Source: an uncultured delta proteobacterium (GTDB lineage: Bacteria > Myxococcota > Myxococcia > SLRQ01). Taken from it: a DNA stretch of 64,000 nucleotides. The stretch is from the NCBI GenBank assembly GCA_963727485.1, contig CAVSGM010000011.1, forward strand, positions 864,001 through 928,000. Direction: 5' to 3'. A program made the position numbers and the translations under genes. This document shows positions 1 through 64,000 of this stretch, piece after piece. Below the pieces are notes generated by a model, which had not been told where the DNA came from, made no database searches, and worked only from the letters and a program-made list of their open reading frames with translations. The first letter of the stretch is position 1; each line of letters starts with the position of its first letter.

Positions 1-126
1 TGCTTGGTTCCCGCCATGACCGTGCACTATAGCACCGCCGGTGGCCGTGCCAGGGACCGGGGAGGGACCGGTGGGAGAGCCGGCCATTGACACCTCGGTG
101 ACGATCGGTCAAACACTCCGGCACCC

Positions 127-732
127 ATGCGTCTGGAGCCCAAGGAGACCGGCTGGATCGAGGTCATCTGCGGCCCGATGTTCTCGGGCAAGACCGAGGA
201 GCTGATCCGCCGGGTGAAGCGGGCCCAGATCGCCCGGCAGGCGGTCCAGATCTTCAAGCCCCGCATCGACGACCGCTACCACGCCTACAAGGTGGTCTCC
301 CACTCCCAGGTCTCCGAAGTGGCGACCCCGGTGGATCGCGCCGACGAGATCCTCACCCTGCTGGCGGCCGAGACCGACGTGGTGGCGGTGGACGAGGGGC
401 AGTTCTTCGAGGCGGAGCTGGTGGAGATCTGCGAGCAGCTCGCCTCGGCGGGCAAGCGGGTGATCGTCGCCGGCCTCGACCAGGACTACCGGGGCGTGCC
501 CTTCGAGCCCATGCCCCAGCTCCTCGCCGTCGCCGAGTACGTCACCAAGCAGCTCGCCATCTGCGTGGTCTGCGGGAACCCCGCCAGCCGCTCCCAGCGC
601 ATCGTCGACACCGCCGATCGGGTGGTGGTCGGCGCCGGGGGCACCTACGAGGCGCGGTGCCGCGCCTGCTTCGACCCGGGCCACGACGCCGAGCCCGCCC
701 CCGACCAGCCCGAGCTCGACCTGAAAGGCTAG
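127..732 (+). CDS. tdk: thymidine kinase
   Basis: GPMFSGKT P-loop, VDEGQF, AGLDQDYRG, zinc-binding CVVC...RCRAC. Confidence 0.97.
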   Translation: MRLEPKETGWIEVICGPMFSGKTEELIRRVKRAQIARQAVQIFKPRIDDRYHAYKVVSHSQVSEVATPVDRADEILTLLAAETDVVAVDEGQFFEAELVEICEQLASAGKRVIVAGLDQDYRGVPFEPMPQLLAVAEYVTKQLAICVVCGNPASRSQRIVDTADRVVVGAGGTYEARCRACFDPGHDAEPAPDQPELDLKG

Positions 733-736
733 CCCC

Positions 737-1552
737 ATGCGCGACCACACCTACGACCACATCCCCTGGAAGCCCTCCGAGATCGCGCACCGCTACGGCG
801 CCGGGGTCCACATCCTCGCCGACCCGTTCCTCCTGGGGCAGCTCGCGGTCCTCTGCGCCAAGGGCACCATCCAGCCCGAGGTGAACCGCCTGGTGGCGGA
901 GATCTACCGGAGCCTGGTGAAGGTGGCGATCAACACCGAGTTCCCCCGGCACCCGGTGAGCATGCCCACGCGGATGATCGAGCACACGCCCCAGGGCATC
1001 TTCCAGGGCGAGGTCATCGACCCGGAGACCCGGGCGGTGACCGTGAACATCGCCCGCGCCGGCACCCTCCCCAGCCAGATCACCTTCGATCTGCTCAACA
1101 CCGTCCTCGACCCGCCCCTGGTGCGCCAGGACCACATCATCATGAACCGCACCACCGACGCCGAGGGCCACGTGACCGGCATCGACGTGGGGGGCTCGAA
1201 GATCGGCGGCGACGTGGACGACGCCATCGTCCTCTTCCCCGATCCCATGGGGGCCACCGGCGGGTCCCTGTCCACCGCGCTGGACATCTACAAGCGCGAG
1301 GTCCAGGGGGCCCCGCGCAAGCTGGTGGCCCTGAACCTCATCGTCACCCCCGAGTACCTCAAGCGGGTGAAGGCCGATCACCCCGAGGCCATCGTCTACG
1401 CCGTGCGCCTCGATCGCGGGCTCTCGCCCCCGGAGATCTTCGACACCGTCCCCGGCGAGCGCTGGGACGAGGAGCGGGGGCTCTCGGACAAGCAGTACAT
1501 CGTCCCCGGCGGCGGCGGCTTCGGGGAGATCATGAACAACGCCTTCGTCTAG
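737..1552 (+). CDS. upp: uracil phosphoribosyltransferase-like PRTase
   Basis: IARAG, PRPP loop DPMGATGGS, C-terminal YIVPGGGGFG; lies between tdk and hpt. Confidence 0.85.
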   Translation: MRDHTYDHIPWKPSEIAHRYGAGVHILADPFLLGQLAVLCAKGTIQPEVNRLVAEIYRSLVKVAINTEFPRHPVSMPTRMIEHTPQGIFQGEVIDPETRAVTVNIARAGTLPSQITFDLLNTVLDPPLVRQDHIIMNRTTDAEGHVTGIDVGGSKIGGDVDDAIVLFPDPMGATGGSLSTALDIYKREVQGAPRKLVALNLIVTPEYLKRVKADHPEAIVYAVRLDRGLSPPEIFDTVPGERWDEERGLSDKQYIVPGGGGFGEIMNNAFV

Positions 1553-1571
1553 CCCGTCCGAAAGGAATCCC

Positions 1572-2120
1572 ATGGCCCTCCCCGAGCTCTCCCAGGACGT
1601 CACCGTCTTCCTCGAAGCGGAGAAGATCCAGGCCCGCGTGGCCGAGATGGGTGCCGAGATCACCCGCGACTACCAGGGCCAGGGCCTGACCCTGGTGGTG
1701 ATCCTCAAGGGGTCGTTCGTCTTCGCCTCGGACCTCGCCCGGCACATCGATCTGCCGCTGGCCGTCGACTTCATCGGGCTCTCGTCCTACGGCTCGGCGA
1801 CGGAGAGCTCGGGGGTGGTCCGGATCACCCAGGACCTCTCCCAGGCGATCGAGGGTCGACATCTGCTGGTGGTAGAGGACATCATCGATACCGGGCTGAC
1901 CATGAAGTACCTCCTCGAGAACCTCCAGAGCCGTCACCCGGCGAGCATCCGCGTCGCCAGCCTCCTCGAGAAGCCGGCCCGCAACCAGCACGCGGTGGAG
2001 ATCGACTACCGCGGCTTCGAGATCCCCGACGCCTTCGTGGTCGGCTACGGTCTCGACTTCGGCGAGCGCTACCGGAACCTGCCGTTCCTGGGCGTGCTCC
2101 GCGAGGAGGCCCGTGACTAG
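1572..2120 (+). CDS. hpt: hypoxanthine phosphoribosyltransferase
   Basis: ILKGSFVF, SSYG, VEDIIDTGLT, FVVGYGLD...YRNLP. Confidence 0.97.
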   Translation: MALPELSQDVTVFLEAEKIQARVAEMGAEITRDYQGQGLTLVVILKGSFVFASDLARHIDLPLAVDFIGLSSYGSATESSGVVRITQDLSQAIEGRHLLVVEDIIDTGLTMKYLLENLQSRHPASIRVASLLEKPARNQHAVEIDYRGFEIPDAFVVGYGLDFGERYRNLPFLGVLREEARD

Positions 2121-3127
2121 CGGGGACAAGAAACCAGGGCCCGACGTCTTCTCCATCCTCTTCGAGATCACCCAGCGGATGGCGCGCGGGGTGCCGCTGG
2201 AGGAGGCTCTCACCGAGATCGCCAAGGCGGCCGCCGAGCTCTCCGGCGGGGACGGGTGCTCGGTGATGCTCCTCGACGAGGAGCGCACCGCCCTGCTGTC
2301 CCGCGCCACCTTCGGGATCCCCGACGCGGAGGCCCACCTGGTCCGCTTCCGCCTCGGGGAGGGCATCGCCGGCTGGGTCGCCACCCACGACGAGCCGGCC
2401 CGGGTCGGCGACACCGCGGGCGACGATTGCTTCAAGGCCCTCGAGGGGCAGACCACGCGCATCCGCAGCATCTGCTGCGTGCCGCTGTCCACCCGCGACG
2501 GGGTCATCGGCGTCATCACCGTCCACGCGGCGAGGCAGCAGGCGTTCAGCGACGAGCACGAGCGGCTCCTGCGCTTCCTCGCCGCCTCCATCGTCAAGGA
2601 CGTGGAGAACGCACGCCTCTACCGCCTCGCGGTCACCGATCCCCTCACCCGGGTCTACAACCGCCAGTGGCTCTTCGAGCGGCTCCCGGCGGAGATCGAT
2701 CGCCACCGCCGCTACGGCGACCCCCTGGCCCTGGTGATGTTCGACGTGGACCACTTCAAGAAGGTCAACGACACCTACGGCCACCAGGTGGGCGACGACG
2801 CCCTCAAGGCGCTCGCCATGGCCGCCCTCGAGGTGGTCCGCGAGGTCGACGGGGTGGTGCGCTACGGGGGCGAGGAGTTCCTGGTGATCTCGCCGAAGAC
2901 CGACGCCGCCGGCGCCGCGGTGGTCGCCGAGCGCCTCCGGGAGCGGGTGGAGGCGGTGCGCATCCCCGCCGGCGACGCCACGGTGAAGATCACCATCAGC
3001 CTCGGGGTCGCCGAGCTGGGCCCCTCGGACCGGGAGGCCGCCGATCTCCATCGCCCGGGTCGACGCCGCCCTCTTCGAGGCGAAGAACTCCGGCCGGAAC
3101 CGGGTGGTCGTCGCCCCGGCGGGGTAG
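2113..3127 (+). CDS. GAF-GGDEF diguanylate cyclase (one +1 frameshift near 3048)
   Basis: GAF region, DPLT, DVDHFKKVND, I-site REVD, GGEEF. The C-terminus ARVDAALFEAKNSGRNRV continues in the +1 frame to TAG at 3125-3127. Confidence 0.9.
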
Positions 3128-3168
3128 GGCCGTGGCCTCGCTCGCGGTCGGGACCGGGGGTCACGTCC

Positions 3169-3197
3169 TTTACAGGGGCGTGTCGCGGGGATAGACC
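3169..3197 (+). promoter_or_regulatory. sigma70-like promoter for the gene at 3207
   Basis: TTTACA-N17-TAGACC just upstream of ATG 3207. Confidence 0.45.
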
Positions 3198-3206
3198 TCC
3201 CGTGCC

Positions 3207-4154
3207 ATGTACGAAGACGAGACCGAGATGAAGCCCACGAGGAGCGCCGGCGGGGGCCTGGGCCGCGCGCTGAAGAACCTCCTCCTCCTCATCCTTGTCC
3301 TGGCCCTCGGCTTCGGCTTCCTCTACCTGGTGGCCGAGCGCAACGCCCGGCGCTACTTCCTGGTGCCCGAGGGGGGCAACCTGGTGGTCAAGCGCGGGAT
3401 CTTCTTCCCCGTCGGCGAGAAGCCCTACCTCCCCGACGACCCGGGGCTGGCGGCCGCCTACGCGCCCATCCCCCTGCCTGCGACCGGACCCAAGGTCGGG
3501 CCCCAGGACTTCGAAGAGCGCTCGGACCTCGACCGCACGCTCTTCGACGAGCTCCTCGCCTGGGCCAAGCCGCGGATCCACAGCGGCGAGTCCAAGAGCA
3601 TGGAGAAGGGCATCTACTATCTGCGGCGGGCCGAGAAGCTCCCGACCTACACCGAGGCCCAGCGGACCACCCTCGAGGAGCTCCAGGGCGAGGTGAGCTA
3701 CTACGAGGCCAAGCGGCGCCTCGGCGACGCGGTGGACACCCTGGAGAAGGTGGCCCAGCAGCTCAAGCGCGCCCGGGACTCCGGGAGCGCCCGGGCCCAC
3801 GAGAGCCAGGCGCTCCTCGCGGCGATCGAGGGGCACGTCGACGCCCTCCAGGGCGTCCTCGATCGGCTCAAGGGGGGCGGGAAGCTGCCGCTGCCCGCCA
3901 CCGACGGGGGCGCGGCGCCGACGCCCGTGCCCCAGGGCACCGAGGAGACCGGGGGGGCCACCGGTGCCGCCCCGGCCCACGAGGCCACGACCCCGGCCCC
4001 GGCCCACGAGGCCGCGACCCCGACGCCCCACCGGGCGCCGGCGCCGGCTCCGTCGGCCCCCGCGCCCCGCACCCAGGCCACCCCCGCGCCCCACACCCAG
4101 GTCGCCCCCGCGCCGGCGAAGCAGCCCGCGGCCGCCCCCGCCGACGGGCAGTAG
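3207..4154 (+). CDS. hypothetical protein: N-terminal TM helix, helical domain, Pro/Ala-rich tail
   Basis: Hydrophobic LLLLILVLALGFGFLYLV; codon usage typical of real genes in this window. Confidence 0.8.
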   Translation: MYEDETEMKPTRSAGGGLGRALKNLLLLILVLALGFGFLYLVAERNARRYFLVPEGGNLVVKRGIFFPVGEKPYLPDDPGLAAAYAPIPLPATGPKVGPQDFEERSDLDRTLFDELLAWAKPRIHSGESKSMEKGIYYLRRAEKLPTYTEAQRTTLEELQGEVSYYEAKRRLGDAVDTLEKVAQQLKRARDSGSARAHESQALLAAIEGHVDALQGVLDRLKGGGKLPLPATDGGAAPTPVPQGTEETGGATGAAPAHEATTPAPAHEAATPTPHRAPAPAPSAPAPRTQATPAPHTQVAPAPAKQPAAAPADGQ

Positions 4155-4227
4155 ACCCGGTCGCACCCGGGCCCACCCGGTCGGCAACTGGCGATGAACG
4201 CCGGGCTTCTCTAGACTGGGTGTCCCC

Positions 4228-7200
4228 TTGGCGAAGCCCGGTGGCCTTCAGGCCGGGCCGGAGGCGCGTGCGATGCGGGTGTTCGGCGAGCGCGGGCTCG
4301 CGGCGGTGCTACCCCGATACCTCTTTCTCGAGCCTCTCCTGGCCCGCGCCCGGGTCCTCGAGGTGGGGCTGTGGCGCGCCACCGACGGCGACGCCGCCCG
4401 GCGCCTTCACGCCCTCGGGGCCGCGGAGGTGTTCGCCGTGGACGCGGGGATCGCGGCCGCCTGGGCCGACGGGGTCCGCTGCCTCCCGTTCGCCGCCGGC
4501 GACGCGCTCCCCGACGACCTCCCCGCCGGGGCCTTCGACCTGGTGATCTGCGGGGACGGCGCCTGGCTCCTCGCCCACCTCGAGGCGGTGGCGCGCCTGC
4601 TCTCGCGCCGGGGGCACCTGGTGGTGTGGGCCGCCGAGGCCGAGGGGCTGCTCACCGAGGCCCTCCTCGGGGCGTCGGCGGGCCAGGGGCCCGGGTACGC
4701 CGAGCTGGTCGAGCCCCTGAACGCGCACTTCGAGACCGTGGAGGTGGTGGTCGAGTCCACCTTCGTGGGCACCTCGCTGGTGGCCGCCGGCACCGACCCC
4801 GACGGCCTCGCCCTCGACGACCGGCTGATCACCGACGACGAGGCGGCCCTGGGGTACCTCCTCCTCGCCGGGCGTGGGGCCACCGGGCTCTCGGACCAGG
4901 CGCTGGTGCAGCTCCCGACCGCCGGGTTCCTGGCGGCGGCCGCGGACCTCGAGGCGGCGGAAGAGCCCGAGGTGGCCGCGGAGCTCGAGGCGGCGGAAGA
5001 GCCCGAGGTGGCCGCAGAGCCCGAGGCGGCGGAAGAGGCCGAAGCAGCCGACGCGGACGCGGCCGTCCCCACCGGAACTCTGGAGGAGGCCGCCGCGCGG
5101 CTCCTCGCCGCCCGGCACCGGGCCGACGCCGCCGACCGGGGCCGACAGGCCTGGCGCCGCCGGGCCGAGACGGCGACCCGGGCCATCGCTGCCGCCGAGA
5201 AGGACGCCGCGCGGGAGGCCTTCCGGGCCGAGGAGGCCCAGCGCCTGGGGTTCGAGGTCGAGTCCCGGGCCCGCGCCCTCGCCGCCGAGGTCGAGGCGGC
5301 CCGCGGCGAGCTCGAGCGCCTCCGGGAGGTCGCCGCGGCCGCCACGGCCCGGGGCGACGAGCGGGACACCTGGCTCGCCGGGCTCCGGGAGGAGGTCGAG
5401 CGCCTCGAGGGGGAGCTCGCCGCGGTCCGGGAGGCCGAGGACGGGCTCCGCAAGGCCCTCGCCGAGACCACCCGAGCCCGTGACGCGGCCCTCTCCGCCG
5501 CCGAGGAGGCCCGCGCCCAGGGGACCGCCCGGGCCCGGGAGCGCGACGCCGCCCAGGGCGAGGCGGAGGCCACCGCGGTGCGCCTCGGGGCCATCGAGGC
5601 CGAGCTTCGTGGGGTCCAGCGCCGGCGCACCAGCCTGGAGCAGACCCAGGCCCAGCTCCGCGCCGAGGTGGAGATGCTCCGTGGGGCCCTCGAGGAGGCC
5701 CGGGCCGATCACGCCGTCACCGCCGAGCGGGCGCGGGGGCTCGAGGCCGAGCTCGCCCGGGTGACCGAGGCCCGGGACGGGCTCGAGGCCGAGCTGAAGA
5801 CCGCTGGCGCCGAGCTCGAGGTCCGGGCCGGGCGCCTCGAGGCCCTCCTCGCCCGCGCCGACGGCGCCGAGGCCGAGACCGGGGCCCTGCGCCAGGCCCT
5901 CCGGGAGGCCCGGCGCGCCGAGGAGACCCGCGCCCGAGAGGCCGACGCCGCCCTCGCCGAGGCCCGCGCCGAGGCCGAGTCCCGGATCCGGGCCGCCGAG
6001 ACGGAGGCCGAGCGCCTCGGGTCGGAGCTCGCGGCGGCGGGTGAGCGCACCGCCGAGCTCGAGTCCGACGTGGTGGCCCTGGTCAACGAGCGCGAGACCC
6101 TCCAGGCGTCCCTCCAGGACGTCGACGCCCGGGTGGCCGCGGCCCGGGAGGAGGGGCAGGGCGCCGCCGACGAGGCCCTCGCCGCCCTCGAGGCCGAGCG
6201 GGCCCGGGCCGCGGGCCTGGAGCAGCGCCTCGCCGAGGTGCAGGCCGAGACCCGCCTCGAGGTGGAGACCGCGCGCCGCGTCGCCGAGGAGGCCGAGGCG
6301 GACGGGGAGCGCCGCGTCGCCGAGGCGGAGGCGGAGGGTGAGCGGCTCGTCGCCGAGGCGGAGGCGGAGGGTGAGCGGCTCGTCGCCGAGGCCGAGGCGG
6401 AGGGTGAGCGGCTCGTCGCCGAGGCCGAGGCGGAGAGCGAGCGCCGGGTCGCCGAGGCCGAGGCCCGGGCGGAGGCCGCCCTCTCCGAGGCGGAGGCGAC
6501 GGTCGCCGAGCGGGTGGCCGAGCTGGAGGCGGAGAGCGAGCGCCGGGTCGCCGAGGCCGAGGCCCGGGTCGAGGCCGCGGAGGCGCGGGCCGGCGACGCC
6601 GAGAGCAGGTTGGAGGCGGCCGAGCGGGCCGCCAGCGAGGCGGCCAGCCGCCTCGAGGAAGCCGAGCGCCGGGCCGGCGACGCGGAGTTCAAGCTGGAGG
6701 CCGCCGAGACCGACGCCAGCGACGCCGAGGCGAAGCTGGCAGACGCCGAGCGCCGGGCGACCGAGGCAGAGGCCCGGGTCGAGGCCGCCGAGCGCCGGGC
6801 CAGCGACGCCGTCGACGCCCGGGACGTGGCCGACGGGGCCCGGGCCGCCGCCGAGGCGGCTCGCGACAAGGCCACCGCCGACCGGGAGGCCGCGGAGGCG
6901 GCGCGCGCGGCGGTCGAGCGCGCCCGGGACGAGGTCGAGGCCGCGCGGGCGGCGCTTGCGGGTCGCCTCGAGGCGGCGGAGGCCGCGGCGGAGGAGGCCG
7001 AGTCCAGGCTCGCCGACGCCGAGACCCGGGCGAGCGATGCCGAGTCCAGGCTCGCCGACGCCGAGACCCGGGCGACCGACGCCGAGTCCAGGCTCGCCGA
7101 CGCCGAGACCCGGGCGAGCGATGCCGAGTCCAGGCTCGCCGACGCCGAGACCGAGGCGGCCGAGGCGGCCGGCGCCCGGGAAGCCGCGCTCGAAGCCGAG

Positions 7201-8356
7201 CGCGACCGCCTCGCCGCCACCCTCGAGGAGGCCAGGGACCACGAGGAGGCCCTCGCCGCGTCGGTGACCCGGTTGACCGAGGAGAAGACGGTCCTCGAGG
7301 GGCGCCTCGAGGTCGGCGCCGGGGATGCCCAGGCCGATCGGGATCGCCTCGAGGCCCTCGAGGCTGAGCTGGAGGCCGAGCGCCGGGCGAGCGCCGAGCT
7401 CCGGGACGCCCTCGCCGAGGCCCAGGCGGCGACCGGGCGCGCCGAGGCCGCCCTCGCCGAGGCGAAGGCCAGCCCGCCGCCGCCCGAGGCCCCCGAGGCC
7501 CCCGAGGCCGAGGCGGGCGGGGGCCTCCACGACCAGCTCGTCACCGTCGAACGCGAGCGCACCGAGCTCGCGCGGGAGGCCGCGTCCCTCCGGGAGAAGA
7601 TCCACGGCCTCGAGCAGGCCCGGACCGCCGCCGAGGCCGAGCGCGACGACCGGGAGGCCACCGTCGCCGAGCTCCGGGCCAGCCTCGACCAGGCCCGGGC
7701 CCAGGTGAGCCAGATCCGGGAGGAGGCCGAGGCCCAGCGCCAGGCCGCCGAGGGCGAGGCCGCCGAGGCCCGGGCGGGGGTGGTCGCCGAGCGGGACCGC
7801 CTCCGGACCACCCTCGCCGACCGCGACGCCGAGGCCGGCCGCCTCGCCGAGGCGGAGGCGGGCCTGCGCCAGGAGGTGGCGCGCCTCCAGCTCGAGCTCC
7901 AGCGGCAGGGGGCCCAGGCCCAGGTCCTCCAGGCGCGCCTCGAGGAGGCCACCCAGGCCGCGCCGGCCGCCGAGGTCGCCGCCACCCCCGGGAAGCCCCC
8001 CATCCCCGACGAGGTCCTCCATGACCTCGAGTCCCGCCTCGACGGGGCCCAGAGCCGCGCCCGGTCCCTGGCCGACCGCCTCGACGCCGCCGAGACCCGG
8101 GCCCGGGAGGCCGACGACCGGGCGCAGGCCCTGACCCGGGACCTCGCGGCCGCCCGGAAGGCCAGGGAAGCACCCGAAAAGACTGGTGAAAAACCCCAGG
8201 AGGGGGCCGCCCCGGAGGACCTCGAGGAGCGGGAGCACCGCATCGAGCTCCTCCAGCGGGAGGTCTCCGACAAGACCGATCGGATCCAGCGTCTCCTCGC
8301 CGAGATTCGAGAACCTGCAAAAACGTGGGATTGGAAGGTTCTTCCGCGGCGGTTGA
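4228..8356 (+). CDS. degenerate SAM-methyltransferase-like N-terminal domain plus a coiled coil of about 1000 aa (+1 frameshift at about 8306; start may be ATG 4273)
   Basis: RVLEVG and FDLVIC...L.RRGHLVV Rossmann-like motifs, then Ala/Glu/Arg-rich heptad and hendecad repeats. Removing one base at GATTC 8304 gives the ending EIENLQKRGIGRFFRGG* at TGA 8354-8356, just before the next ATG. Confidence 0.75.
6280..6465 (+). repeat. 33-bp coding tandem repeat (VAEAEAEGERL, about 5 copies)
   Basis: gtcgccgaggcggaggcggagggtgagcggctc at 6316, 6349 and 6382, with variants on either side. Confidence 0.85.
6997..7152 (+). repeat. 42-bp coding tandem repeat (AESRLADAETRA(S/T)D, about 3.7 copies)
   Basis: gccgagtccaggctcgccgacgccgagacc at 6997, 7039, 7081 and 7123. 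Confidence 0.9.
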
Positions 8357-8366
8357 TACCCCCGAG

Positions 8367-10715
8367 ATGCGGCGGACTGGTCTGGCGATGGCGGGGATCC
8401 TGGCCCTTGGCGGGGTCCTGGGCGTGGCGGTGTGGCACCGCCTCGGGCGGCCGTCCCCGGCGCCGAGGCCGTCCGTGGCCGTGGCCCCGAAGGCCCTGCC
8501 CGTGCCCCCCCAGCCGGTGGGAGCCCCGGTCGGCCCCACCCGCGGCGGCCCGCCCAGCGGGCGCATCTGCGGCCTGGTGGTCGACGCCGCCTCCCACGCC
8601 CCGGTCCCCGCCGCCCTGGTGGCCATCCGGGGCCCGGCGGGCTCGGAGACCACCAGCGCCGACGGCGACGGCCACTTCTGCTTCGAGCAGCTCCTGGCCG
8701 GGAGCTACTGCCTGGTGGCGCGGCTCGAGGGGCGCAGCTCCCAGGCGGTGGACGGCCTCCCCCTCGCCTCCGGCCAGGCCCTCGGCGACGTGGCCCTGAT
8801 CCTCGGCGGCGGGGTTCGGGTGAGCGGCCGGGTCCGGGACCGCCTCTCGGGCCAGGGGGTCGCGGGCGCCCGGGTCTCCGCCCGGGTCGACGGCCTCGGG
8901 GTCGCCGCCGCCACCACCGACGGCGACGGGGACTACCGCCTCGACGGCCTCGGCGCCGGCCGCCACGTCCTGACGGTGACGGCCCGGGGCTATGCCGGGG
9001 GCCGGGTCGACCTCCGGGTGGGCGGCAAGCGCCCGATCACCGGCGTCGACCTCTGGCTCGATCCCGGCGCCACCCTCCGGGGCCGGGTGGTGGACCCGGA
9101 CGGCAAGCCGGTGGCCGGCGCCGTGGTCTCCACCAGCTCCTACCGCCTCGCCGCCTCGCCGGCGCCGGTGGTCGCCAGCGCCCGGGACGGCGCGGTCACC
9201 GCCCCGGACGGCACCTTCCACCTGGTGGCCCCCCCGGGCCTGGTGACCCTCTACGCCACCGCCGAGGCCCTGGGCCCCGGCCGCCTCGGCGGGGTGCAGG
9301 CCACCGCCGGGGCCACCGTCAAGGGCCTGGTCATCCACCTCACCCGCCCGGCGGGCCTCACCCTCCAGGTCACCGCCCCCGACGGCAGCCCGGTCCCCGG
9401 GGCCCGGGTCCGGGTGGTCTGCGGCGGGAACCTGCTCTGCGCCTTCGCCACCGTCGGCGAGGGCGGCATCCTCGAGCTCACCCACCTCGCCCCCGGCGCC
9501 GCCCGGGTCCGCGCCGACGCCCCGGGCCTCGGCGAGGCCGGCGCCGAGATCACCCTCGACGCGGGCCTCAAGCGGCGCCTCACCCTGGTCCTCGGGGGCA
9601 CCGGCACCATCGCCGGGCGCCTGGTGGGGGTCGAGGGCGGGCCCATCTCGGGCGCGGTCATCCGCCTGGCCTCCGAGCTCACCCCCGGCGACGCCCGGCA
9701 GGTCGTCACCGGCGACGACGGCACCTTCCTCATCCAGGCCCCGGTCCAGGTGCCCTTCACCGTCGACGCCCTGTGGCACGGCGGCCCGGTCGCCGAGCGC
9801 CGGGGCGTCGAGGCCGGGGACCAGCTCCACCTGGTGGCCCGGGCCGCCGGGCGGATCACAGGCCAGGTCCTCGGCCCCGACGGCCAGCCGGTCACCGACT
9901 TCACCGTGGTCGCCGTCCCCGGCCCGTCGTCCGACGACAGCGGCCGCAGCGGCTACACCCGCCGCCGCTTCGCCACCGACACCGGCGACTTCGCCCTCGA
10001 CCACGTCCCCGCCGGCCGCTACCGGGTGCGGGCCTTCGCGCCGGGGGCCGCCACCAGCCGGGAGGTGCAGGTGGAGGTCGATCCCGGAACCGAGGCCGGC
10101 CCCCTGCGCCTGGTCCTCGGCGCCGCCGGGCGCATCTCCGGTCGGGTGGTCGACGCTCACGGCCGCCCCGTCGCCGGCGCCCGGGTGTCGGTGGACTTCG
10201 GGGGCGTGTACGGCATCGGCCGGTTCACCGGGGAGACCGGCCCGGTGACCGAGAGCGGCGCCGACGGTGCGTTCCTCCTCACCGACGTCCCGGCGGGCCA
10301 GGCCTCCCGGGTCTTCGCCTACCGCCCCGACCACCTCATGGGCGCCGCGGGCCCGGTCACCGTCGGCCCCGGCAGCGACGCCGGCCCGGTGACCATCCAC
10401 CTCCGGGCGCCGCCCCACACCCCGCCGAGCCAGGCCGAGGCCTTCGGCGGCGTGGGGATGACCATCGGCAGCCCCGGGGGCGGCCAGGTGCTCGTGGAGC
10501 ACGTCTACGAGGGCGGGCCTGCGTTCTTCGCCGGGCTCCGGGACGGCGACGTCCTCCTCTCGGTGGACGGGAAGTCCGTGGAGGCCCTCGGCCTCCCGGG
10601 GACCCTCCAGGCCATCCGCGGGCCCGTGGGGAGCCTGGTGACCCTGGAGGTGAACCGGCCCACCACCGGCGACCACTTCGTCGCCCGGGTGGTCCGGGTG
10701 CTCCTGCGCCTCTGA
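8367..10715 (+). CDS. membrane-anchored protein with carboxypeptidase-regulatory-like repeats and a C-terminal PDZ domain
   Basis: Repeated GRVVDxxGxPVAGARV beta-sandwich units; FGGVGMTI...GGPAFFAGLRDGDVLLSVDG PDZ; N-terminal TM helix. Confidence 0.85.
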   Translation: MRRTGLAMAGILALGGVLGVAVWHRLGRPSPAPRPSVAVAPKALPVPPQPVGAPVGPTRGGPPSGRICGLVVDAASHAPVPAALVAIRGPAGSETTSADGDGHFCFEQLLAGSYCLVARLEGRSSQAVDGLPLASGQALGDVALILGGGVRVSGRVRDRLSGQGVAGARVSARVDGLGVAAATTDGDGDYRLDGLGAGRHVLTVTARGYAGGRVDLRVGGKRPITGVDLWLDPGATLRGRVVDPDGKPVAGAVVSTSSYRLAASPAPVVASARDGAVTAPDGTFHLVAPPGLVTLYATAEALGPGRLGGVQATAGATVKGLVIHLTRPAGLTLQVTAPDGSPVPGARVRVVCGGNLLCAFATVGEGGILELTHLAPGAARVRADAPGLGEAGAEITLDAGLKRRLTLVLGGTGTIAGRLVGVEGGPISGAVIRLASELTPGDARQVVTGDDGTFLIQAPVQVPFTVDALWHGGPVAERRGVEAGDQLHLVARAAGRITGQVLGPDGQPVTDFTVVAVPGPSSDDSGRSGYTRRRFATDTGDFALDHVPAGRYRVRAFAPGAATSREVQVEVDPGTEAGPLRLVLGAAGRISGRVVDAHGRPVAGARVSVDFGGVYGIGRFTGETGPVTESGADGAFLLTDVPAGQASRVFAYRPDHLMGAAGPVTVGPGSDAGPVTIHLRAPPHTPPSQAEAFGGVGMTIGSPGGGQVLVEHVYEGGPAFFAGLRDGDVLLSVDGKSVEALGLPGTLQAIRGPVGSLVTLEVNRPTTGDHFVARVVRVLLRL

Positions 10716-10745
10716 CCCGGGCGGCGCGTCCCGGTCCCCCCGGCG

Positions 10746-11870
10746 TCAGGCGCCCTCGATGAGCTCGACGTTGGCCCGGGGGATCACCGCCGACTCGCCG
10801 TCCTCGAAGGTCACCTCGAGGACGCGGACCTCGGTCTCCGACGCCATCTTCACCAGGGCGTGGGGCAGGGCGGAGACGGTGCCGATGCGCCCGAAGTAGG
10901 GGTGGCGGATGCAGCGGATGAGGCTGCCCACCTCGATGCCCTTGATCTCCTCGGTGCCGTCGCCGTCCGCGGACTTCTCGGGGTGGGGGATGACGACCTC
11001 GGGGCGGATGACGCCGGCGCGGATCTGGGTGGCGCCGTTGATGGAGGCGATGTCGCCCTGGTGGGCGGTGAGGAGGGCGTGGGTGCGCCCGGCCATGGCG
11101 ATGTGGCCGAAGCCCTCGGTGATGATGAGGGTGGTGGGGATCTGCTCGCCGCCGGTGATGGCGACGCCGACCTCGTAGCCGAGGAGCGCCTTGATGTCGT
11201 GGTAGTCGAAGCCGCCGACGATGACGCCCTTGGCGCCGACCTCGAAGGCGGCCTTGAGGGCGTCGAGGGTGGCGAAGGCGCCGCCGACCACGATCTTGCC
11301 GGCGCAGCGGCCGTCGAAGTCGCCGGGCTCGAGGACGGCGTCCGGGGACTGGCTCACGACCAGGATCTCGCCCTGGCGCTCGCCGCCGAGGCCGAAGATG
11401 CCCTGGATGAAGGTCGCCGGGGTGGTGACCACCACGCCCTCGCGCTCGAGGATCTCGGTGACCGTCCCGTCGACGTAGGCGCTGACCTCGACGGGGGTCG
11501 GCTTCTCCCGGAGCATCACCTGGCCGGTGACCTTGGAGATGCTGTCCACGGTGCCGTCGATGGGCGAGACCACCCGGCCCTTGAACAGGCCCCAGATCCC
11601 CGGGGTCTCGGCGAAGACCTGGCCCTTCTCCACGGTCTCGCCCTCCTTGCGGAGCATCCGGCTGGGGACCTCCTCGGGGAGGACGCCGAGGGCGTTGGCG
11701 ACGTTGGAGGGGAAGACCTTGCCGGGGAGCTCGGTGCGGGCGACGACGTCGGCGGCGCGGACCGAGGCGCCGACGTCCACGGTGACCTCGCCGAGGAGCG
11801 GCAGGCGCCGGGTCTTCTTGACCACGGCGTGCTCGGTGACCTTGAGGCCGGGGGTGAAGGCGTGGGCCAT
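10746..11870 (-). CDS. hypothetical partner of the GlmL-like gene (barrel-sandwich-hybrid-like segments, C-terminal KOW/SH3-like)
   Basis: Clean 374-aa ORF 3 bp downstream of the glmL-like gene; KEGETVEKGQVFA...SPIDGTV; GSLIRCIRHPYFGRIGTV. Confidence 0.75.
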   Translation of the reverse strand: MAHAFTPGLKVTEHAVVKKTRRLPLLGEVTVDVGASVRAADVVARTELPGKVFPSNVANALGVLPEEVPSRMLRKEGETVEKGQVFAETPGIWGLFKGRVVSPIDGTVDSISKVTGQVMLREKPTPVEVSAYVDGTVTEILEREGVVVTTPATFIQGIFGLGGERQGEILVVSQSPDAVLEPGDFDGRCAGKIVVGGAFATLDALKAAFEVGAKGVIVGGFDYHDIKALLGYEVGVAITGGEQIPTTLIITEGFGHIAMAGRTHALLTAHQGDIASINGATQIRAGVIRPEVVIPHPEKSADGDGTEEIKGIEVGSLIRCIRHPYFGRIGTVSALPHALVKMASETEVRVLEVTFEDGESAVIPRANVELIEGA

Positions 11871-11873
11871 GGG

Positions 11874-13716
11874 CTACTCCGGGTAGACCTCGAGGGGGGC
11901 GTTCCAGGCCTCGAGGCGGGCGGTGCGCTGCTCGGTGGGGACGACGAGGGGGCGGCCGCGGCCGTCGGTCACCAGGCCCACCACGCCGCCGTTGATCTCA
12001 CGCTCCAGCGGCTGTCCCATCCCGGCGCCGACGTCGACCTTGCGCTCGGGGGTGACGGTGATGCGGGTCTTCTCGCCGGGGTCGTAGGGGAGCTCGAAGC
12101 GGCGGACCTCGCCGACGAGGATGTCGCACTCGCCGGCGGCGCCGCCGGGACCGGTCCAGGAGAGGTGGGCCAGCTTGTCGCCGTCGCGGACCCGGCCCTT
12201 GCGGACCACCGGGGCCACCACGGTCCCCAGGCGGATGAGGCAGTCCTTCTCGAAGACGTCGGTGGCGGCCTTCTCGTTCACCGTGGAGAGCACGCCGAGG
12301 TGCGGCATCATGAAGATGCTGTCGACGGCGAGCTCGGTGACGCCCTCGGGCATGAAGGCGTCGATCATCATCATGAACGACTGGGTCCGGCGCGGCGCGT
12401 GGGAGAGCACCCCGCCGGAGCCGATGATCAGGTCGAGGTCCATCATCTTCATCAGCGACGCGCCGGAGGCGTTCTGGTCGAAGGCGTCGGAGACGGTGCG
12501 CTCGGTCTGCACGCCCTTGAGGCCGACGGCGAACTCCTTGTGCTGGATGAAGGCCAGCCGCAGGGCCTCGCGGGCGATGGCCTGCTCGATCTTCAGCTCC
12601 TCCAGGGTCTGGGGGAGGTGGTCGGGCGGATCATCTTGTTGCCGATGCGGTTTCGCAGCTCGGCCTCGTCGATGTCGAAGGGCACCCAGCGCAGGATGCT
12701 CGGCAGCCCCGCCTCGGCCAGCACGTTGGACACCGAGTAGCTCATGCCCAGGTTCGCGGAGACGGTGCGGTTGAAGGTGCCGCCGAAGACGCTGAACACG
12801 TCGGTGGTGGCGCCGCCGATGTCCACCCCGGCGACGTTGATGCCCTCGCGCTTGGCGATGGCCTGCATGATGAGGCCGACCGCCCCCGGGGTGGGCATGA
12901 TGGGCGCGTCGGTCCAGCTCATGAGCTTCTTGTAGCCCGGCGCCTGGGCCATCACGTGCTCCATGAACAGGTCGTGGATCTCGTCGCGGGCCGGGCCGAG
13001 GTTCTCCTCCTCGAGGCGCGGGCGCAGGTTGTCCACCACTGAGAGGTCGGTCTTCTCGCCGAGGATGCGCTCGACCTCGCCCCGGGCCTTCCTGTTGCCG
13101 GCGAAGATCACCGGGAGATCGAAGCCGACGCCCAGGCGCGGCCTCGGGGTTGGCGGCGGCGAAGAGCTCGGCCAGCTCGACCACGTGCGAGACGGTGCCG
13201 CCGTCGATGCCGCCGGCGAGCAGGATCATGTCCGGGCGCAGCTGGCGGATGCGCTCGATCTGCTCGTGGGGCGGCCGCTCGTCGTTGGAGGCGATGGCGT
13301 CCATGACGATGGCGCCGGCGCCGAGGGCGGCCCGGGCCGCGCACTCGGCGGTCATGGAGCGCACCACCCCGACGACCATCATCTGCAGGCCCCCGCCGGC
13401 GGAGCTGGTGGAGATGTAGATGTCCACGCCCGTCGTCGCCGGTCTGGGGCCGCTGGATGAAGCCGTCCGTCGCCCAGGAGCGTCCGGCCCCGGACAGCTC
13501 CTCGACCTCCTGGGCTGGAGTTGAGGACGCCGAGGGTGACGTCCTCGAAGGGGGCCTCGACGGTGGTCGGGGCCTCGCCGCGGGTCACCAGCCGGTAGGT
13601 CCCGTCGACCTGCGCTCGATGAGGATCGCCTTGGTCGTGGTGGAGCCGCAGTCGGTGGCGAGCACGGAGCGGATGTCGGTGAGGTCCCGATCGCTGCCAG
13701 GGGCGCCCTCGGGCAT
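11874..13716 (-). CDS. glutamate mutase L (GlmL/MutL)-like ASKHA ATPase, several frameshifts (about 13610, 13520-13430, 13140, 12620)
   Basis: DCGSTTTKAIL, TRGEAPTTVEAP, STSSAGGGL, LAGGIDGG, MPTPGAV, DIGGATTDVFS, NRTVSANLGMSYS and IGSGGVLSHAP are spread across frames. Confidence 0.8.
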
Positions 13717-13831
13717 GGAAACCTCCAGGATGTGCAATACTTACGAGTTCGCGGAAGCTAGCCCGCGGTGACCATCCGGGTCAAGGCGGCGGGCGCGCCG
13801 TCCTTGCCGCCGGGGCCGGCGTCTCCGTAAA

Positions 13832-16093
13832 GTGCCGGCGGGTGTGACCTTGTCCACGGGATACGGCAGATACCGGCTTCTCCAGTGCCTCGCTCGCGGG
13901 GGCATGGCGGAGATCTGGCTGGCGCAGGACCGCGGCCCCGACGGGCCGCGGCTGGTGGTGGTCAAGCGCATCCTCCCCGGCCTCGCCGACCGGCGGGACC
14001 TCGCCGAGATGTTCCTCGACGAGGCCCAGCTCGCCGCCCACCTCGACCACCCCAACGTGGTGAAGATCTTCGAGCATGGCGAGCTCGACGGGGACTCGTT
14101 CATCGCCATGGAGCTCATCGAGGGGGAGAACCTGCGCACGGTGGTGCGCCGGGCGGTGGCGGCCGGACGCCCGGGGATGCCCCTGCCCCTGGCGGTGAAG
14201 GCCATCGCCGACTCGGCCCGCGGCCTCCACCACGCCCACAGCCGGGTCGACGCCGACGGCCGGCCGCTGGGGATCATCCACCGGGACGTGAGCCCCCAGA
14301 ACCTCCTGGTCAGCTACACCGGCCGGGTGAAGGTGGTGGACTTCGGCATCGCCAAGGCGGCGACGTCGCTCACCGAGACCCGCACCGGGGTCCTCAAGGG
14401 CAAGTACCCCTACATGAGCCCCGAGCAGGTCATGGGTCGGAAGATCGACGCCCGGTCCGACCTCTTCTCGCTCGGGGTGGTGCTCTGGGAGCTGGTGTGC
14501 GGCGACCGGCTCTACCGCCAGTCCACCGACTTCCTGGTGATGCAGGCCATCGTCAAGGAGCCGCCGCCGCCGCCGTCGACGGTCCGCGACGACGTCCCCC
14601 GGGCCCTCGACGCCCTGGTGGTGCGGGCGCTCGCCAAGGATCCCCGCGACCGCTTCCCCTCGAGCGAGGCCTTCGCCCGGGCCCTCGACGCCTTCCTCGA
14701 GCGCAGCGGCGAGGCGGTCACCGAGGGGGACCTCGCGGCGTTCATGCACGAGCTGCTCCCCGACCGCATCGCCGTGTGGGAGAAGGTCCTCTCCGAGGCC
14801 GCCGAGGCCGACCCCTCCCAGGGGCTCCTCGACGAGCTCGCCGCCGGGGGCGGGGCGACGCCGGCGGCGGGGTCCCAGCTCCTCTCGAGCCGGAGCGGGA
14901 GCCGGTCCGGGAGCAAGAGCGGCTCGGGCCTCGGCTCGGGACCGGCGACCCCACCCCTCGCCGAGGCGGCCCCGGGGCCCGAGCGCACCAGCGCCACCGT
15001 GGCCCTGCGCAAGCCCGCGCCCGGGGCGCCCTCGAGCCGTCCGCCGCCCCTGCCGTCCCTGCCGTCCCTGTCGCTCCCGGACGACGACCTCCCGGGCACC
15101 CGTGCAGCGCCGCCCCCGGGGCTCCCCCGGGAGGCCCCGCCCATGGACGACCTGGAGACCCGGGCGTCGGTGCGGGGTGGGGCGGCCGCGGCCCGGGCTC
15201 CGGCCTCGCCGCCGTCGGTGGAGGTGGCCCCGGACGCCGGGGCGCCCGCGGCCGCCGACGCGCCGGTGGACGCGCGCCTCGCGGTGCCCCCCGAGGAGGT
15301 CGACGACGCCTCCACCGTCGCCGCCCGGGCCGCCCCCGAGGCGCCCACCGCCGCGGTCCCTCCGCCCGCGGCCCCGGCGGCCCCCGAGGCGCCCGGCCCC
15401 GGCGACGACGCGGGCATGCCCCTCACCGCCCCGCCCGCCGAGCCCCCGGCGCCGCCCAAGGGGATGCTCCGGGAGGCCCCCCAGGCGAAGCCCGACCGCC
15501 CCTCGTTCTCCGAGCGCCGGGCCGACCGGAAGGCCGAGAAGGCCGCGGCCAAGCGGGAGAAGCAGCTCGCCCGCGTCGCCGCCCGGCAGGCCCGGCGCGC
15601 CCGGGACCCGGCGCCGCCGCCGGCCGCGGCGAAGGCCCCGCGGAGGCCGTCGAAGAAGCGGGCGCCGGCGCGGGTCACCGCCGGGGGCACCGAGGTCCTC
15701 CGGAAGGCCGCCACGCCCCTGGTGTGGGTGGGCCGCCTCGCCGTCGCCGCGGCGACCATCGGCCTCATCATCTGGATCGCCCAGGGGGTGGCCCACGACA
15801 AGGGCCTCGACCAGCACCCCGACAAGCTCGTCGATCCCCTGGTGACCGCGGTGCAGAAGCTCGCCGGGGTGGGGGGCCCGGGGACCCTCCGCGTCGACTC
15901 CCGGCCCGAGGGCGCCACCGTGCGCGTCGACGGCCAGGTCCTCGGACACACGCCGGTCCACCAGGACTACGCGCCCCGGGCCGACCGGGTGCGGGTGGAG
16001 ATCACCAAGCGCGGCTATCGCACCTGGCGCGGCGAGATCGTCCACGCCAAGCAGGGGATCCAGGTCGACGCCCACCTGGTGCGCCGGCGTTGA
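13832..16093 (+). CDS. Hanks-type Ser/Thr protein kinase with Pro/Ala linker, TM helix and C-terminal PEGA domain
   Basis: LARGGMAEIW, VVKRI, HRDVSPQN, DFGIAK, YMSPEQ, DLFSLG; LRVDSRPEGATVRVDG...GHTP. Confidence 0.93.
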   Translation: MPAGVTLSTGYGRYRLLQCLARGGMAEIWLAQDRGPDGPRLVVVKRILPGLADRRDLAEMFLDEAQLAAHLDHPNVVKIFEHGELDGDSFIAMELIEGENLRTVVRRAVAAGRPGMPLPLAVKAIADSARGLHHAHSRVDADGRPLGIIHRDVSPQNLLVSYTGRVKVVDFGIAKAATSLTETRTGVLKGKYPYMSPEQVMGRKIDARSDLFSLGVVLWELVCGDRLYRQSTDFLVMQAIVKEPPPPPSTVRDDVPRALDALVVRALAKDPRDRFPSSEAFARALDAFLERSGEAVTEGDLAAFMHELLPDRIAVWEKVLSEAAEADPSQGLLDELAAGGGATPAAGSQLLSSRSGSRSGSKSGSGLGSGPATPPLAEAAPGPERTSATVALRKPAPGAPSSRPPPLPSLPSLSLPDDDLPGTRAAPPPGLPREAPPMDDLETRASVRGGAAAARAPASPPSVEVAPDAGAPAAADAPVDARLAVPPEEVDDASTVAARAAPEAPTAAVPPPAAPAAPEAPGPGDDAGMPLTAPPAEPPAPPKGMLREAPQAKPDRPSFSERRADRKAEKAAAKREKQLARVAARQARRARDPAPPPAAAKAPRRPSKKRAPARVTAGGTEVLRKAATPLVWVGRLAVAAATIGLIIWIAQGVAHDKGLDQHPDKLVDPLVTAVQKLAGVGGPGTLRVDSRPEGATVRVDGQVLGHTPVHQDYAPRADRVRVEITKRGYRTWRGEIVHAKQGIQVDAHLVRRR

Positions 16094-16111
16094 CCACACG
16101 CGGCGAATTTC

Positions 16112-16140
16112 TTTACCGCGGGATCCGCGCCGGCTACGAT
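16112..16140 (+). promoter_or_regulatory. sigma70-like promoter with no convincing downstream + strand CDS
   Basis: TTTACC-N17-TACGAT. Confidence 0.4.
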
Positions 16141-16146
16141 CCGTAG

Positions 16147-16285
16147 GTGAGAGGGAACGGGGCGGCACGGCGTATCACCTGAACCCGTGATGCCCGCGCC
16201 GCCCGCGCCCTCCGAGCCGCAAGCCCGACGGCCCTGGCCCGGGCCACCGACTCCATCCGCCCGGGGGCGCGGGGCACCGCCGCTC
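16147..16285 (+). ncRNA. candidate structured small RNA (alternatively a bidirectional terminator hairpin)
   Basis: Long imperfect hairpin 16151-16212 (GAGGG/CCCTC, GGGCGGC/GCCGCCC, GTATCAC/GTGATGC, loop CTGAACCC) directly after the promoter-like element; 3' end uncertain. Confidence 0.3.
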
Positions 16286-16289
16286 CCGC

Positions 16290-16643
16290 CTAGGGTCCCT
16301 CGGGCCCGTCGTCGCCCTTCGACGGGGGCGCCTCCTCGGCCGCGCCCTTCGGCGGCACCTTCGCCGGCGGCGGCGCGTCCACCGCGTCCTCGATGCGCCG
16401 GGCCAACCGCTCCAGGGCCTCCTTGCGTTCCAGGAGGTGGGCGACGCGTCCGTAGCCGGGCCCGCCGTAGAACACCCCCACCAGGGGCTGGAAGAAGTAG
16501 AGGAGCTGGCTGCCCACGAACTCCAGGGGCTTGAAGGTCTCGAGGAGGAAGATCGCCGGGACCTCGAGGCGCCGGCGCACCACCTCGGTGGCGATGCGGT
16601 CGAGGAGGGCCTCGTCCTCGGGGGTCAGGGGCTCACGGGCCAT
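16290..16643 (-). CDS. small hypothetical protein
   Basis: MAREPLTPEDEALLDRIA...RRLEVPAIFLLETFKPLEFVGSQ; start overlaps the upstream gene stop. Confidence 0.75.
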   Translation of the reverse strand: MAREPLTPEDEALLDRIATEVVRRRLEVPAIFLLETFKPLEFVGSQLLYFFQPLVGVFYGGPGYGRVAHLLERKEALERLARRIEDAVDAPPPAKVPPKGAAEEAPPSKGDDGPEGP

Positions 16644-17169
16644 CGCGGTCTCCGTCGTCGGGCGCGCCGGGCGGGGCGTCTGCCGAGTCCGGCGCCGGCG
16701 CATCCTCCCGCGTCGCCGCCTCCGCGTCCATCCGCCGGCGCAGCTCCGCCATCACCTCGGCGCGGTTGGCCCCGCCCTCGGCGAAGACCACGAAGATCCC
16801 CCGGGGCCCGTCCAGGGGCGAGGGCCGGCGAAACGGCGAGAGCAGGACCCCCTCCCGGGCCTCGCGCAGCCGGCGCACCTCGGACCAGGGGCGGTGCTGC
16901 CTGGCCCCGAGGAAGGTCACGTGGACCCCCGCGTCGTCGAGGACGAAGCGCGTGGGGAACAGGAACCGCCCGGTGGCGGCGACCAGGAGGAAGGCGCCGA
17001 TCACCGCCAGCCAGGGGCTCTCCCAGACCACCGACAGGGCCCCCTCCACCGCCAGCACCACCGCCAGGAGCAGCACCCCACGCCAGGGGTGGTCCCGGAG
17101 GGGGTGGACGGTCCACCCGAGGCCCGGGCTCGGGGGGGCTTCGGCATTGTTGACCGGGGGACTGGGCAC
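16633..17169 (-). CDS. hypothetical membrane protein (2 TM helices plus a PH-like beta domain); start uncertain
   Basis: WTVHP, two hydrophobic helices, FLFPTRFVLDDAGV...RPWSEVRR. Confidence 0.7.
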   Translation of the reverse strand: MPSPPVNNAEAPPSPGLGWTVHPLRDHPWRGVLLLAVVLAVEGALSVVWESPWLAVIGAFLLVAATGRFLFPTRFVLDDAGVHVTFLGARQHRPWSEVRRLREAREGVLLSPFRRPSPLDGPRGIFVVFAEGGANRAEVMAELRRRMDAEAATREDAPAPDSADAPPGAPDDGDRDGP

Positions 17170-17206
17170 CGTTACGCTCACGCTCGACTTTACAGGGGTT
17201 TTTCCG

Positions 17207-18100
17207 TTGCCACGCCTCGTCGCCTTCTCCAAGTACCACGGCCTGGGGAACGACTTCCTGGTCATCGACCGCCGCCACGGCGACGTGCCCATGGACTCGG
17301 GCCTCGCCATGCGCCTCTGCGACCGCCACCGCGGCGTCGGGGCCGATGGCGTGCTCTCGGTGCTGCCCCCCACCACCGAGGGCGCCGACCTGCGGATGGT
17401 GGTGCACAACGCCGACGGAAGCGAGCCGGAGACCTGCGGCAACGGCATCCGCTGCGTGGCCTGGTTCGCCGGGCGCAGGCTCCCCGAGCACGCCGGGGCC
17501 GCGCAGCTGCGCATCGAGACCGGCGCCGGCGTCGTCGTCTGCGATCTCGAGGGCGACGACCCCGACACCGGCGTCGTCCGCGTGGACATGGGCCGCCCGC
17601 GCCTCGAGGCCAAGGAGGTCGGCGTCGCCGATCCCCTGCCCACCCGGGGCCGGATCGTCGACGCGCCCTTCATCCTCGGGGGCCGGCAGGTGAGGCTCAC
17701 CGCCGTGTCCATGGGCAACCCCCACGCGGTCATCTTCGAGGGCGCCCGCCCCGACGACGCCCCGGTCCTCGGCGCCGGCCTCGAGCACCACCCGGCCTTC
17801 CCCGAGGGCGTCAACGCCGGCTTCGCCCGGGCCGACTCGAAGACCGAGCTCACCCTGGTGGTCTGGGAGCGGGGCTGCGGCATCACCCAGGCCTGCGGCA
17901 CCGGCGCCTGCGCCGCCGCCGTCGCCGGGGTCGCCACCGGGCGCCTCGAGGCCGGGGTCCCGGTCCGGGTCCACCTCCCCGGCGGCGACCTCGCCATCGA
18001 GGTGGCCAAGGACCTCTCGCGGGTGCACATGGCGGGCCCGGTGGTCCGGGTCTACGACGGCGAGCTGGAGCTCGATCGCTTCGTCCGGGGCACCCCGTGA
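17207..18100 (+). CDS. dapF: diaminopimelate epimerase
   Basis: FSKYHGLGNDF, GVGADG, NADGSEPETCGNGIRC, SMGNPH, ERGCGITQACGTGA; TTG start. Confidence 0.96.
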   Translation: MPRLVAFSKYHGLGNDFLVIDRRHGDVPMDSGLAMRLCDRHRGVGADGVLSVLPPTTEGADLRMVVHNADGSEPETCGNGIRCVAWFAGRRLPEHAGAAQLRIETGAGVVVCDLEGDDPDTGVVRVDMGRPRLEAKEVGVADPLPTRGRIVDAPFILGGRQVRLTAVSMGNPHAVIFEGARPDDAPVLGAGLEHHPAFPEGVNAGFARADSKTELTLVVWERGCGITQACGTGACAAAVAGVATGRLEAGVPVRVHLPGGDLAIEVAKDLSRVHMAGPVVRVYDGELELDRFVRGTP

Positions 18101-19917
18101 GGGTGATGGTCGTCGACGACGAGCGGTTCTTCCGGGAGCTCTACACCGACGCCCTCGACCGGAGCACCGATCTCCAGATCGAGGCCTTCGGATCCGCCGA
18201 GGAGGCGCTCGCCCGCTTCGACCAGGGGGGCATCGACGCGGTGGTCTCCGACCTGGTGATGCCCGGCATGGGCGGCCTCGCCTTCGTCGCCGCCCTGCGC
18301 GATCGCGACCCGGACCTGCCGCTGGTCGTCGTCACCCAGCGCGAGGACGTGCGCCCGGCCGTCGAGGCCCTGCGCCTCGGGGTCAACGAGTACCTCCTCA
18401 AGCCGGTGGACCGGGAGATGCTGGTGGTCGCCGTGGAGCGGGCCGTGGAGGACACCGCGGTGCGCCGGGACCACCGGCGCCTCCAGGCCGCCCAGGCCGA
18501 GCACCTGCGCTCCGAGGAGGTCTACCGCGCCTGCCTCGACCTCCTCGACATCCTCGACGTCGACCAGCTCCAGGACCGGATCCTCGCCACCCTCACCCGC
18601 CTCACCGGCACCCAGGGTGCGGCCCTGTGGCTGGGCGACGGCCGGGGCGCCTATGCCCTCAAGGCCTTCAGCGGGGTCATCGACCAGGCCGCCGTCCCCG
18701 GCGCCCTCGACCTCGACGCCGACACCGCCCTGGCCCTGCGCCTCCGGGATCAGGCCGCCCACGTGGAGCAGGGCGCCGCCCTCTACCTGCCGCTGATCTC
18801 CGGGGGGCGGATCCTGGCGGTGGCGCTGGCGAGCGACAAGGTCGCCGGCGACTTCACCGACACCGACGTGGCGCTGGCCCGCACCGTGGGCGACTTCGCC
18901 GCCGTGGCCCTGCGCAACGCCCTGCGGGTCACCGGGCTGCAGAAGGTCGGCCTCCGGGACCGGGAGACCGCGGCCTACAACATCACCTACTTCATCGACT
19001 ACGCGGGCAAGGAGATCTACAAGGCCCGCCGCTACGGGCGGACCTTCAGCCTGGTGACCCTCCAGGTGGACAACCTCCACCTCCTCAAGCGCACCCTCTC
19101 CAACGAGGCCACGCGCACCGTGCACCGGGCCCTGGTCTCGGCGGTGCAGCGGGTGATCCGCGACTCGGACATCCTCGCCAAGGTCACCGACGACACCTTC
19201 TACCTGCTCCTCCCCGAGACCGACTTCTTCGGGGCCCTGATGTTCACCCGCCGGGCGCTCTCGGCCTTCGCCGCGGCCCCGGGGATAGCCAGGCTCTCGG
19301 TGCCCCCCTCGGTGGTCGTCGGCGCCGCCACCTACCCCCGGGACGGCGACGACTTCGACGATCTCCTCCAGGTCTGCCGCGCCCGGATGGACGAGGTGCG
19401 CCGGAGCCCCTACCGCCGCCTCCACCTCGAGGACGAGCCGTTCTGGGACCTGGTCGACACCCTGCTCCAGACCCCGGTGTCCGCCGTGGAGGAGGGCACG
19501 GCGGGCCGGCGCCTCGCCGCCATCCCGCCGCTCTTCGACACCATCCTCGCCGCCGCCGCCGTGGAGCTCCAGGCCGATCCCACCGCCCGGGGCCTGGTCT
19601 ACTACGGCGCCGGGGAGGTGGCCCCCGAGCTCCCACTCCTCGCCGCCCTCGACCCCACCCGCGAGGGGGCGGCCCGGGTCTACCTCCTGGGCCGCGCCGT
19701 CGAGGGGGGCCTCGACCACCCGGCGGTCACCGCGGTGCCCCTCCCCGACGAGGCCCGCCTCGACGGCCACCGCTTCCTCCTCTACCTCACCGAGCGCGCC
19801 GCCTACGCCTGGCTCGAGCAGGACGACGGGCTGGCCTACCACACCTCCGACGCCACCCTGGTGGAGGCCCTCGTGGCCCGCCTCCAGGAGGCCTACGACC
19901 TCCAGCGGCAGTACTGA
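18097..19917 (+). CDS. REC-GAF-degenerate GGDEF response regulator with an extra C-terminal domain
   Basis: VMVVDD, SDLVMP, LKP receiver motifs; DRETAAYN; RDSDILAKVTDDTF has an I-site but no GGDEF; GTGA overlap with dapF. Confidence 0.85.
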   Translation: MRVMVVDDERFFRELYTDALDRSTDLQIEAFGSAEEALARFDQGGIDAVVSDLVMPGMGGLAFVAALRDRDPDLPLVVVTQREDVRPAVEALRLGVNEYLLKPVDREMLVVAVERAVEDTAVRRDHRRLQAAQAEHLRSEEVYRACLDLLDILDVDQLQDRILATLTRLTGTQGAALWLGDGRGAYALKAFSGVIDQAAVPGALDLDADTALALRLRDQAAHVEQGAALYLPLISGGRILAVALASDKVAGDFTDTDVALARTVGDFAAVALRNALRVTGLQKVGLRDRETAAYNITYFIDYAGKEIYKARRYGRTFSLVTLQVDNLHLLKRTLSNEATRTVHRALVSAVQRVIRDSDILAKVTDDTFYLLLPETDFFGALMFTRRALSAFAAAPGIARLSVPPSVVVGAATYPRDGDDFDDLLQVCRARMDEVRRSPYRRLHLEDEPFWDLVDTLLQTPVSAVEEGTAGRRLAAIPPLFDTILAAAAVELQADPTARGLVYYGAGEVAPELPLLAALDPTREGAARVYLLGRAVEGGLDHPAVTAVPLPDEARLDGHRFLLYLTERAAYAWLEQDDGLAYHTSDATLVEALVARLQEAYDLQRQY

Positions 19918-21431
19918 TGCCCGAAGCGACCACCGGACGCGTCATCCTCCTCGCCGACCCCGACGCCGAGGCCACCCGCAGCCTCGCCGCGGCCCTGCGC
20001 GCCCGGGGCCACCGGGTGCTCTCGGTCCGCGACGGCTCCAAGGCCCTGGAGGTGGCGGTGATGCGGGTCCCGGACGTCGTCCTCTACGAGGTCGGCTGCC
20101 CCCTCATCGACCCGCGCACCTTCGCCGAGATCCTCCGGGCCAACCCCCGCACCGCGAGCATCCCGGTGGTGGTGGTGGGCCCGGACGAGACCGCCGACCG
20201 GGCCCGGGGGGGCTTCCGGGACGCGTTCATCCAGAAGCCCTTCAACGTCGACGAGGTCCTGGCGCGGATCCACCAGCTCTTCCGCCGGGCCGAGGCCGCC
20301 GAGGAGGTGAGGCGCGAGGGGAGCCTCAAGGGCGTCCTCGGCGAGGTGAGCCTCCCGGACCTCCTCCAGATGCTGGCGATGAACCGGCGCAGCGGCACCC
20401 TCCACCTCGCCGGAGCCGGGGCCGGGGTCGGAGCCGGGGCCAGGGACGACGACGCCGAGGCCGAGCTCCTCCTCCGGGAGGGGCGGGTCATCGACGCCCG
20501 GGTCGGCGCCGTCGACCGGGAGAAGGCCCTCTACCGGGTCCTGGGATGGCCCCGGGGCAGCTTCACCTTCAACCCGGGGATGCCGTCGGGGCCCGGGCGC
20601 ATCCACCTCTCCATGGACGAGGTCCTCCTCGAGGGGATGCGCCAGCAGGACGAGCTCGCCGCCCTCGAGGGCCGGGCCCCCCGGCGGGACGAGGTCCTGG
20701 CCCTCACCGTCGACCTCGCCCGGCTCCCGGAGGGCCTCCACCCGGTCACCGAGGAGGTCCTCGGCCTCCTCGAGCTCTTCCGCACCGCCGGCGAGGTGGT
20801 GGACAACGCCAAGGCCACCGACCTCGAGGCCATGCGGGCCCTGACCACCCTGGTGGAGCGGGGGATGGTCCGGGTCCTGGGGCGCGCCCCGGCCGAGGGC
20901 GGGGGCCGCCGCCTGGTCGCCCCGGAGGTCGCCTACGCCCTCCACGGCCGCGAGGGGAGCCGGGCCACGGGCCGCCGGCAGGCGACCTTGCGCCTGGTGG
21001 TCTCCGCCGCGTCCCCCGGGGACCTGCGGCGCCTGGTCACCGACCTCGCGGAGATCGAGGGCTGGAAGCCCGAGGCCTCGGGCCACGTCCTCGAGGTGGG
21101 CCTGGGGGCCCTCGGGACCCTGCGCCTCACCGAGGTCCTGGAGGTCGAGCTCATGGCCGTCCCCGCGGACGACAGCCTCTCGCCCCTGTGGCGCCCCTTC
21201 GGGGCCGCGGCCGCCGGCGGCCTGGTCCTCGCCGAGGGGCCCGGGGGCGCCGACGCGGTGGGGCCGCTTGCCCGGTGGCTGGTCGCGGCCGGGCGCCCGG
21301 TGGCGGTGGTGGGCGCCGATCCGGCGCAGGTGGCCGAGGGCGACGGGGTGGTGGGCGCCGACCGGCCCGGGGCGGGCCTCGCCCGGCTCCTCGAGCGGGT
21401 GGCCCGGGCCGCGGGCCGGCGGGCCGCCTAG
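19917..21431 (+). CDS. pseudo-receiver + DUF4388 domain protein with a possible degenerate small-GTPase-like C-terminus
   Basis: REC fold with Glu at the phosphoacceptor position (DVVLYE); GSLKGVLGEVSLPDLLQMLAMNRRSGTL...LLEGMRQQDE; TGATG coupling. Confidence 0.8.
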   Translation: MPEATTGRVILLADPDAEATRSLAAALRARGHRVLSVRDGSKALEVAVMRVPDVVLYEVGCPLIDPRTFAEILRANPRTASIPVVVVGPDETADRARGGFRDAFIQKPFNVDEVLARIHQLFRRAEAAEEVRREGSLKGVLGEVSLPDLLQMLAMNRRSGTLHLAGAGAGVGAGARDDDAEAELLLREGRVIDARVGAVDREKALYRVLGWPRGSFTFNPGMPSGPGRIHLSMDEVLLEGMRQQDELAALEGRAPRRDEVLALTVDLARLPEGLHPVTEEVLGLLELFRTAGEVVDNAKATDLEAMRALTTLVERGMVRVLGRAPAEGGGRRLVAPEVAYALHGREGSRATGRRQATLRLVVSAASPGDLRRLVTDLAEIEGWKPEASGHVLEVGLGALGTLRLTEVLEVELMAVPADDSLSPLWRPFGAAAAGGLVLAEGPGGADAVGPLARWLVAAGRPVAVVGADPAQVAEGDGVVGADRPGAGLARLLERVARAAGRRAA

Positions 21432-21453
21432 GCGAGCCCGAAGGGCCGGGGGC

Positions 21454-21795
21454 CTACCCCTCGGTGGCCCCGGCGTCCCGGAGCAGGGGCCCGAGGCGCG
21501 GGGAGTCGAGGAGGAGGTCGAACTCCTCCCGGGAGAGCCAGGTGGTCCGGGAGGCCCGGACGTCGGGGAGGTCGATCTGGACCCGCACCGCCCCGCTCTC
21601 GGCGCAGCGCTCCACCGACACCGACCGGGGCCGGGCGTCGTCGAGGAGGTCCGCCTCCAGGCTCTCGAGCTGGCGGTGGATCCGCAGCGCCCGCCGGCCC
21701 TCGGGGGCCGAGAAGGTCGCGTAGTGCCGGTTGCGCGAGAGGGGCGCGCCCGGAGCCCGGAGCCGTCGCACGATGCGGTACACGAGGCGGTTCAC
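21454..21795 (-). CDS. small hypothetical protein
   Basis: GTG-started 113-aa segment (LSRNRHYATF...TTWLSREEFDLL) with coding-like codon usage, filling the gap between + strand genes. Confidence 0.6.
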   Translation of the reverse strand: MNRLVYRIVRRLRAPGAPLSRNRHYATFSAPEGRRALRIHRQLESLEADLLDDARPRSVSVERCAESGAVRVQIDLPDVRASRTTWLSREEFDLLLDSPRLGPLLRDAGATEG

Positions 21796-21891
21796 GCCCC
21801 GAAGATAGCACCGGGTCCCGGCCCCGGGCCACGGCTGGGGGCGTCCCCCCCGTGGTTGCCCGAGCGGGGTGGGGCAGGTAGAACGGGGACC

Positions 21892-23226
21892 GTGCGGGCC
21901 AGAAGACTCCTCGTCGTCGCCCTCGCGGCGCTCCTCCTCGGCGGCTGCAACCAGGTGAAGGACCTCCTGGGGATGGGGCCGACCCCGGCCGAGCAGGCCA
22001 AGACGGCGATCCACCAGGGCGACGCCGCCCTCACCGCCCAGCGCTACGACGCCGCCGAGGCCGCCTACAAGAAGGTGCTGCGCCTCAAGCCCCGCGACCC
22101 CCGGGCCACCTATGGCCTGGCGCTGGTCTACTCGGGCCGGGGCGAGGAGGCCCGGGCCACCCTCGAGCTCCAGCAGGTGGTGTTCCTGGCCCCCAGGAAC
22201 CCGGCGCCCCGGGTGACCCTGGGCGAGCTCTACCTGCGCATCGGCCACCCGAACCTCGCCGCCAAGGCCTTCCGGGACGCCGCCCGCCTCGACCCCTCGG
22301 ACTACGGGGTCAAGGAGCAGCTCATCCGGTCCCTGCTCCGCGCCGGCGACCTCGACGAGGCGGCGCGCCTCGCCGGGAGCCTCTACGACGCCAAGCCCAC
22401 CGACGACGCGGTGCGCGCGGTCCACGCCCTGGTCCTCGCCGCCCAGGGGAAGGCCCAGGCGGCCCGGCCCATCCTCGAGGCCGCCGCCAAGGACTCCCCG
22501 GGCCCGGGCCCGGCCCGGGACCTGGGGCGCTTCCTCCTCCAGCAGGACGACGCCGCCGGGGCCGCCGACGCCTTCCGCCTCGCGGTGAAGAAGGGCGGCA
22601 AGGACCCGGTCACCGTGCGGCTCCTCGCCGCGGCCCTCATCGAAGCCAGCCGGCCCTCCGAGGCCGCCGACGCCCTGGCCCCCCTGGTCAAGCAGCGCCC
22701 CAAGGACGCGGTGACCCTCGCCGCCTACTCCCGGGCGCTCGTCGCCGGGGGGCGCAACGACGCCGCCCTCGACGCCGCCCAGAAGGCCGTCGCCCTCGAC
22801 CCCAAGCTCGCCGACGCCCACCTCGCCCGGGGCGAGGCCCTCGAGGCCAAGGGGAGTCTCGACGCCGCGGTGGGCGCCTACGACGCGGCGGCCACCGACG
22901 CCCCCGGCGACATCGAGGTCTACCGGCGCCAGGCGGGCCTCTTCGAGAAGCTGGGCCGCGACTCCGACGCCATCGACGCCCTGCGCCGGCTGGTCTCCAT
23001 CGATCCCGCCGACAAGCGCGGGCAGCGCTCCCTGGCCGAGCTCTACGCCAAGAGCCCGGACCACGCCGAGGACGGCCTGCGCATCGTCCGCCACCTGCTG
23101 GAGGAGGACCCGGGGACGCCGGCGCTGCTCACCCTCAAGCACACCCTCGAGGAGCAGGCGCGCAAGGCGCCCCGACATCGGGCGGAGGAGCACCACGGCG
23201 TGGTGATCATGCGCGGCGGGCACTGA
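21892..23226 (+). CDS. TPR-repeat lipoprotein
   Basis: Lipobox LLGGC; many TPR-like repeats (AYKKVLRLKP, AQKAVALDP...AHLARG). Confidence 0.88.
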   Translation: MRARRLLVVALAALLLGGCNQVKDLLGMGPTPAEQAKTAIHQGDAALTAQRYDAAEAAYKKVLRLKPRDPRATYGLALVYSGRGEEARATLELQQVVFLAPRNPAPRVTLGELYLRIGHPNLAAKAFRDAARLDPSDYGVKEQLIRSLLRAGDLDEAARLAGSLYDAKPTDDAVRAVHALVLAAQGKAQAARPILEAAAKDSPGPGPARDLGRFLLQQDDAAGAADAFRLAVKKGGKDPVTVRLLAAALIEASRPSEAADALAPLVKQRPKDAVTLAAYSRALVAGGRNDAALDAAQKAVALDPKLADAHLARGEALEAKGSLDAAVGAYDAAATDAPGDIEVYRRQAGLFEKLGRDSDAIDALRRLVSIDPADKRGQRSLAELYAKSPDHAEDGLRIVRHLLEEDPGTPALLTLKHTLEEQARKAPRHRAEEHHGVVIMRGGH

Positions 23227-23268
23227 CCGGGCGCCGGGGCCGGCCAGGTGCCTCCGCCCCGGCCGGCT

Positions 23269-24555
23269 TCACCCCCGCCGGTGCATCCACCGGCCCCCCT
23301 CGAGGGCCCGGCGCGTCTGGGTCGCCGAGGGGTGGCCCACCACCACCGCCACCATCCGGTCCTGGCGCAGCCAGGTCGAGGCGACCCGGTGGACGTCCTC
23401 GGCGGTGACCGCCTCCACCGCGGCGACCCGGGCCTCGAGGTCCAGGGGCCCGTGGACCATCTCACCCTCGCCGAACCACCCGGCGAGGTCGGTGACCGAG
23501 TCGGCCATGAACTCCAGGCCGAAGCGGTGCCGCGCCCGGGCGCGCTCGAGCTCGTCGGTGTCGGGGGGCGCGGCGCCGAGGTCGCCGAGGATCCCGAAGA
23601 GGGTCTCCACCAGCTCCGGGACGTTCTTCGGGGCCACGGTGGCGTCGAGCTCCAGGAGGCCGGCGTCGGTGAAGGTCTCGAGCTCGGCGCCCACCGAGTA
23701 GGCGAGCCCGGTCTGCTCCACCACCCGGCGCTGGAGCCTCGAGGCGAGGCCGTCGTCGAGGATCCGGTGGAGGACCAGGAGCACCGGGAAGTCCGGGTGG
23801 GCCTCGGGGACCGCCGGGAAGGTGAGGCGCAGCCAGGTCTGGCTCTCCTCGTGGTCGACCAGGCGGATCACCGGCTCCGGGGGGAAGGCCGGCGCCGGCG
23901 GGGAGGTGGCGACCTCGCCCCGGGGGAGGCTCCCGAAGGCCTCGCTCGCGGCGTCGACCACCGCCGCGCGCTCCACCGGCCCGGCGACCACCACCGCGAG
24001 GTTGGCGGCGCCGTAGCTCTTCGCGTGGTGGGCCCGGAGGTCCGCCTCGGTGAGCCGGGAGACGGTGCGGTCGGTGCCGGCGATGGGCATCCCCAGGGGG
24101 TGGCCTTCGAAGACCACGGCCTTGGAGAGGGTGTCCACGTCGATGACCCGCCCGTCCTCGTCGACCTCGTCGAGGATCTCCTCGCGGATCACCCGGCGCT
24201 CGAGGTCCACCTCCTTGATCAGGGGCGCCCCGAGCATGGCCCCGGTGACCGCCAGGGCCTGGGCCACCCCCGAGGGGTGGACGGTGGCGTAGTAGCACCC
24301 GTGGTCCCGGGCGGTGACGGCGTTGAGGCTGCCGCCGACCCGCTCGAGGACGGTGTTGAGGACGGCCGAGTCGGGGAAGCGCTCGCAGCCCCGGAAGAAG
24401 ATGTGCTCCAGGAAGTGGGAGACGCCGTTGACCTTCGGGGTCTCGTGGCGCGAGCCGGTGCCCACGTACACGGCGACCATCGCCGAGTGGAGGTGGGGGG
24501 CGGGGACGGTGATGACCCGCAGGCCGTTGTCGAGGACGTCGCGGTGGGCGCGCAT
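23269..24555 (-). CDS. M16 (pitrilysin-family) zinc peptidase
   Basis: GSRHE...GVSHFLEHIFF (HxxEH), ERRVIREE, SRLQRRV...GLAYSV. Confidence 0.93.
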   Translation of the reverse strand: MRAHRDVLDNGLRVITVPAPHLHSAMVAVYVGTGSRHETPKVNGVSHFLEHIFFRGCERFPDSAVLNTVLERVGGSLNAVTARDHGCYYATVHPSGVAQALAVTGAMLGAPLIKEVDLERRVIREEILDEVDEDGRVIDVDTLSKAVVFEGHPLGMPIAGTDRTVSRLTEADLRAHHAKSYGAANLAVVVAGPVERAAVVDAASEAFGSLPRGEVATSPPAPAFPPEPVIRLVDHEESQTWLRLTFPAVPEAHPDFPVLLVLHRILDDGLASRLQRRVVEQTGLAYSVGAELETFTDAGLLELDATVAPKNVPELVETLFGILGDLGAAPPDTDELERARARHRFGLEFMADSVTDLAGWFGEGEMVHGPLDLEARVAAVEAVTAEDVHRVASTWLRQDRMVAVVVGHPSATQTRRALEGGRWMHRRG

Positions 24556-24576
24556 GAGGGAGCCGGAGGCGGCGAT

Positions 24577-25386
24577 CTACGCCGGGTCCGCGTCGGGTGC
24601 AACGGGGGCGCCGACCACCGGGAGGTCGAAGCGCACGGTGGTGCCCTCGCCGACCCGGCTCTCGATGGTGACCTCGCCGCCGTGGGCCTCGATGATCCGG
24701 CGGACGATGGCCAGCCCGGCGCCGATCCCGCCGAAGGCCCGGGTGGGGGAGCCGTCGACCTGGTAGAAGGGCTCGAAGACCCGGGCCAGCTCCGCCTCGG
24801 GGATGCCCATCCCGGTGTCGGCGACCGCGACGACCACCCGATCCCGGCCGGGGTCGTGCCGGGCCTCGAGGCGGACGGTGCGCCCGGGCGGGGTGAACTT
24901 CAGGGCGTTCTTCACCAGGTTCTCGAGGACGATGCGCACCAGGCGCCGGTCGGCCCGGACCTGGGGGAGGCCGGGGGGGACGTCCTCCTCGACCCGGAGC
25001 GACTTCTCGTCGAGGTGGAGGCGGTAGTCGTCGAGGACCCGGTGCGCCACCGTCCCCACCGCGAAGGGCTCCATGAACGGCTGGATGGCGTCGACCTGGA
25101 GGCGGCTGAGGTTGAGCAGGTCGTCGATGAGGGACGAGAGCCGCAGGGCGTTGCGCAGCACCACCTCCAGGGCCCGGGCGAGCTCGTCGGGGAGCTCGCC
25201 GAGCTCGCGGCCGCTGGCCATCTCCACGTAGCCGATGATGGTCACCAGGGGGGTCCGCAGCTCGTGGGAGACGTTGGAGAGGATCTGGCTCCGGGCGGCG
25301 TCGAGGGTCTTGAGGGCCCGGTTGGCTTCCTCGAGCTCCCGGGCGTAGGCCTCGAGGTCGGCGGGGGGCTTTCGGGCGTCGGTCAT
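24577..25386 (-). CDS. sensor-less histidine kinase (HisKA + HATPase only)
   Basis: SHELRTPL, NLVKNALKF, DTGMGI, FEPFYQ, GAGLAI. Confidence 0.92.
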   Translation of the reverse strand: MTDARKPPADLEAYARELEEANRALKTLDAARSQILSNVSHELRTPLVTIIGYVEMASGRELGELPDELARALEVVLRNALRLSSLIDDLLNLSRLQVDAIQPFMEPFAVGTVAHRVLDDYRLHLDEKSLRVEEDVPPGLPQVRADRRLVRIVLENLVKNALKFTPPGRTVRLEARHDPGRDRVVVAVADTGMGIPEAELARVFEPFYQVDGSPTRAFGGIGAGLAIVRRIIEAHGGEVTIESRVGEGTTVRFDLPVVGAPVAPDADPA

Positions 25387-27020
25387 CGGGCACCTCCCCC
25401 CAGGGCGGTGGCGGGATCTCCGGCTTCCACCGGGATCGGGTCATCGGGTCCGGCGGCCGGGCGCGCCGGGGCGGCGGCCCGGGGCAGCTCGATGCGGAAG
25501 CGGGTGCCGGCGCCGAGCTCGCTCTCGCAGCGGATGGTCCCCTGGTGCTCGGCGACGATCTGCTGGGTGAGGGCGAGGCCGAGGCCGGTGCCCCGCTCCT
25601 TGGTGGAGTAGAAGGGGTCGAAGATGCGCTCCCGGTCCGCGTCGGGGATCCCGGGGCCGGTGTCGGCGACCGAGACCGCCACCCGGTCGTCGCCTGCGGC
25701 CTCGGCGCGGACGGTGAGGGTGCCGCCGCCGGCCATGGCCTCCCGGGCGTTGCGCAGGAGGTTGAGGAGCGCCCGGCGCAGCTGCCCCTCGTCGGCGAGG
25801 ACGAAGAGCCCCGCGTCGATCTCCGGGACCACGGTGATGCCCGCGGCGCCCAGCTCCCCGGCGGTGAAGGAGAGCACGCCTCGGACCAGGGCCCCGAGGT
25901 CCTCGGTGGCCAGCGCCGGCCGGGGCATCCGGGCGAAGCGCAGGTACTCCTCGGTGATGTCGGTGAGCCGGTCGACCTCCTTGGCGATGGCGGCGAGCAG
26001 CGCCCGGGCCTCCTCGGCGTGGGCCGGGTCGTCGAAGCGGGCGGCGGTGAGCTCGTCGGCCATGAGCTCGGCGTTGAGGCCGATGGAGGAGAGGGGGTTT
26101 CGGATCTCGTGGGAGACCTGGGCGGCCATCCGGCCCACGGCGGCGAGGCGCTCGGCGCGCAGCAGGGCGGTGCGCTTGGCGTCGAGCTCGGCCTCCCGGT
26201 CGGCGAGGCCCCGGGCCATGGCGTTGAACTCCCGGGCGAGATCGCCGACCTCGTCGTCGGAGTGGACCTCCACCCGGCGCTGGTAGTTCCCCCGGCGCAC
26301 GTCGGCGACGCCCTCGGTGAGGCGGCGCACCGGCCGGAGGGTCCGCTGGACGAAGACGGTGACGAACAGCGCCACCAGGACCGCGAAGAGGGACAGGCCC
26401 ATGATCGCCAGCGCCGCCCGATCCTCCTCGGTCTGGGCCCGGGTCACCTGCTCGCCGACCTTCAGGTCGAGGGTGCGGCCGAGCTCCTTGAGCTCCCGGC
26501 CCACCCGGCGCTCCATCCGGCGCAGGGCGCCGGTGCGGGTGGCGAGGCGCGGATCGGCGGTCTTCCCCCGGCTGGCCTCGAGGGCGGCGTAGAGGTTGTC
26601 GGCGGCCTGGTCATAGCCGTCGTAGAGCTTCTCGAGGCGCGCGAGGCGCAGGTCCACCTCGTCGAGGTAGGCGGCCTCGGCGGGCCCGGCTGCCAGCGAC
26701 CGGCCCCGGCGCGCCAGCTTCCGGCCCAGCGCCAGCTTCTCCCGGACCAGCTTGGGGTAGCGCAGGCGGAAGAGGGTGATGAGGGTGGTCTGCATCCGCC
26801 GGTCCTGCTCCAGGAGGAGCGTGGTGTCCCGGCCCCGCTGCTCCTGGTAGCTCTCGAGCTGGGTCGCCACCTGGGTGAGGGGCAGGTAGGTCCCGGTGAT
26901 GAGCTCGAGCTCCCGGCCGATGGCCCGGAGGTGGACCACCGAGTAGATGGACACCAGGCCGAAGGTCACCACGACCACGGCGAGGCCCAGGAAGATCTTG
27001 GTGGTCACCGAGAGCCGCAC
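25383..27020 (-). CDS. membrane HAMP histidine kinase
   Basis: Two TM helices, HAMP (DEVGDLAREFNAM), SHEIRNPL, NLLRNA, DTGPGI, GTGLGL; GTG start. Confidence 0.92.
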   Translation of the reverse strand: MRLSVTTKIFLGLAVVVVTFGLVSIYSVVHLRAIGRELELITGTYLPLTQVATQLESYQEQRGRDTTLLLEQDRRMQTTLITLFRLRYPKLVREKLALGRKLARRGRSLAAGPAEAAYLDEVDLRLARLEKLYDGYDQAADNLYAALEASRGKTADPRLATRTGALRRMERRVGRELKELGRTLDLKVGEQVTRAQTEEDRAALAIMGLSLFAVLVALFVTVFVQRTLRPVRRLTEGVADVRRGNYQRRVEVHSDDEVGDLAREFNAMARGLADREAELDAKRTALLRAERLAAVGRMAAQVSHEIRNPLSSIGLNAELMADELTAARFDDPAHAEEARALLAAIAKEVDRLTDITEEYLRFARMPRPALATEDLGALVRGVLSFTAGELGAAGITVVPEIDAGLFVLADEGQLRRALLNLLRNAREAMAGGGTLTVRAEAAGDDRVAVSVADTGPGIPDADRERIFDPFYSTKERGTGLGLALTQQIVAEHQGTIRCESELGAGTRFRIELPRAAAPARPAAGPDDPIPVEAGDPATALGGGAR

Positions 27021-27112
27021 GGCCCGTAGGCTACACCCCGGGCGCCCCGCCTGCACCCGGTGCCGACCGTGCCAGGAGGTGAGGTAACTCCGCGTCACCA
27101 TTGGAGGTCGTC

Positions 27113-27142
27113 TTGACCCCCCGAAATGGCGCGTGCTAGCGT
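27113..27142 (+). promoter_or_regulatory. sigma70-like promoter for the PEGA/kelch operon
   Basis: TTGACC-N18-TAGCGT with an extended -10 TG. Confidence 0.35.
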
Positions 27143-27182
27143 CCCGGGTTTGTTCAACTGCCCCTGTCGCCTGGTGTCCCAC

Positions 27183-28991
27183 ATGCGCGCGCACCTCCCG
27201 ATCGTCGCCCTCGTCGGCCTCGTCGCCGGCCTGGCCCTGCCGTCCCCGGCCTGGGCCGCGCCCAAGGTCTACGTGGCCCCCTACGCCCCGGTGAACCACA
27301 GCCTCCCCGCCGCCTTCGGGGTGCGCACCGCGAGGCTCATCTCCGGGGAGCTCAAGGCCCAGAAGAAGGTCGAGGTCGTCGACGGCCCCTCGGTCACCGC
27401 GGCCGGCGGGGCCAGGCCCCTGGACGCCCGGGCCCAGGCCAAGGCCATCGGTGAGGCCGAGCGCCAGGCGTCGAAGGCCGACGCGGCGATGAAGCGGCTC
27501 CGGTTCAAGGCGGCGGTGAAGCGCTACCGCAAGGCGCTGGCCGACTACGAGAAGAACCTCGTCTACCTCGACGACTTCAGCCGCCTGGTGGACACCCGGG
27601 TGGACCTGGCGGTGGCGCTCTTCCGCACCCACCAGGAGAACGAGGGCGAGCACCTCCTCGCCGAGGTCATCGCCCTCGACCCGGACAAGAAGCTCGATCC
27701 CCAGAAGTACCCGCCGCTCTTCCGGCGCACCTACCAGGCGATCCGCAAGAAGCTGCTCTCCCTGACCCGCTGCGCCTCGAGCGTGGTCTCGACCCCCGCC
27801 GGCGCCGAGGTGTTCTTCGACGGGAAGCAGGTGGGCAAGACCCCGCTGCTCCTCAAGAACATGGTCCGCGGGCTCCACTTCGTGAAGGTGGTGGCGCCGG
27901 GGGCGGCGCCCTACGCCAGCCAAATCCACGCCAGCCCCGCCTCGGTGGCCAAGGTCGACGCCTCGCTGGCCGGCTCGATCTCCGGGCCCGCCGCCGATCT
28001 CGTCGACCGCATGGCCCGGGGGCGCATCGACCGCCGGGTGCTGAAGACCCTCGGGCGCCTCGCCTCCAAGGCCGGCGCCGACTACGCCATCATCGGCGGG
28101 GTGCGCCGGGCCTCGGACGCCTACGCGGTGCGCAGCTGGATCTACGACGTCCACCACCAGAAGCTCGCCGAGCTCCCGGACATGAGCTTCGACGTGGACA
28201 TGCTCGGGGCGGCCATCGAGGTCTACAAGGGCGCGGCGAAGATCGCCGACGCGGTGTCGAGCTTCCCCGAGCCGGTGGAGCTCCCGGTGACCCTCTTCCC
28301 CGGCGCCTCCCGGCCCCACGAGCACCTCTCCGAGGTGGACGTGGGTCCGGCCCAGGCCTCCCCCGAGGTGGCCGCCGCGCCGCCGCCGAAGCCCGCGGCG
28401 ACGGTGGCGATCTCCGAGCCCACGGTGCACCCGGCGCGGCACGGCTCCGGGCCGGTGCAGCCGGCGTCCGGTCCCGTCCAGCCGGCGTCCGGTCCCGTCC
28501 AGCCCAGCTCCGGGCCGGTGCAGCCCAGCGCCGGCCCCGTCCAGCCCGCCTCGGGCCCGATCGTCGCCACCCGGCACCGGCGGCCGGCGCACCCCGTCAT
28601 CGACCAGGGTCGCGACACCGGCAGCCAGGGGAGCACCACCGGCGGCCCGGTGGCCCCCCAGGGCTCGAGCGCCTCTGGCGACCAGGGCGACCAGACGGAT
28701 CAGGGGGACTCCAGCGCGGTGGTCCTCGGCGGGCCCCGGGCGCGCACCCTCAACCCCGACGCCACCGTCCACCCCAGGAAGCGCTACGCGGCGGTGGACG
28801 TGGACCAGGTCGTCGCCCCGAGCGACGAGCTCGACAAGAACCCGCACCACGGCTGGCCCTGGTGGGCCTGGGGGCTCCTGGTGGTCGGGGTCGGCGCCGC
28901 GGGCGCCGGCGGCTACTTCGCAGCGGACAAGGCGGGCATCCTCGGAGGCTCCGCCAGCAGCGCCACGGTGACGGTGACATGGCCCAAGTGA
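27183..28991 (+). CDS. secreted PEGA-domain protein with C-terminal TM helix
   Basis: Signal peptide ending AWA; STPAGAEVFFDGKQVGKTP...GLHFVKV; C-terminal WWAWGLLVVGVGAA. Confidence 0.85.
   Translation: MRAHLPIVALVGLVAGLALPSPAWAAPKVYVAPYAPVNHSLPAAFGVRTARLISGELKAQKKVEVVDGPSVTAAGGARPLDARAQAKAIGEAERQASKADAAMKRLRFKAAVKRYRKALADYEKNLVYLDDFSRLVDTRVDLAVALFRTHQENEGEHLLAEVIALDPDKKLDPQKYPPLFRRTYQAIRKKLLSLTRCASSVVSTPAGAEVFFDGKQVGKTPLLLKNMVRGLHFVKVVAPGAAPYASQIHASPASVAKVDASLAGSISGPAADLVDRMARGRIDRRVLKTLGRLASKAGADYAIIGGVRRASDAYAVRSWIYDVHHQKLAELPDMSFDVDMLGAAIEVYKGAAKIADAVSSFPEPVELPVTLFPGASRPHEHLSEVDVGPAQASPEVAAAPPPKPAATVAISEPTVHPARHGSGPVQPASGPVQPASGPVQPSSGPVQPSAGPVQPASGPIVATRHRRPAHPVIDQGRDTGSQGSTTGGPVAPQGSSASGDQGDQTDQGDSSAVVLGGPRARTLNPDATVHPRKRYAAVDVDQVVAPSDELDKNPHHGWPWWAWGLLVVGVGAAGAGGYFAADKAGILGGSASSATVTVTWPK
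28446..28559 (+). repeat. 21-bp coding tandem repeat (SGPVQP(A/S), about 5 copies)
   Basis: tccgggccggtgcagccggcg and variants in tandem. Confidence 0.85.
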
Positions 28992-30607
28992 TGCTTCGCA
29001 GGATTGCCATCGCCTCGTTCCTCCTCCTCTTCGCCGGCTGCGGCTCGCGGACGCTGGACGTGAACGTGAAGCTTCTGACCCAGAGCTGCCCGGGGAAGGA
29101 CGGCAAGACCGTCGACGCCCTGGCCAGCGTGAGCGACCTCGAGTTCGTCGTCACCGGCGACGGCCTCGACAAGCCCATGGACACCACCGTCACCGTGAAG
29201 GACGGCAAGGTGACCCTCCCGGGCATCCCCCTCGGGGCCAAGGGGCAGGTCCTCAACCGGCTCATCACCGTGAAGGCCCACTTCGGCTCCGGGGGCCCGG
29301 TGACCGCCAAGGGCGCCGCGGTGGTGCAGATGAGCTCCGACGAGCAGGGGCCGGTGACCATCCCCATCTTCCTCCACCCGGTGGAGAGCTTCGTCTACAC
29401 CGCCGACGCCGGCGACCCCTCGAAGTGCACGGAGATGAACAAGCCCCGGGCCGGCCACACGGCGACCCTGCTCCCGGACGGGCGGGTGCTCGTCGTCGGC
29501 GGCGCCGAGTTCGACGCGGTCGGCGGGCTCACCATCCAGGACTCCGCCGAGCTCTTCGACCCCCTCACCGGGAAGTTCACGCTCCTGGGGCCGGGGCAGG
29601 GCGGGCCCAAGCTGGCGCGCCTCTACCAGAGCGCGACCCTTCTCCAGGACGGGCGGGTCCTGGTGGCCGGCGGCGAGATCAGCGTCGACGGTCAGCTCCA
29701 GACCGCCCGGCCCACGGAGATCTTCGACCCCAAGACCGACGCCTTCAGCGCCGGCCCGCTCCTCGACCAGGGGCGGGCGCGCCACTCGGCGTTGCTGGCC
29801 GCGGGGGGCCTGGTGGTCGTCGCCGGCGGCTACGCCGACCCCGGCAACCCCCTGCCCCTGAAGAGCACCGAGTTCTGGGACCCGACCAAGGGCGCCTCGA
29901 CCTTCACCGTGGGCCCCAATCTCCCCCAGGGCCGCTCCGAGGCCTGCGCCACCACCATCCGCGGCGGCCAGGTGGTGGTCCTCGCCGGCGGCAAGACCGT
30001 GGACGGCACCGGCAAGATCGCCGCCACCGACCAGATCGCCTTCCTCCACGACGTGAACGGGGCCATGTCCCTGCTCACCGACAGCACCGGCGCCCCCCTG
30101 ACCTTCCAGATGGGCCAGCCCCGCTACGACCTGGGCTGCGGCACCCTCCAGGTGCCCGACGGGAGCGGCGGCACCAAGGACGTGGTGGCCCTCGCCGGCG
30201 GCTTCCAGACCGTGGACCAGTACGGCGGCAGCAGCGTCAGCTCGGCGGTGGAGCTCTTCGACCCGGCCAGCGGGGTCTCCAACGCCGGCTCCCTCTCCGC
30301 AGGCGCCCGGGGGAACCTCTGCGCGGTCCAGGTCGACCCCCAGACCGTGGTCTTCATCGGCGGCTACAACAGCGACGACGACACGGTGGCCACCGGCTCG
30401 GAGCAGCTCTCCATCGGCAGCGATGGCACCCCCAAGATCCACAAGACCGCCGGGGCACCGATGAACGACGGGCGCTTCCTCCACCAGTGCACCCGCCTCG
30501 CCGACGGGTCAATCCTGGTCACCGGGGGGATGCTCGACACCCCCCGGAAGGCCGGCGACCCCTTGAGCCTCCGGACCGCCGAGGTCTACACGCCGCTCAC
30601 CCAGTAG
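28991..30607 (+). CDS. kelch-repeat beta-propeller lipoprotein
   Basis: Lipobox LFAGC; RAGHTATLLPDGRVLVVGG and similar repeats; TGATG coupling. Confidence 0.9.
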   Translation: MLRRIAIASFLLLFAGCGSRTLDVNVKLLTQSCPGKDGKTVDALASVSDLEFVVTGDGLDKPMDTTVTVKDGKVTLPGIPLGAKGQVLNRLITVKAHFGSGGPVTAKGAAVVQMSSDEQGPVTIPIFLHPVESFVYTADAGDPSKCTEMNKPRAGHTATLLPDGRVLVVGGAEFDAVGGLTIQDSAELFDPLTGKFTLLGPGQGGPKLARLYQSATLLQDGRVLVAGGEISVDGQLQTARPTEIFDPKTDAFSAGPLLDQGRARHSALLAAGGLVVVAGGYADPGNPLPLKSTEFWDPTKGASTFTVGPNLPQGRSEACATTIRGGQVVVLAGGKTVDGTGKIAATDQIAFLHDVNGAMSLLTDSTGAPLTFQMGQPRYDLGCGTLQVPDGSGGTKDVVALAGGFQTVDQYGGSSVSSAVELFDPASGVSNAGSLSAGARGNLCAVQVDPQTVVFIGGYNSDDDTVATGSEQLSIGSDGTPKIHKTAGAPMNDGRFLHQCTRLADGSILVTGGMLDTPRKAGDPLSLRTAEVYTPLTQ

Positions 30608-30623
30608 CCCCCGGGAGCCGCCC

Positions 30624-31316
30624 ATGCGCCTCGCCGCCCTCGCCCTCGCCGCCGTCCTCCTCTTCCCCGCGGCCCGGGCCCGAGCCGGCGGTGACGACCT
30701 CGGCCTCGGGGACCTCGGCGCCGCCGCCGCGATCCCTCCGAAGACCAGGAAGGCCCTGGACGCCCACCTGGCCAAGGCGAAGAAGCTCATCGCCCGCCAG
30801 GACTACGCCGGCGCCAAGGCCGAGCTGAAAGCCGCGGACAAGCTGGTGCCCATGAACGACGAGGTGATGAGCCTCCTCGACCGGGTCGAGTCCATGGAGG
30901 CCGAGCAGCAGCAGAACAAGGGCCTGGTCAAGCGCCTGGAGGCGCAGCAGGCGGCCAAGGACCAGAAGGCCGCGGCCGCCACCCGGACCCGTCGGGCCGT
31001 CGACGCCCAGGTCCGCCGGGTGGAGCGCCACCGGCACCTGCCCCGTCGCCTGGGCCGGGCCATCGTCGCCCTCCGCCGCCGGCGCCGCCGGGACGCCAAG
31101 GCCGTGGACGCCGCGGTCACCGCCCGGGAGCAGTGCCACGCCGCCGCCATCCTGGCCCACGACGGGCGCGGCGCCAGCCGTTGCCACCAGGCCGACGCCC
31201 GGGTGGCGGCGCGGCAGCAGTCGCTCCGCGCCCTCGACGACGACCTCGCGGTGCTCACGACCACCTACCGCGACCGCCGGGGCCAGAAGGCCCTCGACGC
31301 CCTCGGCGGGCGCTGA
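30624..31316 (+). CDS. secreted helical, basic hypothetical protein
   Basis: Signal peptide ending ARA; TPR-like helix pair; third gene of the run. Confidence 0.7.
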   Translation: MRLAALALAAVLLFPAARARAGGDDLGLGDLGAAAAIPPKTRKALDAHLAKAKKLIARQDYAGAKAELKAADKLVPMNDEVMSLLDRVESMEAEQQQNKGLVKRLEAQQAAKDQKAAAATRTRRAVDAQVRRVERHRHLPRRLGRAIVALRRRRRRDAKAVDAAVTAREQCHAAAILAHDGRGASRCHQADARVAARQQSLRALDDDLAVLTTTYRDRRGQKALDALGGR

Positions 31317-31338
31317 CCGACCAGCGCCGGGTCCCGGC

Positions 31339-32289
31339 CTACGCGTCCCCTCGGGACGCCCCGTCGTCGGGCTCGCTCGCGGCCGCGGGGGCCGGCTCGG
31401 TGGCCGCGGGGGCCGGCTCGGCGGGCGCGGGCGCCGGCTCGGTGGCCGCGGGGGCCGGCTCGGCGGGCGCGGCCTCCGGGCTCGGGGCAGGCACCGGGGC
31501 CGGGCGGGCCTTGGCCCTGGCGCCCTTGCGGCCCTCGGCCTGGCGCAGCTGCTTCTCCACGGTGCGGAGGCGGTCCTTGGCGACCTCGAGCTCGCCCTTG
31601 AGGACCAGGTAGACCCGGTTGCTGGTCTCGGCCCGGCCCCGGGCCTTCTTCAGCTCGTGGTCCTTGGTGGCGAGGGTGCGCTTGAGCTCGGCGACCTGGG
31701 TCTCGGCGGCGTCGGCGCGGGACCGCTCCCGGGCGGTGGCCTCGGCGTCGCCGGCGTCCCGGGCGGGGGCAGCGGCGGCGCTCGAGGCGGTGTCCGCGCC
31801 GGCGCCCCCGGGGGCCGCCATGGGGGACGCGGCGTCCGAATCGGAGGCGGGGGCGGGGGCCGCGGCGGGGGCGGACGCCGCGGCGGCGCCCCGGGCCTTG
31901 AGCCGGGCGAGGTCGGCCTGGGCGTGCTCGAGCTCGGCGCGGGCGTCCCGAAGCTCCTGGCGGACCTGGTGGAGCTCGTCGGTGAGCGCCTGCTCCCGGT
32001 CGCTCTTGCGGTCCTTGCCCCGCTCGGCCTGGGCGGCGCGCTTCTTGGTCTTGCCGTGCTTCTTGCGCAGGGCCTCGAGCTCTTCGCCCCGGCGGCTCGC
32101 CTGCTCGGTGGCCTCGGCGGCCTTCCGGCGGGCGGCCTCCAGGTCCTTGCGGGCCCCCTCGAGCTCGGCGGCGCGGGCGTCGCGCTCGCGGGCGGCGGCG
32201 CGCCCGGTGAGGAAGAAGACGACGGCGAGGACGGCGCCGAGGGCGGCGACGGCGATGGCGATGACCGGGGCTTGCATCCGGGCCTCCAT
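31339..32289 (-). CDS. membrane-anchored coiled-coil hypothetical protein
   Basis: N-terminal TM helix, charged heptads, EPAPAAT tail repeats. Confidence 0.75.
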   Translation of the reverse strand: MEARMQAPVIAIAVAALGAVLAVVFFLTGRAAARERDARAAELEGARKDLEAARRKAAEATEQASRRGEELEALRKKHGKTKKRAAQAERGKDRKSDREQALTDELHQVRQELRDARAELEHAQADLARLKARGAAAASAPAAAPAPASDSDAASPMAAPGGAGADTASSAAAAPARDAGDAEATARERSRADAAETQVAELKRTLATKDHELKKARGRAETSNRVYLVLKGELEVAKDRLRTVEKQLRQAEGRKGARAKARPAPVPAPSPEAAPAEPAPAATEPAPAPAEPAPAATEPAPAAASEPDDGASRGDA

Positions 32290-32363
32290 ACACGAACCGC
32301 GGCGGTGCCCTCAAGGGAGAAGGGCAGCCGCCGCGGGGATTGTCGCCTCGGGCGACGCGGGAC

Positions 32364-32999
32364 CTAGGCGGTCTTCCGGCTGGCGGCGGGCTTCTTGCGC
32401 CCCTGGCGCTTGAGCCCGTAGTCGTGGCAGAGGCGCCGCATGGTGTGGACCGAGATCCCCAGGATCTCCGCCATGGTCTTGTTGTCCATGCGGTCGAAGT
32501 TCGCGAGGACGAAGTTCTTCCGGTCGTCGAGGGGCGGGCGGCCGTGGGCGCTCTCGCTCCCGTCGCGCATCCGGATGCGGACGTAGCCCTCGGCGGCGGT
32601 GACCACCTCGCCGAACTTCTGCACCGTGGGGTCGAAGACCCGCTGCCCGACCTTGTACTTCCGGGCCGGATCCACCGCGACCTCCCGGAGCTTGTTCACC
32701 CGGGCCGCGGCGGCCTTGAGGCGGGGGAGGCGCTTCTCGGCCACCTCGGGGCTGGCCAACCGGGGCATCGGGCGCACGGGACGGCGGCTGCCGCGGCTGG
32801 CCGGGCGGGCCCGGCGGCGGCTGCTGCGCGCGCCACCGGCGAGGTCGACCTCCTCCTCGTCGTCCTTGTCGTCGTCGTCGTCCGCGGCGAGGTTCACGGC
32901 GTCGGCGTTCTCGCCGCTGCCGTCGTCATCCTCGAGCCGGGCCCGGATGGTGTTCCACTTGATGCTGTCCTCGTCATAGTCGGGACGCGAAAAAGCCAT
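32364..32999 (-). CDS. hypothetical protein: acidic tract, basic tract, SH3/KOW-like barrel and C-terminal HTH
   Basis: YKVGQRVFDPTVQKFGEVV...VRIRMRDG; MDNKTMAEILGISVHTMRRLCHDYGLKR. Confidence 0.75.
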   Translation of the reverse strand: MAFSRPDYDEDSIKWNTIRARLEDDDGSGENADAVNLAADDDDDKDDEEEVDLAGGARSSRRRARPASRGSRRPVRPMPRLASPEVAEKRLPRLKAAAARVNKLREVAVDPARKYKVGQRVFDPTVQKFGEVVTAAEGYVRIRMRDGSESAHGRPPLDDRKNFVLANFDRMDNKTMAEILGISVHTMRRLCHDYGLKRQGRKKPAASRKTA

Positions 33000-33091
33000 G
33001 ATTTGTCCACCCCCTAGGGTCACGCCGGGCGAGCGACCACGTGGTGCCGCCCAGGGTGATGTATGGTCACGTATGGTATTTGCTGATGACC

Positions 33092-33120
33092 AAACTAGAT
33101 CGGCCGTCCGGGGAGATCAA
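33092..33120 (-). promoter_or_regulatory. sigma70-like promoter for the HTH gene
   Basis: Minus strand TTGATC-N17-TAGTTT in an AT-richer patch. Confidence 0.5.
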
Positions 33121-33173
33121 GCGCAAGCGATCGCCCCTGGCCCGGGAGCCCCGGGGGCCCACATCCTGTCCCC

Positions 33174-33220
33174 GAGACGACGACGGGCCCCGCGTGGTCG
33201 CGGAGCCCGTCTCGAGTCTC
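33174..33220 (-). terminator. GC-rich hairpin immediately downstream of tRNA-Leu
   Basis: GAGAC..ACGGGC..CGCG / CGCG..GCCCGT..GTCTC inverted repeat; no clear U-tract. Confidence 0.45.
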
Positions 33221-33221
33221 G

Positions 33222-33308
33222 TGGTGCCCAGGAGAGGACTCGAACCTCCACGGGGTTTCCCCCACTAGAACCTGAATCTAGCGCGTCTACCAGTTCCGCC
33301 ACCTGGGC
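33222..33308 (-). tRNA. tRNA-Leu (anticodon CAG)
   Basis: Reverse complement reads GCCCAGGTGGCGGAACTGGTAGACGCGCTAGATTCAGGTTCTAGTGGGGGAAACCCCGTGGAGGTTCGAGTCCTCTCCTGGGCACCA: long variable arm, TTCGA loop, encoded CCA. Confidence 0.97.
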
Positions 33309-33466
33309 AGGCAGCAGGCGCTAGGTACCGGAAGTCACGAGCGATGGCAAGCCCAAGCGACACCCCGTGCGCAGGCGCCCGGATCCGCCCACGCGCGCGC
33401 ACCTGGATCCGCCTGGGGCACGGGCCCCCTTGTACCGATGACGCACCGCGCCGTAGATTGGACCCC

Positions 33467-36400
33467 ATGGTGCGCAGTCCCAGGGAGCCCCGGGCGGTCT
33501 TCGACCGCCTCGTCGCCCACCCGGGTCGCGGAGGGTGCGGCGTGGGGGCCGTGGCCGACCCCGCGGGCCCGAGCCGGGAGGTCCTCACCTGGGCGCTGGC
33601 GGGCCTCGGGTGCATGGAGCACCGGGGCGGCTGCATCGAGCAGACCGGCGACGGAGCGGGCCTGATGGTCCACACGCCCCGGGCCTTCTTCGAGCGCCAC
33701 CTGGCCCCGGGTCGCCACCTCCACCCCGGCGAGCACCTCGCCGTGGGCGTCCTCTTCTTTCCCCCGGGCGAGGAGGGCAACCTCCCGCCGACCCAGCACG
33801 AGAATCGACCACGTGCTCCGCCGCCAGGGCCTCTCGCCGCTGGGCTGGCGCAAGGTCCCGGTGAACGAGGCCGTCCTCGGCGAGGGCGCCCGCCGGAGCC
33901 GCAAGGACGTGTGGCAGGTCCTCATCGGCCAGGGGATGGTCCGGGCGAGCCACCTGCCGCTGGCGCTCTTCCGGGTCAAGGCGCGCCTCGAGGCGAGCTT
34001 CCGCGACCTCTACGTGGCGAGCCTCGCCGCCGACACCGTGGTCTACAAGGCGCTGGCCACCGGTCCCCAGCTCCTGGCCTTCTACCCGGACCTCGCCGAC
34101 CCCGACTTCGTCACCAATCTCGCCGTCTTCCACCGGCGCTACTCCACCAACACCTTCTCCAACTGGTACCTGGCCCAGCCCTTCCGGGTGCTCGGGCACA
34201 ACGGCGAGATCAACAGCATCAAGGCGGTGCGCTCGGCGGTGCGGAACCTCGAGGCGGAGCTCGGGCTCCCGGGGCTGCTCATGCACCAGGGCTCGGACTC
34301 CGCCGATCTCGACCGCATGGTCGAGCTGCTCACCAGCCACGGGATGCCGCTCCTCGAGGCGCTGGTGCGCACGCTGCCGGCGGCCTGGCGTGACGAGCCC
34401 GACGCCCCCCGGGAGATGATCCACTGGCAGGACGCGGTGCGCCGCGCCATGGGGACGCTGGCCGCCTGGGAGGGCCCGGCGGCGGTGGTGGCCAGCGACG
34501 AACGCAACCTGGTGGGCATCCTCGACCGGATGGGCCTGCGTCCCCTGCGCTGGGTGGTCACCCGGCACGGGCGCGTGGTCCTGGGCAGCGAGAATCGGCG
34601 CGGTCCCCGTCCCCGAGGGCGACATCGCCGAGACCGGCCAGCTCGAGCCCGGCGAGGCCTTCGCCGTGGACCTCGACCACGGGCGCGTCCTGCGCCCCGG
34701 CGACGTCGCCGAGGCCATCCTCGAGACCACCGCCCTCGACCACCGCGAGCTCCACACCCGGCGCCTCCACCCCCTGGTCCCCGCCGCCCGGGCGCCCGCG
34801 GGCGACGCCGACGACGCGCCGCCGTCGCGCACCGCCACCCCCGCCGACCGGTGGCTGACCCTCTTCGGCTGGGACGGCGGACGCACCCGGGTGACCCAGT
34901 CCATGGCCAAGGAGGGCAAGGAGCCCCTCTCGTCCATGGGCTTCGACCGGCCCCTGGCGGTGTTCAGCCCCCAGTGCCCGGTCCTCACCAAGTACTTCCG
35001 GCAAATCATCGCCGTGGTCACCAACCCGCCCATCGATCCCATCCGGGAGGGTGGGGCGATGGACCTCTCGGTGTACCTGGGCCGCTCGCCCCTCATCTCC
35101 GAGGACCTCCCCGAGTACTCGGTCCACCCCCAGTACCGCATCGAGCGCCCGGTCCTCTCCGAGGCCGAGCTCGAGACCGTCCGCGCCGGGGGGCCGGACC
35201 GGCCCGTCGCCACCGTGGTCGACGCCACCTACGCCTTCCCCCCGGGCGGCGCCGGGGACCCCCGGGCCATCGCCACCCGCATCGCCGAGCTCACCGAGCA
35301 GGCGGTGGGCGAGGTGCGCCGGGGCCAGGCCGACGTCCTCGTGGTCAGCGACCGCCGGGCCATCGACGGCCTCGACGCCGGCCGCCCGCCGGCGCGCCTG
35401 CCCCTGCCGCTGCTGCTCCTGGTGAGCTTCCTCCACGAGGCCCTCACCGACGTGGGGCTGCGCCGCCAGGCGTCGATCGTGGTGGAGACCGGCGAGGTCC
35501 AGGAGCCCCACGACGTCGCGGTCTACGTCGCCTCCGGCGCCGACGCCGTGTGCCCCTGGCTCTTCCTCGAGGTCTGCCGCACCACCCGCGGCGTGGCCCC
35601 GGCGGAGGGCGAGACCCACGGCCTCGAGGCCCTGGAGCACGGCCTCAAGCGCATCCTCTCGAAGATGGGCACCACCACCCTCGAGGGGTACCGGGGCTCC
35701 CGGCTCTTCGAGGCGGTGGGGGTGTCGCCGACGCTGGTCGACTACTACCTCCCCGGGATCACCTCGCGCCTCGGGGGCATCGGCCTCCGCGACCTCCACG
35801 ACGACGCCCTGGCCCGGGCCGCCCAGGCCGCCGACGCCGACCTGCGCTCGGTGCCCCGCCCCTTGGAGGTGAACGTCTACCGCAAGGAGGTGTGGCACAC
35901 CCTCCAGCAGGTGGCGCGCGGCGACGACCCCGAGGCCTGGCCGCGGTTCCGGGGGCTGGTCGCCGACACCCCGCCGGTCTACCTCCGGGACCTGATGCGC
36001 CTCGAGGCCAGCGGCCCGCCGGTGACCGAGGCCGAGGTGGCGCCGCCGGAGTCGATCGTCGCCACCACCTTCCGGGGCTCGGCCATGAGCCATGGGTCCC
36101 TCCACCGGGTCGCCCACCGGGCCATCGCCGCCGCCTTCAACCGCCTGGGCTCCAAGTCCAACAGTGGCGAGGGCGGCGAGGACCCGAGGCGCGACCGCGG
36201 CGGCGAGTGGGCCCTGGACCGCTCCCGGGTGCGCCGAATCGCCAGCGGCCGCTTTGGCGTCGACGCCCGCTACCTGGTCCACGCCGACGACCTGGAGATC
36301 AGAGATCGGCCAGGGCGCCAAGCCCGGGGAGGGCGGGCACCTCCCGGGGCACAAGGTCACCGCCGAGATCGCCTTCATCCGCAAGACCCGCGAGGGGGTG

Positions 36401-38089
36401 AGCCTCATCTCCCCGCCGCCCCACCACGACATCTACTCCATCGAGGACCTGGCCCAGCTGGTCTACGACCTGCGCCAAATCCATCCCCGCGCCGGGATCA
36501 GCGTGAAGTGCCCCACGGTCACCGACATCGGCACCATCGCCGTGGGCGTGGTCAAGGCCGGCGCCGACGTGGTCGCCATCTCCGGCTCCGAGGGGGGCAC
36601 CGGCGCCGCCGCGGCGAGCTCCATCGAGCACGCGGGGCTGCCTTTGGAGCGCGGGCTGGCCGAGGTGCACCAGGCGCTGGTGGTCAACGGCATCCGCCAG
36701 GGGGTGGTGCTGCGCGTCGACGGGGGCATCAAGACCGGTGACGACATCGTCAAGCTCCTCGCCCTCGGCGCCGACGAGGTCAGCCTGGGGACGGCGCTGA
36801 TGATCGCCGAGCAGTGCACCTTCTGCCACGGCTGCGCCAAGGGCAACTGCCCGGCGGGCATCACCACCCAGAGCGACGAGGTGGCCAAGCGCCTGATGAA
36901 GCTCAAGGGCGCCGACGCCAAGAAGGCCGCGCCCCAGCCGGTGATGGCGCTGGCCGCCATCCAGAACCCCGACGACGACGAGGAGATGCGCTACCAGGAC
37001 GCCACCGCGGCGGTGGAGCGCTACCTCCTGGCGTTGGCCGGCGACGTGCGCCGGACCCTGGCGCGCCTGGGCCTCAAGACCCCGGCGGAGCTGGTGGGCC
37101 GCGTGGACCTCCTGCGCCAGGCGCCCACCGGGAGCGCGCGCACCGACACCGTCGACCTCTCCGAGCTCCTGGTCGACCCCAAGGCCTTCGACGGCAAGCG
37201 CCAGCCCCTGGCGCGGATGGCGGTCTCGGCCCTCCCCGGCGACCGCGAGGCCCCGAGCCCGGCGAACGCCCGGATCCTCGAGGTCGTCGCCGCCGGCGTC
37301 GCCGAGACCGAGGCCGGCGCCCGCATCGGCCCGGTGGAGGTGGACCTCGGGATCCACGCCACCGACCGGGCGGTGGGGGCCACCCTCGCCGGCGAGATCG
37401 CCGCCGGCCGTCTCGCGGTCCCCGAGCACGGCATCCACCTGCGCCTCACGGGCAACGCCGGCCAGGCCCTGGGCTTCGGCCTCGTCGACGGCGTGCACCT
37501 CGACCTGGTGGGCTACGCCAACGACACGGTGGGCGAGGCCATGAGCGGCGGGCGCATCCTGGTGCGCCGCCCGGACGGCGTCCCCCGGGACGGCGGGCCG
37601 CGCACCGGCTCGGTGGCGGGCAACGCCGTGGGCTACGGGATGACCGGTGGCACCCTCTTCCTCGAGGGGCGCTGCGGCCAGCGCCTCGGGGTGCGCATGA
37701 GCGAGGGCGTCATCGTCTGCGAGGGCGCCGGGAAGTACGCCTTCGAGTACATGACCGGCGGGGTGGGGGTGGTCCTCGGCTCCACCGGCGCCCAGGCCTG
37801 CAGCGGGATGACCGGCGGGGTCGTCTACCTCCTCGAGGAGGTCGGGTCGAAGGCGCGGGTGAACCCCGACGCCGAGGCCGTTCCCCTCGAGGACGCCGAC
37901 GTGGCCCACCTCGAGGCCCTCCTCGGCGCCTTCGCCGAGGCCACCGGCTCCCGGCCGGCGCGCCGGCTCCTCGACGGCTGGCCCGAGGCGGCGTCGCGGT
38001 TCCTCAAGTTCGTGCCCCGGCACTCAGCCGCCGCTCCGGCTCTGACCGGCACGGGGAGCGTCACCCAGTGGGCGCGGTCCCGGCGCTGA
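33467..38089 (+). CDS. gltB: glutamate synthase large subunit (three +1 frameshifts at about 33804, 34594 and 36302)
   Basis: CGVG, HRGG...GDGAG, HRRYSTNT, HNGEIN, WEGPA, DRMGLRP, VTNPPIDP, SAMSHGS, SGEGGE, ASGRFGV, GQGAKPGEGGHLPG, SPPPHHDIYSIEDLAQL, GXGXG domain. Confidence 0.93.
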
Positions 38090-38213
38090 CCTGACGCAGG
38101 GACCGCTTACAGGCCTGTGGGCGGCGAGCGCACCCGCTCCCACATGCGCTAAGACGGCGGAGCACGGATCCGACACCCCCGCGACAGGTGAACGAATCCA
38201 TCGCCATTGGGAG

Positions 38214-39501
38214 ATGGCCATGAAGCTGAAGACCCTCGTTTCGAATCCTCGGCGGCACCCTGCTCGCGTGCGCCGGCTGCGGCACCGGCGCCCAGGTCGC
38301 CGGCGGCCCCGTGGTGGCCAGCAGCGCCGCCGCCCTCTCCTCGGCGTCGGCGCCGGTGTGCCCCGGCCCGGCCCGGCCCGGCTCGGCCCGGTGCAACGCC
38401 TGGGTGCGCCTGAACACCGCCGGTCTCCCCTTCGCGCAGCCCGCCAAGGGCCCGGGGAACGGTCACGGTCCCGGCGGTGGTGGCGGCGGCGGCGGTGGCG
38501 GGACCCCGCCGCCCCCCTCGAGCGGGCTGAGGCCGGCGGACCTCCAGGCGGCCTACGGGCTCCCGTCGGCGACGGCGGGCGCGGGCCAGACCCTCGCCAT
38601 CGTCGACGCCAACGACGACCCCAACGCCGAGTCCGACATGAACGCCTACCGGGCCGCCTTCGGCCTCCCGGCGTGCACCACGGCGAACGGGTGCTTCCGC
38701 AAGGTCAACCAGAACGGCGTCCAGGGGAGCTACCCCCGCAAGGACGGTGGCTGGGCCCTGGAGATCTCCCTCGACCTCGACATGGCGAGCGCCGTCTGCC
38801 CCAACTGCAACATCCTCCTGGTCGAGGCGGACTCGGCGAGCATGGCCAACCTGGGCACCGCGGTGAACACCGCCGTGGCCCTCGGCGCCACCGTGGTGAG
38901 CAACAGCTACGGCGGCGGCGAGTACTCGGGTGAGGTCCAGGACGAGCTCACCTACTTCGACCACCCGGGCGTCGCCATCACCGTGAGCTCCGGCGACAAC
39001 GGCTACGGCGTGGAGTTCCCCGCAGCCTCGCAGTTCGTCACCGCCGTCGGCGGCACCTCGCTGACCACCGCCTCGGGCGCCCGCGGCTGGGCCGAGACCG
39101 CCTGGAGCGGCGCCGGCAGCGGCTGCAGCCAGTACGTGGCCAAGCCGAGCTGGCAGACCGACACCGGCTGCGCGGGCCGCACCGTCGCCGACGTCTCCGC
39201 GGTGGCCGACCCCAGCACCGGCGTCGCCGTCTACGACAGCGTCAAGTACCAGGGGCAGTCGGGGTGGTTCGTGGTCGGCGGCACCAGCGCCTCGGCGCCC
39301 ATCATCGGCGCCGTCTACGCCCTGGCGGGGAACGCCTCGAGCCTCACCTACGGCTCGGCCCCGTACTCGGGGACGAACCTCCTCAACGACGTGACCTCCG
39401 GGAGCAACGGGAGCTGCGGGGGCAGCTACCTGTGCACCGCGACCAGCGGCTTCGACGGCCCCACGGGCCTCGGCACCCCGGACGGCACCGGCGCCTTCTA
39501 G
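38214..39501 (+). CDS. S53 (sedolisin-like) serine peptidase, probable lipoprotein (+1 frameshift at about 38245)
   Basis: EISLD (Glu/Asp), SSGDNG, GGTSASAP, FDGPTGLGTP; the corrected N-terminus reads MAMKLKTLVSILGGTLLACAGCG. Confidence 0.88.
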
Positions 39502-39603
39502 GGCGCGTCTAGGCGCAATCGGTGCGGGTTTCCAGGGTCCGGTCCCGCATGGGGCCGGGCCCTGAATTTGGTCTCGCCGGATTTCCAGGTAACATGGGAT
39601 GCA

Positions 39604-41223
39604 GTGAAAACATGCAGCCCACGCAGACGCGTCTGCGGGGCGGCGGTTCTCCTGCTCGTGTCGGCAGGTTGCGTTGACGCGGTATCACAGCGTCCGTCCC
39701 TCGCATCGACCGCTTCGGAGCTGACGGCTTCGGCGGCACGTCACCGGTCCACCCCGGCCACGCCGGCCGGGTCCGGGTCCCGGAGCCAGGCGGCGACGGC
39801 CTCGTCGCCGGACGCCGCGCCCGAGGCCTCCGGCGCGGTGTCGGCGACCGGGGACGATGGCCTGACCGTCCCCGGCACCGACGACGGTGCGGCGCCCGCG
39901 CGGCGCCACCTCGCCGGCCCGTCCCTCGACGAGTGGAGACCCCGCTTCCGCCCCGTTCACCCGAAACCCCAGGGGGCCTACCCGGACGTCGCGGTGGTCA
40001 CCGACGACCAGGTGGCCATCTACCCGGCGGCCGCCGAGCGGCACCAGGTGGGCCTGGCGCGCCTGGGCAACCGCCTCCCGGCGCGGCCCACCGGCCACAG
40101 GTGCGACGACGGCCGGTGGTACCGGGTCCCGGGCCACGGCTACGTGTGCTCCGGCGACGGCCTCCACGTGGAGAAGCGCCCCCTCGACGGCCCGGTCCTC
40201 AATCGCGCCGACCGCAAGCGCCTCCCGCGGATCAACCGGCCCGACCCCTTCCGCTACGGGAAGGCCAAGGACGGCGGCCCGCCCCGCTTCGACCGCCTGC
40301 CCACGCGCCACGAGCTCGAGGCCCTCGACACCGGCGACGATCCGCCGGCGGGCCTGGTGCAGACCTGGATGAAGGGGGCCTACTGGCTGGCCCTGGCGCG
40401 GAAGGTGAAGGTCGGCGGCGTGCCCCTCTACGAGACCGTCGCCGGGCGCTTCGTCCGGGTCGACGACCTCAAGACCCGGCCCACGCCGCCGATGCACGGC
40501 GTCCACCTCGGACACGGCCGCGGCCTCCCCATGGCCTTCGCCTTCCACCCGACGCAGCTCTTCTGCCCCCGGGACGGCGACCTGGTCCTCTGCGGCACCG
40601 TGGACAAGCACGCGCGGTTCAAGCCCGAGGGGGTGAAGACCGTGGACGGCGAGGACTACGTGGTCACCGGCCTCGGCGACATCCCCCGCGGCGACGTGCG
40701 CATCGCCCGGCGCATCTCCCGGCCCAAGGGCGTCGGCGCCGGGGAGCGGTGGATCCACATCGACCTGTCCGAGCAGACCCTCACCGCCTACCAGGGCGAC
40801 ACCCCGGTGTTCGTGACCCTGGTGTCCACCGGGCGGCCGGGCCACGACACGGTGCGGGGCCTGTTCCGGGTGCAGCGCAAGTACGTCACCAAGACCATGC
40901 GCGGCGCCGACGCCGACGGGCCCTACGACGTCCAGGAGGTGCCCTGGACCATGTACTTCCACGGGAACTACGCGGTCCACGGGGCCTACTGGCACGACAT
41001 CTTCGGCCACACCAAGAGCCACGGCTGCGTCAACGTCCCCCCGGCGGACGCGCGGTGGCTCTACTACTGGAGCTCGCCCCACCTGCCCAAGGGGTGGTCG
41101 GCGATGCTCGGGGTGAAGGGCACCCACGTCTACGTCGACGGCCACACCCCGCCGGGGCAGCCCCCCGACGCCGATGACGCGCCCCCGACCTCGAAGGATC
41201 ACGGCGAGGTGGCCGGTGGGTGA
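39604..41223 (+). CDS. L,D-transpeptidase (YkuD family), probable lipoprotein; start uncertain
   Basis: WIHIDLSEQTLTAY, VSTG, HGAYWH...SHGCVN catalytic motif; lipobox-like VSAGC. Confidence 0.9.
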   Translation: MKTCSPRRRVCGAAVLLLVSAGCVDAVSQRPSLASTASELTASAARHRSTPATPAGSGSRSQAATASSPDAAPEASGAVSATGDDGLTVPGTDDGAAPARRHLAGPSLDEWRPRFRPVHPKPQGAYPDVAVVTDDQVAIYPAAAERHQVGLARLGNRLPARPTGHRCDDGRWYRVPGHGYVCSGDGLHVEKRPLDGPVLNRADRKRLPRINRPDPFRYGKAKDGGPPRFDRLPTRHELEALDTGDDPPAGLVQTWMKGAYWLALARKVKVGGVPLYETVAGRFVRVDDLKTRPTPPMHGVHLGHGRGLPMAFAFHPTQLFCPRDGDLVLCGTVDKHARFKPEGVKTVDGEDYVVTGLGDIPRGDVRIARRISRPKGVGAGERWIHIDLSEQTLTAYQGDTPVFVTLVSTGRPGHDTVRGLFRVQRKYVTKTMRGADADGPYDVQEVPWTMYFHGNYAVHGAYWHDIFGHTKSHGCVNVPPADARWLYYWSSPHLPKGWSAMLGVKGTHVYVDGHTPPGQPPDADDAPPTSKDHGEVAGG

Positions 41224-42109
41224 CGCCCTGCTCCGGGGGCTGCGGCCCCTCCTCGAGGGGAGCGACCGGCTCCTCGACCGGGTGAGCGCCGCCACCGGCG
41301 ACGCCTCGCGGACGGTGAAGTACCTCGCCGGCCGCGCGCGCTTCGTCCCCCGGGCGAGCGACGTCTACGTCGCCAGCTACCCGCGCTCGGGGACCACCTG
41401 GACCCAGCTCATCGTCCACCTCCTGGTCACCGGCGCCACGGGCCTCGACTTCGATCACCTCTCGGAGGTGTCGCCCTGGTTCGAGCAATCGCTGGCCTGG
41501 CGCACGGGCGCCGCCGACGCCTTCGCCCGGCTCCCGGCGCCCCGGGTGTTCAAGACCCACCTGCCGTACCGGTGGCTCCCGGGCTCGGGGCGCTGCCTCC
41601 ACGTGGTGCGGGACCCCGGCGACGTGGTGGTCTCCTACTACCACCTCTACCGGCGCTACCTCGGGTGGGCCCTGCCCTTCGACGCCTTCTTCGAGCGCTT
41701 CCTCGCCGGCGAGGTCCAGTACCGCTCCTACTTCGACCACCTCGCCGGGTGGCGTGCGGCCCCGGAGGGGCGGGTCCTCGAGGTCTCCTACGAGGCCCTG
41801 CGCGCCGACCCCGCCTTCGGGGTGCGCCGCATCGCCTCCTTCCTCGAGGTGCCGGTGGACGACGCCCGGGTGGAGGCGGTGGTCGACCTCACCGGCTTCG
41901 AGCGGATGAAGGCCGAGGAGCACAAGCTCGACCACCTCGGTGAGCTCGCCCGCCAGCGCGGCGCCACCGGCGGGACCTTCGTCCGCGCCGGGCGGGTGGC
42001 CCGGGGCGCGGGCACCCTCTCCGACACCCAGCGCGCCGCCCTCGATCGGGCCCTCGCCGGGGCCCGCCGCCCGAGGCCGAAGTGGCACCTCCCGGCGTTC
42101 CTCCACTGA
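41216..42109 (+). CDS. sulfotransferase (SULT / Sulfotransfer_1-like)
   Basis: 5'-PSB loop YPRSGTTW, KTHLP, 3'-PB RDPGDVVVSYY, SYFDH..GW, YEAL, F.RMK, FVRAGRV. Confidence 0.92.
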   Translation: MGDALLRGLRPLLEGSDRLLDRVSAATGDASRTVKYLAGRARFVPRASDVYVASYPRSGTTWTQLIVHLLVTGATGLDFDHLSEVSPWFEQSLAWRTGAADAFARLPAPRVFKTHLPYRWLPGSGRCLHVVRDPGDVVVSYYHLYRRYLGWALPFDAFFERFLAGEVQYRSYFDHLAGWRAAPEGRVLEVSYEALRADPAFGVRRIASFLEVPVDDARVEAVVDLTGFERMKAEEHKLDHLGELARQRGATGGTFVRAGRVARGAGTLSDTQRAALDRALAGARRPRPKWHLPAFLH

Positions 42110-43077
42110 TGATCGAGACCCTGCCCCGACCCGCCGCCAGCTGGCTCACCCGGGCCGCCGAGTGCGCCCGCCAGGAGCCGCTCATCGACACCCGCATGTC
42201 CCTGGCGAGCCTCCGCCGCGCCGACGCCTGCCGGCCCCCGCGGGTGGTGTACCTGGGCATCGGGCTCGCCTTCCGGGACGCCCTGTCCCAGGGGGTGCCC
42301 GTGGATCTGCTCGGGGTGGTCCTCCCCGCCGAGGCGGTGCGCCGGGCCATCGGCGCCGAGCGCCTGGTGGTCCTCTTGGCCGACCGCCACGCCACCGCCA
42401 ACGGCTTCCACGAGCGGGACGTCGCCGACCGGGCGCGGGCGGTGGAGGCGGTCCTCGACCGGGCCCGCGTCGACTGCGGCCTCGAGGGCCTCGAGGTGGT
42501 CCGCGCCTCGGCGTTCCATGGGTCGGCGGCCTACCGCGACGCCCTCGCCGAGGTGCGGCGCCGGCGTCCGGGCCTCCACGAGTACGTGGCCCGGCAGCTC
42601 GCCGACGCCCTCTGCCTCGACCGGCGCCACGGGGGGCTGCTCAAGGTGGGCTGGGCCCTGCGCGGGGCCGAGTCGCGCCGGCGCCGGGACGAGCTGGCCT
42701 TCGACCGGGAGCTCCGGACGGTGGCCGGGGAGCGCATCGCCTTCGTCTACTGCAAGCCCGGCCGCGCCCTCTCCGACGAGGCGCCCCGGGTGCCGCCCTA
42801 CGCGGTCCGCCGCCCGGGGGCGCGTCTCTGCCTCGACCGCCCCGAGGACGCCCGGGCCAAGCTCAAGGCCGGCTGGCTCCGGGCCTCGGCCCAGACCGTT
42901 CGCGCCTGCCGCCGCCACCTCCGGGCGCTCCTCTACACCTACGACCGCCTCGCCGAGCCCCTGCCCCGGGGGCCCCTGGAGCGACGGATGGACGCCCTCA
43001 TCGACCGCCTCGGGCCTGACGACGAGGCGGGCGCGGGGGTCCCGGATCCCGAGCCGCCCGAGCGGGCCACCGGCTGA
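42109..43077 (+). CDS. TyrRS/TrpRS (class Ic) catalytic-domain paralogue lacking HIGH/KMSKS and an anticodon domain
   Basis: VVYLG, VLLADRHA, VVRASAF and YVARQLADALCL line up in order with TyrRS AYIG, LLADLHA, GSEF and YPIMQVND; TGATG coupling to the sulfotransferase. The ORF is solid, the fold is inferred. Confidence 0.6.
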   Translation: MIETLPRPAASWLTRAAECARQEPLIDTRMSLASLRRADACRPPRVVYLGIGLAFRDALSQGVPVDLLGVVLPAEAVRRAIGAERLVVLLADRHATANGFHERDVADRARAVEAVLDRARVDCGLEGLEVVRASAFHGSAAYRDALAEVRRRRPGLHEYVARQLADALCLDRRHGGLLKVGWALRGAESRRRRDELAFDRELRTVAGERIAFVYCKPGRALSDEAPRVPPYAVRRPGARLCLDRPEDARAKLKAGWLRASAQTVRACRRHLRALLYTYDRLAEPLPRGPLERRMDALIDRLGPDDEAGAGVPDPEPPERATG

Positions 43078-43171
43078 GCCCCGCCAGGGTCCGCGGGTTG
43101 CGCCGGTGGGGAGCCGCGCCTAGGCCTGCAGGCGAGCGGGTGGCACGTCCACCCATGCCGGGGGGGCAGAC

Positions 43172-43849
43172 ATGGCGCGTGCGACGCGGCTGGTGATCCT
43201 TCTCGCCGGGGCGTTCCTCGCCTCCGGCTGCGCGACCTTCGGGACCATGCAGACGGCGAGCACCGTCGGCCGGGGGCACACCCGGGTGGCCCTCGAGCCG
43301 TCGATGTGGGGCGCGGCCACGCCCGACGGGACCGCCCTGGTCCCGGTCGTCACCCTCTCCGCCGAGCACGGCTTGAGCGACCAGGTGGACATCGGCGGCC
43401 GGGTGGGGACCTCGGGCTTCGAGCTCTGGGGGAAGCTCCAGCTGACCCCGCCGCTCTCCCCGGTGATCCTGTCCCTGGCCCCGAGCGCCGGGGGCTTCGC
43501 CCTGGTCGGCAGCGGGGGCGGCGGCGGGATCCTCTTCTTCCAGCTCCCGGTGCTCGTGGGGATCCGCGTCGGGGGCAGCGAGCTGGTCCTCGGCCCCAAG
43601 ATCCATGACTGGATGCTGATCGGCAGCAGCGGCGGCACCAACGGGAGCGGGAACCTCGTCAGCGTCGGCGGCACCCTGGGCTTCGCCCTGCGCCTGGGCC
43701 CGGGCTTCCGGATCATGCCCGAGATCGCCGTCCTCCGGCCGGTGGTGGCGTCGGTGACCGCCGGGACCGGGGACAACACCCTCACCCAGGTCTTCTCCAG
43801 CCAGGCCTACCTGCTCCAGTTCTCGGTCTCCCTGATGTTCGGGGGGTAG
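43172..43849 (+). CDS. lipoprotein with outer-membrane beta-barrel-like strands
   Basis: Lipobox LASGC; alternating hydrophobic strands; ends FSVSLMFGG. Confidence 0.7.
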   Translation: MARATRLVILLAGAFLASGCATFGTMQTASTVGRGHTRVALEPSMWGAATPDGTALVPVVTLSAEHGLSDQVDIGGRVGTSGFELWGKLQLTPPLSPVILSLAPSAGGFALVGSGGGGGILFFQLPVLVGIRVGGSELVLGPKIHDWMLIGSSGGTNGSGNLVSVGGTLGFALRLGPGFRIMPEIAVLRPVVASVTAGTGDNTLTQVFSSQAYLLQFSVSLMFGG

Positions 43850-43916
43850 GGCGGCCCCGGTGGGGGCCTGCCGGCAGGGCCTCCGGAAGCGCTCGTAAGC
43901 ACAGGGAAATCCCGGT

Positions 43917-43970
43917 TTGACATCGGGCCGTGCGGTTCTAGCTTCCAATAAGAACCGCTTTGGTACTATA
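43917..43970 (+). promoter_or_regulatory. suf operon promoter with overlapping inverted repeats
   Basis: TTGACA-N16-TAGCTT; GCGGTTCT-N11-AGAACCGC and AGAACC-N5-GGTACT. Confidence 0.6.
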
Positions 43971-43981
43971 TCGGCCTCACG

Positions 43982-44446
43982 ATGCTCCGGGTGACCAAGC
44001 TCTGCGACTACGCCATCGTCCTCCTCACCCACCTCGCGCACGCGGGTGAGGACGGCTCCGTCGCCGCCCGGGACCTGGCCGTCCGCTCCGAGGTGCCCCT
44101 GCCCACGGTCAGCAAGATCCTCAAGCAGCTCGGCCGGGAGGGGCTGGTGGTCAGCCAGCGTGGGGCGAAGGGCGGCTACCGCCTGGCGCGGACGGCGACG
44201 GCGATCTCGGTGGCGGACATCATCGCCGCCGTCGAGGGCCCCATCGCCATGACCGACTGCAGCCTCGAGGGCGGCGGCCTCTGCGACGTCGAGGACAACT
44301 GCCGGGTCCGGGCCAACTGGCGGCTCATCAGCTCGGTGGTCGAGGACGCCCTCTCACGCATCTCCCTGGCCGACATGGCCGGGCCCCTGCCGCCCCACCT
44401 GGTGCGCCTCGGCAAGGCGCCCCGGCAGGCGGCCTCCGGAACCTGA
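43982..44446 (+). CDS. Rrf2-family SUF Fe-S assembly regulator
   Basis: DYAIVLL, w[16 protein letters not shown], three Cys (DC..LC..NC); first gene of the suf operon. Confidence 0.92.
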
Positions 44447-44457
44447 AGGACACGCAC

Positions 44458-45903
<1,446 letters not shown>

Positions 45904-45920
45904 CGCACACAGGAGACACC

Positions 45921-46672
<752 letters not shown>

Positions 46673-46676
<4 letters not shown>

Positions 46677-47993
46677 CGGCGCTGGCGAAGGCCGGTCGTC
46701 CCGGCCTCTTCGAGGCGAGCCTGGAGTGGCTCGACGCCCAGGCCCCGCTCCCCGGTGCGCCCTGGCTCCTGCGGCTGCGGCAGCAGGCCGAGGCCCGGTG
46801 GCGAGACGCCGGGCTCCCGGGGCCCAAGGACGAGGCCTTCCGGTTCACGCCGCTTCGCGAGGTGGCCGCGGTGCCCTTCGCGCCGGCGACGGGGGCCGGC
46901 GATCCCGCGGCGGTGCTGGCGGCGCTCCCGGAGACGGGCGACCTGGTGGTCCCGGTGGTCGACGGGGTGCCGCGGCTGCCCGACGAGGCCCTCGACGGCG
47001 TCACCGTGCGCGGCCTCGCCGAGGTCCTCGCCAGCGCGCCCCACGAGGTCGAGGGCCACCTGGGCCACGTCACCCGCCCGGCGCCGTTCACCGACCTGAA
47101 CACCGCGCGGTTCGCCTCCGGGGTGGTGGTCACCGTGGCTCGGGGCGCCGCGCCCTCGCGGACCGTGCACCTGGTCCACGTGGCCACCGGCGGCGACACG
47201 CCGTCCGCGTCCCACCCCCGGGTGCTGGTCGTCGCCGAGGCCGGGAGCCGCCTGCGCCTGGTGGAGAGCTTCCACGGGCCCGACGGCGCCGCCTACGCTG
47301 GTGAACCCCGTCACCGAGGTCCACGTGGGCGAAGGCGCGGCGGTCGACCACCTGCGCCTCGAGGTCGAGGGCGACGGCGCCTTCCACCTCGGGACCTGCG
47401 CCGCCCGCTGCGAGACCGGCGGCCGCTACCACTCCCGGGTCTTCGCCTTCGGGGGGAAGCTGGCGCGCCTCGACCTCGACGTGGCCCTCGCCGGCGTGGG
47501 CGCCGAGGCCTCCCTCGACGGCCTCTACCTCTCCGGGGGCACCCAGCTCCTCGACCACCACACCTTCGTCGACCACGTGTCGCCCGGGGCCACCAGCCGC
47601 GAGGTCTACAAGGGCATCCTCGACGGGAAGAGCACCGCGGTCTTCGACGGCACCATCGTGGTCCGTCCCGACGCCCAGAAGACCAGCGGCGCCCAGGAGA
47701 ACCGCAACCTCCTGCTCTCCCGCGAGGCCCAGGTGCACACCAAGCCCCACCTCGCCATCGACGCCGACGACGTGAAGTGCAGCCACGGCGCCACCGTGGG
47801 CCAGCTCGACGAGGGCCCCCTCTTCTACCTGCGCAGCCGGGGCCTCGACGAGGCCACCGCCCGGGGCATCCTCATCTTCGGCTTCGCCCGCGAGGTGGTC
47901 GACGGGGTGCCGGACGAGGCCTGGCGCCGGCACCTCGGCGAGGCCCTCATCGCCCGCCTCCCCGACGGGGCGCGGCTCCGGGAGCTCCTATGA
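46673..47993 (+). CDS. sufD: Fe-S assembly protein SufD (frameshift near 47298)
   Basis: E.FRFT N-terminus, then AVFDG, AQKT, KPHLAIDADDVKCSHGATVGQLD..LFYLRSRG in the next frame. Confidence 0.93.
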
Positions 47994-49237
47994 CCCTCGC
48001 CACCGTGAAGCCCCCCACGGCCTTCGACGTCGAGGCCATCCGCGCCCAGTTCCCGGCCCTGCACCAGCAGGTCCACGGCCGGCCGCTGGTCTACCTCGAC
48101 AACGCGGCGACCACCCTCAAGCCCCAGGCGGTCATCGACGCGGTGGTGCACGCCTACGCGGTGGACTGCGCCAACATCCACCGGGGGGTGCACCTCTTGT
48201 CCCAGCGGGCGACCGAGGCCTACGAGGGCGCCCGGGAGAAGGTCCGCCGCTTCCTCGGCGCCGCCTCCACCCGGGAGATCGTCTTCGTCCGCGGCGCCAC
48301 CGAGGCCATCAACCTGGTGGCCGCGACCTTCGGGCGCCAGCGCGTCGGCGCCGGCGACGAGGTGCTCGTCACCGGCCTCGAGCACCACTCGAACATCGTC
48401 CCCTGGCAGATGCTCTGTGAGTCCGTGGGCGCGAAGCTGGTGGTCTCGCCCCTCGACGACCGGGGCGACGTGTCCCTCGACGACCTGGTCTCGCGGATCG
48501 GTGAGCGCACCAAGCTGGTGGCGGTGGCCCACGTCTCCAACGCCCTGGGGACGGTGCTCCCGGTGAAGGCCATCGTCGACGCCGCCCACGCCCGCGGGGT
48601 GCCGGTGCTCGTCGACGGCGCCCAGGCGGCGCCCCACCTGGCGGTGGACGTGGCCGAGCTCGGCTGCGACTTCTACGCGCTGTCGGGGCACAAGATGTAC
48701 GGGCCCACGGGCATCGGGGTGCTCTACGGCCAGGAGGCGCACCTCGAGGCCATGCCGCCGTACCAGGGCGGCGGCGACATGATCCAGTCGGTCACCTTCG
48801 AGAAGACCACCTTCAACGAGCTTCCCTACAAATTTGAAGCGGGGACCCCGCACATCGCCGGGGGCATCGGGCTCGGGGCCGCGGTGGACTGGCTCGAGGA
48901 CGTCGGCCTCGACCGCGTCGCCGCCCACGAGCACGACCTCCTCGAGCACGGCACCCGGGTGCTCTCGGAGATCCCGGGGCTGAAGATCGTGGGCACCAGC
49001 CCCGGGAAGGCCGCGGTGCTCTCCTTCGTCCTCGAGGGCGTCCACCCCCACGACGTGGGGACCATCGTCGACGCCGAGGGCGTCGCCATCCGCACCGGGC
49101 ACCACTGCGCCCAGCCGGTGATGGAGCGCTTCGGCATCCCCGCCACCAGCCGCGCGTCGCTGGGGGTCTACGACACCCAGGCCGACCTCGACGCCCTGGG
49201 AGCCGCGCTCCACAAGGTCCTGGAGGTGTTCGGCTGA
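47990..49237 (+). CDS. sufS: cysteine desulfurase SufS
   Basis: YLDNAATT, EHHSN, DGAQ, SGHKMYGP, RTGHHCAQP (type II). Confidence 0.97.
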   Translation: MTLATVKPPTAFDVEAIRAQFPALHQQVHGRPLVYLDNAATTLKPQAVIDAVVHAYAVDCANIHRGVHLLSQRATEAYEGAREKVRRFLGAASTREIVFVRGATEAINLVAATFGRQRVGAGDEVLVTGLEHHSNIVPWQMLCESVGAKLVVSPLDDRGDVSLDDLVSRIGERTKLVAVAHVSNALGTVLPVKAIVDAAHARGVPVLVDGAQAAPHLAVDVAELGCDFYALSGHKMYGPTGIGVLYGQEAHLEAMPPYQGGGDMIQSVTFEKTTFNELPYKFEAGTPHIAGGIGLGAAVDWLEDVGLDRVAAHEHDLLEHGTRVLSEIPGLKIVGTSPGKAAVLSFVLEGVHPHDVGTIVDAEGVAIRTGHHCAQPVMERFGIPATSRASLGVYDTQADLDALGAALHKVLEVFG

Positions 49238-49689
49238 TGAGCGAGATGCGCGACCTGTACCAGGAGTTCATCCTGGACCACTACAAGCACCCCCGGAACT
49301 TCCGGTTCCCGGATCCGTCGACCCACGTGGGCGAGGGCTACAACGCCCTGTGCGGCGACCGCCTCACCCTCAAGCTGCGGGTGGGCGAGGGCGGGCGCAT
49401 CGAGGACATCGGCTTCCAGGGCTCCGGCTGCGCCATCTCCACCGCCTCGGCCTCGACCCTCACCGAGGTGCTCATGGGCAAGACGGTGGACGAGGCCCAC
49501 GACCTCTTCCAGGCGTTCCACCAGGTGGTCACCGGGGAGAACGCCCTGCCCGACCCCGACGCCCTGGGGAAGCTCGCGGTCTTCGCCGGGGTGAGCGCGT
49601 ACCCGATGCGGGTGAAGTGCGCGACGCTCGCCTGGCACACCCTGGAGCAGGCTCTCGAGGGCGGCGAGCAGCCGGCGAGCACCGAGTAG
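49237..49689 (+). CDS. sufU: SUF NifU-like protein SufU
   Basis: LYQEFILDH, CGD, GSGCAIS, RVKCATLAWH. Confidence 0.95.
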   Translation: MSEMRDLYQEFILDHYKHPRNFRFPDPSTHVGEGYNALCGDRLTLKLRVGEGGRIEDIGFQGSGCAISTASASTLTEVLMGKTVDEAHDLFQAFHQVVTGENALPDPDALGKLAVFAGVSAYPMRVKCATLAWHTLEQALEGGEQPASTE

Positions 49690-49698
49690 AGGAGCACC

Positions 49699-50322
49699 AT
49701 GAGCCACGACAGCACCCTGCCCGAGAGCGAGCGGCCGGACCAGACGGACGCGACCACCGAGGGGCGCGAGCCCGAGGCCAAGGCGACCCCCGCGGCCAGC
49801 GCGGCGCCGCCCCCCGAGGCGCCCCAGGTGTCGCCGCCGCCGCCGGACCCCTGGGCCGAGGCCCAGAACTACTTCGAGGCGCCCTCCGCCTGGGGCGGCG
49901 GGATGCCCGGTGGCGGGATGCCCGCGATGCCCCCGGAGGACCAGGAGGGCATGCCCGAGCTGCCCTACGAGCCCGACGAGGCCGACGGCGACCTGCAGAT
50001 CGGCTGGCATGGCGGCACGCCCGAGATGCGCAACGACGTCCGCGAGACCCTGCGCACCATCTACGACCCCGAGATCCCGGTGAACATCTACGACCTCGGG
50101 CTCATCTACCGGGTCGCCCTCGACGAGAGCGGCGGCTGCCAGGTGGAGATGACCCTCACCGCCCCGGGCTGCCCGGTCGCCGGCCCCCTGGTGGAGGAGG
50201 TCGAGCAGAAGGTGCAGATGATCCCCGCGGTCACCGTGGGCCGGGCGGTGCTGGTCTTCGACCCGCCCTGGACCATGGACAAGATGGCCGAGGCGGCGCG
50301 GCTCCAGCTGGGGATGTTCTAG
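49699..50322 (+). CDS. sufT: DUF59 Fe-S assembly protein (SufT-like) with a long low-complexity N-terminus
   Basis: YDPEIPVNIYDLGLIY, MTLTAPGCP, FDPPW. Confidence 0.88.
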   Translation: MSHDSTLPESERPDQTDATTEGREPEAKATPAASAAPPPEAPQVSPPPPDPWAEAQNYFEAPSAWGGGMPGGGMPAMPPEDQEGMPELPYEPDEADGDLQIGWHGGTPEMRNDVRETLRTIYDPEIPVNIYDLGLIYRVALDESGGCQVEMTLTAPGCPVAGPLVEEVEQKVQMIPAVTVGRAVLVFDPPWTMDKMAEAARLQLGMF

Positions 50323-51834
50323 CTAGGGCGCGGCCGGGTGGACGGCCATCCACTCGAGGAGCTTCTTGCAGCGGTGGCCGATGTCGGGCCCGCTGCCGTC
50401 GTCCTTCAGGCCCGTGCCCCCGCAGGCGTCGAGGACGGAGCGCCCGTCGCCGGTGTGCCACGCGGCGACGAAGCCGAACCAGGCGTCTACGTTCGGCGCG
50501 GCCTCGGTGTGGACGGCCACGACGGTGGTGTCGCGGCGGTGGCCGGCGATGGGCATGCGGATGTGCCCGACCTCCGCCGACCCGTGGTAGCGGCGGGCCA
50601 TCCGCTCGACGTAGGCGTGCACCATGGGGTCCAGGGCCTGCTCGCCGGAGACGGTCGCCACCGAGGCGGTGATCGGGCCGCAGTCGAGGTCGTAGCCCAC
50701 GGCGCCGGCGGCCGCGGGGTGGCGGTGGCACCCGTCGAGGAGGTGGGCCGGGGGCGCCTCGGCGGTGGGCTGGCCGGTGGGCCCCGCGCCGGGCGTGGCG
50801 AGGGACATCACCTTGGCGCAGAGGGCGGGGAGCGCCGCGTCGCCCGCCGAGTGGAAGCACTCCACGGTGGTCAAGCCGTGGAAGAGCCCGCCCACGGCGA
50901 GGTCGAGGGCCACGTGCTGCCCCTGGGTGTCGAAGCGCACCCGGCCGCAGACGCCCTGGCCGCGGCCCACGGTGCAGGTCGACACCTCGAGGGTGGCGCC
51001 GGTGGCGTGCTGCTTGCGCGCCTGCTTCACGACCGAGCGTCCGAGCGCGTCCATGACCGCCTTCAGGCCCCTCGGCGTCGGCGGCCCGGCGAGGGGCTCG
51101 ATCCGGGTGAGGACCAGGTCGGCCTCGGGGCAGCGCAGGTGGAGGTGGCGGGTGTCCGACCGGAGGCGCGCGCAGCCCTCGGGCGTCGGCAGGGCCGCCT
51201 CGGAGATCCAGGGGCGGGCGTCGGGGAGGGCGTTCGCGGGCGCCCGGGGGAGGCCCGCCGGGAGCTTGGGGTGCGTCGCCATCCACCCCATGAGCCGGCC
51301 GCAGCGCTTCCCGGCCTCGGCCGACCGGGGCCCGCCGCAGGCGAGGACCAGGACCTGGTGGGGCCCGGTACGCCAGCCGCTCGCCACCCCGAGCCAGGTG
51401 GGCTTGTCGTCGTGGTGCCTCGGCTCGCGGAAGAGGGCCATCATGGTCGCGGGGCGTGGGGTGCCGCCGATGGGCAGCGGCTTGTGCATGGGCGCGGTCT
51501 CGAGGTCGCCGGAGAGCAGGCCGGTGAGGCCCGAGACCTGGACCGCCACCCGGTCCTCGGGCGCCGCGTCGGTGGTCTCCCGGCGGGCGAAGGCGAGGTC
51601 CTTGCCGCAGACGAGGCCGTAGGTGTCCCGGGCCACGTTGGCGAAGAGCACCTGGCAGCCGTCGAGGACGCCGGCGGGGGCGCGCGTCGGGGTGGCGCCC
51701 TGTGCCTTGGCCGCGGCCGGCGACGCCTGGGCCCGGGGTGACGTGGCCGGGCGCTCGGGGTGACTGGCGCAGGCGCCCGTCGCCAGGAGCATCGCGACCA
51801 CCGCGACCACCGCGACCCTGCGTGGCCGGGTCAC
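50323..51834 (-). CDS. Cys-rich modular lipoprotein (modules A-B-A)
   Basis: Lipobox ATGAC; repeated L(L/F)xGC...CG...RCxxLxxWMAxHP modules; GTGA overlap with the upstream paralogue. Confidence 0.75.
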   Translation of the reverse strand: MTRPRRVAVVAVVAMLLATGACASHPERPATSPRAQASPAAAKAQGATPTRAPAGVLDGCQVLFANVARDTYGLVCGKDLAFARRETTDAAPEDRVAVQVSGLTGLLSGDLETAPMHKPLPIGGTPRPATMMALFREPRHHDDKPTWLGVASGWRTGPHQVLVLACGGPRSAEAGKRCGRLMGWMATHPKLPAGLPRAPANALPDARPWISEAALPTPEGCARLRSDTRHLHLRCPEADLVLTRIEPLAGPPTPRGLKAVMDALGRSVVKQARKQHATGATLEVSTCTVGRGQGVCGRVRFDTQGQHVALDLAVGGLFHGLTTVECFHSAGDAALPALCAKVMSLATPGAGPTGQPTAEAPPAHLLDGCHRHPAAAGAVGYDLDCGPITASVATVSGEQALDPMVHAYVERMARRYHGSAEVGHIRMPIAGHRRDTTVVAVHTEAAPNVDAWFGFVAAWHTGDGRSVLDACGGTGLKDDGSGPDIGHRCKKLLEWMAVHPAAP

Positions 51835-52838
51835 TTCCCGGCGCTCGGACGCTGGAGGAACTGGGCGCAGGCGGGGGTCACGGCGTCTCCGTCTCCCGGG
51901 AAGATGCACTCCACCAGGGCGAGGCCGCCGAAGAGCCGGCCGATCCCCAGGACCGTCTGGCCGCTGTCCTTGCCCGCGGAGACGGCGATCCGGTCGCAGC
52001 GGCCGTCGTCGGCGCCGACGTGGCAGGGCACCTGGGTCCGCGCCGCCTGGGGCGAGACGGTCCGCCGCATGGCCCCGAGGGTCTTGGCGGCGATGGCCTG
52101 CTGCATGGCCTGGGCGTGGGTCCGGGCCGGGGCGCCGGTGCTCGCCGAGATCCGCCAGAGGATGATCTGGGTGTCGCCACAGTGCAGGGTCACGCCCTTG
52201 GACCCGTGGTGCTCGGCCTGGCAGCCGGCCGGCGGGTGGAGGGCGCCCGCGGGAGGCCAGGGGGGCCCCGGGTCGGCGGCGGCCCGGGCGGAGGGCGTCG
52301 CCGGCTTCCGCGGCAGGTCCTGGGGCGCCGTGGGGTGGGCGGCGATCCAGTCCATGAGCGCCGCGCAGCGGTCCTGCTTCCCGGGCAGCTGGTCCCGGCA
52401 GGCGACCAGGCGCATCTGCCCGTCGTCCCGGTTCCAGGCGACCATCCGCCCGCGGAACGCCGGGGTCCCCGGGTGGCGCTGGTCCATCACCGAGAACTCG
52501 GTCACCTGCCGGACGGTCCCCGCCAGCGTCGCCGGCACCTTCCGGGTGACGAAGCGGAAGGGCGGGTCCACCCGCTTGCCCATGTCGTGCAGGGTGGCGT
52601 CGACGAAGGCCTCCGGGGTCTTCTTCTCCTTGAACGCAGTGACCATGGCGCTCACCGGGCCGCAGTCGACCTCGAAGCCATCCTTGGTCTCCCGGGCCAC
52701 GGCGCAGCCGTCGAAGAGGTGCGGCGGCCGGGCGGCGGCGGTGGGCGCGGCCTTGGGCGTGGGGCGGGTGGCGTGGCCGGCGCAGCCGGCGGCGAGCAGG
52801 CAGAGGCCGGCGGCCCCCGCGAGACGGAGTCGGGTCAT
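51831..52838 (-). CDS. Cys-rich modular lipoprotein (modules A-B)
   Basis: Lipobox LAAGC; LFDGC...DCG...RCAALMDWIAAHP; GRLFGGLALVEC. Confidence 0.8.
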   Translation of the reverse strand: MTRLRLAGAAGLCLLAAGCAGHATRPTPKAAPTAAARPPHLFDGCAVARETKDGFEVDCGPVSAMVTAFKEKKTPEAFVDATLHDMGKRVDPPFRFVTRKVPATLAGTVRQVTEFSVMDQRHPGTPAFRGRMVAWNRDDGQMRLVACRDQLPGKQDRCAALMDWIAAHPTAPQDLPRKPATPSARAAADPGPPWPPAGALHPPAGCQAEHHGSKGVTLHCGDTQIILWRISASTGAPARTHAQAMQQAIAAKTLGAMRRTVSPQAARTQVPCHVGADDGRCDRIAVSAGKDSGQTVLGIGRLFGGLALVECIFPGDGDAVTPACAQFLQRPSAGK

Positions 52839-52901
52839 CGGGGTCCTCCCTGGACGGCGATTCGACCAGGGTACCGCGAAGCCGGGGTCAGGGGTGGGCG
52901 G

Positions 52902-55344
52902 TCATCGCTTGGTGCGGTGGGGCTTCGGCGGCGCGGCAATGGGCCCTCCCACGGTCACCAGCCTGGCGCAGAGCCCGCTCGGCTGGCCGCCTGCGCCCGG
53001 CCAGGTGCATGAGAGCTCCAGCGGCTTGCTCCCCTTCGTCGCGTTGGTGAACAGCGTGACCACCGGTCCGTGCTCGCCCTCATGGCGGACCAGGGCACAG
53101 GGACGGCGGTCGCCCTGGAAGGAGCAGGCGTGCCACTCGACTCCGTCGAGGTGCCGGCCTGTCTCCTGGAGTGCGTAGAGCTGGCCGTCGACGACGTTCC
53201 AGAGCGCGTCGGTGTCGCGGCGCGGGTGACGGCGCGCCTCGGCGACCTCCGGCTCCCGGAAGACCGTGGTCACCTGCCGGCGGCAGAACACCTCGAGCTC
53301 GTCGTACTCCATCCGGTGGGCGCAGGCCTTCGGGGCATGGCGCAGGGCCGCGGGGATCCACGAGAGCGCTGGTACCGGCGGCTCGGCGCCGGGGGTCCCG
53401 GGAGGCGCGTCGAGGAACTGGTCGCAGGCCGGTGGATTGGCGCGGCCGGGGAAGTGGTCGATGCACTCGACGAGGGCCGAGGCTCCGAGGAGCCGCCCCG
53501 CGCCGAGGGTGAGGTCCGTGGACTGGTGGCCGTGGGTCAGACGGACGCGCTGGCAGGTGGTGGCCTCGCCACCGATCCGGCAGGGCACCGGGTGTGGCGT
53601 GCCGGCGCTGCCGTGGTGGGACGCGGCCAGCCGGGCGGCCTCGGCGGCGAGGTCCGAGCGACTGGTGGCGGGGGACGCGTCGCCGGCGAGGCGCTGGAGG
53701 ACGGCGGAGGTACCGTGGCAGCCCACGACCACCTGGCCCGGGTCCACCCGGCGGGCCTCACACATCCCGGGCAGGCCGACCAGTCCCTTGGCCGGGGGCC
53801 ACGCCGGGCCGCTGGCCGCGGAGGCGCGGGTGGGGAGCGCCAGGGACCGCTCCCAGTGGCCCGTCGGGGCCTCGGGGTAGCGCGTCTCCAGGGGCCGCGC
53901 GCCAGGGGGCAGCGGCCAGGGCTGGCGCGCCATGGCGTCGAGGAGCTCGAGGCACCGCGGGCGCACGGTCTGCCCCGGCGCGGTGCAGTCGACGGACACC
54001 AGGTGGGCGGGCGAGAGGCGCACGAAGGCGAACGCCTTGGTGCTCGGCACCTGCTCGATCCGCGTGGCGGTGGGGAAGGTGAGCACGGTGATGGTCCTCG
54101 GCTTGCCGGCGAGGACCACCCGGCGGCTGGCCACGGTCGGCCGGTGCTGGGGATGCTCGCGGAGGGCCTGGATCGCCTCCTGCCGCTGGAGGACCGGACC
54201 GATGTCGGCCGCCGTCGCCCGCAGGACGTTGGCCACCATGTGGCCGCAGAGGACGCTGTAGCCCTGGGGCTGCATCTCGTCGATCCGGCAGCCGGCGAAG
54301 GCGCCGGTGGGCCTGCCCTCGGGCTTGCCGAACCGGGGCCCACCGGGCGAGACGGGCGAGAGGGACGAGGCGAGCCCAGGGGAGACGAGGCTCCCGCCGG
54401 TCTGCACCAGGTAGGGGTCGCAGTCCTCCCGGCCGCCGATGCCCACGCCCGGGCTCGCGCAGACGACCAGCGCGGGCTTCCCGAAGACCTCGCCGGTTCC
54501 CAGGAGCAGGGTCATCGTCTGGCCCTGGCCGGCGGCCTGGATGCGCTCGCAGGTGCCGGCCACGCCCGAGACGGTGCAGCGGACCTCGTCGAGGGTCGAG
54601 CTCGGCGAGAGGCTCCGGCGGGCCTTGCGCAGGGCGAGGTGGGCGGCGCGGCGGAGACGCTTGCGGCGCTGGGCCGGATTCGAGCTTCGGGTCGTACCGG
54701 ACGACCTGGACCATCTTCGCGCCGCAGGTGAGGCGGAGCAGCGCCAGGGTGTGGCTTTTCACCTTGCAGCCGTGGAGCCTGGCGAGCGCCCGGGCCGGGG
54801 GCCAGGTGGTGTCCTTGCCGGCGCGCAGGACCTGGGGGGGCGTGTGGGGGTGGGCGGCCATCCAGCGGAGCATCGGGCCGCAGCGCTTCACCGCCCGCCC
54901 CTTGCGCCCGCCGCAGACCAGGTTCACCCCCTGGTGGCCCGGGAGATCGAACATCGCGAAGAGGCTGGTGCTGGGTCTCGGTGGCTGCTCCGCCGTGCGG
55001 GCGTAGGTGAGGACGGTGACCTGCCGAGGGGCCCCGGCGAGGGTCAGCGAGAGGGTGCGGCGCCGCGAGACCTTCACGCTCCGGAGCTTCGTCAGGGCCG
55101 CGAGGCCCAGGGCCAGGCGCCTGGCGGCCGGGAACCGCGTGTCGCCCACGTGGACGATCGCCATGGCGCCGTGGTGGCAGAGCACCGCCCAGCCGTGGCC
55201 ATCCGCCTGGCCGAGGGTGCAGCCGGCGAAGAGCTGCGCCGGGGAGCTGGTGTCCGCGGGCGCCGAGGCGTGGTTCACGGGGGTGGTGGCGCAGCCCGCC
55301 GCCAGCGTGAGGGTGGCGGCGAGCGCCAGGAGACGTCGGGTCAT
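52902..55344 (-). CDS. Cys-rich modular lipoprotein (modules A-B-A-B-B; frameshift near 54679)
   Basis: MTRRLLALAATLTLAAGC; the module pattern continues across ORFs 53758..55452 and 52902..54563 once one base is removed at GATTC 54677. Confidence 0.75.
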
Positions 55345-55505
55345 GGGGTCCTCCAGGCCAGGACCCCGCACGATAGCCCATGGGGCAGCCTGTAGGTGGA
55401 AGTTCCAGGCATGCCCGAGCCCGAGTCCCGCGTGGCGCTTGCGGCCTCGCACGGGACGTCCTAGGCATGCGAGACGTCAGCGGTCGCTGTCATCGAGGAG
55501 GGCAT

Positions 55506-56610
55506 GTGCGCTGGGAAGGTCCGAGCAGAGAGAGCGAGAGGCAGCGCGTCGAGGCCGGAGCCGAACCCAGGGACGTGGGCCCGGCCGACGTGAGCGCCGA
55601 CGAGGCCTTCGGCGCCGAGATCCTGCCCAAGGTCTCCCGCACCTTCGCCCTGTCCATCGAGGCGTTGCCTGCCGGTCTCCAGGCCCCGGTGCGCGTGGCC
55701 TACCTCCTGTGCCGGATCGTCGACACCATCGAGGACGAGGCGGACCTCGACCCGGCGCGCCGCCAGCAGCTCTTCGATGCCTTCGACGACCAGACGCGCG
55801 ACGACCGCGCCGACCCGGCGGCCTTCGAGGCCACCGCCGCCGACCTGGGCAGGCCCGGGGCCGAGCGCCGGCTCTGCCGCGGCGCGGGGGCCGTGTTCCG
55901 CACCTTCCGGGGCCTGCCACCCGAGGTCCGCGAGGCCATGCGGCCCCACGTGCTGGAGATGTCCACCGGCATGCGTGAGTACGCCGCGCGCGCCGACGCC
56001 GAGGGCGCGCTGCGCATCCGCGACCTCGAGGACCTGGAGCGCTACTGCTACTTCGTCGCCGGGACCGTGGGGAACCTCCTGACGGCCCTCTTCGAGCAGG
56101 CGGTGCCGGGCGCGCCGCCCGAGACCGTGGCGGTCGCGCGAGAGAACACCGTGGGCTTCGGTCTCGGGCTCCAGCTGGTGAACATCGTCAAGGACGTCGC
56201 CACCGACCTCGAGCGCGGGGTCTGCTTCCTGCCGGAGACGCTGCTCGAGCGACACGGCGTCCGCCCCGAGCAGCTCCTCGACCCCCAGGCGCGCGACCGG
56301 GGGCTCGCGGTGGTCCACGCGGTGACCGGGCGTGCGCGCGAGCACCTGGCGCAGGCCCGGGTCTACACCCTCGCCTGGCCGGTCCCCGAGGGCCTCGACC
56401 TGCGGCTCTTCTGCGCGGTCCCCCTGGCGCTGGCGCTGGCGACCCTCTCGGAGGTCGAGCGGGGCACCGGGGTGCTGCGCCCCGGCGTCACGCCCAAGGT
56501 CGATTCGGGCCACCGTCGCCCAGGTGCTCCAGGCCGCGCGCCTCGCGGTGACCGACGACAGGTCGCTCGAGGACCTCTTCGCGCGGGTCGACGGCTCGGC
56601 CAGCGTCTGA
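55506..56610 (+). CDS. squalene/phytoene synthase family, squalene-synthase-like (+1 frameshift near 56504)
   Basis: KVSRTFALSI, YLLCRIVDTIEDE, YCYFVAGTVG, GLGLQLVNIVKD..D; GAGGAG RBS. Confidence 0.88.
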
Positions 56611-56849
56611 CCCCTCCCCGGGCAGGTCCCGGGCAGGGCTTCGTCGGGGGGGGGGGCCGAGGCGCTGGGATGGGGGGTGGACCTGGGCGCCCCGGCCGGG
56701 CATCTCCTCGAGGGTGGCTGCGTCGCGACCACCGCACCGAGCCGTGGGTGGGTGAGGCGGTCCGAAGGCTCGAGGACGCAGACCTCCGTCGTGCCGTCGC
56801 CGAGGGACGTGCTCTCCATGCGGCCCTTCGAGCCGGGCACCAGACCGGG

Positions 56850-57743
56850 TCAGGCCGCGTCCCGAGCCTGGCTGGCCACCGCCGGCGCCTCCACCGCCAC
56901 CGGCCGCTGGTGGAGCCCGGTGAGCCGGCGCATCAGGGCGTCGGCGAGGCGGGTGGGCAGGCTCCGGACCACGGAGACGATGAGCCGGGCGCTGAAGGGC
57001 ACCAGGTACCGGGCCCGGGGGCGGCGGCGGACGATGGCCTTCTCGATGGCCCGGCTGACCACGAGGGGTCCCGCGGCGGTGCGGTCGACCATGTTCTGGA
57101 GCTCCTCGGCCTTGGCGAGGTAGGGGGCGTAGGGGCCGGGGGCCGCCTGGACGGCCTCGGTGGTGGCCATGGCGGTGGCGGAGAACTGGGACTCGACGGC
57201 CCCGGGCTCGATGAGGACCACGCGGATCCCGAAGGGCGCGAGCTCGTAGCGCAGGGCGTCGGAGAGGGCCTCCACCGCGTACTTGGTGGCGTGGTAGGCG
57301 CCGAGGAACGGGAAGGTGATGCGCCCACCCATGCTGCCCACGTTGACCACGCGGCCGGCGCCCCGCTCGCGCATCTCGGGCACGAAGGCCTGGGTGACGG
57401 CGATGAGGCCGAAGACGTTGGTCTCGAACTGGGCCCGGAGGTCGTCGGCGTCGAGCTTCTCCACCGGCCCGGCGAGGCCGTAGCCGGCGTTGTTCACCAG
57501 GGCGTCGATGCCGCGGCCGCCGGTGAGCGCCAGGACCTCCTTGCGAGCGGCGGCGATGGACGCGGCGTCGGTGACGTCGAGGCGCACCGTGTGGACCGTG
57601 CCGGTGGCCTCGGCGCGGAGGCGCTCGAGGGCGTGCTCCCGGCGGCCGGTGGCGATGACCGTGTGGCCGCGGGCGGCGAGGTGGAGGGCGGCGTGGCGGC
57701 CGATGCCGGAGGTGGCGCCGGTGATGAGGACGGTGCGGGGCAT
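56850..57743 (-). CDS. short-chain dehydrogenase/reductase
   Basis: TGATSGIG, NNAG, YHATK, IEPG. Confidence 0.95.
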   Translation of the reverse strand: MPRTVLITGATSGIGRHAALHLAARGHTVIATGRREHALERLRAEATGTVHTVRLDVTDAASIAAARKEVLALTGGRGIDALVNNAGYGLAGPVEKLDADDLRAQFETNVFGLIAVTQAFVPEMRERGAGRVVNVGSMGGRITFPFLGAYHATKYAVEALSDALRYELAPFGIRVVLIEPGAVESQFSATAMATTEAVQAAPGPYAPYLAKAEELQNMVDRTAAGPLVVSRAIEKAIVRRRPRARYLVPFSARLIVSVVRSLPTRLADALMRRLTGLHQRPVAVEAPAVASQARDAA

Positions 57744-57782
57744 GGGGTGCTCCTGGGGGGAGTGGGGTTCTCTGGAATGATT

Positions 57783-57800
57783 GGAATGAACATTCATTCC
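57783..57800. promoter_or_regulatory. probable TetR operator upstream of the SDR gene
   Basis: Perfect 8-2-8 palindrome GGAATGAA-CA-TTCATTCC, with an extra half-site at 57774-57780. Confidence 0.8.
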
Positions 57801-57841
57801 GTTTCTGGACACACGAACACGGATGAAGTGGGGTGGGGCGC

Positions 57842-58435
57842 CTAGAGGCGGATGGCCTCCCAGGCGCAGGCCTCGGCGTCCTCGAGGACCTCCGGGGTCA
57901 GCTCGAAGCGCCCGCGCCAGGCCTCGCGGATGAGGCCCACGATGGCGCCCCACACCAGGGCGACCAGGACCGGCGCCGCCACCGGCTTGACCAGCTCGGC
58001 CTCCTGGGCCGACGCCACGAAGGCGTAGATGGGGCCCAGCAGCCGGTTCTCCATGTCCCGGCTGGCGTCGTCGAGGTAGGGGGTGTGGTGGTGGAGCTCC
58101 ATGAAGGCCACGGCCTCCGGGTGCTCGATGGCGAAGTCCACGATCTTGTGGAACATCTTCCGGAAGCGGGCCCGGGGCGCCAGCGCCACCGCCATGTCGT
58201 CGAGGAGCACCTGGGCCAGGCGGCGCTTCCAGTGCTGGTAGGCCGCGTTGACCAGCGCCTCCTTGGAGTCGAAGTACCGGTAGATGGTGCCGGTGCCCAC
58301 GTGGGCACGTTTGGCGACCAGGGGGACCGCCGTGCCGTGGAAGCCCCGCTCGGCGAAGAGGGCCACCGCCGCGTCGAGGATGGCCTCGCGCTTGTCGGCG
58401 GTGGGGTCGCGGCGGAGGGCATCGAGGGGGCACAT
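57842..58435 (-). CDS. TetR/AcrR-family transcriptional regulator
   Basis: REAILDAAVALFAERGFHGT..VAKRAHVGTGTIYRYFDSKEAL. Confidence 0.95.
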   Translation of the reverse strand: MCPLDALRRDPTADKREAILDAAVALFAERGFHGTAVPLVAKRAHVGTGTIYRYFDSKEALVNAAYQHWKRRLAQVLLDDMAVALAPRARFRKMFHKIVDFAIEHPEAVAFMELHHHTPYLDDASRDMENRLLGPIYAFVASAQEAELVKPVAAPVLVALVWGAIVGLIREAWRGRFELTPEVLEDAEACAWEAIRL

Positions 58436-58479
58436 GGGGGAAGGTCTCCGGTCTCGCCTGGAGGCTGGCGCCCTCAAGC

Positions 58480-58524
58480 GGAATGAACGTTCATTTCTAT
58501 ACGGCCCCCGACCGACGATGTCAA
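58480..58524 (-). promoter_or_regulatory. tetR promoter overlapped by a second operator copy
   Basis: Minus strand TTGACA-N17-TATAGA; GGAATGAACGTTCATTTC at 58480-58497. Confidence 0.8.
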
Positions 58525-58630
58525 ACGGCGCCCGGGGAGGACGGACGGAAAACGGGCCGGCGGGTCACCAGGACCCACCGGCCCGCAGCGTCCGCCCGGA
58601 GAAGGGGGCGGGCGGACGACCCGAGCCAGG

Positions 58631-61624
58631 CTAGGGCGTGAGCACGAAGGTGGTGATGCTCTGGGCCGGCAGGCTGGCCACGAAGGCGTTGGTCGCCGTG
58701 AGGCTCGGCGCCGCCACCGAGGTCGGGTTCGCGTTCCCCGCCGTGATCCGCCAGGCCGCGACCTGGCCGTAGGTCGTGGTCCCGGTCACCTGGATCCCGG
58801 CGTTGAGCGCAGCGCTCCCGCGGTTGATGGCCACCACCACCATGCGCGTCGGATCCTGGCTGTCGACGCTGGCGAAGACCGCGGTGTCCGGCACGTCGTC
58901 GGTGTCGGCGTGGACCGAGGTGTCGCCGAAGGCGCCGTCGTTCCCGTCGAAGTTCCGGAACGCCTTGAAGGCCCCGTCGATGAAGCTGTCGTTGGTGCTC
59001 CCCAGGTGCCAGAGGTTCGAGGCGAACACGTTCTCCCGGCCGAGGACCCCGAGGAACGCCGCCTCGGCGATGGCCCCGGAGATGTCGGCACCGCCGCCGT
59101 AGTAGTACTCGCTGAACGAGAGGCGCATCCCCGGGTCGTGGGCGTCGATCTTCGCCTGGAGCCGGGGCAGCAGGTCGATGGCCTGGCCGCCGAGGCTCTG
59201 GGTGATCCAGCTGTTCTCGACGTAGGTCGGATCCCAGAGCGACCGCGGCGCCTGCTCCCGGGCCGCGGCGATGGCCGCCGACGCCGAGTCGCTGGTGATC
59301 CGGGTGCCGCCGCCGGTGGCCTCGGGGTACCAGTGGAGGTCCAGGACGTCCACGAGGCGCCGGCCCTGCTGCTGCTCGGCGGCGTGGACCGAGTCCAGGT
59401 AGAAGTTCAGGAAGTCCCGGCCGCCCGCGTCGGAGGCGTTCTGGAGGTTGACGTAGCCGGCCCACCCGTAGCTCGCCGGCCCGAAGACCTTGGCGTCCGG
59501 GGCCACGTCCTTGATGGCCGAGGCGTAGTCCACCGTCTTCTTCAGGAGCTCCGAGTAGGTCACCGGGTTCGGGTGGATACGCGGATGGGTGTAGGCCCAA
59601 AGGTCCGGCTCGTTGTCGAGGGAGTAGAAGATCTCCTGGGTCGGGTCGCTGTGGGCGCCGGGGAAGGTCTGCTCCAGCCAGGCTACGAACTCGTCCTGGT
59701 AGACCGTGCCGTCGGTGAGGTCCGGCGGGTAGACGAAGGGCGCGTTCTTCCGGGGCACGCTCACGTCGAAGCGCGTCTGGAGGTAGTTCGAGCCCGAGTT
59801 CGCCACGTCCCCGCCGGGGGACTTGTCCGCGGCCACGTAGCCGGTCATGGGCACGGTGACGATCATCGAGACCCCGTCGGCGTGGGCCGAGGCGACGCGG
59901 GTGCTCACCGCCCCACCGGGGGTGCTGCCGCCGCCGAGATAGCCGTCGTTCTCGTTGAGGTAGTCGGTACCCGCGTTGGAGGCGTTGTTCTCCCAGTTGT
60001 ACGCCGACCACCGGTTCCCGCCGGCCCGGCCCAGGGCCAGGTTCATGGGGTTCGAGGACCAGTTGTTCTCGTTGACGCCGTAGATGTACGGGGAGATTGG
60101 GTGCACGTCCCGGGTGGTGTCGATGCTGAAGTGGACGTCGCTCGCACCCGGGTTCCCGGGGGTGACCGTGCCGCCCGTACCGCCGGTGGTGGTGCCGCCG
60201 TCGGTCGTCCCGCCGGTGGTCGTGCCGCCATCGGTCGTCCCGCCGGTGGTCGTGCCGCCGTCGGTCGTCCCGCCGGTGGTCGTGCCGCCATCGGTCGTCC
60301 CGCCGGTGGTCGTGCCGCCATCGGTCGTCCCGCCGGTGGTGCCGCCATCGGTCGTCCCGCCGGTGGTGCCGCCGCCGGTGCCGCCGAGGAGGCTCACGTC
60401 GTCGACGTAGAGGTCACCCTGGGTGCCGCCGGTCGCGGCCTGGAGCCACAAGCCCGTGAGCGTCCCGGAGGTGACGCCGAGGTCGGCGAAGGGCACCTGG
60501 ACCTCGACCCAGCCGTTGGCGGGAATGACGCCGCCGGGGACGAAGGACGCCAGCGGCGCCCGGCCCACGGCGCTGCCGCCCTTCACCGCGACCACGTCGA
60601 CGAGCTGCCCGCCGCTGGTGCCGCCGTCGATCCAGAGGTCCAGGACGGGGTAGGTCGCGACGTCGAAGCCCGTGTCGCGGTGGAGGTAGAGGCCCGCCCA
60701 GCCGCTCGGCGAGAAGCCGATGCCGTCCTGGCCGCCGTGGACCACGGCGGTCTCGGCCAGGTTCCGGGTGGCCCAGCTCCAGTCGGCGAAGCCGTTCTCC
60801 AGCTTGTCGTCGTAGACGTTGAGGGTCGCGGTGGTGCCGCCGGTCGAGCCGCCGGTGCCGCCCGCGGTGCCACCATCGGTCGTGCCCCCGGAGGTGCCGC
60901 CGCCGGTGCCACCGCCCGAGGTGCCGCCCCCGGTCGTCCCGCCGTCGGTGGCGCCGCCGGTGCCGCCGCCACCACCGGACGCGCCGCCCACCGGTACCAG
61001 GGCGAGGTCATCGAGGTACATCGTCGGCTGGTTCCCGCCGGAGGCGTCCTGGAGCCACACCGAGTCGAAGGTCCCCGAGCTCACCCCGAGCGCCGCGAAG
61101 GTCACGTGGGCAAAGGACCAGCAGCCCATCGCGGGCCCGCCCCCGGGGAGGAAGTCGGAGAGCGGCGCCCGGCCGATGGGCTGGCTGTTCTTCACCAGCA
61201 CCACATCGACGCGCTGGCCGCCGCTCACCCCGCCGTCGACCCAGAGGTCGAGGCCGTCGTAGTCGGCGACGTTCAGGGTCTGGCCGCCGTGGAGGTAGAG
61301 GCCGTTCCAGTTGTCGGCCTCGAAGGAGATGGACCGCAGGCCGCCGTGGACGATGTTGGTCTCGGTGAGGCTGTGGGTCGCCCAGCTCCAGTCCTGGAAC
61401 CCGTTCATCAGGGCGTCGCCGTAGATCGCCAGGCCGCCGGACGACGGCGTGGCGCCGCCGGTGCCGCAGGTGCCGACCGTCCCGAGGACCGAACGGCGGC
61501 TCTGGGAAGCGGTGACGGCGGCGTTACCGCCGGAGGTGGAAAAGATGCCCGAAACCGGGCCACAGGCGCTGACTGCGAGGACGCAGAGCACACCAAGGGT
61601 ACAGAGCACGTTGCGCGAAGCCAC
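58631..61624 (-). CDS. GH44 endoglucanase/xyloglucanase lipoprotein with two CBM-like domains and Gly/Thr linkers
   Basis: RAGGNRWSAYNWENNASNAG, YSLDNEPDLW, LDLHWYPE, SEYYYGG; duplicated (I/V)YxD.L.NGF.DWSWA domain; lipobox VSAC; GAGGAG RBS. Confidence 0.88.
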   Translation of the reverse strand: MASRNVLCTLGVLCVLAVSACGPVSGIFSTSGGNAAVTASQSRRSVLGTVGTCGTGGATPSSGGLAIYGDALMNGFQDWSWATHSLTETNIVHGGLRSISFEADNWNGLYLHGGQTLNVADYDGLDLWVDGGVSGGQRVDVVLVKNSQPIGRAPLSDFLPGGGPAMGCWSFAHVTFAALGVSSGTFDSVWLQDASGGNQPTMYLDDLALVPVGGASGGGGGTGGATDGGTTGGGTSGGGTGGGTSGGTTDGGTAGGTGGSTGGTTATLNVYDDKLENGFADWSWATRNLAETAVVHGGQDGIGFSPSGWAGLYLHRDTGFDVATYPVLDLWIDGGTSGGQLVDVVAVKGGSAVGRAPLASFVPGGVIPANGWVEVQVPFADLGVTSGTLTGLWLQAATGGTQGDLYVDDVSLLGGTGGGTTGGTTDGGTTGGTTDGGTTTGGTTDGGTTTGGTTDGGTTTGGTTDGGTTTGGTTDGGTTTGGTGGTVTPGNPGASDVHFSIDTTRDVHPISPYIYGVNENNWSSNPMNLALGRAGGNRWSAYNWENNASNAGTDYLNENDGYLGGGSTPGGAVSTRVASAHADGVSMIVTVPMTGYVAADKSPGGDVANSGSNYLQTRFDVSVPRKNAPFVYPPDLTDGTVYQDEFVAWLEQTFPGAHSDPTQEIFYSLDNEPDLWAYTHPRIHPNPVTYSELLKKTVDYASAIKDVAPDAKVFGPASYGWAGYVNLQNASDAGGRDFLNFYLDSVHAAEQQQGRRLVDVLDLHWYPEATGGGTRITSDSASAAIAAAREQAPRSLWDPTYVENSWITQSLGGQAIDLLPRLQAKIDAHDPGMRLSFSEYYYGGGADISGAIAEAAFLGVLGRENVFASNLWHLGSTNDSFIDGAFKAFRNFDGNDGAFGDTSVHADTDDVPDTAVFASVDSQDPTRMVVVAINRGSAALNAGIQVTGTTTYGQVAAWRITAGNANPTSVAAPSLTATNAFVASLPAQSITTFVLTP
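60181..60375 (-). repeat. 30-bp coding tandem repeat (GGTTDGGTTT; 5 copies plus 27-bp variants)
   Basis: cgccggtggt(c/g)gtgccgcc(a/g)tcggtcgtcc at 60181, 60211, 60241, 60271 and 60301. Confidence 0.92.
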
Positions 61625-61895
61625 GATGCTACTCCTCGTGCGAGGGGGGTCGGAAGCCCGGCGCGCGTTGTGGATGGGGGGAGGCGGCGCCGAGGTGCCG
61701 ACGTCAGATCGGTCCGATGAGCCAACGTACCGGAGGGATCGTCTGGCGCCTTGCCATGACTGCGCACGGTAGCGGTGCGCGCACCGCGAGCGCAATTGGG
61801 TGTCGTGACCCTGAAGTCACGAGTGCGCGGCAGACGCAGAGGCGCCTACCTGCGCGGTGGATGTCGCCTTACACGGCGACGTCGCGCCAGCCCGA

Positions 61896-62300
61896 CTAGA
61901 CCGAGAACGACGAGCCGCAGCCGCAGCTGCGCTTGGCGTTCGGGTTGTGGAACTGGAAGCTCGAGCCCATCAGGCTGGTCTCCCAGTCGAGCTCGGTCCC
62001 CGCGAGGAACTTCAGCGACCGGTTGTCCACGATGACCTTGGCGCCGTGGGCCTCGACCACGAGGTCCTTCCCCTCGCGCACCGAGCCGTCCTTGGCCATC
62101 TCCATGAAGTAGCTGTACCCCGAGCACCCGCCGCCGCGGACGCCGACCCGCAGGCCGACCATGGGCTCGTCGCTCATGGCGATGAGCGACTGGATCTTGG
62201 CGGCGGCGTCCTCGGTGAAGGAGAACGGCGTCGCCGGCGCGTCCGCATCGGTGGCGGTGGCGTCGGCGGGCGAAGGCTGGATGTCCTGGGTGTCGCTCAC
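61896..62300 (-). CDS. iscA: A-type Fe-S carrier (IscA/ErpA/HesB family)
   Basis: GGGCSGYSY, NPNA..CGCGSSF. Confidence 0.9.
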   Translation of the reverse strand: MSDTQDIQPSPADATATDADAPATPFSFTEDAAAKIQSLIAMSDEPMVGLRVGVRGGGCSGYSYFMEMAKDGSVREGKDLVVEAHGAKVIVDNRSLKFLAGTELDWETSLMGSSFQFHNPNAKRSCGCGSSFSV

Positions 62301-62330
62301 GGTGGGCCCATTGTAGGGGCGTCGGAAAAC

Positions 62331-63518
62331 CTATGCCAGCCCGTACCGGGTGGACCGCGCCCGCACCGTCGCCACCGCGTCGACCACCATCCGCCCCACC
62401 GCCTCGACCTCGTCGTCGGTGGTGCCCCGGCCCAGCCCGAAGCGAAGCGACGCGGTGACCAGCTCGTCGGGGAGCCCGAGGGCCCGGAGCACGTGGGAGG
62501 GCTCGGGGGTCGCCGAGGTGCACGCCGAGCCGGCGGACACCGCCACCCCGCGCAGGGCCAGGATCAGCGCCTCGGCGTCGGTGCGCTCGAAGGCGAGGTT
62601 CAGGTTCCCCGGGAGCCGGTGGGTGAGCGACCCGTTCACCCGCACCCCCTCGACGCCCGCCTGGATCACCGCCAGGAGCCGGTCGCGCTGGCGGGTGAGC
62701 CGCGCGGCCTCGGTCTCCCGCGCCGCGGCGGCGAGGTCACAGGCGACCCCGAAGCCCACGATGAGCGGCACCGGGAGCGTCCCCGACCGCCGGCCCCGCT
62801 CGTGCCCCCCGCCGTGCATCTGGATCGCCAGGCGCACCCGCGGCCCCCGCCGGCGCACGTAGAGGGCCCCCACGCCCTTGGGCCCGTAGAGCTTGTGGGC
62901 GCTCACCGACGCCAGGTCCACCCGCATCGCCTCCACGTCGAAGGGCACCTTCCCGGCGCTCTGCACCGCGTCGGTGTGCAGGTAGACCCCCCGGGCCCGG
63001 CAGGCGGCGCCGATGGCGGCGAGGTCGGTCACCGTGCCGATCTCGTTGTTGGCGTGCATCACCGAGACCAGGGCGGTGTCGTCGCGGATCGCCGCCGCGA
63101 CCGCCTCGGGGTCGACCCGGCCGTCGCCGCCCACCGGCAGCCAGGTCACCTCGGCCTTCCCGGTGGCCTCGAGGTACCGGGCCGTGTCCCTTACCGAGGC
63201 GTGCTCGGTCACCGCGGTCACCAGGTGCCGCTTGCCGAGGGCCGCCATCGCCTCCAGGACCCCCTTGAGGGCCAGGTTGTTGGCCTCGGTGGCCCCGCTG
63301 GTGAACACCAGCTCCCGGGGCGACGCCGCCCCCACCAGGGCCGCCACCTGCCTGCGGGCCGCCTCCACCGCCTCCTCGGCGTCCCACCCGTAGCGGTGGG
63401 TCCGGCTGGCGGCGTTGCCGAAGCGCTCGGCAAACCAGGGCACCATGGCCGCCACCACCCGCGCGTCGCAGGGCGTGGTGGCCTGATGGTCCATATAGAT
63501 AGGAAGGTCCGCGGCCAT
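62331..63518 (-). CDS. iscS: IscS/NifS-type cysteine desulfurase
   Basis: [42 protein letters not shown] (type I). Confidence 0.93.
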
Positions 63519-63610
63519 GTAACCGGGACAATGTGGCGGCCGAAGCGGAATCTTGCAATCCGCCGGGCGTTCCAGGTACCAGCAACCAGCCCCTCCACCG
63601 CAGGCGACCC

Positions 63611-64000
63611 ATGCGCAAGACAGCCCTCGTGATCCTCGGTGCCGTCCTCGTCTTCCTCGGCATCGTCTACGTCCCCCACCTCGTCGGCGGCACCGGCCCC
63701 ACCGGCGCCGGCCTCGACTTCCAGGCGGCCATCGCCAAGAGCCTGCCGCTGGCCCTCGGCGTGGTGTTCGTGGGCGGGATCCTCACCAGCCTCACCCCCT
63801 GCGTCTACCCGCTCATCCCCATCACCGTGAGCATCTTCGGGGCGCGCCAGGGCGTCAGCCGCCTCAAGGGCGCCGCCCTCTCCAGCGTCTACGTCCTGGG
63901 GATGGCGGTGATGTACACGGGCCTGGGCATCGGCGCGGCGCTCACCGGCAAGGCCTTCGGCCACGTGATGGCCAACCCCTGGGTCATCGGCACGGTGGCC
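63611..64000 (+). CDS. dsbD: DsbD/CcdA-type thiol-disulfide transporter, N-terminal part (runs off the window)
   Basis: My translation from ATG 63611: ...[23 protein letters not shown]...[13 protein letters not shown]. Confidence 0.85.

Follow-up and report, generated by a model that had tools for sequence, protein, structure and literature searches.

What can a paralogue of tyrosyl-tRNA synthetase (TyrRS) do once it has kept the tyrosine pocket and lost the motifs for ATP, and what links it to a sulfotransferase and an L,D-transpeptidase? The question arises in the window, i.e. the whole 64,000-nucleotide stretch of delta proteobacterial DNA analysed here, where three genes of the + strand follow each other with overlapping ends. 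They encode a YkuD L,D-transpeptidase (cassette gene 1, 39568..41223), a SULT-type (PAPS-dependent) cytosolic sulfotransferase (41216..42109) and a 322-aa protein, X (42109..43077), a motif-stripped, full-length paralogue of archaeal-type TyrRS. The transpeptidase stop and the sulfotransferase start overlap by 8 nt. The transpeptidase (PF03734) scores 76 bits against a Pfam cut-off of 23.4 and carries the His/Cys catalytic motif (HGAYWH...SHGCxN) that is kept in 24 cassette copies; its PDB relatives are matched at E about 1e-7. Its N-terminus, read by eye, is a hydrophobic run up to AGC, and the protein is probably exported, its start codon being uncertain. The sulfotransferase (PF00685; Sulfotransfer_1 138 bits, cut-off 22) has the 5'-PSB loop (YPRSGTTW), the catalytic His (FKTHL) and the 3'-phosphate motif (RDPGDVVVS), of which YPRSGTTW and FKxHL are kept in 21 copies; among solved structures, those of the SULT1/SULT3 sulfotransferases for phenols and amines are nearest (E about 1e-29 to 1e-24). 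All motifs quoted in the initial annotation (YPRSGTTW, RDPxDxxxS, VVYLG, VLLADRHA, VVRASAF and RVPPY) are present in the window. The genome (G000), placed in Myxococcota through its kinship to named loci (L003, the same contig as G205, is of its class), has a single X copy, with TyrRS and TrpRS genes separate from it.

No Pfam or NCBIfam profile matches X. Profiles give no support for membership in the isocyanide synthases (PvcA/DIT1, PF05141), with no Pfam match over the cut-off and 2.2% (E 0.022) in profile-profile comparison. The protein combines a class Ic Rossmann fold with a C-terminal helical domain, and its alignment on TyrRS runs as far as residue 315; the TyrRS-derived fold proposed in the initial annotation is thereby borne out, whereas its statement that no anticodon domain is recognisable has to be corrected, since the C-terminal domain exists. 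Identity to archaeal/eukaryal-type TyrRS (A. pernix 2cya, M. jannaschii 1j1u; PF00579, NF006330) is 16%. In contrast to these enzymes, X lacks the HIGH histidines and the second KMSKS lysine, has an invariant Glu at the Q173 position and an invariant Lys on the presumed pocket-floor strand, and shows a short CP1 segment and a reduced C-terminal domain. Among 139 aligned X-family sequences, to which all residue counts below refer, His at position 60 or 63 occurs in 0/139 (SQGV in the window; G50-x-G52...S60-Q-G-V63, 42256..42297, +), and so does Lys at 230 (P230 139/139, Y231 138/139). The window reads RVPPY here (42787..42801, +), a loop that we map to KMSKS by inference; the profile alignment puts KMSKS a few residues earlier, at GRALS, where the motif is missing too, and the model's secondary-structure string pairs strand residues 218-219 with 227-228. 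The loss of the ATP motifs asserted in the initial annotation thus holds throughout the alignment, and with the His/His/Lys set for the triphosphate gone, X presumably cannot adenylate. CP1 has a median of 25 residues as against 44-47 in archaeal-type TyrRS, i.e. it is about 20 shorter.

The family is widespread and unannotated, with 325 representatives at 50% identity, and the cassette proteins form one well-supported clade in its tree (FastTree, midpoint root, every second A2 row taken). It is apparently an undescribed, motif-stripped family derived from TyrRS: no description was found in a literature search whose coverage stopped short of most subscription papers and all supplements, and passages of a review on duplicated aaRSs list TyrZ, pseudo-dimeric TyrRS, SbzA and cyclodipeptide synthases (CDPSs) but not X (PMC9437257).

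Which ligand could such a protein hold? TyrRS binds tyrosine through Y32, Y151, Q155, D158 and Q173 (PMC3105412). The window X has Y48, Y159, Q163 and D166 at four of these positions and E195 at that of Q173. The segments carrying Y159/Q163/D166, K179 (in K179-x-G-W182) and D194-E195 (together 42583..42693, +) align to the TyrRS YPxxQxxD, the IQLGG Gln and the DQ of GGxDQ, respectively. Across the family, conservation is 59/139 for Y48, 126 for D166 and complete for Y159, Q/E163 and E195; the amino-group set (D92, Y159, Q/E163 and E195) is jointly kept in 136/139, in line with the tyrosine pocket recognised in the initial annotation. On the phenol side, H94 and D166 occur together in 123/139 and Y48 merely in the 59 already given; on the adenosine side, Gly/Ala62 is kept in 124/139, D194 in 136/139 and K/R227 in 112/139. 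Eight columns are invariant, among them G50, G52, Y159, K179, W182, E195 and P230 (139/139 each), and six of the eight (G52, K179, W182, E195, P230 and R239) have no TyrRS counterpart. X would accordingly hold a free alpha-amino group; the IQLGG strand at K179 is probably the pocket floor, and K179 may replace the Tyr32 hydrogen bond from there. Glu at the Q173 position should favour a neutral carbonyl, for example an ester, which, with a site for a free amino group, fits Tyr-tRNA as ligand, and D166, kept at the hydroxyl position, makes it unlikely that sulfotyrosine is bound. Retention of the amino-group and adenosine-side residues alongside loss of those for the triphosphate argues for an ATP-independent enzyme acting on Tyr-tRNA, a substrate that we consider quite probable; with its shorter CP1, however, X has lost some of the surface that serves the dimer and the acceptor stem in TyrRS, and binding of tRNA is thus not assured.

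By these features X seems to work like the aaRS-derived, ATP-independent enzymes of the CDPS and SbzA kind. With CDPSs (AlbC, Rv2275; PF16715) it shares the class Ic origin, the absence of ATP motifs, an apparently shortened dimer surface and equivalents of G35 and Y178, and an atypical CDPS yielding a sulfated cyclo-Tyr product might be imagined. This is very improbable: the catalytic Ser of G-x-S (AlbC S37) is replaced by G52 in 139/139, with neither Ser nor Cys at 52, YxxxExP occurs in 0/139, and X retains a C-terminal domain, whereas CDPSs have neither this domain nor a KMSKS loop (PMC3105412). Moreover, the window X and 22/24 cassette copies have Gln163, and AlbC E182Q is inactive (PMC3105412). 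The initial annotation had likewise kept X apart from the CDPSs.

X is present in 19/401 Myxococcota genomes (unpublished G196 included), 13 of them in one family, and in 0/4 others of the window's own family. In the 24 distinct loci read (genome and GTDB loci with the window's own and L004 from unpublished G403, 6 duplicates removed, G196 left out), the transpeptidase always adjoins X (24/24); a sulfotransferase lies within about 2.5 kb in 21/24, in five gene orders. Two loci of one genus consist of X and transpeptidase alone, the minimal unit, and G205 of this genus has no sulfotransferase genome-wide at E<=1e-35; L006 ends too early to be scored. Scans with one representative of each gene placed PAPS genes beside eight X loci (APS kinase at six, mostly of one genus; CysD/CysN at two) and an EamA exporter beside four. 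The linkage to the sulfotransferase noted in the initial annotation is therefore real in Myxococcota, but it is not the partnership that defines X: the transpeptidase is the constant partner, sulfotransferases occur in 0/62 loci of a low-GC clade (see below), and four genomes have the sulfotransferase orthologue and no X. Fold, residue conservation and sulfotransferase linkage, on which that annotation had staked its reading, are all found, at least in part. Kinship (13/18 loci come from one family) lowers the weight of the linkage, as do, for the cassette as a unit, extra partnerless transpeptidase copies in three X-positive genomes.

Transpeptidases provide a route for putting non-canonical D-amino acids onto peptidoglycan stems. 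In Vibrio, the racemase BsrV and an L,D-transpeptidase (Ldt) edit the wall with such amino acids, work reportedly due to Cava 2011 and Lam 2009. The X cassette likewise couples an amino-acid enzyme to a YkuD transpeptidase; it differs from the Vibrio case in that the former is a paralogue of an aaRS and that sulfotransferase and PAPS supply come in addition. Modification of stems by transpeptidases and non-canonical D-amino acids is documented (PMC3585186), and it is rather probable that the cassette acts on the cell wall with a tyrosine derivative; a sulfotyrosine-containing product, as suggested in the initial annotation, is plausible. No racemase gene recurs in X cassettes, which leaves the D-amino acid without a source unless X supplies it. 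Our leading, still tentative, reading is that X carries out a cofactor-free epimerisation of tyrosine in place of ATP-dependent chemistry: X would bind tyrosine already esterified to adenosine in Tyr-tRNA-Tyr and, using neither ATP nor a cofactor, invert the alpha carbon; the invariant E195 is the likely base, and K179, Y231 or H94 are candidate partners in an acid/base pair. L-Tyr-tRNA made by the housekeeping TyrRS would thus become D-Tyr-tRNA, and D-Tyr would be set free from it by X itself or by D-Tyr-tRNA deacylase (DTD). The phenol of D-Tyr would then be sulfated by the sulfotransferase, the exporter would carry the product out, and the L,D-transpeptidase would join it to peptidoglycan stems. 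Gene content alone suggests this sequence of sulfation, export and attachment. The invariable transpeptidase, the EamA exporters and the PAPS genes speak for this scheme.

Further support comes from genomes in which another enzyme occupies the slot of X. Sulfotransferase orthologues (E<1e-50) are found in 21/401 genomes, 17 with X and the four mentioned above, which have no X in locus or genome. In these four, a HisC/CobD-like PLP enzyme sits immediately upstream of the sulfotransferase; its orthologue is found in 0/22 X-positive genomes tested. The transpeptidase is next to this locus in three of the four; in G039 it lies on another contig, apart from the sulfotransferase, which counts against the cassette. 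One operon (G031) comprises a symporter, GNAT, an Orr/Alr-type racemase, the PLP enzyme, sulfotransferase, TauE exporter and transpeptidase. Transpeptidase orthologues (E<1e-60) occur in at least 26/401 genomes: the 19 X-positive ones, the four with the HisC-like enzyme and three more, in which a MetC-like PLP enzyme abuts the transpeptidase and the sulfotransferase is absent. Close orthologues of the MetC-like enzyme (57-59%) are confined to these three of 36 genomes; two X-positive genomes have 43-47% matches. Slot replacement suggests that the cassette consists of an amino-acid enzyme, an optional sulfotransferase and exporter, and a transpeptidase, and the PLP enzymes, together with the operon with racemase and TauE exporter, favour epimerisation. 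MalY, of the aminotransferase class, is a bifunctional enzyme with reported racemase activity, and, according to the title of a paper cited in the same source, MetC rescues D-Ala-free growth (PMC5845896). On the other hand, Phe takes the place of Tyr in all four HisC-like enzymes at the ring-stacking position, which we equate with the racemase residue Tyr123 of MalY; these enzymes may thus do no more than transaminate or decarboxylate, and a racemase is not necessarily what the slot calls for.

The same chemistry has to fit a second context, the low-GC clade, for which a metagenome scan queried with the low-GC X subgroup gave 62 loci, some near-identical. Searched with the cassette profiles, these contain a sulfotransferase or transpeptidase in 0/62. 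The themes that recur in both contexts are tyrosine, tRNA-Tyr and handedness. TyrRS is encoded inside 39/62 loci (31/35 among those >=7 kb) and in two copies in eight of the 62; tRNA-Tyr is found in 15/39 loci scanned. In L058, L060, L087 and L090 an archaeal-type TyrRS has a tRNA-Tyr with C1:G72 next to it; L087 carries an ordinary G1 copy besides. An enolase-superfamily racemase-like gene occurs in 30/62 and an Asp/Glu racemase in 4/62, either one in 27/35 long loci; other neighbours are GATase (17), GCS2 ligase (15), VanX-like (11) and one family without assignment (9). Prephenate dehydratase (8/62) and prephenate dehydrogenase (3/62) represent the tyrosine pathway. TyrRS and tRNA-Tyr linkage, fusions of X to TyrRS and the racemases all suit epimerisation, whose equilibrium would here serve D-Tyr salvage beside TyrRS. 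Against it, X would be redundant beside other racemase modules if it makes D-Tyr, and in Myxococcota tRNA-Tyr occurs in just 1/20 loci scanned, within a housekeeping cluster.

The dedicated TyrRS/tRNA-Tyr pairs, double TyrRS copies and tyrosine-pathway genes would equally suit a consumer of Tyr-tRNA, and an aminoacyl transferase (acting in the manner of SbzA, FemX or a CDPS that lacks the covalent serine) is an alternative that we place second, as somewhat doubtful. Of all the readings it comes nearest to that of the initial annotation. It would pass Tyr to the amine or hydroxyl group of an acceptor, which might be a D-amino acid and might be deprotonated by E195, and the product would be sulfated, exported and linked to the wall. 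SbzA and CDPSs are precedents (PMC9437257), and sulfotransferases are common beside CDPS genes (PMC5767969). SbzA and, putatively, X use an aaRS scaffold to employ aminoacyl-tRNA outside translation, but the parent of SbzA is IleRS, and X has no known acceptor; no acceptor-making gene recurs in the cassette. A nucleophile at the CDPS serine position occurs in 0/139; C54 is only partly kept (23/24 in the cassette clade, 79/139 in the family) and is Ala in the window X. PLP enzymes, moreover, occupy the same slot and do not form amide bonds.

Several racemase-free loci have X directly between tRNA-Tyr and TyrRS, as would befit a stand-alone proofreading enzyme for the hydrolysis of D-Tyr-tRNA or D-Tyr-AMP. 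In charging, TyrRS discriminates against D-Tyr by a factor of only about 20; it has no editing domain and depends on DTD (PMC6765224); CtdA is a precedent for a stand-alone deacylase (PMC10018355), and invariant E195 would suit water activation. Racemases, sulfation with export, and transpeptidase incorporation would then be different ways of disposing of the released D-Tyr. X resembles DTD, TyrZ and stand-alone editors (CtdA among them) in its linkage to TyrRS and in that it may help to keep D-Tyr off tRNA-Tyr, or on it; the fold of DTD/CtdA-type editors is unrelated, and TyrZ is an intact synthetase. However, dtd (PF02580 over cut-off) is present in 23/23 X-positive genomes tested, including G403 and, in two pieces, G000, so X does not replace it. 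We have lowered our estimate for this and regard proofreading as unlikely, also because it leaves the missing D-Tyr source and the recruitment of PAPS synthesis in X cassettes unexplained.

In three proteins of the low-GC clade X is fused with a complete TyrRS; either partner can come first, both TyrRS types are represented, and the arrangement resembles the half-dead pseudo-dimeric trypanosome TyrRS (PMC9437257). X could thus be a non-catalytic tyrosine-binding partner or sensor (one half of a TyrRS pseudo-dimer or, given its translational coupling to the sulfotransferase, a substrate carrier for the latter), or it could act on free Tyr or tyramine without tRNA. These variants are improbable: invariant residues without TyrRS counterpart are what one would expect if a new active site had arisen, CP1, the region of the dimer contact, has become shorter, and X lies away from tyrS in Myxococcota (checked in G000). 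The ranking is thus epimerase, transferase, deacylase, non-catalytic or tRNA-independent protein, and CDPS last.

Class Ic synthetases gave rise to the CDPSs; the X family is a second, widespread offshoot with an invariant active site of its own, and any of the three leading chemistries, if true, would add a new activity on tyrosine that is linked to tRNA. On the boldest reading, which we consider somewhat doubtful, X would be the founding member of a family of aminoacyl-tRNA epimerases that arose from a tRNA synthetase and need no cofactor; it would invert tyrosine on the tRNA and, in these myxobacteria-related genomes, supply a pathway that brings O-sulfated D-tyrosine into peptidoglycan. 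The literature search yielded no sulfated D-amino acids in peptidoglycan, and the cassette predicts a wall modification, by a sulfated D-amino acid or a Tyr conjugate, that was not found in print; its gene set may encode an undescribed route from tRNA-bound tyrosine to a mirror-image, sulfated wall building block. The low-GC loci, finally, offer TyrRS/tRNA-Tyr pairs that are orthogonal by nature and might be useful for expanding the genetic code.

Neither gene flanking the cassette, one for a secreted protein carrying the motif GTSAS, which we take to be serine protease-like (window 38311-39501) and the other for a small exported protein (window 43172-43849), matches Pfam at E<=1 or recurs beside X, the motif-stripped TyrRS paralogue. 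Residue 54 of X (window 42268-42270) is Ala, and Cys in 23 of the 24 cassette copies; either natural variation or an assembly error could account for Ala54. Four genes are broken across frames: two in the window, read by eye and presumably encoding the glutamate synthase large subunit (33344-38089) and SufD (46673-47993), as well as trpS (contig 11 of the same genome, 129330-130044) and dtd (contig 3, 575575-576004). These breaks suggest that the assembly carries indel errors.

In related Myxococcota operons, PLP enzymes take the slot of X. The G031 operon (L166:2519-10198), from which X is absent, comprises a symporter, a GNAT, an Orr/Alr-type racemase, a HisC-like PLP enzyme, a sulfotransferase, a TauE exporter and an L,D-transpeptidase. 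In three further genomes, a dedicated MetC-like PLP enzyme adjoins the same transpeptidase orthologue (L170:1489-4221, L171:6812-9388, L172:6830-9477); a MATE exporter adjoins this pair in one of them.

Within the X family, a subclade (P0137, P0138, P0143, P0148, P0152 and kin) replaces H94 by Asn and D166 by Gln or His; its amino acid is probably a different one. In P0074 an Acetyltransf_6 GNAT domain is fused to the N-terminus of X and the tail is odd; a frameshift could have produced this form as an artefact. Nine loci of the low-GC clade (L056:8064-9290 and eight more) encode, alongside the enolase-like and VanX-like genes, a family of 400-aa proteins that matches no Pfam or NCBIfam entry and looks GNAT-like by eye.

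In the distant low-GC clade, short TyrRS copies (314-324 aa) lie immediately 3' of X (L076:6884-7843, L097:1513-2454, L098:1341-2312, L106:6885-7832), followed in three of the four loci by a full-length TyrRS. Four other X loci (L058, L060, L087, L090), which look bacterial, carry a C1:G72 tRNA-Tyr together with an archaeal-type TyrRS; these are natural orthogonal pairs travelling with X.
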